64,000 nucleotides of DNA from Promethearchaeota archaeon. GTDB lineage: Archaea; Asgardarchaeota; Lokiarchaeia; Sigyniarchaeales; SOKP01. The DNA lies in the NCBI GenBank assembly GCA_016840085.1, contig JAEOTA010000086.1:137130-201129 (forward strand), read 5' to 3'. Shown piece by piece: positions 1 to 64,000 of this stretch (positions are counted from its first letter, which is position 1; every line of letters starts with the position of its first letter). The notes under the pieces are model-generated. The model worked only from the letters and a program-made list of their open reading frames with translations, had not been told where the DNA came from and did no database searches. The position numbers and the translations under genes are program-made.

Positions 1-76
1 CACGTAAAGTTACATTAGATATATTATTTTCGCGTTTATCATCAGTTTCTTTATCTTTATTGTCTTTCAATGACAT
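1..76 (-). CDS. 5' end of a gene running off the window edge (MSLKDNKDKETDDKRENNISNVTLR...), possibly a CDC48/VCP-like AAA ATPase
   Basis: ATG at 76 on the minus strand, open to the edge. 'VTLR(V)' resembles the start of the CDC48 N-domain, but only 25 codons are visible. Confidence 0.3.
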   Translation of the reverse strand, partial: MSLKDNKDKETDDKRENNISNVTLR

Positions 77-165
77 AATAATTCGATGATTTGCAACTAT
101 TCTTTCTTTAATATTTAAAAAAATTAACTTTGTAAAAATTTTTGCTTTTTTTCTTTAATACAAGT

Positions 166-1221
166 TTAATTTTTTTTGAAAAAATTATCCAACGAAACTT
201 GAACTTTTCCATCTTTTAATTTCCTCAATCTTTCTAAAGCGTTTTCTACCCTTTGTTTTGAGAAATTGTGCTGCTCTATTAATAGTTCTTCTATTTTTTC
301 CAAGTCAATTTTCTTGGATTTTGTTAGATGATAATCCTTATTAATATTAGGATTTAGAAAGATATTTTTAATATTATTAGCTATCTCTAAATCCAGTGAA
401 ATCTCCTTACCTCCAACCTTAACCTTATTCTTTATAATATTTTCTATTGAGTCGTATTTCTTGATTAGATTTAAAGCTATTTTTTGACCAATGCCCTTGA
501 CGCCAGAGAAGAAATCTGTACCTATTAAAACACCCATCTCTATCAATTGTTCTCGGGTGATATCAAGATTTTTCAGAAATTTAGCTAATGAGACATATTC
601 AATATCTAAAGTAACAGTAGTATCTTTTACTTTTTTACTCCTGCTAATGGCAAAATTTCGGATTAAACGCTTACCACCAAATAATAAGGTGTCATAATCT
701 TGAGAAGCACATGCCCATGCATCCCCTCGATCAACCATGTAGGCTGCCTGAGCTTCTCCTTCAGTACTTGCTTGAACTATTGGAATTCCCATATATTTTA
801 TCAATTTCTTACTTTCTTCAATCATTCCAGCATCTAATTTTGAAGTTAACTGAGCATATTTTTTAGCTTGTTTAAAATCTTCAGCATCCTGAGCTTCAAC
901 CATTTTTTTAGTAGCATCATCTTTAATTTTTTTCCTTTCTCTTATTGTCTCTAATTTTAATTCTAAAGGTTCACCATCAAATACATAAATAGGTTTAATA
1001 TCATGCTCTAAGAAGTTTATATTCCTATAGAACAATCCAGATAGATGAGAAGTTATATTTCCTTGATAATCTTTTAATGGAGTACCATCTCTTTGGCGAA
1101 TTATTGCTAAAAATTGATAAATCGTATTAAATGCATCAATAGCTATGTTTTTTTTAAAAAGGTTTTCAAAAGTTATAGTTCTTTTAACTTCCTTTACTAA
1201 TTCATTTATTTTTACGCCCAT
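166..1221 (-). CDS. fen: Flap endonuclease 1
   Basis: MGV start, IDAFNTIYQFL, TSHLSGLFYR, EGEAQAA, SQDYD, GTDF H3TH motif, C-terminal PIP box QVSLDNFF. Confidence 0.97.
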   Translation of the reverse strand: MGVKINELVKEVKRTITFENLFKKNIAIDAFNTIYQFLAIIRQRDGTPLKDYQGNITSHLSGLFYRNINFLEHDIKPIYVFDGEPLELKLETIRERKKIKDDATKKMVEAQDAEDFKQAKKYAQLTSKLDAGMIEESKKLIKYMGIPIVQASTEGEAQAAYMVDRGDAWACASQDYDTLLFGGKRLIRNFAISRSKKVKDTTVTLDIEYVSLAKFLKNLDITREQLIEMGVLIGTDFFSGVKGIGQKIALNLIKKYDSIENIIKNKVKVGGKEISLDLEIANNIKNIFLNPNINKDYHLTKSKKIDLEKIEELLIEQHNFSKQRVENALERLRKLKDGKVQVSLDNFFKKN

Positions 1222-1287
1222 TTTCTCTTATATATCATTTTTTTGCCGTATCCACTAATATATATGATACAACTTATATAATTTCCA

Positions 1288-1863
1288 CTAATATATGATA
1301 TTATTTTTTGGGCGTCTTTTCAATTTAAGACCACAAATTTCACAAATTTTATTAAAATCTTCAGTTTTATGAATAGTTTTGCAATTTGGGCAATAAATTT
1401 CCCATATTATCTTTTTCTCAATCCCATCTTTATATAATGAAGTATATGGTATATTTAATTCAGAACATACATTCTCAATTGAATAATCATTAGTATAAAG
1501 GTTTACTTTTTGATGATAATTCACAGATAATTCTAATGTTAATGCTATTAATCCTTTATCAACATTTGATAAAGCATTTAAATCACCTGTTATTTTAGAT
1601 TTTTTATTTACATCTCGGATGTATTTAATACTAGGGATTTTTATCCTTAATTTTTCACTCTCGATAGCAGCGTAAATTTTATTTAATATATGTCTATTTT
1701 TTTCCATGTATTTACTGACTTTTACTTCTTCAATTACATATGGGGTGGTATATATGATGCTTTTAAATAGATTAAAATCAATTCCCGTAAGGAATATATT
1801 TGTATCAAAAACAGCAATTTGATCTTTATCTTTTATATCGTCATTCTTCAGGTGAGTCATCAA
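1288..1863 (-). CDS. nob1: Nob1 rRNA-maturation endonuclease (PIN + Zn ribbon)
   Basis: VFDTN, LSNVDKGLIAL, TNDYSIENV, C-terminal CPNC...CEICG. Confidence 0.9.
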   Translation of the reverse strand: MMTHLKNDDIKDKDQIAVFDTNIFLTGIDFNLFKSIIYTTPYVIEEVKVSKYMEKNRHILNKIYAAIESEKLRIKIPSIKYIRDVNKKSKITGDLNALSNVDKGLIALTLELSVNYHQKVNLYTNDYSIENVCSELNIPYTSLYKDGIEKKIIWEIYCPNCKTIHKTEDFNKICEICGLKLKRRPKNNIIY

Positions 1864-2737
1864 TGGGTACTCTCAATGTTCCTATAATTTTCTTCCTTAA
1901 ACGAGAATAATAACTTCTACTAAATCGAATGAATTTTGTTTGAGATTTGGATTTACGAATTCTAATTTTAGTATTAGGAGGAATTTCTTTAATGGTTCTC
2001 TGACCATCTATAACAATTTTAGCATTTAATCGTGGTCGTAAAAGCTGGATCTCAATTTCTGAGTCTATCGGAACTATTATTGGTTTTAACCCAGATCCAG
2101 CAAAACTATTTAATGGAGTGATTTGCATAATTTCCAAATTTGGATTAACTATTGCCCCACCAGCACTTAAGTTATAAGCTGTAGATCCAACAGATGTAGA
2201 AATTATTACACCATCTAAATAGGATCGGTTTAAAAAGGCACCATTAATTTTTATTGATACTTGTAAAACTTTAGAGCTTTTAGAAGATACAATTAAAACT
2301 TCATTTAATGCACTGTTAAGTTTTACTTCTTCAGAGTTCTTAACTATATATGGTGTAATTTTCGAACATACTTCACAATCATATTCACCACTTGAAGCTT
2401 TTATTAAATCTTTAAATACAGTTCTTTCATTTGATTCGTCTAAAAAGCCTATGGAACCAACATTGACTCCCAAAATAGGTGGTGGGTTTTTTTGAGATAA
2501 ACCATTTGCCACTCTTAATATTGATCCATCACCACCTATTATAACAATAAATTCTATATTCTCAGTGGTCATTTCTGCTAAATCCATACCATTATGTGCG
2601 AATATTTTAGGAGCGATCCTCGTTTCTAAATACACAACTTCTCCTTTTTGAATTAAAAATTCAAATATTCTCTTTGCTACTTTAATTGCTCTTTCAGAAT
2701 CCAATCTGCAAGCTATAGCAATAGGTTTTTTTTCCAT
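1841..2737 (-). CDS. nadK: NAD(+) kinase
   Basis: GGDGS, GVNVGSIGFL, ALNE, DGVIISTSVGSTAYNLSAGG. Confidence 0.95.
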   Translation of the reverse strand: MEKKPIAIACRLDSERAIKVAKRIFEFLIQKGEVVYLETRIAPKIFAHNGMDLAEMTTENIEFIVIIGGDGSILRVANGLSQKNPPPILGVNVGSIGFLDESNERTVFKDLIKASSGEYDCEVCSKITPYIVKNSEEVKLNSALNEVLIVSSKSSKVLQVSIKINGAFLNRSYLDGVIISTSVGSTAYNLSAGGAIVNPNLEIMQITPLNSFAGSGLKPIIVPIDSEIEIQLLRPRLNAKIVIDGQRTIKEIPPNTKIRIRKSKSQTKFIRFSRSYYSRLRKKIIGTLRVPIDDSPEE

Positions 2738-2857
2738 GGTTATATGTCATTCTTTAATAAGATCCTAACTAATTAAATATTGTTTATTACAAAAATAAAT
2801 AATTATATAAAAAATATAATTAATGATTAATGAAGCCGTAAAATGATTTAGGTGTGC

Positions 2858-3286
2858 CTAGTTTGTAAAAACCCTATTAATAAGAGTTTTACCGGCTAAT
2901 TGCCAAAATTCTACTTGCGTAGCTGAAATTTTATCAGGATTTGTTTGAAGATCTTTCAGTTTTTTAATTAAAACCTCATCACTGGGCCAATCAACATCAA
3001 TTGATTCATAAGATTCTAAATTCATTATGTTGATCGAAGCAACTTCGATAAAATTAATTTGAGCATTTCCTTTGATAATTTCAGGAATTTCTACCATCGA
3101 ACCACTTGGAAATGTTAAACTTCTCTTATTATTATCAAATACTCCTACACAAACGACTCTTACTTTTGCATGACCATGCTTTCCACTCTTAGAACGCTCA
3201 GTGCTTTTAATAATGCAAGGTTCTTCATCATCCATAATATATTGCCCTGATTTTAACTTTTGTATCTCTGTTCTTCTAATAGACAA
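2858..3286 (-). CDS. eif5a: Translation factor aIF5A/eIF5A
   Basis: Hypusine loop SKSGKHGHAK; TTG start. Confidence 0.95.
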   Translation of the reverse strand: MSIRRTEIQKLKSGQYIMDDEEPCIIKSTERSKSGKHGHAKVRVVCVGVFDNNKRSLTFPSGSMVEIPEIIKGNAQINFIEVASINIMNLESYESIDVDWPSDEVLIKKLKDLQTNPDKISATQVEFWQLAGKTLINRVFTN

Positions 3287-3438
3287 TTACTTTTCCACCT
3301 TAGTTTATCAATTTTTATCCAAATATTTTTAATTTTGATATTTCTTTTAATTTATAATATAATATATTTATTCAAAAAAAAATATTAGTTTTTGATTATT
3401 ATCTCAAATAATTCAACTAAATCTTTAGCTGGGATTTA

Positions 3439-4812
3439 ATGGTTTTATCACAACTTGGTAGATCTTTAGATAATGCAATTCGAAAAATTAGACGACTTCC
3501 TATCGTGGATAAAGATGCAATAAATGCTCTTATTCAGGACTTACAACGAAGTCTACTTAGTTCGGATGTAAAAGTGGAATTAGTCTTCCAGATGACAGAA
3601 AATATTAGAAAAGAAGCGACACGTACTAAACTTCAAAAAGCAAGAAGGAAAGATTTTGTAATTAAATTAGTACATGATGAGCTAATAAATCTTTTAGGAG
3701 GGAAACCAGCTCCGATACGTATAAAACCAGGAAAGAAGAATGTAATTCTACTTGTTGGTATTCAAGGTTCAGGTAAGACAACCACAATTGCAAAATTAGC
3801 AAAGTATTATAAAAGTAAAGGATTTAAGGTTGCCACATTGACTACTGATACTTGGCGACCTGGAGCTTATGAACAACTTGTCCAATTGTCAGAGCAAGTG
3901 GGAATAAAATGTTATGGTAATCCTAATGAAAAAAATGCTATTAAGATTGCTATTCAAGAAACAAAAAGAGCAATAAATGATGGGAATGATCTTATTATCG
4001 CAGATACTGCAGGTAGACATAAAGAAGAAAAAGAACTAATGAAAGAAATGTCAGTTCTTGAAGAAAAATTAAAACCAAATGAAATTATTTTAGTAATTGA
4101 TGGTACCTTAGGTCAACAAGCATTTAAACAAGCAGAGGCTTTTGCTCAGACAACTAATTTAGGCTCAATTATAGTCACTAAATTAGATGGAACTGCTAAA
4201 GGTGGTGGTGCTTTATCAGCTTGTGCAGCAGCAAAGGTAGGTATTCGTTTCATAGGGACAGGAGAAAAAATAGAAAATCTCGAAGAGTTTGAATCATCTA
4301 AATTTGTTGGAACATTACTTGGTATCCCTGATATCGAAAGTTTAATCCAAAAAGTACAAGAAGCAGAAGTCGTTCCAGATGATGAAACAGTCAGAAGGAT
4401 GATGATGGGGAAATTTACTCTTGAAGATTTATATATACAACTTACGAATATAAAAAAAGTTGGAAAATTTAAACAGATTTTATCTATGATGGGTGGAGGT
4501 AATATCCCAGATGTATTAAAGGAAGATGCTGAAAGGAATCTCGAAAAATGGAGGATTGTGTTAGATTCGATGACCCATGAAGAGAAGATCAATCCCAAAA
4601 TCATTAAAAAAACACGAAAAAGAAGAATTGCTATTGGAAGTGGGACAGAATATGCAGTGATTAATCGAATGCTTGAACAATATTCACAAATGAAAAAATT
4701 TATGCGAAGATTCCTCCAAATGCAGAAAAAAGGGAAAGGAGTCCCGGGGTTGCCGGGAATTCCTGGGGGAAAAGCGGCAGCAGATTTTATGAAAAAATTA
4801 GGTAAGTTTTAG
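3439..4812 (+). CDS. srp54: Signal recognition particle protein SRP54
   Basis: GIQGSGKTTT, DTWRPGA, DTAGRH, TKLDGTAKGGG, Met-rich M domain. Confidence 0.97.
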   Translation: MVLSQLGRSLDNAIRKIRRLPIVDKDAINALIQDLQRSLLSSDVKVELVFQMTENIRKEATRTKLQKARRKDFVIKLVHDELINLLGGKPAPIRIKPGKKNVILLVGIQGSGKTTTIAKLAKYYKSKGFKVATLTTDTWRPGAYEQLVQLSEQVGIKCYGNPNEKNAIKIAIQETKRAINDGNDLIIADTAGRHKEEKELMKEMSVLEEKLKPNEIILVIDGTLGQQAFKQAEAFAQTTNLGSIIVTKLDGTAKGGGALSACAAAKVGIRFIGTGEKIENLEEFESSKFVGTLLGIPDIESLIQKVQEAEVVPDDETVRRMMMGKFTLEDLYIQLTNIKKVGKFKQILSMMGGGNIPDVLKEDAERNLEKWRIVLDSMTHEEKINPKIIKKTRKRRIAIGSGTEYAVINRMLEQYSQMKKFMRRFLQMQKKGKGVPGLPGIPGGKAAADFMKKLGKF

Positions 4813-4834
4813 ATCAACAATTAGAGCCTTTTAT

Positions 4835-5491
4835 TTGATTAAATTGGTAAATTTTCTACTTCTATTAAAAAAGATTACCGACTATAGTAAAAAGGATATT
4901 GATAAAGGAAATATTCCTATTATTATTTATGAATTATGTTCATGTATAAGAGAGGCCTTCTGTTTATCTTATTCTATAAGAAAGGATAATAATTTATACT
5001 TATATTTTGAAAAAGAGTATGTTTTAATTAGATTTAAAGGAAAAAGATTAAGATATTTAGGTCCTGATGAGAGATCTCAAGCAATACTTTTAGATAAGGC
5101 CTTAAATAAAGCAAGACAGATCATCTCTCCAGAAAGTGAAAGATGGGAGAAATCAACTCCAGGAATATATATAAAAAAATACTCTGATAATAATTCTTTT
5201 ATGAATTCTTTTTTTTCAAATAAAAAAGGAAAGATATATCTCATTTTAGATAATTTTAAAGAAAATAATAAAAAAATAGATATTCTTTCATTAGATAAGG
5301 ACTTCTTAGCTATTTTGGATAATGATTTTTATATTATTCCGACTTATAATACTTTAAATGAAAATATGGAATTTTTAGAATTATTCAAAACCTTAAAAAA
5401 TATATTGAGATTATCCATTCCAAAAGCTAAAACAATAGAAAATAAAATTCTATATTTAAATTTTCGTAAGGATCAACAAACAAATCTATAA
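4835..5491 (+). CDS. TrmY-like (tRNA pseudouridine-54 N1-methyltransferase family) protein with a divergent C-terminus
   Basis: LCSCIREAFCLSYSIRKD, LRYLGPDERS and STPGI match the TrmY N-half. The SAM-knot motif is not recognisable. Confidence 0.6.
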   Translation: MIKLVNFLLLLKKITDYSKKDIDKGNIPIIIYELCSCIREAFCLSYSIRKDNNLYLYFEKEYVLIRFKGKRLRYLGPDERSQAILLDKALNKARQIISPESERWEKSTPGIYIKKYSDNNSFMNSFFSNKKGKIYLILDNFKENNKKIDILSLDKDFLAILDNDFYIIPTYNTLNENMEFLELFKTLKNILRLSIPKAKTIENKILYLNFRKDQQTNL

Positions 5492-5506
5492 TATTAAAAC
5501 ATAGAT

Positions 5507-6901
5507 ATGATTTTAAAAAACGCAAGAGTTTATTCTGATGGTTTAATTCATAATGGAGCTATTCTCATCAATAATGGTATTATAAGTCAAATTAAATTTA
5601 CCTCTAAAGCAGAAGAATTTAAAGAATTAACTGAAAAAAATCAAGATGGTAAAGAAATTGATTGTCAAAATAAATTAATCTTGCCAGGGATAATCGATAT
5701 TCATTCTCATTTGCGTGATATGGGACAAAAAGAAAAAGAAACATTCCTAACTGGTACGATGGCAGCTGCTTTTTCAGGGATAACAACCATATTTAATATG
5801 CCAAACACAAAACCACCAGCTATTACTGAAAAACAAGTTAAATCATGGATTAGAGAAGCCGAAAAAAATATTTATGTAGATGTAGGATTTATAGCAGGGG
5901 TTCCTAATGAAATAAATGAAGCTGAAATAGAAAAAATCATTAATTTAGGCATTTTTGGTTTCAAGATTTACCCTCTTAGTCCTTTAAATGATATAGATTG
6001 GAATAATGGTGTAAATATTCAAAAAATCCTAATTATCTCTTCTAAATACCAAGTTCCGATATTTATTCATGCTGCATTTCCTATCTCTGATTTTGAAAGA
6101 GAACAAATTACTGAAGAATTTAAAATTCAAAAAATTCCAATATTAGAATTTCATAATAGATTAAATCCAGTTAAAACAGAGGAAGAGTATATTAGCTTTA
6201 TAATTGAAAGCTATAAAAAGCTTATTATAGAAGAGGAATTTAATCCAAAGAAATATCCAATCATTCATTTTTGTCATGTGAGTTGTATCGAAAGCTATTT
6301 AACTATTCAAAGAGCCTTAAAATCAGATGACGATTTAAAAATATCTTACGAGGTCACACCACATCATCTACTATTGTCAAATAATCTAACTTTAACAAAT
6401 GTTAATTATGGAAAAGTATTACCTCCTTTAAGAAAACTGGAGCATCAAAAATTCTTATTCAATGAGTTAAAAGAAGGGAAAATTGAAATAATAGGCACTG
6501 ATCATGCACCCCACACAATAGAGGAAAAATCGTTAGAATATCTCAAAGCACCATCAGGGTTCCCCGGTTTTGAAACATATCCATTATTAATTCTTGATAA
6601 AATATTTAATTTCGAACTTCCATTAGAGAATTTTGTTAAGGCATCCTCTGAGAATCCCGCTAAGAAATTCAATTTAAAAAGTAAAGGTTTTATTAAAGAA
6701 GGTTATGATGCTGATTTATTAATTGTTGATAAAGTACCCAAATACCAACTAAATCTAAACAATTTTAGGACCAAAGCTAAATTTTCTCCTTTTGAAAATT
6801 TTAAAACTAGTGTTCAGATTTGGAAAGTATTTTTAAGGGGAATTGAAATAAATTATAATAATATTAACCCAAATGGAAAAATAATATATAGAAAGTTATA
6901 A
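5507..6901 (+). CDS. pyrC: Dihydroorotase (amidohydrolase superfamily)
   Basis: PGIIDIHSHLR, MPNTKP, HVS, EVTPHHL, GTDHAPH, ADL. Confidence 0.85.
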   Translation: MILKNARVYSDGLIHNGAILINNGIISQIKFTSKAEEFKELTEKNQDGKEIDCQNKLILPGIIDIHSHLRDMGQKEKETFLTGTMAAAFSGITTIFNMPNTKPPAITEKQVKSWIREAEKNIYVDVGFIAGVPNEINEAEIEKIINLGIFGFKIYPLSPLNDIDWNNGVNIQKILIISSKYQVPIFIHAAFPISDFEREQITEEFKIQKIPILEFHNRLNPVKTEEEYISFIIESYKKLIIEEEFNPKKYPIIHFCHVSCIESYLTIQRALKSDDDLKISYEVTPHHLLLSNNLTLTNVNYGKVLPPLRKLEHQKFLFNELKEGKIEIIGTDHAPHTIEEKSLEYLKAPSGFPGFETYPLLILDKIFNFELPLENFVKASSENPAKKFNLKSKGFIKEGYDADLLIVDKVPKYQLNLNNFRTKAKFSPFENFKTSVQIWKVFLRGIEINYNNINPNGKIIYRKL

Positions 6902-6961
6902 AGTATATATGCTAAAACAGTATAATTATATATAACTCATTTGAATGATAGGAGCTATAAC

Positions 6962-7591
6962 ATGTCTAAAAATGATGAATTTAATTTAGAAGAAGGGAGA
7001 ATACTATTAGAATTCGCTCGAAAAAATATTGAATTTTTTTTAGAAAACAATAGGAGAATTCCAGTACCAGAAGAAATAAAAGAAAAATTTCAAAGTAAAT
7101 ATGGTGCTTTTGTTACTTTAAATAAATTTAATGTTACAGGAAATCAATTAAGAGGATGTATTGGTTATATTGAACCTACATATCCATTGTATGACGTTAT
7201 ACACAGAGTCTCTATCAGTTCAGCTATAGAAGATCCACGATTTCCCTCCGTTTTACTAGAAGAAATGGATGAAATAATCATTGAATTATCGATATTAACA
7301 CCACCCAAATTAATTAAAGTGGAAAATACAAATGGTTACTTCAATAAAATTGTAATTGGGAGAGATGGGCTTATAGCAGAGAGAGGGATGAGAAGAGGTT
7401 TACTTCTTCCTCAAGTACCTGTTGATCATGACAGAAATTGGGATGTAGAAACGTTTCTTTCACATACATGTAAAAAAGCGTGGTTACCAAAAGATGCATG
7501 GAAAGAAAAAGAGACAAAAATTTATTCTTTTCAAGCAATTCTATTTGAAGAGAAGACACCAAGAGGAGAAGTAATAAGAAAATATTTATGA
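6962..7591 (+). CDS. AMMECR1/AmmeMemoRadiSam protein A family
   Basis: GAFVTL, LRGCIG, EDPRF, IGRDGL, GLLLPQV. ATG at 6962 is preferred over TTG at 6941. Confidence 0.92.
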   Translation: MSKNDEFNLEEGRILLEFARKNIEFFLENNRRIPVPEEIKEKFQSKYGAFVTLNKFNVTGNQLRGCIGYIEPTYPLYDVIHRVSISSAIEDPRFPSVLLEEMDEIIIELSILTPPKLIKVENTNGYFNKIVIGRDGLIAERGMRRGLLLPQVPVDHDRNWDVETFLSHTCKKAWLPKDAWKEKETKIYSFQAILFEEKTPRGEVIRKYL

Positions 7592-7700
7592 AAATAATTA
7601 ATCTTTACTTTTAAGAAGGGAACTTAAAAAGATTTTACAAATTACTTTATCATTGAATTTAGATAAATTAGAAAATTAAAAAATAAGGATTACCTATTAA

Positions 7701-9209
7701 ATGGAAAGTTCTGATAATAAAATCCTAACAATTGATATATCTTCCAATAATATAAAAGTAGGTTTAGTTTCAGAAAAATTAGAATTAGAAGCTTACTCAC
7801 TTCAACCTTATGAAATAATTAATGAAGATATCGATGGATTTGCAAAATCAATTGATATGACCAACCTTTGGAAACAAATTAATACAGGTATTAAAAATGT
7901 ATTAAAAAGGGGAAAATTTGAAAGATTACTAGGAATATCTTCATGCGGACAAAGGATGGCAGTTGTTTTCTTAGATAAAGCAGGTAATGAAATTTATGGT
8001 GGTCCTAATACAGATATTAGGGGTATTGATTCTGCCTATCTTATAGAAGACCACTTCTCTGAAGAGGAATTATTTAAAATTACTGGTCATAGCCCTTCTG
8101 TGATGTTTGTATTAGCTCGCTTATTATGGTTTCAAGAAGAAGAGGAGGATAAATTTAAACAAATTAGTAAAATATTGATGCTTGATGATTGGATTGTATA
8201 TAAACTCACTGGAGAATGTTATACTGACTATACATCTGTTGGTGAATCTCAACTTTTTGACGTGAATAAAAAAACATGGAGTTCAGAAATTATAGACGCA
8301 TTTAATTTTGACAATGAAATATTTCCTGAAATTGTGAAATCTGGAACAGTTATAGGTAATTTGAAATCGGAATTAATCAAAAAGTATGGAATAAAACAGA
8401 TCGAGATTCCTGTTATCAAAGGTTGTGGGGATACCCAAGCAAATTTAATAGGTATGGGAGTAATTGAAGATGGAAATATAGGAATAACTTTAGGTACAAC
8501 AGCTCCAGTTCATTTAGTTGTAAATAAACCTATATTTGACACTGAATTAAATTTTTGGACAGAATGTCATATAATTGATGATAAATGGCTAATTGAGGCA
8601 AATACTGGAAGTGCAGGTAGAGTCTATGATTGGTTTAAAGATGCATTTCTACATAATACCATAATAAATGGCGATGACTTAATGCAATCCTATTTGCATA
8701 AAAGTAAACCTGGAGCAGATTCAACTTATGCGTTTTTAGGACCTGAACTTATGGCAATTAAAGATATGACTTCAATTAAGAGGGGAGTCTTCACTTTTCA
8801 GCCTCCAAGCATGATTGGTGAAAGATTGCCAAAAATAGAAAACTTTGCTAGAAGTTCTATTGAAAATATATGTTTTGGAGTATTAGAAAATGTTCAAGCT
8901 TTATGTAAATTTACCGATTCAGATGTGAAAATATTTACTTCAGGTGGAATGTCAAAGTCAAAGGAATTATGTAAAATTTTAGCAAATGTTTTGAATAAAA
9001 ATTTGCATGTACCTTTGGTTAAAGAATCAGCATTTATAGGATGTGCTATGAACGTATTAGTAGGTTTGAAATTATATTCTAATTATAAAATAATTTTAGA
9101 TAAATTGGTAAATTTTGAAAAATTCCATGTTGATTCTTCTATTTCAGAGGATTACAAAAATATATATACTGAGTGGAAGAATTTAAAAAATAAATTAGAT
9201 GATTTATAA
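7701..9209 (+). CDS. FGGY-family carbohydrate kinase
   Basis: ISSCGQR, LMLDDWIVYKLTG, GCGDTQA, LGTT, SGGMSKS. Confidence 0.88.
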   Translation: MESSDNKILTIDISSNNIKVGLVSEKLELEAYSLQPYEIINEDIDGFAKSIDMTNLWKQINTGIKNVLKRGKFERLLGISSCGQRMAVVFLDKAGNEIYGGPNTDIRGIDSAYLIEDHFSEEELFKITGHSPSVMFVLARLLWFQEEEEDKFKQISKILMLDDWIVYKLTGECYTDYTSVGESQLFDVNKKTWSSEIIDAFNFDNEIFPEIVKSGTVIGNLKSELIKKYGIKQIEIPVIKGCGDTQANLIGMGVIEDGNIGITLGTTAPVHLVVNKPIFDTELNFWTECHIIDDKWLIEANTGSAGRVYDWFKDAFLHNTIINGDDLMQSYLHKSKPGADSTYAFLGPELMAIKDMTSIKRGVFTFQPPSMIGERLPKIENFARSSIENICFGVLENVQALCKFTDSDVKIFTSGGMSKSKELCKILANVLNKNLHVPLVKESAFIGCAMNVLVGLKLYSNYKIILDKLVNFEKFHVDSSISEDYKNIYTEWKNLKNKLDDL

Positions 9210-9218
9210 ATACTTGTT

Positions 9219-9998
9219 TCATTTCTTTATAAACGGTTTTAGTTCTTTACCTTTTTTCCAATACCATTCAAACAATTCCATAGACCATTTTATAAAAGTT
9301 TCAATGTTATCAAATAAACATTCACTATAGTCAATTTTTCCCTCTCTTCTTAAAAAAAGAATCGCTCCTTTATCAGAAACTAAGAGAGAGAAATCAATTT
9401 GTGTCAAAACTCTAATATTCTCTGTTATATTTAACTTTTGGTAAAAAGCATGACGATCTTCTAATTTCTCATAGCTTTTTGACTTTAAAACAGTTTCATC
9501 TACTAACGCTCGGATATCAAATGATATATTATTAATTTTTTTTTCTACTACAGGTAGAATTGAATCTTGAAACTGATCTGAAATTGCTAAGATGTATTTT
9601 TCTGAATCTTTAATTAGATGCAACCATAATTCTATATTTTGCATTGTACCCTTGTTTATTCTGAGAGTTTTTAAATTTCCTAATTGCAAAATTAAATTCA
9701 ATGGGAGATCATATATATTATGGTTATTAAAATAATTCTCATACTTTAATGATATTTTAAAAATATCTAATGTTTGTAGGAAAAATCTACCTATATTTGT
9801 AATCTCATATTTATTATCTCTATCTTTTTTAACTAAATTTTTCGCGATAAGTCTCTTTAAATGACGGGAAACTTCAGATCCTCGTATATCCAATTCTTTT
9901 TCTATTTGACTGTGTCGCTTACTTTCATTAAATAGACATTTAAATACCTTAAATCTCCCTTCATTTGAAAATTCAAAAAACAATTCATTAATTCTCAA
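9219..9998 (-). CDS. Archaeal ArsR-type wHTH transcriptional regulator with a C-terminal effector (DUF1724-like) domain
   Basis: EVSRHLKRL helix, YEITNIG wing, C-terminal WSMELFEWYWKK. Confidence 0.8.
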   Translation of the reverse strand: MRINELFFEFSNEGRFKVFKCLFNESKRHSQIEKELDIRGSEVSRHLKRLIAKNLVKKDRDNKYEITNIGRFFLQTLDIFKISLKYENYFNNHNIYDLPLNLILQLGNLKTLRINKGTMQNIELWLHLIKDSEKYILAISDQFQDSILPVVEKKINNISFDIRALVDETVLKSKSYEKLEDRHAFYQKLNITENIRVLTQIDFSLLVSDKGAILFLRREGKIDYSECLFDNIETFIKWSMELFEWYWKKGKELKPFIKK

Positions 9999-10215
9999 AA
10001 GTATTCACTACGACAGTTTTTTTTGAAAATATAAGCTTAAAATCTTTAATATTATATTTGTTTAAATTAATTAAAAATTATTTTCAATATTCAAAATATT
10101 TTTAGAACGAAAAAACAATTTTTAAAGTCATTAGAGGGTTTCTTTATTACATTTTATTCATTTATAATAATTAACAAAATGAATTTAATATTGATTCATG
10201 AACAATTAAGAAAAT

Positions 10216-10575
10216 GTGAAACTCATGTCACAATTTGAAATAATAAATAATTGTTTAGAAGAAATCAAAAATCGTTATAATAATAACGAAAAAATAAGAA
10301 AAAAATTAGCTAAGTATGAAGAACCTATTCAATTAACATTTCTAGATACCAATAGAAAAGTACTTATCCTAATTAATAAAGATCAAGGGATTGAAATAAA
10401 AGATAACACCGGAGATGATACTGCAAATGTAAAAATTGAATTTGCAGGAGAACGAGTAATGATCAACTTATTCAATAAGGAATTAGGAGCTGTTAAAGCA
10501 TACTCTGATGGTAAAATTAAAGTTATTGAGGGTAATATACGAAGCTTAATAAAACTTCGAAGTTTAATATTCTAA
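10216..10575 (+). CDS. SCP2 sterol/lipid-binding domain protein
   Basis: C-terminal AVKAYSDGKIKVIEGN matches the SCP2 AFxxGKLKVxG pattern. Confidence 0.75.
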   Translation: MKLMSQFEIINNCLEEIKNRYNNNEKIRKKLAKYEEPIQLTFLDTNRKVLILINKDQGIEIKDNTGDDTANVKIEFAGERVMINLFNKELGAVKAYSDGKIKVIEGNIRSLIKLRSLIF

Positions 10576-10645
10576 CTAACTTCTTTAAAATAAGATTTTA
10601 TGCAATTACATTTTTTAAATTTTAAATTACTACTACATTGGTGTA

Positions 10646-12373
10646 GTGTATAATAATAAAGATCTAATTATTAAAAAAGGAATGGATGTAATGAAAACTT
10701 TAATAACTGCAAAAATTACAGAAGAATGTTTGAAAGAGTTAAAGAAATTAATGGATATCACATATGAACCTTGGAGAGAAACGGGAGTTATATATTTTGA
10801 TGTGAAAGAATTTGTAGAAAAATTAAAGGGTTATGATATTCTTATTACTGAAGTTGATGATATTAAAAAATCAGAAATTTTTGGTCAAACAGAGCTAAAA
10901 CTGATTGTATCCTGTAGAGGTGATCCATTTAATATTGATTTAACAACTGCAACTAAAAACAGAATACCAGTAATAAATACTCCATTAAGAAATGTTGATG
11001 CTGTTGCTGAAGCAACAATAGGTTTCATACTATCTTTAGCTAGAAAATTACATAAAGTTGATAGAGTACTGCATTCGGAAGATTTTGAAGTTTTTGATTT
11101 TGAAGATTGGGTGAAATACTTTAATCGATTTGAAGGTGTAGAATTAAAAGGAAAAACTATTGGAATAATAGGATTTGGACAAATTGGAAAAAGAGTTGCT
11201 GATAGATTAAAACCTTTTGGAGTCAATTTTCTTATATATGATCCTTATATTCCAGATGAAAACGCTGACGATTACGGTAAGAAAGTAGATATTGATTTCC
11301 TAATGAGAGAATCTGATTTTATAACGATACATGCTGTAGCTACTGATGATAATGATAATCTTATTAATAAAGAACGTATTGATATGATGAAAAAAACTGC
11401 TTATATTATAAATACAGCTAAAGGAAGCCTAATTGATTATGATGCATTACATCAAGCTTTAGAAAAAAACAAAATTGCTGGAGCAGCACTTGATGTTTTC
11501 CCAATGGAACCTATTGATGAAGATAATATATTTTTAGAATTAGATAATGTTATTGTGTCTCCTCATATTGGAGGAAATACAATAGAAATCATAGAGCGCC
11601 AATCAAGGATGTTATTAGAAGATATAACATTATGGTTAAATGATAAGATACCAAAGCATATTTTAAATCCAGAAGTGTTCAAAGATAAAAAAAACTTAGA
11701 TGTCATATCTAATGTGAGAATCAATAAGATGAGGGCTGAAATTGTTATGCTTTGTGAAAACCTACTAAAAGAAGGGCATGTAATCAGCTCAGCTGGAAAT
11801 GTTAGCTTCAGAATGAAGAATAAGGAAAAAGAGATTGTATTAATCACTCCAAGCAATGTAAAATATGATGAAATGAGTTCTGATGATATCCTTATTATAG
11901 ATATGGAAGGTAAAGTATTAGAGGGAAAAAGAAATCCTTCTGTAGAAAAAAAAATGCATTTAAGTATATACAAAGAAAGGGAAGATGTAAATGCGATAAT
12001 CCATGCTCATAGTATCTACTCAACTGTGCTAAGTGCTCTTAATCTCTCACTACCACCAATAATGGAAGAATTAGTACCATATATAGGTGGAGAAGTTCTG
12101 TGTGCGGCATATGGAGAAGCGGGAACTGAAGAATTAGCAGAGGGTGTTATTGCGGCTTTGGAAGAGAGAAATGCTGTTTTACTTGCTAACCATGGCAATC
12201 TGTGCTGTGGAAGCCACCTAGAAGGAGCATTCACTGTTTTACAATATCTTGAAAGAGGAGCAAAAACGTATTATCTAGCCAAACTCATAAAAGATCCAAA
12301 TCTATTACCCGAAGATACGATAGATTATGAAATGGAGATTTTTGACATATTCAAGGAATCTAAAAAGATTTAA
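10646..12373 (+). CDS. Fusion of a D-isomer 2-hydroxyacid dehydrogenase (SerA-like) and a class II aldolase/adducin domain
   Basis: GIIGFGQIG, INTAKG, ALDVF..EP, SPHIGG, followed by GNVS, ITPS, PSVE..MH, IIHAHS, LLANHG. The true start is probably ATG at 10682 or 10691. Confidence 0.88.
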   Translation: MYNNKDLIIKKGMDVMKTLITAKITEECLKELKKLMDITYEPWRETGVIYFDVKEFVEKLKGYDILITEVDDIKKSEIFGQTELKLIVSCRGDPFNIDLTTATKNRIPVINTPLRNVDAVAEATIGFILSLARKLHKVDRVLHSEDFEVFDFEDWVKYFNRFEGVELKGKTIGIIGFGQIGKRVADRLKPFGVNFLIYDPYIPDENADDYGKKVDIDFLMRESDFITIHAVATDDNDNLINKERIDMMKKTAYIINTAKGSLIDYDALHQALEKNKIAGAALDVFPMEPIDEDNIFLELDNVIVSPHIGGNTIEIIERQSRMLLEDITLWLNDKIPKHILNPEVFKDKKNLDVISNVRINKMRAEIVMLCENLLKEGHVISSAGNVSFRMKNKEKEIVLITPSNVKYDEMSSDDILIIDMEGKVLEGKRNPSVEKKMHLSIYKEREDVNAIIHAHSIYSTVLSALNLSLPPIMEELVPYIGGEVLCAAYGEAGTEELAEGVIAALEERNAVLLANHGNLCCGSHLEGAFTVLQYLERGAKTYYLAKLIKDPNLLPEDTIDYEMEIFDIFKESKKI

Positions 12374-13125
12374 TCATACATTTCAAGACTTTTATTTTTT
12401 GAAGCAAAAGCGTTTAATGCGACTTTTGTAGAAATTTTAGCCTCCTCCTTAGTAACCATCCCTATTGTTACAGCACTTATATTATGTTTTGAAATATATT
12501 CAAAAGCTTCTACTGGATCAAGATTTCCAGCTGCCAAAGTTTTCATGCCTATAAAATAATAACTACTTGGTTTATCAACTATATGTTCTAAACTCTTAAC
12601 ATTGCCCATGAATACACCAACTGCGTTAAAGGGAATTAGAAATGCTTTAACATTTAATGATTTATCAATAGTATATTTAATTGTAGGAATAGGTTCATGA
12701 GTTGCAATACCAGGAATTATTCCGTGAGAAACAATATCATCAAGAAGTCTTGACAATTCCTTTCCCTTATTGTCAGCTATCATCCCGTGCACAAATATTA
12801 TTTTTGCTTCTGCTTTTATTAATAAGTCTATACTTGAATCCTTTCCAGGATAAGTTGATCCAGTTACAATATAATCACTATGAATTTCACTCATTATACG
12901 AGAAGCATCCATAATTTTTCCTATTGGAATTGCTTCTATACCTCTTGCTCCGTATTGGTAACTAGTTTCTAAAATCTCAACCATTTTATCTGGATTATTT
13001 AAAAACTTTCTTCGCCATTCAAATGCTTTGAATCCAAATTGACCAGCGCCTATAAAAGGCGATGTACCGTTAGAAACTAATGGTAATTTCACATTTTCAA
13101 TATAAAAAAATTTTTTAACCACCAT
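12370..13125 (-). CDS. Conserved archaeal aldo/keto-reductase-fold protein
   Basis: GTSPFIGAGQFG, PGIATH, IGMKTLAAG, VTIGM. Confidence 0.6.
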   Translation of the reverse strand: MVVKKFFYIENVKLPLVSNGTSPFIGAGQFGFKAFEWRRKFLNNPDKMVEILETSYQYGARGIEAIPIGKIMDASRIMSEIHSDYIVTGSTYPGKDSSIDLLIKAEAKIIFVHGMIADNKGKELSRLLDDIVSHGIIPGIATHEPIPTIKYTIDKSLNVKAFLIPFNAVGVFMGNVKSLEHIVDKPSSYYFIGMKTLAAGNLDPVEAFEYISKHNISAVTIGMVTKEEAKISTKVALNAFASKNKSLEMYD

Positions 13126-13297
13126 TATACCAATCTATCGAATTAATTTAAATTCCATAAGTGATTATTTAATAAGAAAATTATAAAATTTTAAGTCTAT
13201 TAAAATAATATTGTTCTATAAGAATATCCGAAATCGTAATAATTAGTATATCGCAGAAATTGGAGTTACCCCTTTTTTATTTAAAGAGGAAATAAAG

Positions 13298-15379
13298 ATG
13301 ACACATGTTAACGGAGTTATTTGCAACACACTAACATTCTATAATAAGAACTATGAAATTGATAAAGAACTAAATTCATTATTAATCCGTCACATCCTTA
13401 CGAATGATATTAATTCACTTCTTCTTTTTGGAAACACAGGGGAAGGCCAGATTTTTTCTGATAAAATTGAAGAAAAAATAAAACTCATTGATTTATCGTT
13501 TGAAATTACAAAACAAAAAACTCCTATTATTATTGGAATATATGGTGATGATGCAGATGATATTTTAAATCAGATAGAGACATTGGCGAAAAAATTTACT
13601 GCTCTTAATTTTATGATTACACCCCCAATTACTAAAAAACTGTCTAGCCAAGATATTAAATCCTATTTTGAAAATATTTTAAGTTCTATAGATCCTAAAA
13701 ATCAGATTTATCTACATAATAACCCCGGACTGTTCGCTGGAAATGAAATTACACCAAATTTAATAGAAGAATTATTAGAATTTTCCAATCTAAAAGGATT
13801 GAACGATTCTTTTTATAATATAAAGAATTGCAAATCTTTTATCCAATTATTAAACAAAAATTTCTCAGTTTGTTGTGGAATGGAGGAAAATTCTCAAGTA
13901 TTTTTCCAATTAGTCCCAATAGAACAAAGAAAATATAGCGGAATTGTATCTAGCATAAGTAATTTAGTGAATATGTTTTCTAAATTATTTCGATACGCAT
14001 TAGAGGATAATATTTTAGAACTTCTTCAACTACAAGAGCAAATTAATGATATTAGAAATAAAATTTATTTTAAGCAAAATGAAAACTGTGAAAGTTTAAG
14101 TCTGAAATATGCATTTTTATATCTCTACAAAGACCTAATATCGAATTCTATAGAACATATTAATTTTATTACTACAAAAGCACAAGACGATTTTGATTCT
14201 ATAGTTAAAGAAAGAATTGAAGCTACTATGAATTATCTGGTTAACCAAAAACATATATACCACTTATATTCATTAGGTAAAAAAGATATTTATCAATTCC
14301 ATGATATTATTAAAACCTTTTCTAATATTGATATTTTAGTCAAACAAGGAAAGGTAAAAAAAATAAAGGGACCTTATAAAGCTGATATAAATACACTTTA
14401 TAAGGTAATTTTTGAAAATAGCAAATTAGTTTTCAGATTTCGAACAAGTGTATTTCTTCAATTAGAAAATATAATCAATGAGAAACTTTTATTTCCATTT
14501 TTAGATAAGACTCTAAATCCTGAAGAGCTTGATTTAAGAAAGAAAGTAAAGCAAATCATCAATTCAAAAACAGGTTCTTACATATTCAAGAAAGAAAACC
14601 CTTCAATTATTCCAGTAAGAAACTTAATTTATTATGATGAGACTAAAGAAATAATCCCTTATATATTCTCAGTACAAGAATATATTAGAGGAAAACCTTT
14701 ATTTCAATTAATAAATCAGTATATTAATGAAGGTAAAAACTTAAATACCAGTAAATTTCTAAATTTATTTGAAAATTTAGGAGAACATTTAGGACATTTA
14801 CATAGTATAAAATTTGACTCTTTTTATAGAAAAATTAGAGACATTGGGGGGAATAAAAAAATATCTCCTTCTGCATTTTTTACTAATGAATTAGAAAATA
14901 AGATACAAGAAGCAAAAAAAAATGGAGTGGATTTTGGAAATCAAATAAGGGCTTACTTCAACAATAATAAGACATTAATTGAAGATGACAAAGAATATGT
15001 TTTAATACATAATGATTTTCAAAGTCAAAATATTATAGTTAAAGAAGAACTAGGCACCATTCAAATTAATGGATTTGTAGGCTTTGATAAATGGTGTGTT
15101 GGACACAGAGCTCAAGATTTTGTTAAAATGGATTATTGGATTTTAAAACCTCTGAATATTTCCTCATTTTATGATGCTTTTTATAAGGCTTATTCAAAAT
15201 ATCATAAAGTTAATAATGATTTTAGAAAAAAAATTGAATTATATAAATTGTTATGGCTTTTAAATGAATATAATTTTGAATCAGATTTAATAAGAAAGTC
15301 TAAGCAAATACCTATTATAAATACTGTTCCATCTTCATTGGAAAATTATTTATTTGAAATAAAAGCCATAATTAGGTAA
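13298..15379 (+). CDS. Fusion of a DapA/NanA-like class I aldolase barrel and an APH/choline-kinase-like phosphotransferase domain
   Basis: N-half: LFGNTGEG, LHNNP, KGLNDS. C-half: VQEYIRG, LGHLH, LIHNDFQSQNIIV. Confidence 0.8.
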   Translation: MTHVNGVICNTLTFYNKNYEIDKELNSLLIRHILTNDINSLLLFGNTGEGQIFSDKIEEKIKLIDLSFEITKQKTPIIIGIYGDDADDILNQIETLAKKFTALNFMITPPITKKLSSQDIKSYFENILSSIDPKNQIYLHNNPGLFAGNEITPNLIEELLEFSNLKGLNDSFYNIKNCKSFIQLLNKNFSVCCGMEENSQVFFQLVPIEQRKYSGIVSSISNLVNMFSKLFRYALEDNILELLQLQEQINDIRNKIYFKQNENCESLSLKYAFLYLYKDLISNSIEHINFITTKAQDDFDSIVKERIEATMNYLVNQKHIYHLYSLGKKDIYQFHDIIKTFSNIDILVKQGKVKKIKGPYKADINTLYKVIFENSKLVFRFRTSVFLQLENIINEKLLFPFLDKTLNPEELDLRKKVKQIINSKTGSYIFKKENPSIIPVRNLIYYDETKEIIPYIFSVQEYIRGKPLFQLINQYINEGKNLNTSKFLNLFENLGEHLGHLHSIKFDSFYRKIRDIGGNKKISPSAFFTNELENKIQEAKKNGVDFGNQIRAYFNNNKTLIEDDKEYVLIHNDFQSQNIIVKEELGTIQINGFVGFDKWCVGHRAQDFVKMDYWILKPLNISSFYDAFYKAYSKYHKVNNDFRKKIELYKLLWLLNEYNFESDLIRKSKQIPIINTVPSSLENYLFEIKAIIR

Positions 15380-16469
15380 GAGAGACAGAAGCATAACTTA
15401 AAAGATTTGTTTGACGAGATTTAATATTTAATTCCAGGTTTGACAATTTAATCCCAACAAGTCTTATCTTTTTATTTATATCTGAGAATTCCCCATATAA
15501 CTTTAAAATTTCATCCATTACAATATTTTTGTCCTGAATATGATATAAAAGCGTTATTGAGCGATTATATGTTAGATAACCTTCGAATCTTATTTTCAAC
15601 GTTATAGTTTTGTAAGTTATATTCTTTTTTGTAACCGATTTATGTATTTTATTATTTATATCTTCCAGTTTTGATAATACCTCTTGAAAATCATCTGTAT
15701 CCGCAAAGAATGTTCTTTCTGCACTAATGGATTTCCTCCCTTCATGAAATTCCTTTACTTTCCTATTATCAAGACCATTCACAACTTTCCAAATCCATTC
15801 TCCATTCTTACCAAATAAATTTATAAAATTAAATAAGGGTATTTTTAAAATGTCCCCTATCTTTTTAATGCCCTTTTTATTTAGATATGTTTTAGATTTT
15901 TTACCAATACCGGGGATTTTTGTAATATCTAAATCTTTCAGTTTTTCTTTAAAATTATTTGGTGTAAAAACTGTTATTCCGTTTGGTTTATTAAAATCAG
16001 AAGCAATTTTGGCTAAAGATTTTGTTGGAGCACACCCAATTGAAATTGTTACCCCTAAGTTTTTATATATATTATCTTGAATAATTTCTGCAATTTCTTT
16101 AACCGCTTCAAAATCTGAGCAAATTTCTGTAAGATCCAAATATGCCTCATCGGTTCCTGCTTGTTGGAAATTATCCGAATATTTTTTTAGAATTTGCATA
16201 ACCTGTTTAGACACTTTTCTATATTTTTCACCAGTTGGTCTTAAGTAAATCCCATGAGGGCATCTCTGGTAAGCTTGAGAGATGGGCATTCCCGAACAAA
16301 GACCAAATTCTCTTGCTTCATATGAACAAGTTGACACAACACCTCGACCCTTACCTTTTTTTGGGTCAGCACCAATAATAACAGGCTTTCCTCTATATTG
16401 GGGATTATCTCTTATTTCAACTGCTGCATAAAAACAATCCAAATCACAGTGTATTATCAATCTTGTCAT
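15372..16469 (-). CDS. dinB: DNA polymerase IV (Y family)
   Basis: HCDLDCFYAAVE, STCSYEAR, GTDEAY, LAKIASD..KPNG, IPGIG, PIP-like QTNLLSY. Confidence 0.96.
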   Translation of the reverse strand: MTRLIIHCDLDCFYAAVEIRDNPQYRGKPVIIGADPKKGKGRGVVSTCSYEAREFGLCSGMPISQAYQRCPHGIYLRPTGEKYRKVSKQVMQILKKYSDNFQQAGTDEAYLDLTEICSDFEAVKEIAEIIQDNIYKNLGVTISIGCAPTKSLAKIASDFNKPNGITVFTPNNFKEKLKDLDITKIPGIGKKSKTYLNKKGIKKIGDILKIPLFNFINLFGKNGEWIWKVVNGLDNRKVKEFHEGRKSISAERTFFADTDDFQEVLSKLEDINNKIHKSVTKKNITYKTITLKIRFEGYLTYNRSITLLYHIQDKNIVMDEILKLYGEFSDINKKIRLVGIKLSNLELNIKSRQTNLLSYASVSLT

Positions 16470-16641
16470 TATTGAGATTTATTTTTACTAAAGAGGGGTA
16501 TAATATGTGGTACTTATGATATTTTTTATCTTAATTTAAAAAATGGGACTAATTAAAATTTTTAATAAATCTTGAATTGATAGTTCTTTTCTTATAAAAA
16601 TTACATACTATATTTTTAATATACTCTTAATTATTTATACT

Positions 16642-17325
16642 ATGTCAATGAATAAAGAAGAACAACTTCGATTAGAAGTAGTTAAAGCAGCAAAAGCTAT
16701 TTTTGCAAAAGGATTAGTAGAAGCTGGAGAGGGTAATGTTAGTATAAGAAATGGTAAAAAAGAGGAACTTTTCATCACTCCTTCATTCAACCAATATACT
16801 ACTTTAAAGAAAGACGAAATTGTCCATATGAATTTTGATGGTACTTCTTTAAGTAGTGGAAAATTGCCTTCGACAGAAGTAAAAATGCATATTGCTATTT
16901 ACCAATCAAGACCAAAGGTACAAGCAGTAATTCATACTCATTCAATATATGCAACATTACTCTCAGTTGTCCAAAAAAATATTCCAATATTAATGGAAGA
17001 AATGTACATTTTCATAGGAGGTTCTATTGATGTATCTAGATTTGGAAAGGCTCACACAGAAGAAATAGGCAATGTGGCTCTTAATGCATTAGGAATTAAA
17101 AATGCAGCTTTATTAGAAAATCATGGTGTTATTGTGTGTGGGAAATCCATAGATCATGCAGTAAAATTTGCAGAATTAGTGGAAAAATTAGCAAAAATTT
17201 ATTGGGGAGCTTTACAGATAGGAGAACCAAAAGTTATTTCAGAAGAACATCTTGATAGATTTAAAAAACTCCATGAAAGCTTATTTGCTAATTATCCTCG
17301 AAGTATGCGAAAGAAAAAATTGTAA
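16642..17325 (+). CDS. Class II aldolase/adducin family protein (FucA/MtnB/Ald2-like)
   Basis: EGNVS, PSTE..MH, VIHTHS, LLENHG. Confidence 0.9.
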   Translation: MSMNKEEQLRLEVVKAAKAIFAKGLVEAGEGNVSIRNGKKEELFITPSFNQYTTLKKDEIVHMNFDGTSLSSGKLPSTEVKMHIAIYQSRPKVQAVIHTHSIYATLLSVVQKNIPILMEEMYIFIGGSIDVSRFGKAHTEEIGNVALNALGIKNAALLENHGVIVCGKSIDHAVKFAELVEKLAKIYWGALQIGEPKVISEEHLDRFKKLHESLFANYPRSMRKKKL

Positions 17326-17343
17326 TATAATAGTACATTTTAA

Positions 17344-18189
17344 GTGAAAAAAATGGAGATAGGTATAAGTTCTCTTGGACATCTTATAGATCTTGGGATT
17401 TCAGGTAATTTCAAAAGCTTAGACGACTTATTAATCAAAGCTACAAATAATTGTCTCAATTTTGCAGAAAAAAATGATATTAATGTCGTTGAGATAGTAA
17501 TAGATCCTCCAACGATATTAAAAAGTGATAATTGGCAGCAATTCATTGATTTAATAAGGTCTTATTCAATTAAAATACAAATTCATGGTCCTTTTATTAA
17601 TGTTAGTTTATGTTCTAACAATAAACTTATTTCAGAAGCGTCAATTAAATCTTATATTGAAGCAGCTAAAATATCTAGAGAATTAGGGGCTAAAATTTTA
17701 ACAATTCATCCAGGAGTTGGAGATTTTCTAATTAAATCTTTAAGAGAATTTAATAAAATCAATTTAATTGATGCGCTTAATAAATTATTAGATTTTACTA
17801 ACACTTTGGAAATAGCTCTTTGCATTGAGAATATGCCAAGTAAGACATATATGCTTTTAGATGAAAATGAAATAGAAAGTTTATTTAATAGAATAAATCG
17901 CTCGGAATTATTCCTTACTTATGATACTAGTCACTTTTATACAACAGATGGAGATGTTACACTATTATGGGAAAAAATGTATAAAAAAATAAGAAACATT
18001 CATATAGTAGATAATTTTAGTAAAGAAACCGATACACACCCCCCTTTAGGAACCGGAAAAATAGGTTTCAATGAAATCTTTAGTTTAATAGACCAATACA
18101 GCTATAATGGTGCATTGATCATTGAATTATCATCATCTAAACATTTAATTCAAAGTATTGATTTTGTCAAAAATTTTATTTGTAAATAA
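17344..18189 (+). CDS. Sugar-phosphate isomerase/epimerase (xylose-isomerase-like TIM barrel)
   Basis: IHGPF, TIHPG, IENMP, YDTSH, IHIVDN, DTHPPLGTG, IIE. Confidence 0.88.
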   Translation: MKKMEIGISSLGHLIDLGISGNFKSLDDLLIKATNNCLNFAEKNDINVVEIVIDPPTILKSDNWQQFIDLIRSYSIKIQIHGPFINVSLCSNNKLISEASIKSYIEAAKISRELGAKILTIHPGVGDFLIKSLREFNKINLIDALNKLLDFTNTLEIALCIENMPSKTYMLLDENEIESLFNRINRSELFLTYDTSHFYTTDGDVTLLWEKMYKKIRNIHIVDNFSKETDTHPPLGTGKIGFNEIFSLIDQYSYNGALIIELSSSKHLIQSIDFVKNFICK

Positions 18190-18259
18190 AAATAAAAAGC
18201 ATTATTAAAATTAGTTTGAAAATAAATATTTAATTTAAAAAGCCAATTCAGAAGTTATT

Positions 18260-18652
18260 ATGCCAATAATATCATTACAATTAACTGACGATCTACTAGA
18301 ACGATTTGAAAAAGTTCGAAATTTAAGTGGGTTTACCTCTAAAAGTGAAGCTTTAAGAGATTCAATTGTAAGTTTTATTGAAAAACATGAGAAATTTGAA
18401 AAATTAGAAGGATATAAAATAATGACTATTAGTCTAGTCTATCCTTTTAAAGATATAATAATAGACCAGATCTCTGATTTATATTCACAATTTCACCATA
18501 TTATTAAAACAATTACGGATTGGCGGATTGCAGAAAAAAAAATAGAAATAATTCTTTTAGTCGGTGAAATTGAGGTTATAAAAGACCTTTATAAAAAATT
18601 AGCTAAGATTAAAGATATAATATGCTCAATTCGAGAAATTATAATTGACTAA
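18260..18652 (+). CDS. NikR-like regulator (ribbon-helix-helix + ACT-like domain)
   Basis: IISLQL...SKSEALRDSI RHH motif; C-terminal ACT-like domain. Confidence 0.8.
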   Translation: MPIISLQLTDDLLERFEKVRNLSGFTSKSEALRDSIVSFIEKHEKFEKLEGYKIMTISLVYPFKDIIIDQISDLYSQFHHIIKTITDWRIAEKKIEIILLVGEIEVIKDLYKKLAKIKDIICSIREIIID

Positions 18653-18659
18653 ACCATTT

Positions 18660-19520
18660 TTAATCAAATCTAAGTGAAAAATCCATAAATTCAGTAGGTC
18701 GTTGGGTTAATAATCCTAAACTTATAATATCTGGTTCTGCAATCAAAAAGTCAATTATGTTATCTTCAGATATACCTCCAGATATCTCAATAATTACTTG
18801 ATCTCTCAAACTATTTTTTTTTAATAAATTAATGGCATCCTCAACCTTATCAGGACTAAAATTATCTAACATGATAATATCTGCTCCATTCTTTGCAGCA
18901 ATCAACACGTCGCTGACTTTTTCTACTTCAATTTCAATTTTTTTTGTAAAGCTCGCTTTTTTATTTATATTTTTTAAAAGTAATTCTACATCTCCATCAT
19001 AATATTTCAAATGAGTGTCTTTCAAGAGAATCTCATCAAGTGAATATCGATGTGTGTCAGCTCCACCTAGTTCTACTGCTTTTTTTTCGAATATTCTGAT
19101 ACCTGGTGTTGTTTTACGAGTACAAGCGATCTTTACATTTTTTCCTGAATTTTTTATTATTTTTACGAATCTTTTAGTTGTTGAAGTTATATTACTCATA
19201 TGTGTTATTAGATTCAGCCCTACCCTTTCTCCAAGTAAAATATCTCTTGCATTCCCTTTTAATTCTGCTATAATATCTCCTTCTTTTACTTCTTCTCCAT
19301 CTCTTTTTATAAAATTAGTTGAAACACCTAATATATCGAATAGAATTTTCAACTCTTCAAGTCCAGAAATGTATCCATTACTTTTCGTAGAAATCCTAGC
19401 TGATACTTTAGTATTTTGAGGTATACATACAGAACTAACATCAGCAAAACTACAATCTTCTTCTAAAAACTCACGTAATTTCTTCTCAATAATAATTTTA
19501 TTATAACTCATTATTTGCAC
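18660..19520 (-). CDS. nadC: Quinolinate phosphoribosyltransferase
   Basis: ERVGLN, CTRKTTPG, HR, LKDTH, IEIEV, IMLDN, SGG. Confidence 0.95.
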   Translation of the reverse strand: MQIMSYNKIIIEKKLREFLEEDCSFADVSSVCIPQNTKVSARISTKSNGYISGLEELKILFDILGVSTNFIKRDGEEVKEGDIIAELKGNARDILLGERVGLNLITHMSNITSTTKRFVKIIKNSGKNVKIACTRKTTPGIRIFEKKAVELGGADTHRYSLDEILLKDTHLKYYDGDVELLLKNINKKASFTKKIEIEVEKVSDVLIAAKNGADIIMLDNFSPDKVEDAINLLKKNSLRDQVIIEISGGISEDNIIDFLIAEPDIISLGLLTQRPTEFMDFSLRFD

Positions 19521-19566
19521 AAATGTCTATAGTATAATTATTATAGGTTAAATATTAAATAAAATT

Positions 19567-20205
19567 ATGGTAGAAATTGATATACTATTCATTAATAATA
19601 ATGAAATTAAGCTGGAAGCGGAATATTACCAATCAAGTTTACGTAATACAAGGCCATCTGTTTTAATTTGTCATCCGCATCCACAATTTGGTGGTAATAT
19701 GCATAATAATATTGTTTCTGCGGTATTTAACAAATTAATCAATAGCAATATCTCTTGTTTAAGATTCAATTTTAGAGGTGTTGGAAGATCTTCTGGAAAT
19801 CATTCAGATGGAATGGGTGAATTAAGTGATGTTAAGGCATCTGTAGATTTTTTAATTAATAATAAAAAATGTGAGAAAATCATTATTTGTGGCTATTCAT
19901 ATGGTGCTGTAATAGGGTGTTCAGCAGTTAATTATTCAGATAAGATAATTGGTTTTATCTCCATATCTTTTCCATGGGATTTTATGGGAGCGAAATTCAA
20001 AGAATTATCTCAAACTTCGAAAAAAAAACTATTTATTCAAGGAAATCGTGATACCGTTGCTCGTTATGAAAATTTCTATGAAAATTTTAATTTATACTTA
20101 AATCCAAAAATAAGCAAAATTATCGATGGCGCAGATCACTTTTATGGGGGTTACGAAGAACAAGTTGCTAATGCAATTCTAGATTTTTATTATTCCATTG
20201 TCTAA
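19567..20205 (+). CDS. Alpha/beta hydrolase (COG2945-like)
   Basis: CHPHPQFGGNM, RFNFRGVG, GYSYG nucleophile elbow, GNRD, GADHF. Confidence 0.9.
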   Translation: MVEIDILFINNNEIKLEAEYYQSSLRNTRPSVLICHPHPQFGGNMHNNIVSAVFNKLINSNISCLRFNFRGVGRSSGNHSDGMGELSDVKASVDFLINNKKCEKIIICGYSYGAVIGCSAVNYSDKIIGFISISFPWDFMGAKFKELSQTSKKKLFIQGNRDTVARYENFYENFNLYLNPKISKIIDGADHFYGGYEEQVANAILDFYYSIV

Positions 20206-20282
20206 GAGATTTGAAGTAAGATTTTACCAAATAGAAGTCTTGAAGGAAAAACTGATAAATAAAAAATAAGTAATAAATAATT

Positions 20283-20690
20283 TTAGAGTGATGAAAGTTT
20301 TTCTAGATCGGCTTTACTATTTTCTTCTGCCCAATCTAGAAGTTGATCCACATATTTCTCAATTTCTCCGGATTCTGGTAATTTTGTTAATACTGCTAAA
20401 AGGAATTGGGTATTAGGATTAATAATTATATTTCTCATTATTATAAAGTCTTCTTTATATTTAATTTTCATACTCCTAACTTCTGATAAACCTATTTCTT
20501 CTGCTGCTTTATATGCTGCATCGCTCAGTAAAGATCCCATAGCTGCTACTGCACGTTCGTCAATCTTTTCCTCCTTTTGGGACGCTAATACTAATCCAGT
20601 TGATGTTGCAAAAAGTGATGCGCGAAAATTTCCATTATCATTAAGTTCTTTCAGTACTAATCCGAGTCTACTAACCAAATTAACGCACAC
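20283..20690 (-). CDS. Roadblock/LC7 (LAMTOR-like) domain protein
   Basis: ASLFATSTGLVLAS...VAAMGSLL Roadblock pattern; ~130 aa. Confidence 0.8.
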   Translation of the reverse strand: MCVNLVSRLGLVLKELNDNGNFRASLFATSTGLVLASQKEEKIDERAVAAMGSLLSDAAYKAAEEIGLSEVRSMKIKYKEDFIIMRNIIINPNTQFLLAVLTKLPESGEIEKYVDQLLDWAEENSKADLEKLSSL

Positions 20691-20898
20691 TCTTATATAA
20701 TTAATTTATAAATATCTTAAAGGAAATTTCCATATTATTTTATATCAATATTATTAAATTTAGATTCTTTAGCATAAAATTTCCTTGTATTTATTATATG
20801 AGTTAAATAATATTTAAAATTATTTGAAGTAGAATATTCAAAATATCTCATTTTTTCACTACTATTTCATCATAATCAATTAAAAATTCAAAACCTCT

Positions 20899-21411
20899 CT
20901 AAATCTTTAGATTTATAATAAAAGTTGATAAAATATTATCCTCATCAATATTTAAAGTCATAACACTAGGTCTTGCTATAGGTGTTTTAAATCCAGGTTT
21001 TTTAAATGGGGCTTTTGGTTTTGTAGGAGAACCAGGATTTAAAAGAAGAACATTATACTCTGTTCCTTTTATAAGTGGTCTATGAGTATGGCCATGAATT
21101 AATATATTTAAGTTATGCTTCTTTACAAATTCTTCAACATTCTCAGGTAATTTATGGATTACTCCTATATTATAACGCCCTACTATGAATTTAATGAAAT
21201 CTTCTAAATCTCTAATCTCATCAAAATATCCTTTTACACATCGAGTAGGAGCTATTTTATTTAGTTCATTTAGGAATATTTGAGAACAAACATCGCCAGC
21301 ATGAATTATTTCATCAACATCTTTAAAAACATTCTTTAATTTTACGATAAATTTATTTATTTTATCCTCCTCTTCATTAAAATGGGTATCTGATATAATT
21401 CCGATTTTCAT
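20899..21411 (-). CDS. YfcE/Vps29-family metallophosphoesterase
   Basis: ISDTH, HAGD, VKGYFDE, IGVIH, GHTH, NPGS. Confidence 0.88.
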   Translation of the reverse strand: MKIGIISDTHFNEEEDKINKFIVKLKNVFKDVDEIIHAGDVCSQIFLNELNKIAPTRCVKGYFDEIRDLEDFIKFIVGRYNIGVIHKLPENVEEFVKKHNLNILIHGHTHRPLIKGTEYNVLLLNPGSPTKPKAPFKKPGFKTPIARPSVMTLNIDEDNILSTFIINLKI

Positions 21412-21426
21412 TTAAATAACACACCG

Positions 21427-22500
21427 TTATATAGCAACCAACATACTCATTAAAAAAATTAGGATACCCATTATAATATCAATAAAATAACGGAAATATT
21501 TATCACCTTTAGTTTTCTCACTAGCTTCATCAATTTTAAAATAAGTTTTAAAAATTTGAAATCCTGTGTTAACGCCATCTTTTATCTTGGGAAATTGCCA
21601 AACTAGTAGCACAATACCAATGACCAATAACGGACAATAAAGATAAAGTGCAACAAGAGTAAAATCATTCTCTTGAATAAAACTCCAGATTGTATGAGCA
21701 GCAACTATATTATTTAATGTATGGGCGATTATAGCAGGAAAAATCCACTTTTTTTTTAATATAAATAACGAGAGAATTATTCCTATTAATAAAGCTTGTA
21801 AAAACCAAACAAATGGATACCAAAAGGGATACAATCTACTTACAGGATCAAGAAAATAAGCAAAGTGCCCTAATCCAAAAAAAATTGATGATATCATCAC
21901 TGCTGACATTATAAAAAAATATTCGCTACCTCTTTTTGCTATAAGGCCTCTGGAAATTGATTCTTCAGCAATAGATACTGAAATCTGGATAATGATTACA
22001 GAAATTAAAAATACAAAATAATTACTGGACACCAGATATATATTAGTGTTTTTTAGACTTAAAGCCAATGCTTGATATTCAATCATTTCTGGAATTAATA
22101 AATAAGTAAAAAAGTCTATAGGTAGAAAAACTAAAAAGAAAATTAATAATCCATATAAAATTTGATATTTATAATTTTTTTTTGTCATTTTAAATAACCT
22201 TAAATGCCCTATCGAAGGGGGGATATCTTCATCAATGATAACTTGCTTTTTTTGAGACTCAAATATTAAATTTGATAAATATAAGGTAAGTGGAATACCT
22301 ATGAAAATGAATATTGCCCTCAAACCATAAAATAAAATTCCATATAAAACTGATTCTTTATTTATAAGTAAGGGAACAACGAATATTGGAATAATTAACA
22401 GTAAAAATACAAAAATAAACATAAGCGCAACTTCATATATGAAAAATCTCAATCTATCAACTGCAATCTTTTTCTTTCCATAATAAACTCTAGAAACCAT
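21427..22500 (-). CDS. CPBP/Abi (CAAX protease, Rce1-like) intramembrane protease
   Basis: Multiple TM segments; AEESISRG, FGLGH, AHTLNN. Confidence 0.88.
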   Translation of the reverse strand: MVSRVYYGKKKIAVDRLRFFIYEVALMFIFVFLLLIIPIFVVPLLINKESVLYGILFYGLRAIFIFIGIPLTLYLSNLIFESQKKQVIIDEDIPPSIGHLRLFKMTKKNYKYQILYGLLIFFLVFLPIDFFTYLLIPEMIEYQALALSLKNTNIYLVSSNYFVFLISVIIIQISVSIAEESISRGLIAKRGSEYFFIMSAVMISSIFFGLGHFAYFLDPVSRLYPFWYPFVWFLQALLIGIILSLFILKKKWIFPAIIAHTLNNIVAAHTIWSFIQENDFTLVALYLYCPLLVIGIVLLVWQFPKIKDGVNTGFQIFKTYFKIDEASEKTKGDKYFRYFIDIIMGILIFLMSMLVAI

Positions 22501-22560
22501 TAATATTCACCTAAATTTGAATAAAAAATTATAAAATTGAAAAATTATAAACTTTTTTAT

Positions 22561-23523
22561 TTAAAAATTTGAAATAGCTTCTTTTAATTCTTTAATATTA
22601 GGAATACCATTTCTTGCCCCTAACTCTTGAATACATTTACCAGCAACAAAATTTCCAATTTTTGTATTATACCTAAGATTATTAAAATCGTACTTTAGGT
22701 TTTGTAAAAAACCATAAATAAATCCGGCGGAAAAAACATCTCCCGCTCCTGTTGTATCTACTATATTCTCAATTTTAATTGAAGGAATTAACACAGAATT
22801 TGATCGAGTAAATAATGATGCCCCGCATTCTCCTCTCGTTACTACAATAACCTTTATTCCTAAATTAGTAAGATTTTTCATTTGTGCTTCAATAATTTTT
22901 GAATCAAATTTTTTGATTTTAATCTTCATAAGTGTTGAGAATTCTCTTTGAGATAATATTAGAATATCGGTATTTTCAAGTAATTGTATAATATTATCAA
23001 AACCATAGTTAATTATTAACATTCCGGGGTTTAAAATAACTGGAATTCTATTTTTTCTTCCATATTTTGCAGCTTCTATGAATGGTTCTAGATTTTTCAA
23101 ACTACTTAAAAATATAACTTTTGTATGCATCAGTTCTTTTTCTAAAATATCTTTTTTTGATAAGTAATTAGCTGCTCCGCTATGTGCATAAATTCTCCGA
23201 TCCCCTTCTTTATTTAGAGCCACATAAGCACAACCTGTCTCTTTTTCTTTAGAATATTTAATTAATTCAGTGGATACTCGAAATTCTTTAAAATCTTGGA
23301 TGATTTTAGCTCTAAATGAATCTTCAAAACCCAATTTACCTAAAAAAGCAGAGGATAAACCTAATTTGGCGCAAACACATGCTGTATTAGCAGCAGCCCC
23401 TCCTGAAAATAAATTTAAATCAGATACAAAAACCTCATCATCATCTTCGGGATGTCTCTCAACTTGAGCGACAATATCAACTAAAGCTGCTCCTATGCAA
23501 ATAACGTCAAAATATTCAATCAT
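22561..23523 (-). CDS. PfkB-family carbohydrate/nucleoside kinase
   Basis: SGGAAANTA, DTTGAGDVFSAGF. Confidence 0.92.
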   Translation of the reverse strand: MIEYFDVICIGAALVDIVAQVERHPEDDDEVFVSDLNLFSGGAAANTACVCAKLGLSSAFLGKLGFEDSFRAKIIQDFKEFRVSTELIKYSKEKETGCAYVALNKEGDRRIYAHSGAANYLSKKDILEKELMHTKVIFLSSLKNLEPFIEAAKYGRKNRIPVILNPGMLIINYGFDNIIQLLENTDILILSQREFSTLMKIKIKKFDSKIIEAQMKNLTNLGIKVIVVTRGECGASLFTRSNSVLIPSIKIENIVDTTGAGDVFSAGFIYGFLQNLKYDFNNLRYNTKIGNFVAGKCIQELGARNGIPNIKELKEAISNF

Positions 23524-23534
23524 TTTATATTTTT

Positions 23535-24716
23535 CTAATTATATTTGAAAGAACCAAATTCTGAATTTATTTCAACAAGGTTTTTATTCTTAGATGCTGA
23601 TTTCTCGCAATGTCCGATAATTTTAGACTCTACATTGAACTTTTTAGCTATTCTTTGGATATCCTTAGCAATTGATTCTTCACAAAATAATTCCATTCTG
23701 TGCCCCATATTAAATACACTATACATTTCTTTCCATTGAGTTTCGGAAGAATTTTGTATTATTTCAAAAATTTTAGGAAGGGAAAATAAATTATTTTTAA
23801 CATAATTTATACCTTTACCATAATTCACGTTCTTAGTTTGCCCCCCTCCTGTATTATGTATTATTCCATGGATTTCTTTTCTATATCTTTTTAAAATCTC
23901 TGTTAAAATTGGGGCATATGTTCTCGTTGGTGATAATAGTGCTTTTCCAACCGATAAATTGATTTCTTTTATCATATCTGTCAGTTTATATTTACCAAAA
24001 AATACAAGCTTTTCATCAAGATTTTGATCATAGCATTCGGGATATTTTTCAAAATATTCGTGAGAGAGAGTGCCATGTCTTGCTAGTGTTAACCCATTAC
24101 TTCCAATTCCACTATTATATTCATCTTCATATAATGCCTTTCCAAAACTAGCAATACCAACAATCACATCATTACTTTTGATGTTTTTTACGTCAATTAC
24201 ATCTGATCTTTTCATGTTAGTGAATACAGAAGCATCTACCATGACGGTTTTGACGATATCTCCAACATCTGCAGTTTCGCCTCCACACATAATAACATTT
24301 AAGCCTAATTCACTCAATTTTTTACTATACTCATAATATTCATCAATAATCGTTGCTATAACTTCGCCAGAAATAAATTTACTATTCCTTCCAAGATTAT
24401 TAGATAAAAACATACATCCTGTCGCACCAACGCATAATATATCATCAATATTCATTATGATTGCATCTCGGACGACTCCTCTAAAAATGTCCATATCACC
24501 AGTTTCTCTAAAATACATATAGGCTAAACTTGATTTAGTTCCTGCTCCATCTGCATGGAAGATAGAACAATAATCCTTCCTGTCGTTTACATCTTCTACA
24601 ATCTTACAAAATGATCCTGGAAAAATTCCTTTATCAAACTTTTCAATTGCTTTATGAACATCTTTTTTTTTAGATGATACACCCAATTGAGAATAAATAT
24701 TATCGTTTTCGCCCAT
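23535..24716 (-). CDS. purM: AIR synthetase (phosphoribosylformylglycinamidine cyclo-ligase)
   Basis: HADGAGTK, MNIDD, GGETADV, GIGSNG, HNTGGG, FNMGH. Confidence 0.92.
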   Translation of the reverse strand: MGENDNIYSQLGVSSKKKDVHKAIEKFDKGIFPGSFCKIVEDVNDRKDYCSIFHADGAGTKSSLAYMYFRETGDMDIFRGVVRDAIIMNIDDILCVGATGCMFLSNNLGRNSKFISGEVIATIIDEYYEYSKKLSELGLNVIMCGGETADVGDIVKTVMVDASVFTNMKRSDVIDVKNIKSNDVIVGIASFGKALYEDEYNSGIGSNGLTLARHGTLSHEYFEKYPECYDQNLDEKLVFFGKYKLTDMIKEINLSVGKALLSPTRTYAPILTEILKRYRKEIHGIIHNTGGGQTKNVNYGKGINYVKNNLFSLPKIFEIIQNSSETQWKEMYSVFNMGHRMELFCEESIAKDIQRIAKKFNVESKIIGHCEKSASKNKNLVEINSEFGSFKYN

Positions 24717-24724
24717 AATTTCAA

Positions 24725-26083
24725 TTATAATTTATGTTTCTCTTTTAAATTTTTAAGTAAATTTTCAGTTTGCTCAAGTGCTTTTCCAATATAGTTATAA
24801 GGATTGAATAGCTCTTCTAATTCTTTTTTTGAAAATAACTTTTTAATTTGCTCATTCTCAAATAAAATATCTTTCATAAATCTATTTTCATTCCTGGCTT
24901 TTATTGCAGCTTGTCTTAAAATTTCATGCCCTTCCTGTCTTCCTATCCCTTTATTTACTAATTTTATCATCGCTTTTTCAGTTAAGCATGCACCTTTAGT
25001 AAGATTAAGATTTTCCTCGATATTATCTTCATTGAATTCAATTCCTCTAAGATTTTGGGTTAATTGGTTAATCATATAATCTAATAATATGAAATTTTCT
25101 GCAAAAATTATTCTTTCCGATGCCGAATTTGTTATATCCCTTTCATCTTCTAAAATTATATTATCTAAAGCAGGAATAACGTTAGATTTCAGGATCCTTG
25201 CTAAACTACATATTCTTTCTGATTTATGGGGATTTCTTTTATGAGGCATTGTTGAGCTACCTACTTGATCTTTTTTAAAAGGCTCAAACATTTCTGCTAT
25301 TTCATTTCTTTGTAAAACTCTATTTTCTCTCGCGATTTTTGCTAATGACTGTCCGATTAATGCAGTTACGAGAATTACTTCAGCATGTCTATCTCTTTGA
25401 ATAATTTGATTTGCAATCAGTACAGGATTTAAGTTAAGAGTCTTCATTAATTTTTTTTGTATTTGAATTCCTTTATCATCAAAGCTAGCCATAGTTCCAA
25501 CAGCTCCTGACATTTTACCAAATGATATGCGATCTAATACTTCAGAAATTCTATCAAGATGTCTATCTATTTCATATGCCCATACCCCAAACCTCATACC
25601 GTATGTAGTAGGAACTGCATGTTGCCCATGTGTTCTCCCAATACAAACTAATTTCTTTTTTTCTTCAGTAATCTTTATTAATTCAGCTAATAAATCCATT
25701 AATGATTCTTTAATATGAAGTAATGCCTCTTTTAATTGTAAAGCTGTGGCAGTATCTTCAATATCATAACTGGTTGCTCCAAGATGAACATATTTACCAG
25801 CATCACCCTCACATTGTTCTGACAAAGCTTTAACCATTGCCATTAAATCATGATGAATTTCAAGATCAATTTCTTTTACTCTTTCTAATTTTACATAATT
25901 AATATTAGCTTTTTTAGTGATCTCCTGAGCAATTTTTTCAGGGAAATTTCCCAAATCTGCATGAACTTGAGCTAATGCTGCTTCTACTTTCATCCAGTTT
26001 TCTAGCTTCTTCTCCTCAGTGAATAGAGTCGCTATACCAGTTCGATAACGTGTTTCTATAGGGTGAATAAATTTATGATCCAT
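24725..26083 (-). CDS. purB: Adenylosuccinate lyase
   Basis: HHD, HLGATSYD, GRTHGQHA, GSSTMPHKRNP. Confidence 0.96.
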   Translation of the reverse strand: MDHKFIHPIETRYRTGIATLFTEEKKLENWMKVEAALAQVHADLGNFPEKIAQEITKKANINYVKLERVKEIDLEIHHDLMAMVKALSEQCEGDAGKYVHLGATSYDIEDTATALQLKEALLHIKESLMDLLAELIKITEEKKKLVCIGRTHGQHAVPTTYGMRFGVWAYEIDRHLDRISEVLDRISFGKMSGAVGTMASFDDKGIQIQKKLMKTLNLNPVLIANQIIQRDRHAEVILVTALIGQSLAKIARENRVLQRNEIAEMFEPFKKDQVGSSTMPHKRNPHKSERICSLARILKSNVIPALDNIILEDERDITNSASERIIFAENFILLDYMINQLTQNLRGIEFNEDNIEENLNLTKGACLTEKAMIKLVNKGIGRQEGHEILRQAAIKARNENRFMKDILFENEQIKKLFSKKELEELFNPYNYIGKALEQTENLLKNLKEKHKL

Positions 26084-26349
26084 ATTATCTTTCTTCTTCT
26101 TTTAATTAATACTTAAAATAATGATTCATCAAAACATATATCTTATTTTATTAGGGAAAAAATAATTTCAATTTGGTTTAAACAAATTTTTTCATGTTAT
26201 AATTAGATATAATTAATGAAACCGTTCAAATTGGTTTTTTCCTTTTTCATCAATATATTTTTTTTTCAAATCTAATAAATTAATAAAAAAATTAGAAAAT
26301 TTTTTGACCACTATGAATTATATCATTAAGGTGATTTATTAGTTGTTGT

Positions 26350-26547
26350 ATGAGTACTGGGCAAAAATTCTTCTTTTTTAGATGCTCCCATTGCGGTGAA
26401 TGGTATTATACGAATCGAATAATTAAGGTTAAGAAATGCTGGAAGTGCAATCATTCCTTCTTATTTAAAAACGCCTCTAAATTCTCTAAGATATGCTCTA
26501 TGAATGGTGCAATCGCAATTATTAAACAGCTTAAGAATAGACTATAA
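26350..26547 (+). CDS. Small Zn-ribbon protein (DUF1922-like)
   Basis: FRCSHCG...KKCWKCN. Confidence 0.65.
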   Translation: MSTGQKFFFFRCSHCGEWYYTNRIIKVKKCWKCNHSFLFKNASKFSKICSMNGAIAIIKQLKNRL

Positions 26548-26693
26548 ATATTTATTTTGAAATTAAGTGGCAATTTAGAAATTTATTTAAAAAACAAAAG
26601 TATTTAGCTATTCTTCCACAATTCTTTTATGGTAAATTATTAAACAATACACTATTCCTTTATAAATAAATAATAAATTGAAAAAAAATCAAA

Positions 26694-28145
26694 ATGGAGA
26701 TAACTGATAATCTAAATGAAATAGATGAAACACTAATTAAAGATTTAAATAATATTGCTCACGATAAAGTTGATTATTGGGATATTAGAGCAGGCGTACA
26801 TCAAGGAATCACATTAGATTTTACAGATCAAAGAAGTAAAGAAATCTCCTCTTATGAAATAACTGAATGTGGGTTAAGAGCTTTCTATAATGGGGGTTGG
26901 GGTTTTTATGTTTTAAAAGATCTGAATAGAAAAACTATAACTGATGGATTTTTAAAAGTAACAAAATTAGCTAGATTATCAGAATCTCTATGTAAGAATA
27001 AATTTAAAATAAAGAATTGTGATCCCTTAATTCAGAATTTTAAAATCGATTGTAAAAAGAAATTAGAAGATATCGATATTAAAGATAAAATAAAGCTTGT
27101 AAAATATCACGAAAAAACTGCTGTTGGCCATTCTTCAAAAATAAAAAATACACATACTATATATCTTGATGGTCATACTCTAAACAAGTTTATTAATTCC
27201 TATGGAAGTGATATTTCACAAGATTTATCTTTTATTAGGATTTTTTGTTCTGTTTATGCACAAGAGAAGGGAATTATCCAAAGGTCCATAAATTCTACAG
27301 GAGGAATAGGAGGTTTTGAAATAACCCAGACAGAAAAAGCTGAAAATTTGAGTTTAAAGACAGCCCAAGAAGCAGTTGATTTATTAAAGGCAAAATCGCC
27401 AATTGGAGGTAAATTTACCATTATAACTGATCCCAAATTAACAGGAACCATAATGCATGAAGCATTCGGTCATGCATGTGAGGCAGATTTAGTTTTAAAC
27501 AATGAGAGTATACTAAAAGATAAACTTGGTGAAAAAGTTGCTTCTGAAGAAGTTACATTTGTAGATGATCCTACAATGGGCTATGGAAAAAAATTCAATC
27601 TACCCTATGAATTGTTTGGAAGTTACTATATAGATGATGAGGGAATTCCATCCCAAAAGACTTTTATTATCGAAAATGGAGTATTACAAAATTTTTTACA
27701 TAATTTGGAAACATCTTCAAGAATGAAAGTAATCCCAAATGGACATGGAAGGGCTTCTTCAAATTCTTCAAGACCCCAAGTAAGGATGGGTTTTACATTT
27801 TTAGAGCCAAGAGACTGGAATGTTGAAGAAATAATTGAAGATACTAAAAATGGGATTCTTTGCGAAGATTTTCAATATGGTTATACAGACCCATCAACAG
27901 GAAATTTTCAATTTAAATGTAAATTTTCATATAAGATTAAAAATGGTGAAAAGAAAGAACTGATGAGAGATGTCGCGCTAGCGGGAATGATTCTTGAAGC
28001 TCTAAATAACATTTCAGCAATAGGTAATAAACAATCTTTTAATTACTCTGATGGCATGTGTGGAAAAGGAGGTCAAAGTGTAAGGGTATGTGATGGTGGA
28101 CCTTATATTCGTATAGATGATGTTACAGTTGGAGGTTTAAACTGA
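26694..28145 (+). CDS. tldD: TldD-family metalloprotease
   Basis: HEAFGHACEAD, DDEG, NGHGRA, CGKGGQ, GGP. Confidence 0.93.
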   Translation: MEITDNLNEIDETLIKDLNNIAHDKVDYWDIRAGVHQGITLDFTDQRSKEISSYEITECGLRAFYNGGWGFYVLKDLNRKTITDGFLKVTKLARLSESLCKNKFKIKNCDPLIQNFKIDCKKKLEDIDIKDKIKLVKYHEKTAVGHSSKIKNTHTIYLDGHTLNKFINSYGSDISQDLSFIRIFCSVYAQEKGIIQRSINSTGGIGGFEITQTEKAENLSLKTAQEAVDLLKAKSPIGGKFTIITDPKLTGTIMHEAFGHACEADLVLNNESILKDKLGEKVASEEVTFVDDPTMGYGKKFNLPYELFGSYYIDDEGIPSQKTFIIENGVLQNFLHNLETSSRMKVIPNGHGRASSNSSRPQVRMGFTFLEPRDWNVEEIIEDTKNGILCEDFQYGYTDPSTGNFQFKCKFSYKIKNGEKKELMRDVALAGMILEALNNISAIGNKQSFNYSDGMCGKGGQSVRVCDGGPYIRIDDVTVGGLN

Positions 28146-29522
28146 ATGGAACAGAATTCTGATCCATACCAACTAGCTCATTATGGGTTGAAATTAATTG
28201 GAAAAAAATCATCAGAGATTAAATGTGCGGAAATTTTCTTTGAGAAAAATAGATATGTTAATATTGAAATTGAAGAGAATTCAATAAAAAATAGTGAACT
28301 CGGAGAAGATTTTGGATTTTCAATTAGAGTTATCAATACAAAAGGCTCATTGGGATTTGCTTTTACTAATAAAATTGAGAAAAAAGCTATGGAGAAAATT
28401 TTAGATTTTTCAATTAAGATGATGAGAGCCGGGACGGTGGATCCTGATTTTCGGAATTTGCCTGATTCTATAAATAAATATCCCGTCATTAAGGATTTGT
28501 TTGATAAAAATATAAAGAATTTACAAATAAAAGACTCAATAAACTTTGTTAAAGATTTAATAAAAGTATGTGAAGAAGATCAATTAGCTATATCTCAGAC
28601 TGGCAGTTTTATATCAAATTATTCAAAGACTTATATTTTTAATTCTAATGGTTTAGAAGTATCTGGAAAGGATACAAGCTGTTCAGTGTCTTCACATATT
28701 ATTGTTAAAGATAAAATAAGTAAAGACACTTCATTTGGGTATGAATGGCAATCAGAAAGAAATCTTAAAAACATAAATTCTACTGAAACAGCAAAAAATG
28801 CTTTAGAAGATGCGAAAAAAAACCTAAATCGGAAAAAAATAAGAAATATGAAAGTTCCCTTAATTTTAACTCCTAAAGGCACAATAAATTTAATTTTAAG
28901 ACCAATAGCTTCAGCTTTAAATGCAGAAACTTTTCAACATAAAAGATGTTTTCTCTTTGACAAAAGAGATGAAATTATAGGTTCACAATACTTAAATATT
29001 GAAGATAATGGATTAATAGATGGAGCTATTGGATCATCTATTTTTGATGGTGAAGGAGTTCCCTGTAAAAATAAAAAAATTTTCACTGAAGGAAAACTAT
29101 TAAAGACTGGATTATTACATAATAGTTATACTGCTGGAAAAGAATCTGTTGAAAGTACGGGTAATGCCTCTCGAAATTCTTATAGCTCTATTCCCTCTAT
29201 TGGGATATCAAATTTCATTATGAAAATGGGTGATATAAGTATTAAGGAAATAATCGGAGATTTAAAAGAAGCAATTATTTTAGACTATACTGGAGATTCA
29301 CCTAATATAACTACTGGTGATTTTTCTGGCTTGATACTTCATGGAAACATAATTAAAAATGGAGAAATTAAGAACCCTTTAAATGAGACTATGATAGGGA
29401 TTAATCTAATGGATTTATTTCAAAAAATAGATGCTGTTTCTAAAGAAATGAAGATATATGGCTCCTTTCAAGCCCCATATGTTAAAGTAAAAGATGTGCA
29501 AATTATTGGTGGAGCAAACTGA
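28146..29522 (+). CDS. pmbA: PmbA/TldE-family protein
   Basis: FDGEG, STGNA, TGDFS; directly follows tldD. Confidence 0.9.
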   Translation: MEQNSDPYQLAHYGLKLIGKKSSEIKCAEIFFEKNRYVNIEIEENSIKNSELGEDFGFSIRVINTKGSLGFAFTNKIEKKAMEKILDFSIKMMRAGTVDPDFRNLPDSINKYPVIKDLFDKNIKNLQIKDSINFVKDLIKVCEEDQLAISQTGSFISNYSKTYIFNSNGLEVSGKDTSCSVSSHIIVKDKISKDTSFGYEWQSERNLKNINSTETAKNALEDAKKNLNRKKIRNMKVPLILTPKGTINLILRPIASALNAETFQHKRCFLFDKRDEIIGSQYLNIEDNGLIDGAIGSSIFDGEGVPCKNKKIFTEGKLLKTGLLHNSYTAGKESVESTGNASRNSYSSIPSIGISNFIMKMGDISIKEIIGDLKEAIILDYTGDSPNITTGDFSGLILHGNIIKNGEIKNPLNETMIGINLMDLFQKIDAVSKEMKIYGSFQAPYVKVKDVQIIGGAN

Positions 29523-29579
29523 AGAAAAAGCAAAATAAAGAAAACAAGTTCACAGAAAGCAAATAAAATATCTAGGAAA

Positions 29580-30122
29580 TTAAGCAGTAATATTTAATCT
29601 GAGATAGACATTATTATAGAATTTTATTAAACTTTCCTTACTAATTTGCCATAATTCAGTAATTATTAATTGATTTTCACCTATTTCTGAGAACGAGATG
29701 TTTAATTGTTCAGAAATCCAATTATCCTTATTTTTTAATGTAAAATTACCAATTATAAAGGCTAATGTACCATTTGACTCCGTTGAGCTAGTTAATATGG
29801 TATTGTTATTACCTTTTTTAATTCTAAATTGAAATAAAAAATCTCTATTTAAGTGATTTCCAACAGAAACATAAAAAAAAATAGTCTCATTAACAGATGC
29901 TTTAGTTGGATAGTTTTCTGCTCGTTTGTTTTCATTTAATATCCCCAATGTGACATAACCTGGTTCAGGATTTAAAACATAGTAAATAATAAAACCTGAA
30001 ACAATTGTTATTCCCAGAATTAAAGAAATTTTAAGCAATGCATCAAAATGTCTATAACTAGCATTTTGGTTAGTCTGTTTCTTATAATTATAAATTTTCG
30101 TCATTATCTTTAAACCACGCAA
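29580..30122 (-). CDS. DUF1616-like membrane-anchored protein
   Basis: Single N-terminal TM; LGILNENKRAENYP, VGNH, VYLRLNIT. Confidence 0.65.
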   Translation of the reverse strand: MRGLKIMTKIYNYKKQTNQNASYRHFDALLKISLILGITIVSGFIIYYVLNPEPGYVTLGILNENKRAENYPTKASVNETIFFYVSVGNHLNRDFLFQFRIKKGNNNTILTSSTESNGTLAFIIGNFTLKNKDNWISEQLNISFSEIGENQLIITELWQISKESLIKFYNNVYLRLNITA

Positions 30123-31158
30123 TAGTTTTTTTTAATCCTTCCTCTAGTGGTGTTGTTGGTTCCCAATTTAATATTTCCTTTGCCAATGTTATATCTGGGC
30201 ATCTACGTGAAGGATCATCAATAGGTAGCGATTTAAATACTATTTTTGAATTAGAATTTGTAAGTTTTTTTATTATATTCGCCAATTCTAATACTGTATA
30301 TTCGTTATTATTACCTAAATTTATTACTTCTCCAATTGCTTGATCCTTATATACTGTCTTAAGAATTCCTTCAATCTCATCCACAACATAGGTAAATGAT
30401 CTAGTTTGAGAACCATCTCCAAAAACAGTTATATCTTCATCATGGAGAGCTTGGTGTATAAAGTTAGGAATCACTCTTCCAAATTCAGGACCATGACGTA
30501 TTCTAGGTCCTGAAGTATTGAAAATTCTTAAAATTTTTGTTCTTAATTTGTGTTGAAGCTCATATGCTTTTACAAATGCCTCTCCAGCTCTTTTAGACTC
30601 ATCATAGCAGCTTCTGGGTCCAACAGGATTTACATACCCAAAATAACTTTCCGGTGTAGGTACAACGTCCCTTGGGGGATTTCCATATACTTCAGACGTA
30701 CTTGTATAAAAGAAGATTGCATTATGATGTTTTGCAATCCCTAAAGAATTTAATGTGCCTAATGTGTTACTTCTTAAAATATCTATAGGGTTATCCCTAA
30801 ATTCAAAAGGAGAAGCTCTACTTGCCATATGCATAACTATATCAATTTTTTTAACATCACCTACACATATGCCTAAGGGATGATAGCTCATTCCCCAATA
30901 TATTGGGTAGGATATGTCATGATTAATAAATCGAAAATTATCCCTGTCCATTAAATGCAAGATATTTTCAAAACGACCAGATGAGAGATTATCTAAACAC
31001 ACACAGTATGCATTTTGTTCTATCAAAACATCACAGATCCATGAACCAAGAAAACCTGCTCCTCCTGTCACCAAAATTGTTTTCTCTTCAAAAGAAATAC
31101 CTTCTTTTTTGAGGCGTGATTCAATCTCTTTAACATCCTCAAGCAAATTGTAATGCAT
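30088..31158 (-). CDS. UDP-glucuronate decarboxylase-like NAD-dependent epimerase/dehydratase
   Basis: VTGGAGFLG, HMASRASP, TSTSEVYG, YDESKR, GSQTRSF, DDPSRRCPDI. Confidence 0.92.
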   Translation of the reverse strand: MHYNLLEDVKEIESRLKKEGISFEEKTILVTGGAGFLGSWICDVLIEQNAYCVCLDNLSSGRFENILHLMDRDNFRFINHDISYPIYWGMSYHPLGICVGDVKKIDIVMHMASRASPFEFRDNPIDILRSNTLGTLNSLGIAKHHNAIFFYTSTSEVYGNPPRDVVPTPESYFGYVNPVGPRSCYDESKRAGEAFVKAYELQHKLRTKILRIFNTSGPRIRHGPEFGRVIPNFIHQALHDEDITVFGDGSQTRSFTYVVDEIEGILKTVYKDQAIGEVINLGNNNEYTVLELANIIKKLTNSNSKIVFKSLPIDDPSRRCPDITLAKEILNWEPTTPLEEGLKKTIAWFKDNDENL

Positions 31159-31323
31159 TTATAATACCTATTGGTGTTTATCAGTATATTTCTTCTTATT
31201 TACTTTTTTAAATAAAGTTTTCTTTAAGATTAACTCTTTTTTCAAAAATCAAAATATAAGAAATAATCTTAACTTTAGAATTAGAAAAGAGGACATATTA
31301 GAAAATATAAATTATTGAATTAA

Positions 31324-31908
31324 TTAATCAGTTTTGGATCCACAATATTGACAAAATTTTAATTCTAATGGATAATGTTTTCCGCAATTAGGGCATTTTT
31401 TTAGTGAATTCTTAAGAATTTCCCTCCCTAACATTTCAAAAGCTTTTTCTACATTTTCACCTGTTTTTGAGGATGTACCAAGCATATCTCCTTTAAATTT
31501 AAACTTTTCAAATATTTCTAAAGCATCTTCTCTTTTCACTTTTCTTTTTAAATCAATTTTAGCTTCAATTAATATTTTTGTTTTAGGAGAATTTGGAACA
31601 GAAGAGATAACGTTTATCCAATCATAGAGATCATTTAAAGAATCTTTATTTGACACATCGTATAACATTAAAGCTCCAGACGCACCAGATACATAAGAAG
31701 GGAATAAAAGTCGGAATTTCTTTTCTCCAGCAAAATCCCAAATATTTAGAAGTATTTCTGTATCATCAACCACTACTTTTTTCGTTTCAAAATCAACACC
31801 AATAGTTGATAATGTAGATATTTCGAATTTACCTGTTGCATACCGGCGGATTAAACTTGTCTTGCCTACATTTTTAGCTCCAGCAACAACAACTTTAAAT
31901 TTTATCAT
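31324..31908 (-). CDS. Rab/Ras-like small GTPase with a C-terminal Zn ribbon
   Basis: G1 GAKNVGKTS, STIGVDF, G3 WDFAGE, G4 AKID, G5 TSSK; tail CPNC...CQYC. Confidence 0.92.
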   Translation of the reverse strand: MIKFKVVVAGAKNVGKTSLIRRYATGKFEISTLSTIGVDFETKKVVVDDTEILLNIWDFAGEKKFRLLFPSYVSGASGALMLYDVSNKDSLNDLYDWINVISSVPNSPKTKILIEAKIDLKRKVKREDALEIFEKFKFKGDMLGTSSKTGENVEKAFEMLGREILKNSLKKCPNCGKHYPLELKFCQYCGSKTD

Positions 31909-31993
31909 AACTCTGTTTTAAAATTATATAGAAAAATTATATCTCAATAAATTCAATAATATTATTAATTATTGAAATGGTTAAAAATCTTTT

Positions 31994-34303
31994 TTATTGA
32001 TTTGGTTTGTACTTATATCTACTTATTTTATAAATCTCTTGAGCAATTTTTTTACCAATACTCTCAATTTTAATTAAATCAGGAATGTCTGCTAAAACTA
32101 ATTTCTGTAAAGTCTTAAATTCATTCAATAAATTTTTAGCTCGAAGATTATTTACACCTGGAATTCCAGCAACAATATATTCTAAAAGATGCGAAGTTTC
32201 AATAGGTGCTTTATCAAACCGTATAGAAATTTTATTCTTAGATTCGGACTGTTCTTTTTTTGCCAGTTGATATAAAAACATAGCAGTTTCTTCAGAATTC
32301 TCCGTTTTATATACACTTATGCCTAAATTTAGAATAATTGTAGTAATCGCTCCATATAGCGCATTTTCGTTAATAGTAGATTCATTAAATGGATCACCTT
32401 CTAAGATTAATATAGAGCTTTCAAACCTATTCTTTAGATCAAATAATTCATTGAATAATCTTCCATCCTTTATTGAATCGATAAAGTCTTGAGCCGTCTT
32501 TCTTTCAATACCGACTCTATTTGAAAGCACATAATCCGCAATAGGTAATTGCTCTAATTTTAAGGTTACACCCATTAATGAAAGTGTTCTAACAACAGAC
32601 GATGCTGTCTCTCGATTATCACATATAATTTGGTACTTATTAGCGTCATCTATTTTTTGATTTAGCATTATCCCACTTTCTTTTGTCACAAAATCTAAAA
32701 GATTTGATTGTCCTGATTTCTCTAATTGTTCCGATTGTTTTATCTTTCCTAAACTATCTCTCATATTTCTTTCTTTAACTTTTTCTGCCCAATAATATCC
32801 CTCATCCCTTGTATCTTCTGCCATTAAGATGTAAACTTTTCCCTCTTTTTTACGCCCAGTACGACCTCGGCGCTGAATTGCTCGTATAGCACTTGGCACC
32901 ACATCATAAAAAACAACTAGATCACATTCTGCTATATCTAATCCTTCCTCCGCGACACTTGTTCCTATAAGAGTGTTATATATCCCTTTTTTAAATTCTT
33001 CCAGGATTCTAATTTGCTCTTTCTGAGTTAAACCTTTATCAGAACCTTTTTTAGCTTGCCCTACAAATTTGTGAGCATTTATTATCTCATCTTTCTCAAA
33101 ATATCTTACAATGTTATTCACTGAGTCTCTAAAATGACAGAAGACTAATATTCTTGAATTTTTATGATCTTTAAGTTGAGACCTTAGAATTTTTTTTAAT
33201 TTCTCAAGTTTGGGATGAACTATACCCTTCGATTGGATTTGATATGTTAGCTCTATTACCCGTTTGATATCATTATCTAAAAACAATTCTTTCAAAGATT
33301 TATTAGCTAAATTATTTTTTACTTTTTCTTCATTTTTCACGATATAATCTTTTAGAGCATTAATTCCTTGAGTTTCAAGAAGTTCAAGCATATGAGAGAT
33401 TCGAATAGCATTAGCCTGTAGTTTTTTAGCGTAAAACATCTCAAACTTTTCACTATCATCTCGTAAGAATGAAATCTTTCTATTAATAACTGTATTAAGC
33501 TGTAAAAGATCTTTCCTCGTTACTTTATTCACATCATAGGAATTGAGTAATTCCTTTTCTTTTAACCATTTATAAATATTTTTTAGTTTTTCTTCTAAAA
33601 TTTTTTTAATCTCTATGAATTCATTAGGAAGCTTAATTTTTATCCATTTATTATCCACATCTTGGATATATGGTTTAACATCAACATCATTTTCAGTTCT
33701 TATTTCTACATGGTTGATAAATAAATTTTGTTTTATTTCGTTAATTTTTTCTTGAGTAGAACCCGGGCTTGCTGTTAAACCTAAAATCTGAGGAGTTATT
33801 GCACTTTCAATATATTTTTTGGCAATAAAACAATAAGCATAATCACCTATGGCTCTATGACACTCATCAAAAATGATCAAAGAGACATCTTTTATCGAAT
33901 AATTTTTAGATATAATATCATTTTGTAATACTTGGGGTGTCATAAAAGCCACACGGAGTTTTTCCCATAATATTTTTCTTTTCACCGGTGGCGTGGTACC
34001 TGTTATTGATACTAGTTCATCAGGATTAATCTCGGTTAAACTTAAAAAAGAGTTATAATGTTGCTCTACTAAAGGTTTTGTTGGAGCTAATAAAATGACT
34101 TTAGAATCTGGTATATCAGTTAATTTTTGAACTGTTAGCATTAATGCTATAATTGTTTTCCCTAAACCTGTAGGAATAACCACTAAACAATTTTTATTTA
34201 GGCAATTTATAAAAATGTTTTCTTGATATTTCCGTCGAGAAATTAAATTACTCTTAATTAGGGGATGTGAAATGAAATCATTTTTTATTGAGACTGAAAT
34301 CAC
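31994..34303 (-). CDS. hef: Hef/FANCM-like helicase-nuclease
   Basis: PTGLGKT, DECH, TASP, QRRGRTGR; ERCC4 DNRE, GIERK, HhH2. Confidence 0.95.
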   Translation of the reverse strand: MISVSIKNDFISHPLIKSNLISRRKYQENIFINCLNKNCLVVIPTGLGKTIIALMLTVQKLTDIPDSKVILLAPTKPLVEQHYNSFLSLTEINPDELVSITGTTPPVKRKILWEKLRVAFMTPQVLQNDIISKNYSIKDVSLIIFDECHRAIGDYAYCFIAKKYIESAITPQILGLTASPGSTQEKINEIKQNLFINHVEIRTENDVDVKPYIQDVDNKWIKIKLPNEFIEIKKILEEKLKNIYKWLKEKELLNSYDVNKVTRKDLLQLNTVINRKISFLRDDSEKFEMFYAKKLQANAIRISHMLELLETQGINALKDYIVKNEEKVKNNLANKSLKELFLDNDIKRVIELTYQIQSKGIVHPKLEKLKKILRSQLKDHKNSRILVFCHFRDSVNNIVRYFEKDEIINAHKFVGQAKKGSDKGLTQKEQIRILEEFKKGIYNTLIGTSVAEEGLDIAECDLVVFYDVVPSAIRAIQRRGRTGRKKEGKVYILMAEDTRDEGYYWAEKVKERNMRDSLGKIKQSEQLEKSGQSNLLDFVTKESGIMLNQKIDDANKYQIICDNRETASSVVRTLSLMGVTLKLEQLPIADYVLSNRVGIERKTAQDFIDSIKDGRLFNELFDLKNRFESSILILEGDPFNESTINENALYGAITTIILNLGISVYKTENSEETAMFLYQLAKKEQSESKNKISIRFDKAPIETSHLLEYIVAGIPGVNNLRAKNLLNEFKTLQKLVLADIPDLIKIESIGKKIAQEIYKISRYKYKPNQ

Positions 34304-34494
34304 CAGCGTCTCTCATTCTCTATCGGTTCATTATTACATAATTTGAGAAATATATATAAACTAACAGACTTTATTGGATCTTTAAAAAATTCTTAAATTC
34401 TTAAATTAATTTACTAATAATTTAATAAATCATTTTTAGCAATTCAATAAAGTAAAATTTATTTCATATTAGTCATTAATTTTAATGTCAGTAA

Positions 34495-34598
34495 GCGCGA
34501 GTGGTTTAGTGGTTATAACAACACGCTCACACCGTGTATTTCTGTGAAAATTGCTTTATAGATAACGAAGGTCGGGGGTTCAAATCCCCCCTTGCGCA
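34495..34598 (+). tRNA. tRNA-Val(CAC) with a 31-nt intron at non-canonical position 44/45 (34539-34569)
   Basis: Acceptor GCGCGAG/CTTGCGC-A; D-arm GTTT-AGTGGTTA-TAAC; anticodon arm ACACG-CT CAC AC-CGTGT; T-arm GGGGG-TTCAAAT-CCCCC. The insert forms a hairpin (TCTGTGAA/TTTATAGA) with relaxed bulge-helix-bulge geometry. Confidence 0.9.
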
Positions 34599-35544
34599 TT
34601 TTTCAATCTTGTTAAAAATTCTTTACTCTCTATTAATTTTAAATTTAAATTAACCATTTAATTTTAAATATCATTACTTAAAACTAAAATTGAAGAAAAC
34701 CTGCACTAAATGCCAGAGAACCTTGGATTTAACGCATTTTCGGATATCAAAAGGATATAATAGTAATATCTGTAGAAAATGTGAATTAAAACAAAAAAAT
34801 ATAAGAAATTTTCAGATTAAGTATAAGATTATTAAAAATTATTTTAATGGAAAATGCAGAGATTGTGAAACTAATTATTTGAACCTTCCAGCTTTAGAAT
34901 TTCACCATCCTGATTTGAGCAAAAAAACTACAACATGGAGGAAACTCAAAGGGCAAAGTTATTCAAATATTCTTAGCAGACTTTTATATGATAAAGTCCA
35001 ACTTTTATGCAGAAATTGCCATACTTTAGCAGGAGCCACTACATTTAAATTTTATAAGGAAATTATTCTAAAATATGATTTTCCTTTAAATGATATTAAT
35101 AAAAACAATATTCTTGATTCAATAAATAATGAGTTACATCAGTTCCATTTAGATGAGAAATTCAATAACAAAACTAAATATCACATTTTAAAATGGATTA
35201 AGAAAAAATCATTAATTGAACTACTCTATAAGGGTAGTTGTGTTGGGTGTGAAAAAACCAATATTGAAAACAATCTACCCGCTTTAATTTTTCATCATTT
35301 AGATCAGTTTAAAAAAGATAAAATCTCAAGATGGCAAAAAATCTCAAATTTGAGCATACAAGAAATTATAAATTTATTAAAAAAAGAAAAATGTGTTTGT
35401 CTATGTGCTAATTGTCATAAATTTATTGAATCAATACAATTTTTAGAACAACAAAACTTAATTATAGGTGAAAGGAATGCTTTAGAAGTGAAAAGAACGT
35501 TTAATCTAATTATCTCAAGAATAGAAAATTTTAATATAATTTAG
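34539..35544 (+). mobile_element. Putative tRNA-targeting HNH cassette (new intron + replacement tRNA 3' half + endonuclease gene)
   Basis: Lies between the tRNA 5' half (to position 44) and a second tRNA 3' half starting at about position 46. The only ORF is a tandem HNH nuclease; there is no integrase. Confidence 0.6.
34690..35544 (+). CDS. Tandem HNH endonuclease with an N-terminal Zn finger
   Basis: CTKC...CRKC, then two repeats of CxxC...LPALxFHH...LCxNCH; TTG start. Confidence 0.85.
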   Translation: MKKTCTKCQRTLDLTHFRISKGYNSNICRKCELKQKNIRNFQIKYKIIKNYFNGKCRDCETNYLNLPALEFHHPDLSKKTTTWRKLKGQSYSNILSRLLYDKVQLLCRNCHTLAGATTFKFYKEIILKYDFPLNDINKNNILDSINNELHQFHLDEKFNNKTKYHILKWIKKKSLIELLYKGSCVGCEKTNIENNLPALIFHHLDQFKKDKISRWQKISNLSIQEIINLLKKEKCVCLCANCHKFIESIQFLEQQNLIIGERNALEVKRTFNLIISRIENFNII

Positions 35545-35601
35545 ACAGGGGTTCAAAATTCTGAAAATCTATTTTGGTGTGAATTGTTCCCTCCTCGCGC
35601 A
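35544..35601 (+). pseudogene. Orphan tRNA 3' half (about positions 46-73) with a ~30-nt T-loop (59/60) intron
   Basis: GAC-AGGGG-TTCAAA-[35558-35587]-T-CCCTC-CTCGCGC-A. CTCGCGC is the perfect complement of the upstream tRNA's GCGCGAG. An A49.C65 mismatch suggests decay. Confidence 0.75.
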
Positions 35602-35689
35602 TTTACTTTATTGCCTTTAAAAATCGAAAAAGTTATATGATATTTTGCATTTTTTAAATCTAATTACTGATTTTATGGTTAATTCAACC

Positions 35690-35992
35690 ATGTCTAGTTT
35701 CTTAGAATCTCGAGAATTACGTAAACTCTATAAGAAAGTAAGAAAAAATATTAAAATTGGATCAATTTTTTTAACTAGATACGAGAAAGCAAGGATTGTA
35801 GGGGCCAGAGCTCTACAAATATCATTTGGGGCTCCAATCTTAGTGGAAAAACCAGTAGATATGATAGATCCTATTAAAATTGCTCAATTAGAATTAAAAT
35901 CAAAAATCTTACCTTTAACTATTAGACGAGAAAATCCCAGTGGAGAATACCAAGATATCCCAATAAATAAACTAATTTTAAAAAAAGATTAG
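35690..35992 (+). CDS. rpoK: RNA polymerase subunit Rpo6/K
   Basis: LTRYEKARIVGARALQIS.GAP, LPLTIRR. ATG at 35690 (or 35675) is preferred over TTG at 35645. Confidence 0.95.
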   Translation: MSSFLESRELRKLYKKVRKNIKIGSIFLTRYEKARIVGARALQISFGAPILVEKPVDMIDPIKIAQLELKSKILPLTIRRENPSGEYQDIPINKLILKKD

Positions 35993-36004
35993 TTATTCTA
36001 TAAC

Positions 36005-36451
36005 TTATTGAACCCGGTATTTACCTCTCTCAGTTAGGATATAAACACATTTATCCCCAACCATTTCTGACTCAATATAACCTTTAGAAATTAAATGATT
36101 AAGAATTTCTTCTAATTCTGATTTTTTAAAGCCTGGAATTCCTAATGGTATCCTTGACTGGTTGGCGATTATAGCAATTCGTTCTAAAAATAATCTTTTA
36201 CCCATGAAAGTTTCAAGAATTGTAATTTCATCATTAGAAAGCCTTTCAAATTGATCATGCTCTATAAATCGTTCTTTTAAAGTCTGAGCAAGATTTCTTG
36301 TCTCTGGACTTAATTCTTGTTTTTTAACTTCTACATGTTTAAGTTGAACTAGATCTTTTGCAACTGGTTGTTTTTGTCCTTCCTCTTTTTCTTGTTCTTT
36401 TTCATTCGACAACTGTTCATTTTTATTTTCCATAATATTACCATAAGGCAT
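36005..36451 (-). CDS. Hypothetical protein with a C-terminal winged helix
   Basis: Low-complexity E/K/Q N-terminus; ELEEILNHLISKGYI...YILTERG. Confidence 0.6.
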   Translation of the reverse strand: MPYGNIMENKNEQLSNEKEQEKEEGQKQPVAKDLVQLKHVEVKKQELSPETRNLAQTLKERFIEHDQFERLSNDEITILETFMGKRLFLERIAIIANQSRIPLGIPGFKKSELEEILNHLISKGYIESEMVGDKCVYILTERGKYRVQ

Positions 36452-36478
36452 ATAATTATAAAAATTTATATTTAAATA

Positions 36479-37051
36479 ATGAGGAAGGTTTTAACCCTTA
36501 GAACTGGGGAAGAAATAATTATAAGACATCTGAAAAAATCAGATGTAGAGGGAGTCTGGAATAATTTTAATGAAGTAATAGATGAAGGATTATATTTACC
36601 TGTTCTATTTCCTGTCAGAACTCAACTTGAAAAAGAATCATGGTATCATTATATTAAAAAAGAAAATGAAATTTGCATTATAGCAGAAAATCCTAAATTG
36701 AAACCTCCATTTAATATAATTGGACAATGCGAAATTTCAAATTCCGATTGGGATGCTGCTACTCATGTAGGTGTCTTAGGTATTATTGTAAAAAAAAAAT
36801 ATCGAGATTTTGGCATTGGTCGAGAAATAATTCAAATAGCTATTAAAGAATCTAAAAAATTAAATAATAAGGAAAAAATCACTTTAAGTTGTTTTTCAAC
36901 AAATCAGAGAGCAATATATCTTTATAAAAAATTAGGCTTTAAAATCGTAGGCACAAAAAAAAAACAATTTTACATGGAGTCAAACTATTATGATGAAGTT
37001 CTCATGGAACTCTGGATTGATGACTTTTTGAGTCACAATATAGAGTCATAA
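36479..37051 (+). CDS. GNAT N-acetyltransferase
   Basis: LGIIVKKKYRDFGIG, NQRAIYLYKKLGF. Confidence 0.9.
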   Translation: MRKVLTLRTGEEIIIRHLKKSDVEGVWNNFNEVIDEGLYLPVLFPVRTQLEKESWYHYIKKENEICIIAENPKLKPPFNIIGQCEISNSDWDAATHVGVLGIIVKKKYRDFGIGREIIQIAIKESKKLNNKEKITLSCFSTNQRAIYLYKKLGFKIVGTKKKQFYMESNYYDEVLMELWIDDFLSHNIES

Positions 37052-37064
37052 TATCATTTTAAAT

Positions 37065-38507
37065 CTAAGGGAACCTAAACCTCTTTTTATATTGATCCCA
37101 ACTCTTCTTATCTAAAGGATTTTCGTTCAAAAATAGAAAATTCAAATTAGTCAAACTTCTAATACTTTCATTTCTAAATTTTGATAAATTATTTCTCCCA
37201 ATATGAAATATAATTAAATTCTTTAAACCGTCAAAGCCTTCCAGTTCTTCTATGTTGTTGCCATCTAAATACAGTTCTTGCAATTCACCTAAAGTATCTA
37301 ACCCTTCTAATTTTTTAATTCTGTTATTAGACAGTTCTAACTTCTTTAAATTTGTCAAATTGTCAAGAAATTCAATTTTTACTATGCAATTATTTGAAAG
37401 ATATAATCCCTTTAATTTATCACACATCTCCAATCCTTCAATTTGAGAAAGTCTATTATCATTAAAATATAACCAAAATAAATTATTTAGTTCTACAAGC
37501 CCCCTTATCTTTTCTATGTGGTTGAATGAAAGGTTTAACCTTTTTAAATTCACGAGTGCTTCTAAATTCCTTATAATTTTTATCAAATTATGACTTAGGT
37601 TTAAATCCTCTAACGATACTAAAGAATTCAAATTATCAATTTCTTTTATTAGATTATTATTTAAAGAGAGTTTTTTTAACTTATTCAAAGATTCTAAGTT
37701 TTCTATTATTCTAATTTTGTTATTTGATAAACCTAAGACTTCTAAATCACCTAAATTATTTAGATTCTCTATCTTTTCTATTTTATTATTAGATAAATCT
37801 AAAGTTTTTAAATTATTTAAAAGATGCAAATTAAGACAACTCGTAAGACTATTTCTTTGCATTACAAGATGTTCTAAATTACATAGATTACTTAGCCCCT
37901 TAATCTCTTTTAGATTCTTTATATTTGAACTCTCACAATTTAATGATATTATCTTTCCTTTTCGTATAGTAACAAGAAACCCACATTCATTTTTATAATA
38001 ATCACTTAAGATTAAATTAATGCAAATCTCAAGAATATTGTCAGGAATAGCATTATTACAATTATAACTAAAGATCTCTTCAGGAAACTGTTTAACCTTA
38101 TCTTTAAACCTTTTTTTTATGAAATCTTTCAGGTATTCTATTATAATTCTTCGAGTTTTAAAATTATCAATTGAGTTTAAAGTGTGTATTGCATAAATTT
38201 TCTGGTCTATATTAATAATTTTTTTTAATGTGTATTCTAAAAGAGGTATAAGCTTTTTATAATCTGAATATTTATCCCTTAAAATATTTCCAGCAACTAA
38301 TTTAATATGGGGATCCTCATCTGAGAGGAATAGCTGTTCTAAAAATTTAAAGTTTTTACAATTATCAATTGTTCCATAAATTTTTAGTGACTTTTTTCTT
38401 ATCTTAGGATCATTTGAACCATCAATAAGCTCTCTTAAAAGAGCCAAGCCCTCTTTTGTTCCAATTTGTTTTAAATTTTCTTTTATATAATCGGGATTAG
38501 ATAACAT
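37065..38507 (-). CDS. Leucine-rich repeat protein (SDS22-like) with an N-terminal HEAT-like region
   Basis: About 12 repeats of LxxLxLxxNxIxxIxxL (22 aa). Confidence 0.92.
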   Translation of the reverse strand: MLSNPDYIKENLKQIGTKEGLALLRELIDGSNDPKIRKKSLKIYGTIDNCKNFKFLEQLFLSDEDPHIKLVAGNILRDKYSDYKKLIPLLEYTLKKIINIDQKIYAIHTLNSIDNFKTRRIIIEYLKDFIKKRFKDKVKQFPEEIFSYNCNNAIPDNILEICINLILSDYYKNECGFLVTIRKGKIISLNCESSNIKNLKEIKGLSNLCNLEHLVMQRNSLTSCLNLHLLNNLKTLDLSNNKIEKIENLNNLGDLEVLGLSNNKIRIIENLESLNKLKKLSLNNNLIKEIDNLNSLVSLEDLNLSHNLIKIIRNLEALVNLKRLNLSFNHIEKIRGLVELNNLFWLYFNDNRLSQIEGLEMCDKLKGLYLSNNCIVKIEFLDNLTNLKKLELSNNRIKKLEGLDTLGELQELYLDGNNIEELEGFDGLKNLIIFHIGRNNLSKFRNESIRSLTNLNFLFLNENPLDKKSWDQYKKRFRFP

Positions 38508-39036
38508 TTGAGCGGAACTAGTTTTAAATCCTAAAAAATTGATAAAAATTTAATATTAAATTCAATACTATTAATTTGTAAATTAATACAAATGTCTATA
38601 CATAAAAAATAATTCAATTCAATTAAATATCTCCAACACATTTAATCCTTCAGTTTTAGTTCTTAAAAATCCCTTTTTTTATAACAATCTTTTACAAATT
38701 CTAAATTTTTGATAATAATTTGTTATCAAACCATTATCAAATGGAATTAAATGATATCTCTGATGGACTTATTTGCAAATCCGAAATAATTAGAAATTTT
38801 AATTTCGTTTATATATTGCTTATGTAAACAATACATTTTCTTTAAGGTTTAAAAAAATTTATAAATACATAATTTATTAGATTATTAAATTTTGTATTTT
38901 ACACATTAATTGTACCTTAAAAATACAATTTTTTGATAAAACATAAAAATTAAAATTACCACATGTAATATAAAATATACATCTAAAAATAAAATCCAAA
39001 TAAATCAAAATTAAAAATATAGGCTGATAATAAAAT

Positions 39037-40182
39037 ATGGCAGAAGAAGAAAGCTTTCTGAATGCAAAAGCATTAGTAGTAGACAATGGTACAGGTATCT
39101 CAAAAAATGGTTTTGCCGGAGAAGATCAACCTCGTTCTGTCTTTCCCACTCTTATTGGTTATCCTAAATATGAATCTATCATGACAGATGTTGAGCATTA
39201 TACACGGGAATACTATATTGGGGAAGAAGCCATGCAGCTTAAAGGTGTTCTAAAACTCATGTTCCCTGTTGAACATGGTATTATTGAAGATTGGACTGCC
39301 ATGGAGAAAATCTGGCACTATACATTCTATACGGATCTAAGAATCGATCCAAGCGAACATCCAGTACTTTTAACAGAAGCGCCATTAAATCCACGGCCCA
39401 ACCGTGAAAAAATGGCCGAAATTATGTTTGAGACCTTTAATACTCCTGCTCTTTATGTCGCAATGCAGGCAGTTTTATCTCTCTATGCTTCTGGTCGTAC
39501 TACGGGGTGTGTTATAGATATTGGTGATGGAGTATCCCACGTTGTACCAATCTTCGAAGGATTCGCCTTAAGTCATGCTATTCAGAGAATTGATCTTGCG
39601 GGTAGAGACATAACCACTTATTTACAACGATTACTCAGACAAAAAGGATATTCTTTTACAACATCAGCTGAAAAGCAAATTGTGAGAGATATAAAGGAGA
39701 AACTATGCTACGTCGCAATTGATCCCGAGAAAGAGATGATGTTGAGTAAGAAAGTTGCTGGAATGGAAAAAAGCTACATGCTACCTGATGGTGAAACCAT
39801 CAATGTTGGTGTAGAAAGATTTTTAGCTCCTGAATGCTTTTTTAATCCATCAGTAATCGGGAAAGAGCTTGAACCCTTAGATGACGTAATAGTTGGTTCC
39901 ATTTCCGAGTGTGATGTTGATCTCCGCCGAGATCTTTATAGCAACATCGTTTTATCTGGCGGGAGCACTATGTTCCCTGGTATAAAGGAACGGTTAACGA
40001 AAGAGATAAAAGAGCAAATCCCGGAGAGCGTCGATGTTAAAATAATTGCTCCACCTGAGCGTATGTATTCAGTCTGGATCGGTGGATCAATTTTAAGCTC
40101 ACTTAAAACATTCCATCGTATGTGGGTCACCAGACGAGAATATAAAGAGATGGGTCCCCAAGTTATTCACAGATGCTTTTAA
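39037..40182 (+). CDS. Conserved Asgard actin (lokiactin)
   Basis: [77 protein letters not shown]. Confidence 0.97.
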
Positions 40183-40199
40183 GCCAAGTAAACTCCTTT

Positions 40200-40240
40200 A
40201 ATTTTATTTGATTTTTTTTTATTAACTTTTTTTTTATTAA
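40200..40240 (+). terminator. Oligo-T terminator downstream of actin
   Basis: Long T-tracts right after the actin stop codon. Confidence 0.5.
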
Positions 40241-40339
40241 TAATTTTAACAACAAAATAGTATCAGTTATAATTATTTTAATAAAGATCCTCACTTAGAG
40301 ATACTGATTTTTTAATGAGGAATTGATATTATTTTATCT

Positions 40340-40765
40340 CTAAGATTCGTGGATAAACAAATACCACATCCATTTTGACAAACTGACTTTTATTTTATTT
40401 AATTTAATGATGTAAGAAATCAACATTCGTTCATAGTCTTTTGAATCCAACTTCTTATCTTCAACAATACTACAAAGGATTACATCATCCATTTTTACGG
40501 ACTTTAAATTACGTAATATTTGTTGAGATTGTGTAATATCTTTTATCCCCCATTTTTCCATTATTCGGTTTCCATACCATAATTCAATCAGATCTTTTAA
40601 AGAAATTATGTCAGATTTTAAACGATTTACTTCAGCTAATAGTGGATTTTCATATCCTTTAATTATAAAAGGAATATCTGGAAATTCATATTGATCTAAT
40701 ATCTTTAATACCTCTCTTGTGATATCCTGAACCGTTCTTCCTAATGTGAATATAGAACACATCAT
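40340..40765 (-). CDS. Hypothetical protein
   Basis: 141-aa ORF co-oriented with the adjacent 92-aa ORF; no recognisable motif. Confidence 0.6.
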   Translation of the reverse strand: MMCSIFTLGRTVQDITREVLKILDQYEFPDIPFIIKGYENPLLAEVNRLKSDIISLKDLIELWYGNRIMEKWGIKDITQSQQILRNLKSVKMDDVILCSIVEDKKLDSKDYERMLISYIIKLNKIKVSLSKWMWYLFIHES

Positions 40766-40788
40766 TTTTTATTTCTACTTATAATTAA

Positions 40789-41067
40789 TTACTCTAAATT
40801 CATAGCAATATCTTTAAAGAGATGATATGTGACTATTAGGATTTCATCAAAATCTTTTTCTTGCATGTCAGAGCTATGGTATTTTAACTTATTCAAAAGA
40901 TCCCCTAACTTTTCTAATGCATATTTAAGATGATATGAATCATCCCTGTTTTTAGCTTTATTAAAATTTGCTTTTAAAAATATAATCTCACTAACAAGTA
41001 CATTAATTAGTTTAACTTTCCTCGATTGGATAAACTCATTATATTGCAATATTAATGTTTCACTCAT
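40789..41067 (-). CDS. Hypothetical small helical protein
   Basis: 92-aa ORF with ATG start. Confidence 0.55.
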   Translation of the reverse strand: MSETLILQYNEFIQSRKVKLINVLVSEIIFLKANFNKAKNRDDSYHLKYALEKLGDLLNKLKYHSSDMQEKDFDEILIVTYHLFKDIAMNLE

Positions 41068-41307
41068 TTGTATAGCCTTTATTATTATTTTTTTCCTAAA
41101 TAAAATTAAAATAAAGATAAATTAATTTTTTTAAGAGTCCAATTATTGAGAATAATTTCAGTGTTAGTGATTCAATATTAATATAATTTAAAATTCTTGG
41201 ATAAAGATATCTGGCTCGATTTTCAAAAATTGGTTTAGTAAAATAATTAATAGTTTGATATTCATAATTAATTCAAATAAATATAAAGTAGAATGTAAGC
41301 CTGTAAA

Positions 41308-41463
41308 ATGAAAGATGAGAAAATAGAAATAAAGCGGGATGTATGGAACTATTTTCGCAGCTACAGAATAGCACCTATTCAGAAAAGATATTTAGAAAAA
41401 GGAAGAATAAGAGAAATAATTGAAATTAAAAGACAATATCATCAACATAAAGTTAATCATTAG
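41308..41463 (+). CDS. Possible small basic protein (51 aa, MKDEKIEIKRDVWNYFRSYRIAPIQKRYLEKG...)
   Basis: ATG...TAG ORF read by eye; below the ORF-track cutoff. Confidence 0.3.
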   Translation: MKDEKIEIKRDVWNYFRSYRIAPIQKRYLEKGRIREIIEIKRQYHQHKVNH

Positions 41464-41660
41464 GCGGAACACGCATCTTAATCGACAAAATAAAAGTTAT
41501 AAATATGTTATTTATAATATAGAATTACTTCATTCTATATAGTAAATTTTAATTTACATGATTGGATATTTGTTTTTATAAAAGATATCTAAAATTTTTG
41601 AATTCAATGTGATTTTAATTTCCTTAATCATTATAGTTAGTTAAAAGGAGGATATAATAT

Positions 41661-42635
41661 ATGCCTGAAAGTGGGACTATTTTATATGATTTAAATACAG
41701 TATTTATTCCATGTCGAACTGTGTTGGAAATAGAGGCATTGACTTCTTTATTTTTAGAGTATTATAACTATGATGAAATTAAAGAGTTACCCCAAAGTCA
41801 GCCAACAAGTCAAAAACTTATAGAAAAATTTCGAGTAATCGAATGTGAACCCCTTGAACACATTATTGCATATTTTATAGATGTTGTTGTAAACAAATTA
41901 AAACCCATTGTTATGTATGAGAGAGATCATCATGATAGATTTAGAATGGGTAATGTGGAAGCTTATACTAAGACAAGATTATGTTTATTTTTTGCATTAC
42001 ATCGATTAAAGTTAAAATTTTTAGTCATAAAGAATTTTATGGATAAATTCAAAAAAAATACTTATAAATTAGATCTCTCAAAAAACCAAGAAAATCTGGG
42101 GATTCATACATTTCTTTCTGCTTTTTATAGGGATTACTATAAAAAGAATAAAATGAATCTTAAATTAATGCTATCTTCAAAAAGAATGTCAGAAAGAGTT
42201 AGTGAATTAATGGATACTTCAAATACTATTACTAATGAAGATATTATTAATGCTATAACATTTAAGAAATTTTTAGATGATAAAAATAGAATCAAGTTTA
42301 TCATGAAAGAAATTAAGGCATCTCTATTTGTGTGTAGAATAATGTTTGCAAAAATGGATGTATATAATCCATTCACTATAGGAAAAGAAACTATGATTGA
42401 TGCAGAAGAAATGATGATTAGCCAAGATTTTATTCCTGAGCTAATTCCCGCAATATCAAGATGTTATGCAGAGGGTATTATGACCCAACTTGAAGACTGC
42501 TTCAGAGCATATGAATTTATGATGAATAGAGTTTTAGAAGGGATCAACTACGCAGTCGAAATAGCATCTGGAGGACAGATTACTCTTGATTTAGATACAA
42601 CTATATATAATACTGGAAATATCTTTGAAATTTAA
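41661..42635 (+). CDS. Hypothetical protein (324 aa)
   Basis: Long ORF with a strong AGGAGG Shine-Dalgarno; no motif recognised. Confidence 0.8.
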   Translation: MPESGTILYDLNTVFIPCRTVLEIEALTSLFLEYYNYDEIKELPQSQPTSQKLIEKFRVIECEPLEHIIAYFIDVVVNKLKPIVMYERDHHDRFRMGNVEAYTKTRLCLFFALHRLKLKFLVIKNFMDKFKKNTYKLDLSKNQENLGIHTFLSAFYRDYYKKNKMNLKLMLSSKRMSERVSELMDTSNTITNEDIINAITFKKFLDDKNRIKFIMKEIKASLFVCRIMFAKMDVYNPFTIGKETMIDAEEMMISQDFIPELIPAISRCYAEGIMTQLEDCFRAYEFMMNRVLEGINYAVEIASGGQITLDLDTTIYNTGNIFEI

Positions 42636-42720
42636 TGTTTCACTCTTTATTTTGTTAGTACAAAAAAGTAAGTCTCTTCCTTTCTAAAACCATAAATTTA
42701 AACAATAATTTCAGAATTTA

Positions 42721-44007
42721 ATGAGATTTAGATTATTTAAAATAGATGAAAGTCGATTTTCGCACGATTATAATCAAATGTTAAAGATTATTATATTAAA
42801 TAGTCTAGGTTTCTTTTTTATCGGATTTTGGATTCCCATTGTTGCACGAATGAATATGGGTGCATCTGCTTTTCAAATTAGTCTTGTTGTAATATCTAAT
42901 GTTATAGGTCGAATGATAAGCGGTTTTATTACAGGTTTTATCACTGATCGAATCAAATCAAGAACCTCACTCGTTTTAATAGGTTCATTTGGAAGGACAA
43001 TTTCTTATTTTATTATTTATGCGGCTTTTATTATAAATCAAATTTTTCTTTTAGGGATAGGGTATTTTACCTTGGGATTTATGGCAGGAGTATTTTGGAT
43101 CCCTTTCAATATTTTTGTAGCAGAGAAATCAAGTAAAGATCATCGTTCTCAAGCTTATGGAAAGAGAGATTCCACTAATGCGATAGGTCAAATTATTGGA
43201 GCCGTATTTGGATTTACTCTCTTGATGATTGCAAGTGTTTATACAGATAATCCTTTCATTATTTATATCGCCATTCCAATTTACGGGATCTCAAATATTG
43301 TAGCAGGAATTATTTTTTATCGAAGAGTAGACGAATCAATTAAATTTTCAGAATTCACGAATGTTAATTCAGATGAAACAACTGAAAAGAGAAAAGTATT
43401 AACGTCTATATCAATGTTTATTGGTGCTATCTTTTTGATTTCTGTTCTCTTTTTAGGTAGTATTAATGCGAACATAGCTAGACCTTTTTTAAACATTTAT
43501 ATTATTGAAAACATTGAAAGTAATTTAAATTTAGTTGTTTGGGCATATCTCCCAGCAGGTCTTCTAGCGACTCTTTTAGCCCCTAAATTAGGTGCTTTTG
43601 TCGATAAGCTCCCACCGTTAGTAGGTATCACAATAACAAGTTCATTAGGAGCTTTAATGACTTGGTTATTAATTAATTCGGCTAACATATGGATTTTTTC
43701 ACTTCTTTTATTATTTGATTTAGCTATTGGAATGTCTGCAGGCTTGATTTTTCAAAACTTAGTAAGCAGAATTTCAACTGAACATAGAGGTAAGATTTTT
43801 GGAATAGGTGATTTTTTTGCTTTTTTAGGAAGCGTAATCGGTCCGCTTGTAGGAGGTATAGTATGGGATATTATAAGCCCTCAATTTCCATTTATAATAT
43901 CAATTTTTGTAGAATTATCGTTGATTCCATTATATTTAGCTGCAGTATACCTTTTAATGCCACATTTAGCGGAAACTTATGACATAGAAAAAAAAAGTAA
44001 GGATTAA
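42721..44007 (+). CDS. MFS transporter
   Basis: About 12 TM segments; GFITDR motif A, HRGKIFG, GPLVGG. Confidence 0.9.
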   Translation: MRFRLFKIDESRFSHDYNQMLKIIILNSLGFFFIGFWIPIVARMNMGASAFQISLVVISNVIGRMISGFITGFITDRIKSRTSLVLIGSFGRTISYFIIYAAFIINQIFLLGIGYFTLGFMAGVFWIPFNIFVAEKSSKDHRSQAYGKRDSTNAIGQIIGAVFGFTLLMIASVYTDNPFIIYIAIPIYGISNIVAGIIFYRRVDESIKFSEFTNVNSDETTEKRKVLTSISMFIGAIFLISVLFLGSINANIARPFLNIYIIENIESNLNLVVWAYLPAGLLATLLAPKLGAFVDKLPPLVGITITSSLGALMTWLLINSANIWIFSLLLLFDLAIGMSAGLIFQNLVSRISTEHRGKIFGIGDFFAFLGSVIGPLVGGIVWDIISPQFPFIISIFVELSLIPLYLAAVYLLMPHLAETYDIEKKSKD

Positions 44008-44035
44008 AAATTTAAAATATTTAATATTTTTCAAT

Positions 44036-45151
44036 TTATAGGTTTTTATTTTGTAAAGTTGTTTCTGCCCTTTCAATTTTTTTCTTGCTAAAATCCTTTA
44101 CTTTTTCTAATATTTCTGATTTTTTAGCTGCTGTGTTAAATTCAGCAGGTTCTTGGATATAACCTTTATTTAAGGCGTTTTTATAGATCTTTTCTCCTAT
44201 TTTGGTCCGAATTATTGTTGTGGTAAGTTTTTCTTCAGATCCAAGACCTCCAAAAGAGATATCCGCATAAATATTTGAAAAATCTGAGCATGCAAAACAA
44301 GCAGGCCGGGCTATCTCCTTTAAATCTGAAAATTCTATGTGTAATGCATCTTTATTTTTAAAGTATAAGATAAGATCCTCTCGAATGTTCATACTTTCTA
44401 CATCTTCAAATTTAAAATTGAATTTCTCCTCCAGTTTTTTCCTATCTTCATCGTTAAATGAAAAGTTTAGATAACAAAATAAACCTAAGGTATACTTAAC
44501 AATATGTGCGGGAAGTATACTTAACTCTTGCATTTTTCTAATTGAGTTTATTTGGCAAGGTGTCCCAACAACAGCTATATTTAGTAAGTCTGGCCCCATT
44601 ACTTTTTTTAATGCTATATTGGTAGCAATGAAAGTGTTATACTTTTCCAATCCAACTACTTGGCTGGAGAAATCATAATGAGAACCTGCAGCTTCTACTA
44701 ATTCTTCATTAGTTGTCGCAAAAAAAGATATACGATTAAACGGACCTTTTCTTTTGCAGACAATTGCCCCATCTATTAATTTATTATCTAATAAATAACC
44801 TAAAATAGCAGTAACCGCTCCACCATCAGTTGCTCTATTTCGAATTTCTTCAGAAGTAGCATGACATGAAGTAATTTTTATCTGGTTCCCAAGAGGTGGT
44901 CCATATTTGAATTTTTTATTTAATTGGTCGTTTAATACATGCGTTTGCGGACAGATAAAATAACATATACCGCATTTAAGACATTTATCTTCGTTAACAT
45001 ATTTAGGAGGTCCTGATTCTGACATTTCAATAGCTTTTAATTCTCCAGCTGAACAAAAACTAACACATCCTCCACATTCTCCACAAAGTCCTGGTTCATG
45101 AACTTCTTTTATTAAATCTTCAAATGTCTTTATGATTTCACTTTTAGCCAA
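44036..45151 (-). CDS. FrhB/FpoF-like F420-interacting flavoprotein with an N-terminal 2x[4Fe-4S] domain
   Basis: CGECGGC...CLKCGICYFICP, DGGAVT, VGTPCQ, GLFC, CFACSDF, ADISFG. Confidence 0.88.
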   Translation of the reverse strand: MAKSEIIKTFEDLIKEVHEPGLCGECGGCVSFCSAGELKAIEMSESGPPKYVNEDKCLKCGICYFICPQTHVLNDQLNKKFKYGPPLGNQIKITSCHATSEEIRNRATDGGAVTAILGYLLDNKLIDGAIVCKRKGPFNRISFFATTNEELVEAAGSHYDFSSQVVGLEKYNTFIATNIALKKVMGPDLLNIAVVGTPCQINSIRKMQELSILPAHIVKYTLGLFCYLNFSFNDEDRKKLEEKFNFKFEDVESMNIREDLILYFKNKDALHIEFSDLKEIARPACFACSDFSNIYADISFGGLGSEEKLTTTIIRTKIGEKIYKNALNKGYIQEPAEFNTAAKKSEILEKVKDFSKKKIERAETTLQNKNL

Positions 45152-45201
45152 TTATTTTCACCTATTTTTTACTTAAAATTTAAAAAAATTCTTTTATTAA
45201 T

Positions 45202-46041
45202 TTAATATTCATCTGGTAATTCCTTAAGTTCGGCAAGAGAAAAAACAGGACCATCAACGCACACAAATTTATTCCCGATATTACATCTTCCACATTTTCC
45301 AATTCCGCACTTCATTCGCATTTCTAAAGAGTTTAAAATTTGTTCATCTTTCCAGTTTAATTCTTCTAGAACATTGATTGTTGTTTTAATCATTATTGGC
45401 GGTCCACAGACGACCGAGATAGCATTATCGGCACTTGGTGCCACTTTTTTAACAATAGGCGCAACAAATCCTACTTCTTCAATCCATCCCTCCGCTTCAC
45501 GATCAATAGTTAACACAACTTTAATATCGTCTCGTTTTTTCCATTCATCTAACACATCTGTATATAATACCTCACCAGGATCCCGGTTTCCGTAGATTAC
45601 AGTGATATCTCCATAATCTTTTCTATGCTTCTCATCGAGCAAATAGATTACTAGAGATCGTAATGTAGAAAATGCGAAGCCTCCGCCAATTACTATAATA
45701 TTTTTGCCCTTCATCTTCTCAACCGGCCAACCATTCCCACAGGGACCTCTAACTCCAACAGTATCACCAATTTCACAATTGTGAAATCCGGAGGTTACCG
45801 TTCCCATCTTTTTTATTGTAAATTTTATAGTACCTTCTTCTGTAGGGGATGAAGCAATTCCTATAGGACATTCTCCTTTTCCTATTAGACTAATTTCAGC
45901 AAATTGCCCTGGAATATAATTAAATTTCTTGTATTCTTCTTCTCTTTTAAACTCTAACTCGAAAGTTTTAATATCATTAACCTTATTTTCTGATGCTATC
46001 GATTTAACTTTAGTAAGATATGGTATATAAGGATTAGGCAA
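45202..46041 (-). CDS. FAD/NAD-binding [2Fe-2S] subunit (FlxA/AsrB/HydG-like)
   Basis: PGQF, VRGP.GNG, GGG, CGPP, MKCGIGKCGRC...CVDGPVF. Confidence 0.9.
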   Translation of the reverse strand: MPNPYIPYLTKVKSIASENKVNDIKTFELEFKREEEYKKFNYIPGQFAEISLIGKGECPIGIASSPTEEGTIKFTIKKMGTVTSGFHNCEIGDTVGVRGPCGNGWPVEKMKGKNIIVIGGGFAFSTLRSLVIYLLDEKHRKDYGDITVIYGNRDPGEVLYTDVLDEWKKRDDIKVVLTIDREAEGWIEEVGFVAPIVKKVAPSADNAISVVCGPPIMIKTTINVLEELNWKDEQILNSLEMRMKCGIGKCGRCNIGNKFVCVDGPVFSLAELKELPDEY

Positions 46042-47107
46042 CTACTTTCTCACCTTCTTTTTTTTCAATTTTAGTTACTTTATCTAATATTACTCGAAGA
46101 TCATTATTAGCAGGGCATACAATAATACATCTACCACATCCAACACAGCCCAACAAACCATAGTTTATTGGATAATAACTAAATTTATGCATGATACGAT
46201 TTCGACATCGTTCTATTTTAGTCGGACGAGGATTGTGTCCACTGGTTTCAAGTGTGTAATAACATGATTGACATGTATCCCAAATTCTAATTCTTCTACC
46301 TCGATTATTATATTGATCTGTTTCATCTATCACGTCGAAACATGTACAGGTTGGGCATAAATAGGCACAAGAACCGCATCCTATACAAGATTCACTGATC
46401 TCTTCCCATATAGGGTGGTCAAAAGATGTTTCTAAGTTTTTTACGATTTTATCAGCGTCTATCTTAGTAACTATTGATTCTTCTGCTTGTTTAGCTATTT
46501 CTTCCGCTTTCTTCACATCTTTTTCGGTAGCATTCGAAAGCCAGGATAATTTCTTTACTAGGTCTTTGCCTTTATCATTAATGCTTTCAACTAAATATGT
46601 TTCACCTAAATCTGTTAAAAATACATCCATATTATCCTTTTTGAAAGGATTTCCGCCTACGGATGTACAAAAACATGTAGTTCTTGGAGTATTACATCCA
46701 ATACCTATGAGTGTTGTATTCTCTTTTTTCTTTAAATAGATCTCATCCTTCCAGTCTCCGTGAAATGAAAAGAAATTAGCAAACAATTCAAAACTGTAAG
46801 CATCACATGGTCTAATTCCAAATATCAAGATTTTTTGGTCCAGATCCTGTCTATCAGTAATTTCTACATCTTTTTCGTCTAAAGAATATTCAAATAATAC
46901 TTCTTCTTGAGGAAATAAAACTGATTTTGGTGGAATCTTTGAATTCAGGTAATCAAGGACAATATCATCAGGATTTTCGATCTTCTCGAAAACTATGTTT
47001 CCCTTTTTATTAATCGGGGCAAAAAAGTTATAGTCACTCACTAGTTCGTTATATAATTTTCCAATTTGGTCTTTCTTTAATATTTTTTGATCCATTTTTT
47101 TATTCAC
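46034..47107 (-). CDS. 4Fe-4S dicluster subunit (FlxB/AsrA/HydB-like)
   Basis: GIRPCD, CFC, CIGCGSCAYLCPTCTCF, WDTC, CVGCGRCIIVCP. Confidence 0.88.
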   Translation of the reverse strand: MNKKMDQKILKKDQIGKLYNELVSDYNFFAPINKKGNIVFEKIENPDDIVLDYLNSKIPPKSVLFPQEEVLFEYSLDEKDVEITDRQDLDQKILIFGIRPCDAYSFELFANFFSFHGDWKDEIYLKKKENTTLIGIGCNTPRTTCFCTSVGGNPFKKDNMDVFLTDLGETYLVESINDKGKDLVKKLSWLSNATEKDVKKAEEIAKQAEESIVTKIDADKIVKNLETSFDHPIWEEISESCIGCGSCAYLCPTCTCFDVIDETDQYNNRGRRIRIWDTCQSCYYTLETSGHNPRPTKIERCRNRIMHKFSYYPINYGLLGCVGCGRCIIVCPANNDLRVILDKVTKIEKKEGEKVVA

Positions 47108-47112
47108 CTTTT

Positions 47113-48123
47113 TTAATCTTCCTCTAACATAAATTCTTGTGCATCCTCCATCTTGAAATCCATCATTGGGGGAAGGGTTTCTGCGTTAAGACCTGACGTG
47201 TAATCAAATCGTTCTTTCACAATTTTTTCCAATTTCCTATTGATAAAATTCAGGTCAATACCAACTGGACATACTGATGAACACGCCCCACACGCCACAC
47301 ATCTCCCTGCTAAATGCATTGAGCGAACTAAATGAAATACAAGTATATCGTTAAATTCAGTAGTTTTGTTAAACCATATAGGTGCATTTTGATCTACAAA
47401 ACAGAGATTGCAATAACACATAGGACAAGCCTGGCGACAACTATAACATAAAGTACACACTTCTAAAGTATCTTTAATATATGCCCATTTCTCAGCAGTA
47501 GATTTCGATTCATAATCATCAATATCTGTAAATTCATCATGTATAGATTCTAATTCTTGACATTCACCTACACATGTCTTCTCTGGTGCAGAAGGGGATT
47601 TTATTTTACAAACTTTGCATAATTCGTTAATATACTGATCATAAGGAAATTTCTTCTCCCAATCCTTTCCCTTTACAATAATATCGTTCCCAGATATAGA
47701 TACATCAAGAATCTCTTTTTCCCCAATTTTCATATCTATTTTACTTTTGTTAACATTTCCATTGCAATTAATCCCTATCATCTTGATATTTTCTAGATTA
47801 ACTTGCTTCTCCACCGCTAAAAGGTTTATTGCCCTAGCAACACAACCTTTAGCAACAATCCCAATTCTCAAAGATTTTCCCTCAGAATCACAAAGCTGGG
47901 GCATTAAGGGGGCTAAATATCTAGCTAAATTAATATAGCACAAATTATTCCAAATTAACCTGTCTACATCTTCTACTTTCCTAATAATAACTGGAGTAGA
48001 ACTTAAAGGTACAGAACCTTCAGCATATCCAAGGATTACATCTACTTGATTTTCATTGAATAATTTTTTAGCCAATTCTCTTATTGAATTTTCAATTTCT
48101 TTGTTTTCTATCTCAATACTCAT
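47113..48123 (-). CDS. Fe-S subunit (FlxC/FdhB-like)
   Basis: KGC, CKVC, CTLCYSCRQACPMCYC, HLAGRCVACGACSSVCP. Confidence 0.85.
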   Translation of the reverse strand: MSIEIENKEIENSIRELAKKLFNENQVDVILGYAEGSVPLSSTPVIIRKVEDVDRLIWNNLCYINLARYLAPLMPQLCDSEGKSLRIGIVAKGCVARAINLLAVEKQVNLENIKMIGINCNGNVNKSKIDMKIGEKEILDVSISGNDIIVKGKDWEKKFPYDQYINELCKVCKIKSPSAPEKTCVGECQELESIHDEFTDIDDYESKSTAEKWAYIKDTLEVCTLCYSCRQACPMCYCNLCFVDQNAPIWFNKTTEFNDILVFHLVRSMHLAGRCVACGACSSVCPVGIDLNFINRKLEKIVKERFDYTSGLNAETLPPMMDFKMEDAQEFMLEED

Positions 48124-48127
48124 TTTA

Positions 48128-48580
48128 TTACCACTCTCTTTGAAATTTTTTATTTGGTCCCAATTCTTTTACTATTTTTGTAGCCTTCTTTACTAGGTTT
48201 GCAAATCGCTCTCCTTCAGCAGCAGAAGCCCACATAAAATTAACCCTCCCGGGTTCAATCCCAAAGAATTCCAAAATTTCTTTCAGCATTGCAAAACGTC
48301 TTCGCGCTACTAAGTTTCCACTAATATAATGACAATCACCAGGATGACACCCTGAAACAATAACACCGTCCCACCCATCTATTAAACTCTTTATAATAAA
48401 ATAGGGATTGACCCTTCCAGAACAGGGAACTCTCACGATTCTGATACTTGGTGGATATTGGATTCTACTTACTCCAGCTAAATCTGCTCCGGCATAAGAA
48501 CACCAATTACATAAGAAAGCAATGATCTTTGGTTCCCATTTCTCATCTATTTTTTTTTCTTCCAAAACTGTTTCTGTCAT
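48128..48580 (-). CDS. mvhD: MvhD/FlxD [2Fe-2S] subunit
   Basis: FLCNWCSYAGAD, VPCSGR, GCHPGDCHY. Confidence 0.93.
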   Translation of the reverse strand: MTETVLEEKKIDEKWEPKIIAFLCNWCSYAGADLAGVSRIQYPPSIRIVRVPCSGRVNPYFIIKSLIDGWDGVIVSGCHPGDCHYISGNLVARRRFAMLKEILEFFGIEPGRVNFMWASAAEGERFANLVKKATKIVKELGPNKKFQREW

Positions 48581-48601
48581 TTCTTTAAAACCTCATTATT
48601 G

Positions 48602-51600
48602 TTATATTCTTGCAGTGATCATCGAATAAATCTGTTCGGCTGTAAAGCCTAAAATATCAATGGCACTACATCGACAATTCCCACTACAAGCTCCGCAACC
48701 TTTACAAAGGGCTTGATTAATTGACGCTACTATCCCAAATCTTCTATTATCTATTAACTCTATCGCATTATAAGCACAATTCTCTATGCACATACCACAT
48801 CCGATACAACGAGACATATTAATTACTGCTGTTTTACCTTCTGCTTCAATTTCATCTTTAGAGAGAATTGTGCAAGCTCTTGAAACTGCAGCATTAGCTT
48901 GTGATATCGAATCTTCTATAGTTTTTGGACAGTGTGCTAATCCTGCAACAAACACTCCTTCAGTTGCAAAATCAACTGGACGAAGCTTAACGTGGGCTTC
49001 TAAATAAAAATTATCATCATTTAAAGGAACTTTTAACATTTTAGCAAGTTCTTCATTTTCCTCGTACGATGCAACTATACCTGCACTTAATACTAATAAA
49101 TCTGTAGGGATTGATAAATTTCCTGCTTTTGGAGTTTTAACTTTTACGTTTAATGATGAATCCTCTGAAATTATTTCAGGTGGATTGTTTTCATCATATC
49201 GGAGGAAAATGACTCCTGCTTCTCTTGCTTTTCTATAATATTTTTCTTTAAATCCATATGTTCTAATATCTCGAAATAGAATAGTAACTTCTGTTGATGG
49301 ATTTAACTTTTTAACTAACAATGCGTTTTTTATAGCTTCTGCACAACACATTTTGCTACAATATGGATGTTCGTCATTTCTTGAACCCACGCATTGAATC
49401 ATAACAACTGATTTTTTATTTTTAATAACACTATCTGTATTTAATAATTCTTCGAACTCGGATTGCAAAATAACATTTTTATTTTGCCCATAAAGAAATT
49501 CTTTTGGTTTATATTCTTTTGCTCCTGTAGCTAAGATGACAACTCCATGCTCAAATTCAGCTTTTTCCTTTTTGGAGCCATGAATAACTGTAGTTTTAAA
49601 GTTACCAATATATCCATCTAGACTTTCTATTTCAGCATTAGTATATAAATGAATAAATTTGTTGGATTTAATCTTTTCAATTAAGTCTTTTAAATAAGCT
49701 TGAACATCTCCTCCTTCAAGAGTATGATATATTTTTCTTGCAAAACCTCCTAATTCTGCTGCTTTTTCAACTAAATAAGTCTCAATTTCTTGACTAGCAA
49801 AGTTAAGAGCGGCGACCATACCACTTATTCCTCCACCTATTACCATTGCCTTCCTTGTCACACCTAGCTTTATTCTTTCTATAGGTATTAATCGCCTAGC
49901 TTTATTAACAGCCATTCTTACAAGGTCTTTTGCTTTTTGAGTAGCCTCCTTAGGTTGGTTCATGTGAACCCAAGAACATTGATCACGGATATTTGCCATT
50001 TGAAATAGATATCGATTTAAACCTGCTTCTCTAATAGTTTCTTGGAATAGAGGTTCATGAGTTCGAGGAGTACATGATGCAACAATAACTCGATTAAGAT
50101 GATATTCTTCTATTTTTTCTTTTATTATCCCTTGAGTATCAGCAGAACATGTATATAAATTTCGATCTGCCATAACAACATTTGGAAGCGTACCTGCATA
50201 TCTAGTTACCTCTGGAACATCTACATACCCACCTATATTTATACCACAGTGGCAAATAAATACTCCGATACGCGGTGGCTGTCCTGCCACAAAAATTTCT
50301 GGAGGTAATGTCTTTTCTGTTATTAAGGTGCCTCTCGATTCATATAAGAGCTGATCAACACAGCCAGCAGCCGCACTCGCCTGAGTGACAGTCTCAGGAA
50401 TATCTTTAGGTTGAGAAAAAGCGCCACATGCAAATATTCCCAGTCTTGAGGTTTGTACTGGATTAAAAATATCGGTTTTTGCAAAACCAAATTCATTTAA
50501 TTCGATCCCAAATTTTTGAGCAAGGTATTTAGCATCATCGGGAGGATTTAATCCAACACTCAAAACTACCATATTATAGTCTTCTTCAATAACTTTCCCA
50601 TCTTCTGTTTCATAGCGGAGTCTTAAATCTTTTGTCTCAGGAACTTCTGTTACTGAAGATATTCTACTTCTAATATATCGGATACCATATTCTTCTTGAG
50701 CTCTAATAATATATTTATCAAAATCTTTCCCATACGCCCTTATGTCCATGCTGAAAATGGTAGGTTTTACTTCATGCTGATGTTCATGAGCAATTACCGC
50801 CTCCTTCGCTGTATACATACAACACACTGAAGAACAATATGGTTGTCCCTCTCCCGTATAGTCTCGAGATCCTATGCATTGAAGGAAAGCCAGCTTCTCT
50901 GGAATATCCCCATCAGAAGGTCTGAGAACTCTTCCAGCATATGGACCACTTGCGCTTAATATTCGTTCAAATTCAATACTGGTTACTACATTCTTATATT
51001 TACCATAACCAAATTTGTTAGCTTCTTGAGGGACAAATTCATCAAAACCAGGAGCAAGAACAATTGCTCCCACATTAATATTTACTTCTTCATCTTCTCG
51101 ATCATATTCTACTGCTTTTGCTTTACATACACCTGCGCACACTCCGCATCCTATACAATAATCCTTATTGATTGCATATACGAGTGGAACTGCCTGTGGA
51201 TATTTTACAGATGTGGCAGCATATCGAGCTAATCCCTCATTGAATAAATCAATTGCCTCAACTGGGCAATTTCGTCCACAAACACCGCAACCAGTGCATA
51301 TATCTGGATTTATAAATAGAGAATTCTTTTTCACCTTAACTGTGTAATTTCCTGCTTCTCCTGAGACATCTAAAATCTTACAATTGATACTCAAATCAAT
51401 ATTTTGATGACGTCCCGTTTCCACTAACTTTGGACTTACTATACACATTGCACAATCATTAGTCGGAAACGTTTTATCTAATTGTGCCATAACACCGCCA
51501 ATACTGGTTGTTGATTCGATTAAATAGACTTTAAAACCTGAATCTCCCAGATCGAGCGCTGTTTGGGACCCCCCGATTCCAGCGCCTACAACCATTACTG

Positions 51601-51616
51601 CTCCTACTTTTTCCAT
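48602..51616 (-). CDS. hdrA: Large heterodisulfide reductase subunit A (two FAD modules)
   Basis: GAGIGG, QLDKTFPTNDC, CIGSRD, YCSSVCC, GVFICHCG, SCTPRTH, NIRDQCSW, GGGISG, EAHVKLRP, C-terminal ferredoxin. Confidence 0.95.
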   Translation of the reverse strand: MEKVGAVMVVGAGIGGSQTALDLGDSGFKVYLIESTTSIGGVMAQLDKTFPTNDCAMCIVSPKLVETGRHQNIDLSINCKILDVSGEAGNYTVKVKKNSLFINPDICTGCGVCGRNCPVEAIDLFNEGLARYAATSVKYPQAVPLVYAINKDYCIGCGVCAGVCKAKAVEYDREDEEVNINVGAIVLAPGFDEFVPQEANKFGYGKYKNVVTSIEFERILSASGPYAGRVLRPSDGDIPEKLAFLQCIGSRDYTGEGQPYCSSVCCMYTAKEAVIAHEHQHEVKPTIFSMDIRAYGKDFDKYIIRAQEEYGIRYIRSRISSVTEVPETKDLRLRYETEDGKVIEEDYNMVVLSVGLNPPDDAKYLAQKFGIELNEFGFAKTDIFNPVQTSRLGIFACGAFSQPKDIPETVTQASAAAGCVDQLLYESRGTLITEKTLPPEIFVAGQPPRIGVFICHCGINIGGYVDVPEVTRYAGTLPNVVMADRNLYTCSADTQGIIKEKIEEYHLNRVIVASCTPRTHEPLFQETIREAGLNRYLFQMANIRDQCSWVHMNQPKEATQKAKDLVRMAVNKARRLIPIERIKLGVTRKAMVIGGGISGMVAALNFASQEIETYLVEKAAELGGFARKIYHTLEGGDVQAYLKDLIEKIKSNKFIHLYTNAEIESLDGYIGNFKTTVIHGSKKEKAEFEHGVVILATGAKEYKPKEFLYGQNKNVILQSEFEELLNTDSVIKNKKSVVMIQCVGSRNDEHPYCSKMCCAEAIKNALLVKKLNPSTEVTILFRDIRTYGFKEKYYRKAREAGVIFLRYDENNPPEIISEDSSLNVKVKTPKAGNLSIPTDLLVLSAGIVASYEENEELAKMLKVPLNDDNFYLEAHVKLRPVDFATEGVFVAGLAHCPKTIEDSISQANAAVSRACTILSKDEIEAEGKTAVINMSRCIGCGMCIENCAYNAIELIDNRRFGIVASINQALCKGCGACSGNCRCSAIDILGFTAEQIYSMITARI

Positions 51617-51628
51617 ATTTTATCCTCT

Positions 51629-52390
51629 TTATATTTTATGAAACATTGGTGTTATTCCAACCAATTCTCCGAAGTCTACTTTACCTCGACTTTTTAAAAT
51701 TACCATGTGTTCTAAAACAACACTTGGATCTATTTTTAATTCAATTGCTAAATCTTTTACGGATTTAGAATCCTTATCTAACGAAACTAAAATTCGATGT
51801 CGGTTATACTCATCTATAATTGCTGAATCGAAAATTTCATTAAATTTTTCTAGTGAAACTTTTTCACCATAGACATTTTCTTGTTCTATAATTTTTCTTT
51901 CTCTTCCTACAAGTGCTCTCATTCGATCACTTGCCGCAGCTTCTTCAATAGCCCTCAATTCCTCAAGGATTTCTTTATCTGGCTTATCTCCACCTACAGG
52001 AGATGGTCCTAGTGATTTAATATGATCAGTAAATTCCTTTACAATTGCAGCATATCGAGTACCTTCGGATGCTGATACCCAATCTAACCGTACCCTATTA
52101 TCAAAATCAATAAGTTTAAGAAATCGTGTTACCATATCAAATTTTTTCTCAGCTTCATAATTCCCTTCAAGATAATGACAATCTCCTGGATGGCATCCTA
52201 AGACAATGACTCCATCAGCTCCAACTCGGAGCGCTTCAAAAATAAACTTTGGATCAACTCTACCACTACACATAACTCTTATGACTCTAATATTAGGAGG
52301 GTACTGCATTCTACTAACTCCAGCTAAATCAGCTCCCGCATATGAGCACCAATTACATAAAAATCCTAAAATTTTTGGTTCAAAACTCAT
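51629..52390 (-). CDS. mvhD: MvhD with a C-terminal winged-helix extension
   Basis: FLCNWCSYAGAD, MCSGR, GCHPGDCHY; tail KSVKDLAIELKIDPSVVLEHMVILKSRGKV. Confidence 0.9.
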   Translation of the reverse strand: MSFEPKILGFLCNWCSYAGADLAGVSRMQYPPNIRVIRVMCSGRVDPKFIFEALRVGADGVIVLGCHPGDCHYLEGNYEAEKKFDMVTRFLKLIDFDNRVRLDWVSASEGTRYAAIVKEFTDHIKSLGPSPVGGDKPDKEILEELRAIEEAAASDRMRALVGRERKIIEQENVYGEKVSLEKFNEIFDSAIIDEYNRHRILVSLDKDSKSVKDLAIELKIDPSVVLEHMVILKSRGKVDFGELVGITPMFHKI

Positions 52391-52395
52391 AATTC

Positions 52396-54084
52396 TTATC
52401 TACCTCCAAATGCATATATTTCAGATAAAATCTGCTCATCTGTAAAGTGTCTAATAACAATCGCATGATTAGTACAAGTTGCACCACATAGTCCACACCC
52501 CTTACAAAGTACCTGAGTTATTTCAATTTCATCATCTTCATTCTTATTTATGGCTTTATATGGACAAACAGTTATACATACTTCACAACCAGTACATAAA
52601 TTCTTGTTATATTCAGGTAAAAACGAAGTGGCGCCCTCTACTTCTATAGTATCATGGGATATAATTCTACTTGCCCTTGCGGCAGCAGCATATCCTTGAG
52701 TTATGGATTCTGTAATATCTACAGGCCATTTTGCTGCACCACATATGAACACTCCATCTGTAGCAAAATCCATGGGGCGTAATTTTACATGAGCTTCTAA
52801 AAAGAAATTATTTTCTTCTAAAGGAACTTTTAGCAATTGAGCAAGATCCTTATTATCATCATTTGCAACTAAGGGAGTTGATAAAACAAGAAGATCATAG
52901 GGTATAATCATCTCTTCTCCAATATATTCATTAAATACTTTTATGTTTTTATCTTCTACTATTGGTTCTTTTTCAAGTTTATAGTCAATAAAGATAACTC
53001 CTGCCTCTCTCGCTCTTCTATAATATTCTTCATAATAAGTCCCAGGAGTATATAAATCTCTAAATAATATTGTTATATTTGTCTCAGGATTTTCTTCTTT
53101 AATAAGTAATGCATTTTTCAAGGCACTCATACAACACACATTTGAACAGTATACTCTTTCATCATTGCGAGCTCCTACACATTGTATCATTACGACATCT
53201 TTTGCCTTTACTTCATTATTTGCTAATTTATTTTCTAATTCATGTTGAGTAATTCTTATTTTACCGTCATAACCAAATAATCCAGTTGGTGTAAAGAGAG
53301 AAGCACCTACTGCTACAATAATTACTCCTATAGTTAAATCAATATTTTTACCCTTTTGCTCAATTTCAATCTCATAATTCCCAACAAAACCTTCTATACT
53401 TTTTACTCCTGCTGAAGTATACACAGTTAAATTCGGATTACTCTCAACTCTTTTATTTAGACTTTCTAAAAGCTCAGAGGCATCTTGACCTGTAGGGAAT
53501 AATTTATTTAAAGTATTCAACCTGCCACCTAACTGATTTTCTTTTTCAATTAAATGTGTTTCAAATCCTTGATTTGCTAAGCTCAAAGCAGCAGTCATTC
53601 CTGCAACACCTCCACCAATCACTAATGCAGTTGGAGTAGCACCAACAATAATATTTTCAAGTGCTTCAAGTTTAGCGACTTTTGCTGTACCCATTCTTAT
53701 TAAGTCTTTAGCTTTTTCAAAAGCTTCTTTTGGATGTTTTTGATGTACCCAGGTGTCCTGATCTCTTATATTTACGAATTGGAAGAGATATCTGTTAACT
53801 CCTTCTTCAGAGATACAATTTCGGAATAATGGTTCGTGAGTTCTTGGAGTACAAGATGCAACAACTACACGATTTAAATTGTGTTCTCTAATCCCCTTTT
53901 TAATCTGTGCTAAACCTGTTTCTGAGCATGTATAGAGATTATCCTCTGAAAAAACTACATTAGGTAAGGTATTAGCATATTTAGCTAATTCTTTAACATC
54001 TATTAAACCACCTATATTTGTACCACAAGAGCATACGAACACGCCAATTCTTATTTCCTCCTCATTTTCGTTATTCTCCGGCAT
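52396..54084 (-). CDS. hdrA: HdrA-like protein (equivalent to the C-terminal half of the large HdrA)
   Basis: RIGVFVCSCG, SCTPRTH, GGGVAG, CVGAR, YCSNVCC, EAHVKLRP. Start ATG at 54084 follows GGAGGG. Confidence 0.92.
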   Translation of the reverse strand: MPENNENEEEIRIGVFVCSCGTNIGGLIDVKELAKYANTLPNVVFSEDNLYTCSETGLAQIKKGIREHNLNRVVVASCTPRTHEPLFRNCISEEGVNRYLFQFVNIRDQDTWVHQKHPKEAFEKAKDLIRMGTAKVAKLEALENIIVGATPTALVIGGGVAGMTAALSLANQGFETHLIEKENQLGGRLNTLNKLFPTGQDASELLESLNKRVESNPNLTVYTSAGVKSIEGFVGNYEIEIEQKGKNIDLTIGVIIVAVGASLFTPTGLFGYDGKIRITQHELENKLANNEVKAKDVVMIQCVGARNDERVYCSNVCCMSALKNALLIKEENPETNITILFRDLYTPGTYYEEYYRRAREAGVIFIDYKLEKEPIVEDKNIKVFNEYIGEEMIIPYDLLVLSTPLVANDDNKDLAQLLKVPLEENNFFLEAHVKLRPMDFATDGVFICGAAKWPVDITESITQGYAAAARASRIISHDTIEVEGATSFLPEYNKNLCTGCEVCITVCPYKAINKNEDDEIEITQVLCKGCGLCGATCTNHAIVIRHFTDEQILSEIYAFGGR

Positions 54085-54191
54085 GCTAGTATATCCCTCC
54101 TTCATTTAAATTAATATTCAATTTTCGATAAATTACAATCATGTCAAAACCAATTCTTATATCTTCACTTTCTTTTTCAGACATTTTCTCT

Positions 54192-55496
54192 TTAACCTCC
54201 TCTAATAACTTCTGCAGCTCTTGCTGCTGCTCCACTGGCTTCAGCAACAGAACGAGGTATATCCATTGGTTCACGAGCACAACCACATGTAAAAATCCCT
54301 TCTGCACTTGTCTCTACTGGTAAAAATGGATTTGTTTTTACAAAATTATATTCATTTAATTCAATCCCTAATACATCTGCTAATTTCTCAATTCCTTTTG
54401 ATGGAATTATACATGTTGCTAAAACGGCTAAATCTACCGTTAATTGTTTTATTTCAGATGTATCATAATCTTCATAAGTAATAATAGGACTTTCCTCATC
54501 ATTAATATCAATATGCGAAATTTTACTTTTAATATATTTTATATTATAATCATTTTTGCCTCTACGAAGAAAGGATTGAAAACCTTTACCTCCCGCTCTC
54601 ATATCAATATAAAAAACATATGATTCTAAATCATTATTATGTTCATAAGCTATCATAGCAGCTTTACTACTATACATACAACAAATAGAAGAGCAATATT
54701 TATGATCTCTATCTGACCGTGAACCTATACATTGTAAAAACGCAATTCTTTTAGGATCTCTACCATCAGATAATCTTTTTAAGTGACCTTCAAGAGGTCC
54801 TGAGGCACATATTAATCTTTCAAATTCTAAGGCAGTTACTACATTTTTATATTCTTTATAACCATAGTTTGTAAGAGGATCAATATCTTCCATTAAACTA
54901 TATCCTGGAGCAACAATTATACAACCGACATTATCAATTTTTAAGATCTCATCTTTTTGTGTGAAATCAATAGCTTCTGCGCCACAATTCTTGGCACATA
55001 ATCCACAAATTCCATAATTCAAGTATACACATGAATTTTTATCAATAATATACACAGGAGGAACTGCTGCAGGAAAGGGAATATATGCAGCAGCCATAGT
55101 TTTCAAATTTGCATCAAAATAATTTGGAACACCTCGTACTGGGCATATTGTAGCACAATCTCCACAATTTGTGCATACATCTTCTTTTACATAGCGTGCA
55201 CGTTTAAGGATTTCTACTGAAAAATCACCACTTGTACCCTCTATATTTTGCACTTCTGAAAGAGTGTATAATGTAATATTTGGATGTCGATAACATTCTG
55301 ATAATTTTGGTGCTAGAATACAAATTGAGCAGTCTAAAGTGGGAAAGGTTTTATCCAATTGTGCCATTTTTCCGCCAATTACAGGTTGCTTTTCAACTAA
55401 ATAAACTTTTATTCCCATATCTCCTAAATCTATGGCAGCCTGAATCCCAGCAATTCCTGCTCCAATAATTAAAGCACTTTTAGAGTTTTTTTCCAT
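54192..55496 (-). CDS. hdrA: HdrA-like protein (equivalent to the N-terminal half of the large HdrA)
   Basis: GAGIAG, QLDKTFPTLDC, inserted ferredoxin, CIGSRS, YCSSICC, PMDIP. Confidence 0.92.
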   Translation of the reverse strand: MEKNSKSALIIGAGIAGIQAAIDLGDMGIKVYLVEKQPVIGGKMAQLDKTFPTLDCSICILAPKLSECYRHPNITLYTLSEVQNIEGTSGDFSVEILKRARYVKEDVCTNCGDCATICPVRGVPNYFDANLKTMAAAYIPFPAAVPPVYIIDKNSCVYLNYGICGLCAKNCGAEAIDFTQKDEILKIDNVGCIIVAPGYSLMEDIDPLTNYGYKEYKNVVTALEFERLICASGPLEGHLKRLSDGRDPKRIAFLQCIGSRSDRDHKYCSSICCMYSSKAAMIAYEHNNDLESYVFYIDMRAGGKGFQSFLRRGKNDYNIKYIKSKISHIDINDEESPIITYEDYDTSEIKQLTVDLAVLATCIIPSKGIEKLADVLGIELNEYNFVKTNPFLPVETSAEGIFTCGCAREPMDIPRSVAEASGAAARAAEVIRGG

Positions 55497-55512
55497 TCAT
55501 TCCACCTTTTAT

Positions 55513-56619
55513 TTATTTCTTCATTTTTAGTGAAGTCATTTTTTTTAACCAATTAATTTTTTTAGGTCGCCATTCTGAAATCTGATCAGCTGGAATAATA
55601 TATCTTTCAATATATCCTGTTGCTAGTAAAGAATCTATTAAACTATGCCCCTTTTCAGTACGAGTTAGAATCATTGAATAGCCAGCAGGAGCACCAGATG
55701 CTCCAATACTAAGATCTGAAAATCTGCCTACAAATTCATCGCATTCAAGGCAATGATTTCTCACAGCTACATCTAGATCTTTAATACTTACTTCAGCAAC
55801 TTGATCTGCTTTCGATGTGACAAAAAAATTCTTCTTAATATTTGTCTTTTTAATATCTGAAGGATTTATTTTTGTTTTTGACTTCAAAATTTCTACTAAT
55901 TTATCATAATCAAAATTTTCAAAACAAAAAAGACTTATAACTATACTTATAACGTGCGCAGGTTTAATATTTAAAAGTTTCATCTTACTAATTGCCCTAC
56001 ATTGGCATGGTGTTCCAATAAACGCAATACGTAATTGATCAGCATCATAAATTCTTTTCTTCTGAGAAATTATTTCTTCTGCAACTTGAGTCATATCTTT
56101 TAATGGTAAGATGTTAGATGATATTGAATACCGAGTACCTGCTGATTTTGCTAAATCATCTTTACTGTATATTATTTTAGGTATGGGTTTAAAATTCTCA
56201 TCGTGTTCTGATACAATTGCTGCGTCTATATTATTAGTATCGAATAAATAGCTTAAAATTGTTGATACAATCCCACCATCTTGCCCAACTTCCTTTATTT
56301 TTGCATCTGTTGTTCTCGCAGCAAAAATATCAATAATATTTCCAAGTTCATCTTTGACGAGATGAGTTTCTTTTAACCTATCTAATAAAGGTTCTGTTTG
56401 TGGACAAATATAATAACAATATCCACATTCTTTACAATTTTCAACAGTTTTATCAGATTTAAACTTAGGTGTATAACCAACCATCTCAATAACATTAAAG
56501 GCCTGATTCTCGCAATAAGCTATGCAAGCGCCGCAAGCACAGCATCTATTTACTGAGATTACATCATCTTCTAGGTTTTTGAAAGTTTTTACTTCTGCCA
56601 ATCCCATTTTCTTCACCAA
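55513..56619 (-). CDS. Second FrhB/FpoF-like F420-interacting subunit
   Basis: CCACGAC...CKECGYCYYICP, QDGG, IGTPCQ, LFC, CLECDEF, DLSIG. Confidence 0.88.
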   Translation of the reverse strand: MVKKMGLAEVKTFKNLEDDVISVNRCCACGACIAYCENQAFNVIEMVGYTPKFKSDKTVENCKECGYCYYICPQTEPLLDRLKETHLVKDELGNIIDIFAARTTDAKIKEVGQDGGIVSTILSYLFDTNNIDAAIVSEHDENFKPIPKIIYSKDDLAKSAGTRYSISSNILPLKDMTQVAEEIISQKKRIYDADQLRIAFIGTPCQCRAISKMKLLNIKPAHVISIVISLFCFENFDYDKLVEILKSKTKINPSDIKKTNIKKNFFVTSKADQVAEVSIKDLDVAVRNHCLECDEFVGRFSDLSIGASGAPAGYSMILTRTEKGHSLIDSLLATGYIERYIIPADQISEWRPKKINWLKKMTSLKMKK

Positions 56620-56663
56620 GTTTTTTATTTAAATTTAAAATTCTTTTTTATCTTATTACAAAA

Positions 56664-57527
56664 TTAAAATCCTTCTAATAAGGTAGTAGGTCTAACGCGA
56701 TGAAATTTAAATCCTAATTCTTCAGATTTAAATCCAAAAGCTAATGCTACTAACTCTGAGAGATAAAAAATTGGAAAATTATAATTTGTTTCATTTTTTT
56801 TATTCAATTCTCGTTGATTAAAATCAAACTGTTGATAACATGCAGGACATACCAAAGTAACACAGTTTGCTCCAGATTCTTCAATAGATTTGAATTTATT
56901 GTCAATCATTTGAAGTGATAAGTCTTTATCTGATTTCTCAAGGGGATTTCCACAACACTCCATCTTCAATTCATAATCAATAGAATCTGCCCCTAATACT
57001 CTAACTATTTCATCAATAGTAACTGGATAAAAAGGATCATCCCAATTAATAACTTCTGAAGGTCTTAAATAATGACATCCATAATGAACAGCTACCTTAA
57101 AACCATTTAAAGGATGTACTATATTCTCTCTTACTTTATCAAGATTCTCATAAAGAACTTGAGCAAAATGTTTTACTTCTGTCTGTCCATTATAACTTTT
57201 ACCGATTTTTTTCAAGGTCTCATTTACTTCTTTTTTCACCTTGGGATCTTTATTGATAGAAAAATTCACTCCCTTCAACGTCTCTACGCAACCAGAGCAA
57301 AAAGAAATAATTCCTCCATTATCATAGGATAAACTTAAATTTCTTGCTCCTAATGCTAACCATGTTTTATGACCTATGAGTTCTATTCCCGTTGGATCAG
57401 GACAGCAGCTAAATCCGTCAACATCATTTAGTTTAATACCAAGCTTTTCAAATACTTTCCTTGATGACGCTTCTAAAAAAGGTAACCTTGCTGGAATGAC
57501 ACACCCTAAAAATAAATCATAAGACAT
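56664..57527 (-). CDS. hdrB: Heterodisulfide reductase subunit B
   Basis: Two CCG-type domains: FLGC, SCCP, CSGC, HYGCH.LRP, CCG, CPAC..QFD. Confidence 0.93.
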   Translation of the reverse strand: MSYDLFLGCVIPARLPFLEASSRKVFEKLGIKLNDVDGFSCCPDPTGIELIGHKTWLALGARNLSLSYDNGGIISFCSGCVETLKGVNFSINKDPKVKKEVNETLKKIGKSYNGQTEVKHFAQVLYENLDKVRENIVHPLNGFKVAVHYGCHYLRPSEVINWDDPFYPVTIDEIVRVLGADSIDYELKMECCGNPLEKSDKDLSLQMIDNKFKSIEESGANCVTLVCPACYQQFDFNQRELNKKNETNYNFPIFYLSELVALAFGFKSEELGFKFHRVRPTTLLEGF

Positions 57528-57530
57528 ATT

Positions 57531-58028
57531 TTATGCACCCTCCTTTGGGATATGATTTGCAAAATTAGTTTCTTTCATAATCTTCTCTATTTCGTCAATA
57601 GAAGCTGTTTTTATCGTAGGAAGTCCTAATTTTTCTCTTCGAGATAAAATTGCTTTAGAATATGGTATAGCTACTCCGTTTTCTAAAACAGTTCTACCCT
57701 GCACAATAAATGCTTCAGGTACGTTATCTTTTTCAAAACATTTGTTTTTAATTAATGTAAAAATTTCCGTTAGCTCAACTTTTTGAGGACATAGCTCAAC
57801 GCATGTCTGGCAAGTTGAACAAAGCCAAATATTAGGATCTTGTTTTTCTATTAATTTATCTTTTAAGCCTAAAATTGCTTCTTCAATAATTTTTCTTGGA
57901 TTATAACGTCCTTGAGTTAATAGAGCAACAGGACAACCACCTGAACATGTTGAACATTGATAACAATAACTTAATGAGGCATTATGTTTAAGTACCTCGT
58001 TCCGAAATTCGAAATTTATGACACTCAT
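57531..58028 (-). CDS. hdrC: Heterodisulfide reductase subunit C
   Basis: CYQCSTCSGGCP, WLCSTCQTCVELCPQ. Confidence 0.93.
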   Translation of the reverse strand: MSVINFEFRNEVLKHNASLSYCYQCSTCSGGCPVALLTQGRYNPRKIIEEAILGLKDKLIEKQDPNIWLCSTCQTCVELCPQKVELTEIFTLIKNKCFEKDNVPEAFIVQGRTVLENGVAIPYSKAILSRREKLGLPTIKTASIDEIEKIMKETNFANHIPKEGA

Positions 58029-58248
58029 GTCATCGCTTTTTTATTTTCTGATGATTGGGATAATAATATTAATTTTATAAATTTTTTAGAAAATTTTAAT
58101 AACTAAATTGTTTAAATGTGTTTTATGTTATTAAAATCACACTTATTAAGTTCAATTAGAACAATAAAACTTACCTTCTCGGATATTTCTTTTAATGATG
58201 ATAAAACTTTTTCTCTGCCTTTTGGGAAATTGAAAAATCAAAAGATTT

Positions 58249-58492
58249 CATGATCAAAAGCGATCAAAATATGCTATAAATGTTTGTTCTTTTACGCCAT
58301 ATTTTTGACGATCGATAAGAAAAAGAACTTTGATCGATCTCCCCTATACTAACTAACATTTTCCAAAAGAATCAATAAATTTCGGATCGACATGATCGAA
58401 ATCGTAATGATCATGCCAAAAATTAAATCACATGATCAAATTTTTGCTAAATTCATCTTTCTGAAACAATAAATGACTGATAACGATCAAAT
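58249..58492. promoter_or_regulatory. Array of 10 GATC-centred motifs in the divergent intergenic region upstream of hdrC
   Basis: GATC at 58252, 58262, 58310, 58332, 58336, 58385, 58394, 58409, 58434 and 58485; CATGATCAAA occurs twice. Confidence 0.55.
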
Positions 58493-58596
58493 TTAAATAT
58501 GAAAACGTTATATTATAATATTGTGGAAATAAGCACTTATAAAAATAAAAAAAAATCAAGAAAACATACATAAAAAATAAGCTAAGTGATAGAAAA

Positions 58597-58854
58597 ATGT
58601 GTAATAATTGTAATTGTGAAGCATATGACCAATGCTCAATAGTAGGGTATATGCCTGTTGGGTTTTGCTGTACTAAATGTTATCTTTACGATGAGGAACA
58701 CACATGTTTACATGCGTCTATGAAAGGAAAGGTCTCTAAGATTGAGCCTATCAGTACTTCAATTGAGGATGGGGTATTAAAAGTAGTTGTGAAGAAGGAT
58801 GAGAAGGAAATTCCTCTTATTATTGATTTAGATAAACAATTCGGCTCAGAATAA
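58597..58854 (+). CDS. Small Cys-rich protein
   Basis: 8 Cys in the first 37 aa (MCNNCNC...C...CCTKC...HTC); C-terminal SIEDGVLKV strand. Confidence 0.7.
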   Translation: MCNNCNCEAYDQCSIVGYMPVGFCCTKCYLYDEEHTCLHASMKGKVSKIEPISTSIEDGVLKVVVKKDEKEIPLIIDLDKQFGSE

Positions 58855-58940
58855 AATTTAACTAAAAGTATTTTTAAAATTACATTTTAAAATTTTAATA
58901 GTAATAACGTAGCGCCTTCACAGGCAAGTAAAGGGATCAA

Positions 58941-59012
58941 GTTCCTGAAATATCCTTGAATAACGTGTGAGTAGTGTGTGAGGTGAGTATTCAACGGATT
59001 GTTTTAAGGAAT
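58941..59012. repeat. ~72-bp imperfect hairpin element, copy 1
   Basis: Shares CCTGAAATATCCTTGAA and GTGAGGTGAGTATTCAACGGA with 61538-61615; arms are self-complementary. Confidence 0.75.
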
Positions 59013-59271
59013 ACATTTCTTAAATTATTTTTACTTGTTACTGCTTTCTTTTAAAGGATTTTTTAAATAGAATTAGATTTAATAAATAATAGATTTAGTA
59101 ATTAGCTCTTTCAGAAACATTCAAACAACTTGAAGCGGGCAATCTGGATGCTATTATTTTCGTGATCCTAATCCTAAATGAAAATAATATTCTCATTCAT
59201 AATATTTTTAAAAAATATATTTTTTCTAAAATAAATTCATAAAATTATCAATCATATTCACTTTCAAAGAT

Positions 59272-60462
59272 ATGCTACCAGCATGGCTAAGTTTTATCAT
59301 TATTATTGGCATAGTTATGGCTCTTTCTAAGTATGAGTTAGGTGTTATATTATCTATAGGAGCTGTAGGTTTTGCTATTTTGGCGGGAGTTGATATCTTA
59401 CAATCATTTATCAATGTGGTAACTGATCCATCTATTTTAGTTTTAATGATTATTGTCGCACTTATTCCTATTCTAGGAGGGATAATGGAAGAATCTGGAT
59501 TAATGATGGAAATGATTCAGAAAATGCGAGTTTCGAGGAAATCTTCTCTTATGATCATGCCTGCTCTGTTTGGATTATTGCCAGTGCCGGGAGGAGCTTT
59601 AATGTCGGCTCCTATTGTAGACCAGATTGATTCTGAAGAGGATGCAAACAAAAAAGTATCCATCAATGTCTGGTATCGACATATGCTAATCTTGATCTAT
59701 CCTTTATCTACCTCATTGATTGTAGCTAGTATTTTTACTAATATTAATCTCTATTTACTTGTAATTGCACTATTGCCTTGCCTTATTATAATGTGGTTAG
59801 TAGGATATTTTACGATGGTTAAGGATGTTCCTCCTTTTTTAGAACAAAGAGAACGAGATCTTAAAAGAGCATTTCATAATCTACTACCAATTATTATCGC
59901 TCCAATAATTGACTTTATTGGAAGAACATTATTTAATCTGTATGTTCCAGAATTATTCCTTCTTGTTGGCCTTATTTTTAGCATCTGGATAGCTTTACGA
60001 TTTGGAAAAATGAATGTCTCAAATGTGGTGAGTGTATCAAAAAAAATGAAAATTTGGCGATTTCCATTGATAATATTTTCCATGTTTATGTTTTTAGAAG
60101 TATTTATTCTTTCTAGTGCTCCTGAAGAAATTGCCAGTTTAAACTTATCAGTTTTTCTTTTTATGTTAATTGGATTTTTTCTTGGATTTGCGACAGGACG
60201 TATTCAATTGCCAATTTCAATATTAATCCCTATTTATCTTGTACAATATTCTGTCATTACTATGTTCCTCTTAGATTTCGTTTTCATTTACACTTCAATT
60301 TTTTTAGGATATCTAATTACACCAATTCATCCCTGTGTTGCTTATAGCATAGAATATTTTAAGACTGATTTTAAAAAAGTTGTAAAAGTCTTAGGCAAAC
60401 CAACTTTTATTTCTTTCATAATATTGATTGGTGTCTATTGGATCTTTTTTATATTTAAATAA
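59272..60462 (+). CDS. DUF401-family integral membrane protein
   Basis: Polytopic; GLLPVPGGALMSAP, NVWYRH, ITPIHPC. Confidence 0.85.
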   Translation: MLPAWLSFIIIIGIVMALSKYELGVILSIGAVGFAILAGVDILQSFINVVTDPSILVLMIIVALIPILGGIMEESGLMMEMIQKMRVSRKSSLMIMPALFGLLPVPGGALMSAPIVDQIDSEEDANKKVSINVWYRHMLILIYPLSTSLIVASIFTNINLYLLVIALLPCLIIMWLVGYFTMVKDVPPFLEQRERDLKRAFHNLLPIIIAPIIDFIGRTLFNLYVPELFLLVGLIFSIWIALRFGKMNVSNVVSVSKKMKIWRFPLIIFSMFMFLEVFILSSAPEEIASLNLSVFLFMLIGFFLGFATGRIQLPISILIPIYLVQYSVITMFLLDFVFIYTSIFLGYLITPIHPCVAYSIEYFKTDFKKVVKVLGKPTFISFIILIGVYWIFFIFK

Positions 60463-60553
60463 AGAGCTTTAAATAAAAAGATTTAATAACAATTTGGTTG
60501 GAGAAAATTCATCTAAAAAATAACTTTATTGATGCCTCAAGAAAAATAAAAAG
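60449..60553 (+). repeat. 105-bp direct repeat, copy 1 (includes the last codons of the DUF401 gene)
   Basis: Ungapped match to 61431-61535 with 9 mismatches by my count. Confidence 0.9.
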
Positions 60554-60568
60554 ACTAATTCAAATTTT

Positions 60569-60856
60569 TTAATCCTTATTCCATTCATTCCAATTAATGA
60601 ATTCTTTCATTGATTTGCCATAATACTTCTTATTGGTTCTCCCATTAACAATTTCGGTAGAATTTTTTAATAATCCGTCTTTAACTAGTTTTTTTATATA
60701 ATAACTTATTTTTCCAGGAGACCATTTTATTTTTTTACTTAATTCATAAATAGTAAGACCAGGATTTTTATCAATGAAACCGTACAAAAACCACTTATTT
60801 TCAAGAGCTTTTTTCTTTCTTATTTTGTTAGCACTCTCTAACACAGCCATTTTCAT
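60569..60856 (-). CDS. Small winged-helix DNA-binding protein
   Basis: NPGLTIYELSKKIKWSPGKISYYIKKLVKDGLL. Confidence 0.82.
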   Translation of the reverse strand: MKMAVLESANKIRKKKALENKWFLYGFIDKNPGLTIYELSKKIKWSPGKISYYIKKLVKDGLLKNSTEIVNGRTNKKYYGKSMKEFINWNEWNKD

Positions 60857-61016
60857 TCCTCCTCAAAAATGAATTTAGATAATATAATAATATTTACTAT
60901 TTAAATGTAAAGTGACACACAACCATATAATATACTAAATTTTAAATATTTAAAATTTTCTATCGCGACAAAATATTTTATATGGTTCCATATCTTTTAA
61001 ATTATAAATTTATTCT

Positions 61017-61295
61017 TTAAATAGTATTTTCGAGCTCTTTTTTTAATATATTTCCAGCTTCTAATCCTTTTTTACTCATTTGATAAGTTACATTTCTTCT
61101 TGTGGGATGGATAATAACAAAGCCATTAGAAACTAATAATTTCATTACTTTTTTAATATACTTATGTGATACTCCTCTTATTTTTCTAGTTATCGCTCCT
61201 AATGGGACATGGGATCCTAAACTATAATTATTTGCTTTACAACACGCTAATAAAACTGCTCTTTCAAATGTATTTAGATCTTCTAATTCCTTCAT
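61017..61295 (-). CDS. Small basic winged-helix-like protein
   Basis: YIKKVMKLLVSNGFV...YQMSKKG. Confidence 0.65.
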   Translation of the reverse strand: MKELEDLNTFERAVLLACCKANNYSLGSHVPLGAITRKIRGVSHKYIKKVMKLLVSNGFVIIHPTRRNVTYQMSKKGLEAGNILKKELENTI

Positions 61296-61430
61296 ATCAA
61301 TAAAAAAAACGAAAAATATCCCTTCATCAAAGTTTGTAATTTTGGTATCAAATTCTTATCTCTACTAAAAAAATATATTTTTTTTATATTTAAATTGACT
61401 GTTAGAAATAGTATTCGAACATAGTCTCTC

Positions 61431-61535
61431 TTATATTTAAATAAAGAGCTTTAAATAAAAAGGTTTAATAACAATTTGGTTGGAAAACATTCATTCAAAA
61501 AATAACTTTTTTAATACCTCAAGAACAATAAAAAG
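61431..61535 (+). repeat. 105-bp direct repeat, copy 2
   Basis: Matches 60449-60553. Confidence 0.9.
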
Positions 61536-61537
61536 GT

Positions 61538-61615
61538 CAGTTCCCTGAAATATCCTTGAAAACAAGTAAAGCCAATGGGTGAGGTGAGTATTCAACGGAA
61601 TCGATCAGGGAACTG
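61538..61615. repeat. 78-bp hairpin/MITE-like element, copy 2
   Basis: Perfect 11-bp terminal inverted repeat CAGTTCCCTGA/TCAGGGAACTG; inner stem TCCTTGAA/TTCAACGGA. Confidence 0.8.
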
Positions 61616-61616
61616 C

Positions 61617-61765
61617 TAATAGTGTCAACTTAATAGCATTAATTATTAGTCTTATTATAAAAAGTTCTTCAACCAACGACTGACTTCTATACGCTCACCA
61701 AATACGCGTTCAATACGATGCTTAAGTCCACTTCTGAACTGTTGATCTTTAAAGTACTTTTGTTT
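61617..61765 (-). pseudogene. DDE transposase remnant with an IS4-family-like end
   Basis: Minus-strand 61765-61655 reads KQKYFKDQQFRSGLKHRIERVFGERIEVSRWLKNFL* (IERxFG DDE motif). TAATAGTGTCAACTTAA at 61617-61633 resembles IS4/IS231-type TIRs (recalled, not searched). Confidence 0.55.
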
Positions 61766-61995
61766 CTAAAATCAAACTACTATCGTTGTGCTAAAGGCTT
61801 TTAAGGAAACATATCTGCTAATTACTATTCTATTTTGTGTCAATTATAGGAGTAATCATGAAATATTATTTAGAATAGAAATACTTTTTCTTTCAACTTC
61901 CATTTGAGATAGATAAATATTAATTGAGATTTGATCATTTATTTAATGAAGAAAAATATTCTTATATTTATAATTAGTTATGTGCAATAGTAGAA

Positions 61996-62223
61996 ATGGT
62001 AATTGAAGAGAGAATTGAAACAGATCCTGAAATTTGTCATGGTAAACCTCGCATAAAAGGAACACGAATAATAATTTCAATTATCCTTGAATGGTTAGAA
62101 GCGGGAAAGACATTTGAGGAAATTATGGATGCTTACCCTGAATTATCCAAAGAGGATATATCTGCTACGGTTAGATATGCAAGAAAATCAATCGAGGAAG
62201 AGAAAAGTGCCTCAATCTCATGA
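61996..62223 (+). CDS. DUF433 antitoxin-like protein
   Basis: DPEICHGKPRIKGTRI...EEIMDAYPEL. Confidence 0.92.
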   Translation: MVIEERIETDPEICHGKPRIKGTRIIISIILEWLEAGKTFEEIMDAYPELSKEDISATVRYARKSIEEEKSASIS

Positions 62224-62572
62224 CGCTAAATTTTTGTTGGATGAAAATGTATCTAATAACTTAAGAAAGCTATTAATCTCAAAAGGATATGATGCTATTA
62301 CAGTTCAAGAATTGAACAAAAGAGGGGCGAAAAATAGCGAACTTATAGAAATAGCGAGAAAAAAAAGTCGAATTCTTATAACATATGATAAAGATTTTAT
62401 TGAATTTAATCATGAGAGTGATAATTATTTAATTCTAATTGATATCCACCCTTTAATTGATGAAAGTGTGCTTCCAAACTTTGAAAAGTTTCTAAATTCA
62501 TTCTCTTTTGAAGAATTAGAAAATAATTGTATTATTTTGAAGGAAGATGAAATAATTTTAAAAAAGAAATAA
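62207..62572 (+). CDS. DUF5615/Mut7-C PIN-like toxin
   Basis: FLLDENV...RILITYDKDF. The likely start is GTG at 62207 after GAGGA, overlapping the DUF433 gene. Confidence 0.88.
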   Translation: MPQSHDAKFLLDENVSNNLRKLLISKGYDAITVQELNKRGAKNSELIEIARKKSRILITYDKDFIEFNHESDNYLILIDIHPLIDESVLPNFEKFLNSFSFEELENNCIILKEDEIILKKK

Positions 62573-62694
62573 ATTAGATATTTATGGACAATAGTTAACT
62601 TCTACTATGATTCCCTATGTAAAAATTCGCATAAACAATTTAATGTGTTTTAGATTTATAATTTAATAAGTAAAATTAAATTTGATTAGTAAAA

Positions 62695-63684
62695 ATGTCA
62701 TATGAAGAAATCTCGAAAGTTCATAAGGAACTTGGTAAATTAATAGAGGAAAGTTTTGAATTTAGAAGAAAGATAGCCAGAGAGTTTGCGACTCAAAAAG
62801 GCATACCGCTTAGGGATTTAGCATCAGGAAATGTAGATGATAAAACCATGTTAGAATTTAATAGACATATTTCAAATAATTTAGGAAAGGAAAGAACTAA
62901 AAATATCCCCAAAGATGTACGTATAGAACCATTTAAAATTGGACGCATTCCTGCTGAGTGGATTTCCATTCCTGGAGCTAATGAAAAAAACGTATTTTAT
63001 AATTTATTTGGGGGAGGTTATATCATGGGTACTTTAGAAAGTCGTCGATGGATTCCCTATCACATTTCGCGAGCCACCCATTTACGATGCTTAAACATTG
63101 AGTACCAGTTGGCTCCAGAATATCCTTTTCCGGCAGCTTTAGAGGATTCAATTGACTCATACAAATGGCTAATATCGAAAGGCTTTGACCCGAAAAAAAT
63201 AATCATTGGTGGTGAATCGGCAGGTGGCGGATTAGCAATCGCAACTTTACTAAAACTAAAAGAGTTAAAATTATCACTTCCCGCTGCAGGAGTTTTGATG
63301 TCACCATGGGTAGATCTTACGGGAAGTGGAGAATCCATTATTAGAAACCAAAGATTTGAGCCCTTAATAAAAGACGGATTAATAAACATGGCAAAATCAT
63401 ATGCCCAGAAGGAACCCCTTACTAGTCCCCTAATTTCACCAGTGTTTGCCGATCTAAAAGAATTACCTCCTTTACTTATCCACGCTGGTGGAATTGAAGC
63501 ATTAGTAGACGACTCAATCTCCTTAGCCGAACGAGCAAAAAAAGATGGAGTAGAGGTTAAACTTGAAGTATATGAGAATATGACTCATGTTTTTCAAAAT
63601 TTTGGGGAGCAACTATCCGAAAGTAGAAAAGCGTTTGAATGCATAAATGAGTTTATCAAGAAATTCTTGGCAAGCTCTAAATAA
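62695..63684 (+). CDS. Hormone-sensitive-lipase-family esterase
   Basis: FGGGY (HGG-like oxyanion motif), YQLAPEYPFPAA, GESAGG, SPWVD, HVFQ. Confidence 0.92.
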   Translation: MSYEEISKVHKELGKLIEESFEFRRKIAREFATQKGIPLRDLASGNVDDKTMLEFNRHISNNLGKERTKNIPKDVRIEPFKIGRIPAEWISIPGANEKNVFYNLFGGGYIMGTLESRRWIPYHISRATHLRCLNIEYQLAPEYPFPAALEDSIDSYKWLISKGFDPKKIIIGGESAGGGLAIATLLKLKELKLSLPAAGVLMSPWVDLTGSGESIIRNQRFEPLIKDGLINMAKSYAQKEPLTSPLISPVFADLKELPPLLIHAGGIEALVDDSISLAERAKKDGVEVKLEVYENMTHVFQNFGEQLSESRKAFECINEFIKKFLASSK

Positions 63685-63824
63685 ATCAGTGAAAGCAAGT
63701 GAGATGTTAAAGCTCGATAAGCCACCCGCCCCTAAAATTGTAAACAATGAGATTATTATTCGATAAATTTCGGTAGTTTTTAAATTGAATTCTCATCCAA
63801 AAAAAAAAGTTAAAATAACTGATT

Positions 63825-64000
63825 CTATTTATTGTGATTTTGTGGTGGAGGCACATTATCCAAAAGTTCAGTCACATACCCAAACATTTCTCTGGTATCA
63901 TAATACACAAATCTATTGGTCGGAAGAACACCACTAATAATTCGTTTTATTCCCTTTGAATCCCATTTCTTAAGTTCCTCATCAATATTCTCCACCATAA
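63825..64000 (-). CDS. 3' end of a VOC/glyoxalase-family protein (truncated by the window edge)
   Basis: ...MVENIDEELKKWDSKGIKRIISG...FVYYDTREMFGYVTELLD...*. Confidence 0.6.
   Translation of the reverse strand, partial: MVENIDEELKKWDSKGIKRIISGVLPTNRFVYYDTREMFGYVTELLDNVPPPQNHNK

Follow-up and report, generated by a model that had tools for sequence, protein, structure and literature searches.

A tandem-HNH endonuclease gene at a tRNA-Val gene of Lokiarchaeia, apparently tied to the swap of one tRNA intron and the loss of another

Organization of the tRNA-Val locus

The sequence analyzed, referred to as the window, is a stretch of 64,000 nucleotides from a genome of the Lokiarchaeia (G000). 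Between the hef and rpoK genes it contains a tRNA-Val(CAC) gene with a short intron, a gene coding for a tandem HNH protein and a second, stranded tRNA-Val 3' half. Positions are reported in Table 1.

Table 1. Features of the tRNA-Val/HNH locus, in window coordinates
Feature	Position	Strand	Basis
tRNA-Val(CAC) 5' exon, tRNA positions 1-44, host-derived	34495..34538	+	Rfam tRNA; near-identity to HNH-free relatives at the hef-rpoK locus
31-nt BHB intron at 44/45; old position, sequence probably foreign and brought by the cassette	34539..34569	+	intron comparisons
Replacement 3' exon, tRNA positions 45-73, intron-free T loop, completing the functional tRNA	34570..34598	+	conserved in L210 and G024
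AT-rich spacer, 91 bp; T run after the tRNA; possible archaeal promoter for the nuclease	34599..34689	+	promoter by eye
Tandem HNH endonuclease, 284 aa, single chain	34690..35544	+	PHROG HNH families, motifs, AlphaFold
Stranded original exon, tRNA positions 45-58, decaying	35544..35556	+	intact in L210; mutated differently in window and L035
Original T-loop intron, 30 nt, 58/59, now outside the functional gene	35557..35586	+	orthologous to introns of HNH-free sisters
Stranded original 3' end, tRNA positions 59-73, running into the ancestral downstream flank towards rpoK	35587..35601	+	alignment with empty alleles
Inferred cassette, taking the place of the host's old 44/45 intron	34539..35543	+	carriers versus sister-clade empty alleles
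hef helicase-nuclease, conserved left flank	31994..34303	-	Pfam; synteny
rpoK (Rpo6), conserved right flank	35645..35992	+	Pfam; synteny

The Rfam tRNA model matches 34495-34598 with 58.7 bits, the insert falling in the variable region. When 34539-34569 is taken out, a 73-nt tRNA-Val(CAC) is obtained, whose 44-48 junction is that of intron-free relatives (L006). In the BHB of the 44/45 intron, three of the four pairs of the 4-bp helix are formed in the window, and the helix is perfect in several relatives, splicing itself being a prediction. The HNH gene is the sole ORF between the two 3' halves, and no integrase was found in the cassette, as proposed in a first-pass annotation, which had described an integrase-free element of 1 kb; the order of parts given there (5' exon, 44/45 intron, 3' half, spacer, HNH gene, second 3' half) is also found at every place.

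The stranded half overlaps the last base of the TAG stop codon of the HNH gene. It is undamaged in a second carrier, L210, where its first base is exactly G45; the copy therefore begins at the 44/45 position, and not at 46, as had been annotated. Similarly, the T-loop intron, placed earlier at 59/60, lies at 58/59 according to the BHB register in relatives. Direct repeats of the tRNA end are present at both borders of the cassette, and the two copies differ by one intron and several substitutions. A 14-nt copy of a tRNA tail within 6 kb was encountered 0 times in shuffles.

ARAGORN gave no match at the locus by default and mostly noise when relaxed; tRNAs in the analyzed loci were identified by a custom T-arm detector, calibrated on G000. 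A scan for sigma-70 promoters, a model unsuited to archaea, gave results at shuffle level. Genes for a Lokiactin (39037-40182) and for a Rab-like GTPase with a zinc-ribbon tail (31324-31908) lie near the locus.

Other carriers and decay of the cassette

The cassette is also found in three other assemblies, frameshifted in two and reduced to a deletion scar in one. In ENA assembly ERZ23499022 (L210) it is 94% identical to that of the window, and the HNH gene has a stop and a frameshift. In Logan assembly SRR29975709 (L035), the contig holds only the 3' part, with one HNH frameshift. In genome G024, the one with the deletion scar, four pieces remain: the tRNA, the beginning of the spacer, the final codons of the nuclease gene, and a stranded half that has decayed. 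A misassembly, considered in the first-pass annotation, is ruled out by these three occurrences. No further carriers were found in a scan of metagenome contigs.

As judged from these alignments, the nuclease gene decays after fixation by frameshifts and deletion, leaving a tRNA scar. Decay of the distal T arm has followed separate courses in the window, in L035 and in G024, whereas the proximal half is conserved. In one comparison, two adjacent host genes spanned a pN/pS range that includes the 0.37-0.47 of the HNH gene, which was counted against homing.

Empty alleles and origin of the two 3' halves

The hef-rpoK locus was read in about 58 genomes (GTDB). An intact HNH gene occurs at this place in none of the approximately 57 other genomes, that of G024 being the scar. 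tRNA-Val alleles thus exist with and without the HNH gene, and the cassette is an optional insertion. In a tree of the flanking proteins the carriers form one clade, whose sister group consists of ten genomes. Most sister alleles combine the 44/45 and 58/59 introns with a distal-type 3' end and have no HNH gene.

The stranded intron of the window shows 66-76% identity to the 58/59 introns of the HNH-free sisters, versus 44±8% for shuffles. Because of this orthology, the distal half is assigned as the original 3' half of tRNA-Val. The proximal one is read as foreign. The same polarity had been proposed earlier from the pairing of the acceptor strand, an observation which is right but would weigh little by itself. 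G088 and G094, which belong to another genus, have the same intron-free 3' exon as the carriers, base for base.

The 44/45 intron gives a different picture. It was found in 48 of the 135 family genomes, distributed over five genera, and so was not gained here. Its sequence in the carriers shows only 37-56% identity to the introns of the sister clade, i.e. shuffle level (p about 0.4), whereas the 44/45 introns of the sisters are 71-96% alike among themselves, and even those of other genera match them. The carriers' intron is best matched in two other genera (p about 0.002); its exact donor was found neither in G000 nor in the fetched loci. The 44/45 intron was thus probably swapped for a foreign one, as the first-pass annotation had suggested, while the 58/59 intron was displaced. 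The same annotation had predicted an empty allele devoid of a 44/45 intron, and hence the gain of an intron at a new position, masking the target site. These predictions are contradicted by the HNH-free relatives, which carry a 44/45 intron already, together with the 58/59 intron in the sister clade: the event reads as a swap plus a loss, and carriers here cannot owe their immunity simply to a new intron that masks the site.

The old 44/45 intron of the host was detected in neither copy, including the region upstream of the stranded half (p 0.4-0.5 versus shuffles), which fits an exchange on both sides, by two crossovers or gene conversion, better than one on a single side. A single crossover, followed by erosion of the old 32-nt AT-rich intron, might still have given the same pattern. 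In the simplest reading, the segment 34539-35543 would have replaced the host intron, so that one intron was swapped and one displaced. Recruitment of the HNH C-terminus from the old intron is unsupported (p 0.5).

Other rearrangements are seen at the same locus. In L007, L016, L125 and L145 (G029, G032, G097 and G021, respectively) a tRNA-Val(CAC) with a wholly different body lies upstream of rpoK; in L016 and L125 a decayed tail of the old tRNA-Val follows downstream, indicating whole-gene replacement at the site with no HNH gene left. L004 (G025) has an intron-free T loop and an apparent decayed second 3' end downstream of tRNA-Val, possibly another scar of T-loop intron loss. In L298 and L301 (G146 and G142) an unrelated gene of about 363 aa separates tRNA-Val from rpoK, and a tail copy was not detected.

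The tandem HNH protein

Behind an N-terminal zinc finger the protein has two CxxC..HH..CxNCH modules, in each of which the catalytic motifs HH and CxNCH are intact. It matches HNH families of PHROG (E 5e-19), and its AlphaFold model has a pLDDT of 88.9 and a pTM of 0.86. Families 2255 and 3106 of PHROG contain the same module, mostly as single-domain phage proteins, and the window protein also matches single HNH proteins of phages. Structural searches of BFVD returned tandem-HNH matches, those to Medusavirus and Clandestinovirus proteins covering the full length with a TM of about 0.44. Pfam gave no match, and the HNH-domain matches returned from the PDB were all weak (E at least 0.87, Z below 5). 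No published function or target was found for PHROG 2255/3106 or for the tandem-HNH families of giant viruses.

The gene is single-copy in G000. The nearest sister of the window protein is L031, whose contig ends upstream of the gene.

The HNH family at tRNA genes

A profile search identified the tandem-HNH domain in 60 of the 134 other genomes of the family; it is almost absent elsewhere in the class. A tRNA 3' end lies within 600 bp of 39/81 HNH loci, as scored by the T-arm detector (44/81 with manual additions), versus 39/2728 ORFs of G000 (1.4%) with the same detector; the 81 loci are not independent, as they fall in clades, but about nine different tRNA loci are represented among clades that are separate. 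The tRNA linkage of homologues anticipated by the first-pass annotation therefore stands, while specificity for tRNAs does not, since ends of protein genes are also involved (see below). About 37 of the 81 loci are away from tRNAs, most of them without duplication, which was counted against homing. The tree of HNH proteins was a quick one, used for grouping only.

The nuclease stop often abuts the duplicated tRNA end. Cassettes containing the HNH gene alone, together with a stranded tRNA piece, were found at tRNA-Pro (L038, L072, L074, L146), tRNA-Asn (L086) and tRNA-Arg (L176), and with 5' stubs at tRNA-His (L173, L175); at tRNA-Pro and tRNA-Gln there are also versions in which the HNH gene is accompanied by one to three further genes. 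Functional and stranded copies differ in their introns at Pro, Asn and His, and the T-loop intron in the stranded tRNA-Pro of G102 has its match in the G095 empty allele. One HNH clade at tRNA-Pro is spread over several genera. Two queries revealed no tyrosine-recombinase-like genes around the 81 HNH loci, and none was found on the cassette contigs.

Two clades of about 318 aa (L080-L085, L147-L149, L194) are located upstream of tRNA-Arg(CCT), in divergent orientation, often beside a small Sm-like gene, and are intact across genera. No tRNA fragment was found at these loci, a result counted against homing, and the two clades are possibly domesticated. Some members of the family are much longer (L186, L187, L169 and L195, 900-1650 aa), and in some of these there are additional HNH modules or helix-turn-helix domains at the C-terminus. 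Intron positions in tRNA-Pro differ widely between close relatives, and in some genomes (L089, L097, L108, L111) this tRNA has a T-stem intron, at about 52/53.

Protein-gene targets and viral relatives

In five cases the HNH gene separates a complete protein gene from a stranded copy of its own 3' end, 100-240 bp long and 73-87% identical. The genes code for a dihydrolipoamide dehydrogenase-like protein, an acyl-CoA dehydrogenase, a DEAD helicase, an ABC permease and a dUTPase. Here the duplication of the end is what is seen; foreign and native copies were told apart at tRNA-Val. At L155, L184 and L191 the HNH members stand between duplicate 5' ends of a protein gene (an ABC transporter and two others), and gene replacement may therefore work at either end.

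Among viral single-domain HNH relatives, a tRNA is present in the central 1.1 kb at 34 of 54 loci, versus 7.5 in outer windows. These genes often lie in tRNA clusters, and for most of them no stranded fragment was detected (fragments in 4/60 tests, one of them convincing). The phage contig L220 shows the succession tRNA, nuclease, stranded half, as in the window. The tandem-HNH family probably derives from such viral single-domain genes abutting tRNAs.

Proposed mechanism and alternatives

The comparisons show that, to all appearances, a two-intron allele was converted into one made of the host 5' exon, a foreign 44/45 intron, a foreign intron-free 3' exon, the nuclease gene and the stranded host 3' half; as far as gene arrangements can be read, they also show one protein family recurring in this arrangement at further tRNAs as well as protein genes, without a recombinase in the cassette. 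The best reading, to which we assign a probability of about 0.7, is that of a free-standing HNH homing endonuclease carrying a substitute end of its target gene. The predicted target of the two HNH modules, joined in one chain, is the allele without the cassette, which they would cut near positions 44-58. Its repair would then copy the cassette from a carrier chromosome or from incoming DNA, through homology on both sides, and the diverged replacement end would keep the gene functional while protecting the carrier from cutting. For tRNA-Val, the outcome would be one intron swapped and one lost. Homing would require carrier and empty alleles within one cell, a demand which, for Lokiarchaeia, was counted against it.

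In the main rival reading, the same layout would stem from a tyrosine integrase, either since lost or working in trans, that integrated a circle having a foreign tRNA-Val 3' half as attachment site, the HNH gene being cargo left after erosion, in line with the pNOB8-type model for a Caldiarchaeum tRNA-Thr. The arrangement of left and right repeats is classic for such tRNA-targeted islets, an intron change through integration of this kind has been described (PMC3293823), and G000 does have two tyrosine recombinases, on other contigs and away from detected tRNAs; non-HNH cargo is also found between tRNA tail repeats in G000, and stacked repeats in G088. One crossover, however, should, barring later erosion, have kept the host 44/45 intron in one of the copies, and neither has a detectable one. 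It would also be necessary to explain why, at several unrelated tRNAs and at the five protein genes with diverged end duplications of 100-240 bp, the cassette holds a gene of this HNH family and no other, and why none of the cassettes examined has a recombinase; the protein-gene cases are left unaccounted for. Integration of this kind is therefore considered unlikely.

Still less probable is the capture, illegitimate or assisted by homology, of a foreign tRNA end together with a neighbouring gene, the nuclease having no role and HNH genes being merely frequent neighbours of tRNAs in donor viruses. The position of the viral relatives in tRNA clusters, mostly with no detectable stranded fragment, agrees with this, as do the HNH-less whole-gene replacements at the tRNA-Val locus; it would explain neither the protein-gene cases, nor why the HNH stop so regularly adjoins the duplicated end, nor how one clade at tRNA-Pro spread over several genera. 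The entire 1 kb might finally be regarded as one giant BHB intron, the HNH gene being its homing-endonuclease ORF and the distal half the functional 3' exon, given that the first base of this half falls exactly at the 44/45 splice site and that its acceptor strand forms 7/7 pairs with the 5' one. Such a reading is barely credible and was rejected, since the BHB partner helix is absent before the distal G45 and it is the distal half that decays.

Comparison with known systems

The nearest parallels to the proposed homing endonuclease are the mobile ORFs of fungal mitochondria (Allomyces atp6; Glomus atp6, atp9, cox2 and nad3), in which a nuclease near the end of a gene brings a foreign end, and the native end is stranded about 1 kb downstream (PMC3630166). 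Gene hybrids are formed, as here, and the native end clusters with relatives while the inserted one does not (PMC3630166). The fungal enzymes are LAGLIDADG or GIY-YIG proteins in organelle protein genes, whereas a tandem HNH protein of an archaeal chromosome is involved here, whose predicted targets include both tRNAs and protein genes and which would change tRNA intron content. SegB of phages T4/T6 is a free-standing homing endonuclease reported to cut inside tRNA genes, at a T-arm motif, and to be enriched beside tRNAs of many isotypes (PMC2330249, PMC13096335). It resembles the HNH protein in being free-standing and targeting tRNA genes (a prediction for the latter), but it is a GIY-YIG enzyme located between the tRNAs of a phage cluster, converts the region and involves no introns; no stranded tRNA half was found described in the portions of these sources consulted (PMC2330249, PMC13096335).

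In archaea, a 1.8-kb insertion separates a tRNA fragment from a complete tRNA-Thr(GGU) with different introns in Caldiarchaeum subterraneum (PMC3293823). This is likewise a small insertion with two tRNA copies unlike in intron content; it contains a putative recombinase, was read as a pNOB8-type integration, leaves a 5' fragment and concerns one locus. SSV1- and pNOB8-type elements share with the window the tRNA target and the direct repeat of the tRNA end (PMC3293823), and the Asgard aloposons and HeimV1 the tRNA target (PMC8813620). SSV1-type, pNOB8-type and HeimV1 elements carry integrases, and all of these, aloposons included, are far larger than the window cassette. The nearest Asgard precedent is HeimM2, of 8 kb, with a homing-endonuclease homologue between 16S rRNA and tRNA-Arg; its nuclease has been described as resembling enzymes of rRNA introns, unlike the HNH protein of the window. 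The tandem-HNH family was not found described in the Asgard mobile-element literature searched.

Implications for tRNA intron turnover

Free-standing homing endonucleases which replace gene ends are of a known kind, apparently undescribed in Asgard archaea. What the present alignments add is a cassette at tRNA-Val that appears tied to the swap of one intron and the loss of another. A 2026 census of Asgard tRNA introns reported repeated gains and turnover, without a route of arrival; mobile elements were scored by homology to hallmark proteins, by published elements and by local features, and its main text contains neither the word HNH nor the word homing (10.64898/2026.10.13.758758). A small, fast-decaying HNH element is one that such screens may miss. 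The element is associated with an altered intron content of functional tRNAs, for Val and apparently also for Pro, Asn and His, and would offer a testable route for Asgard tRNA intron turnover. It would shift existing introns between lineages and create none, and so bears on turnover rather than on ultimate origin. It is possible, although doubtful, that the tandem-HNH family is a main engine of this turnover in Lokiarchaeia: each invasion would import a foreign tRNA half with another set of introns, giving swap, loss or gain, intron differences would confer immunity on the carrier, and the nuclease would later be deleted, leaving short scars. If so, the missing route of arrival of Asgard tRNA introns would be supplied.

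The gene-hybrid strategy of fungal mitochondria would thereby be extended to archaeal chromosomes, and phylogenies of tRNAs and gene ends in these genomes can be chimeric. The family would also constitute a large set of compact, single-chain, double-HNH nucleases with predictable targets.

Tail repeats around other genes

A second process also puts genes at tRNA ends, since tail repeats surround non-HNH genes at two tRNAs of G000 and in G088, a point counted against homing. On contig C78 of G000, at about 19370-19950, a downstream copy of the tRNA tail encloses a short zinc-ribbon-like remnant. On the minus strand of C85, the tail copy of a tRNA-Ala lies 811 bp downstream, enclosing a gene for a 203-aa membrane protein. 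In L071 (G088), at 1729-5980, a tRNA-Pro is followed by three stacked 3' repeats between cassettes of one or two genes, an arrangement like that of a tRNA-anchored cassette array.
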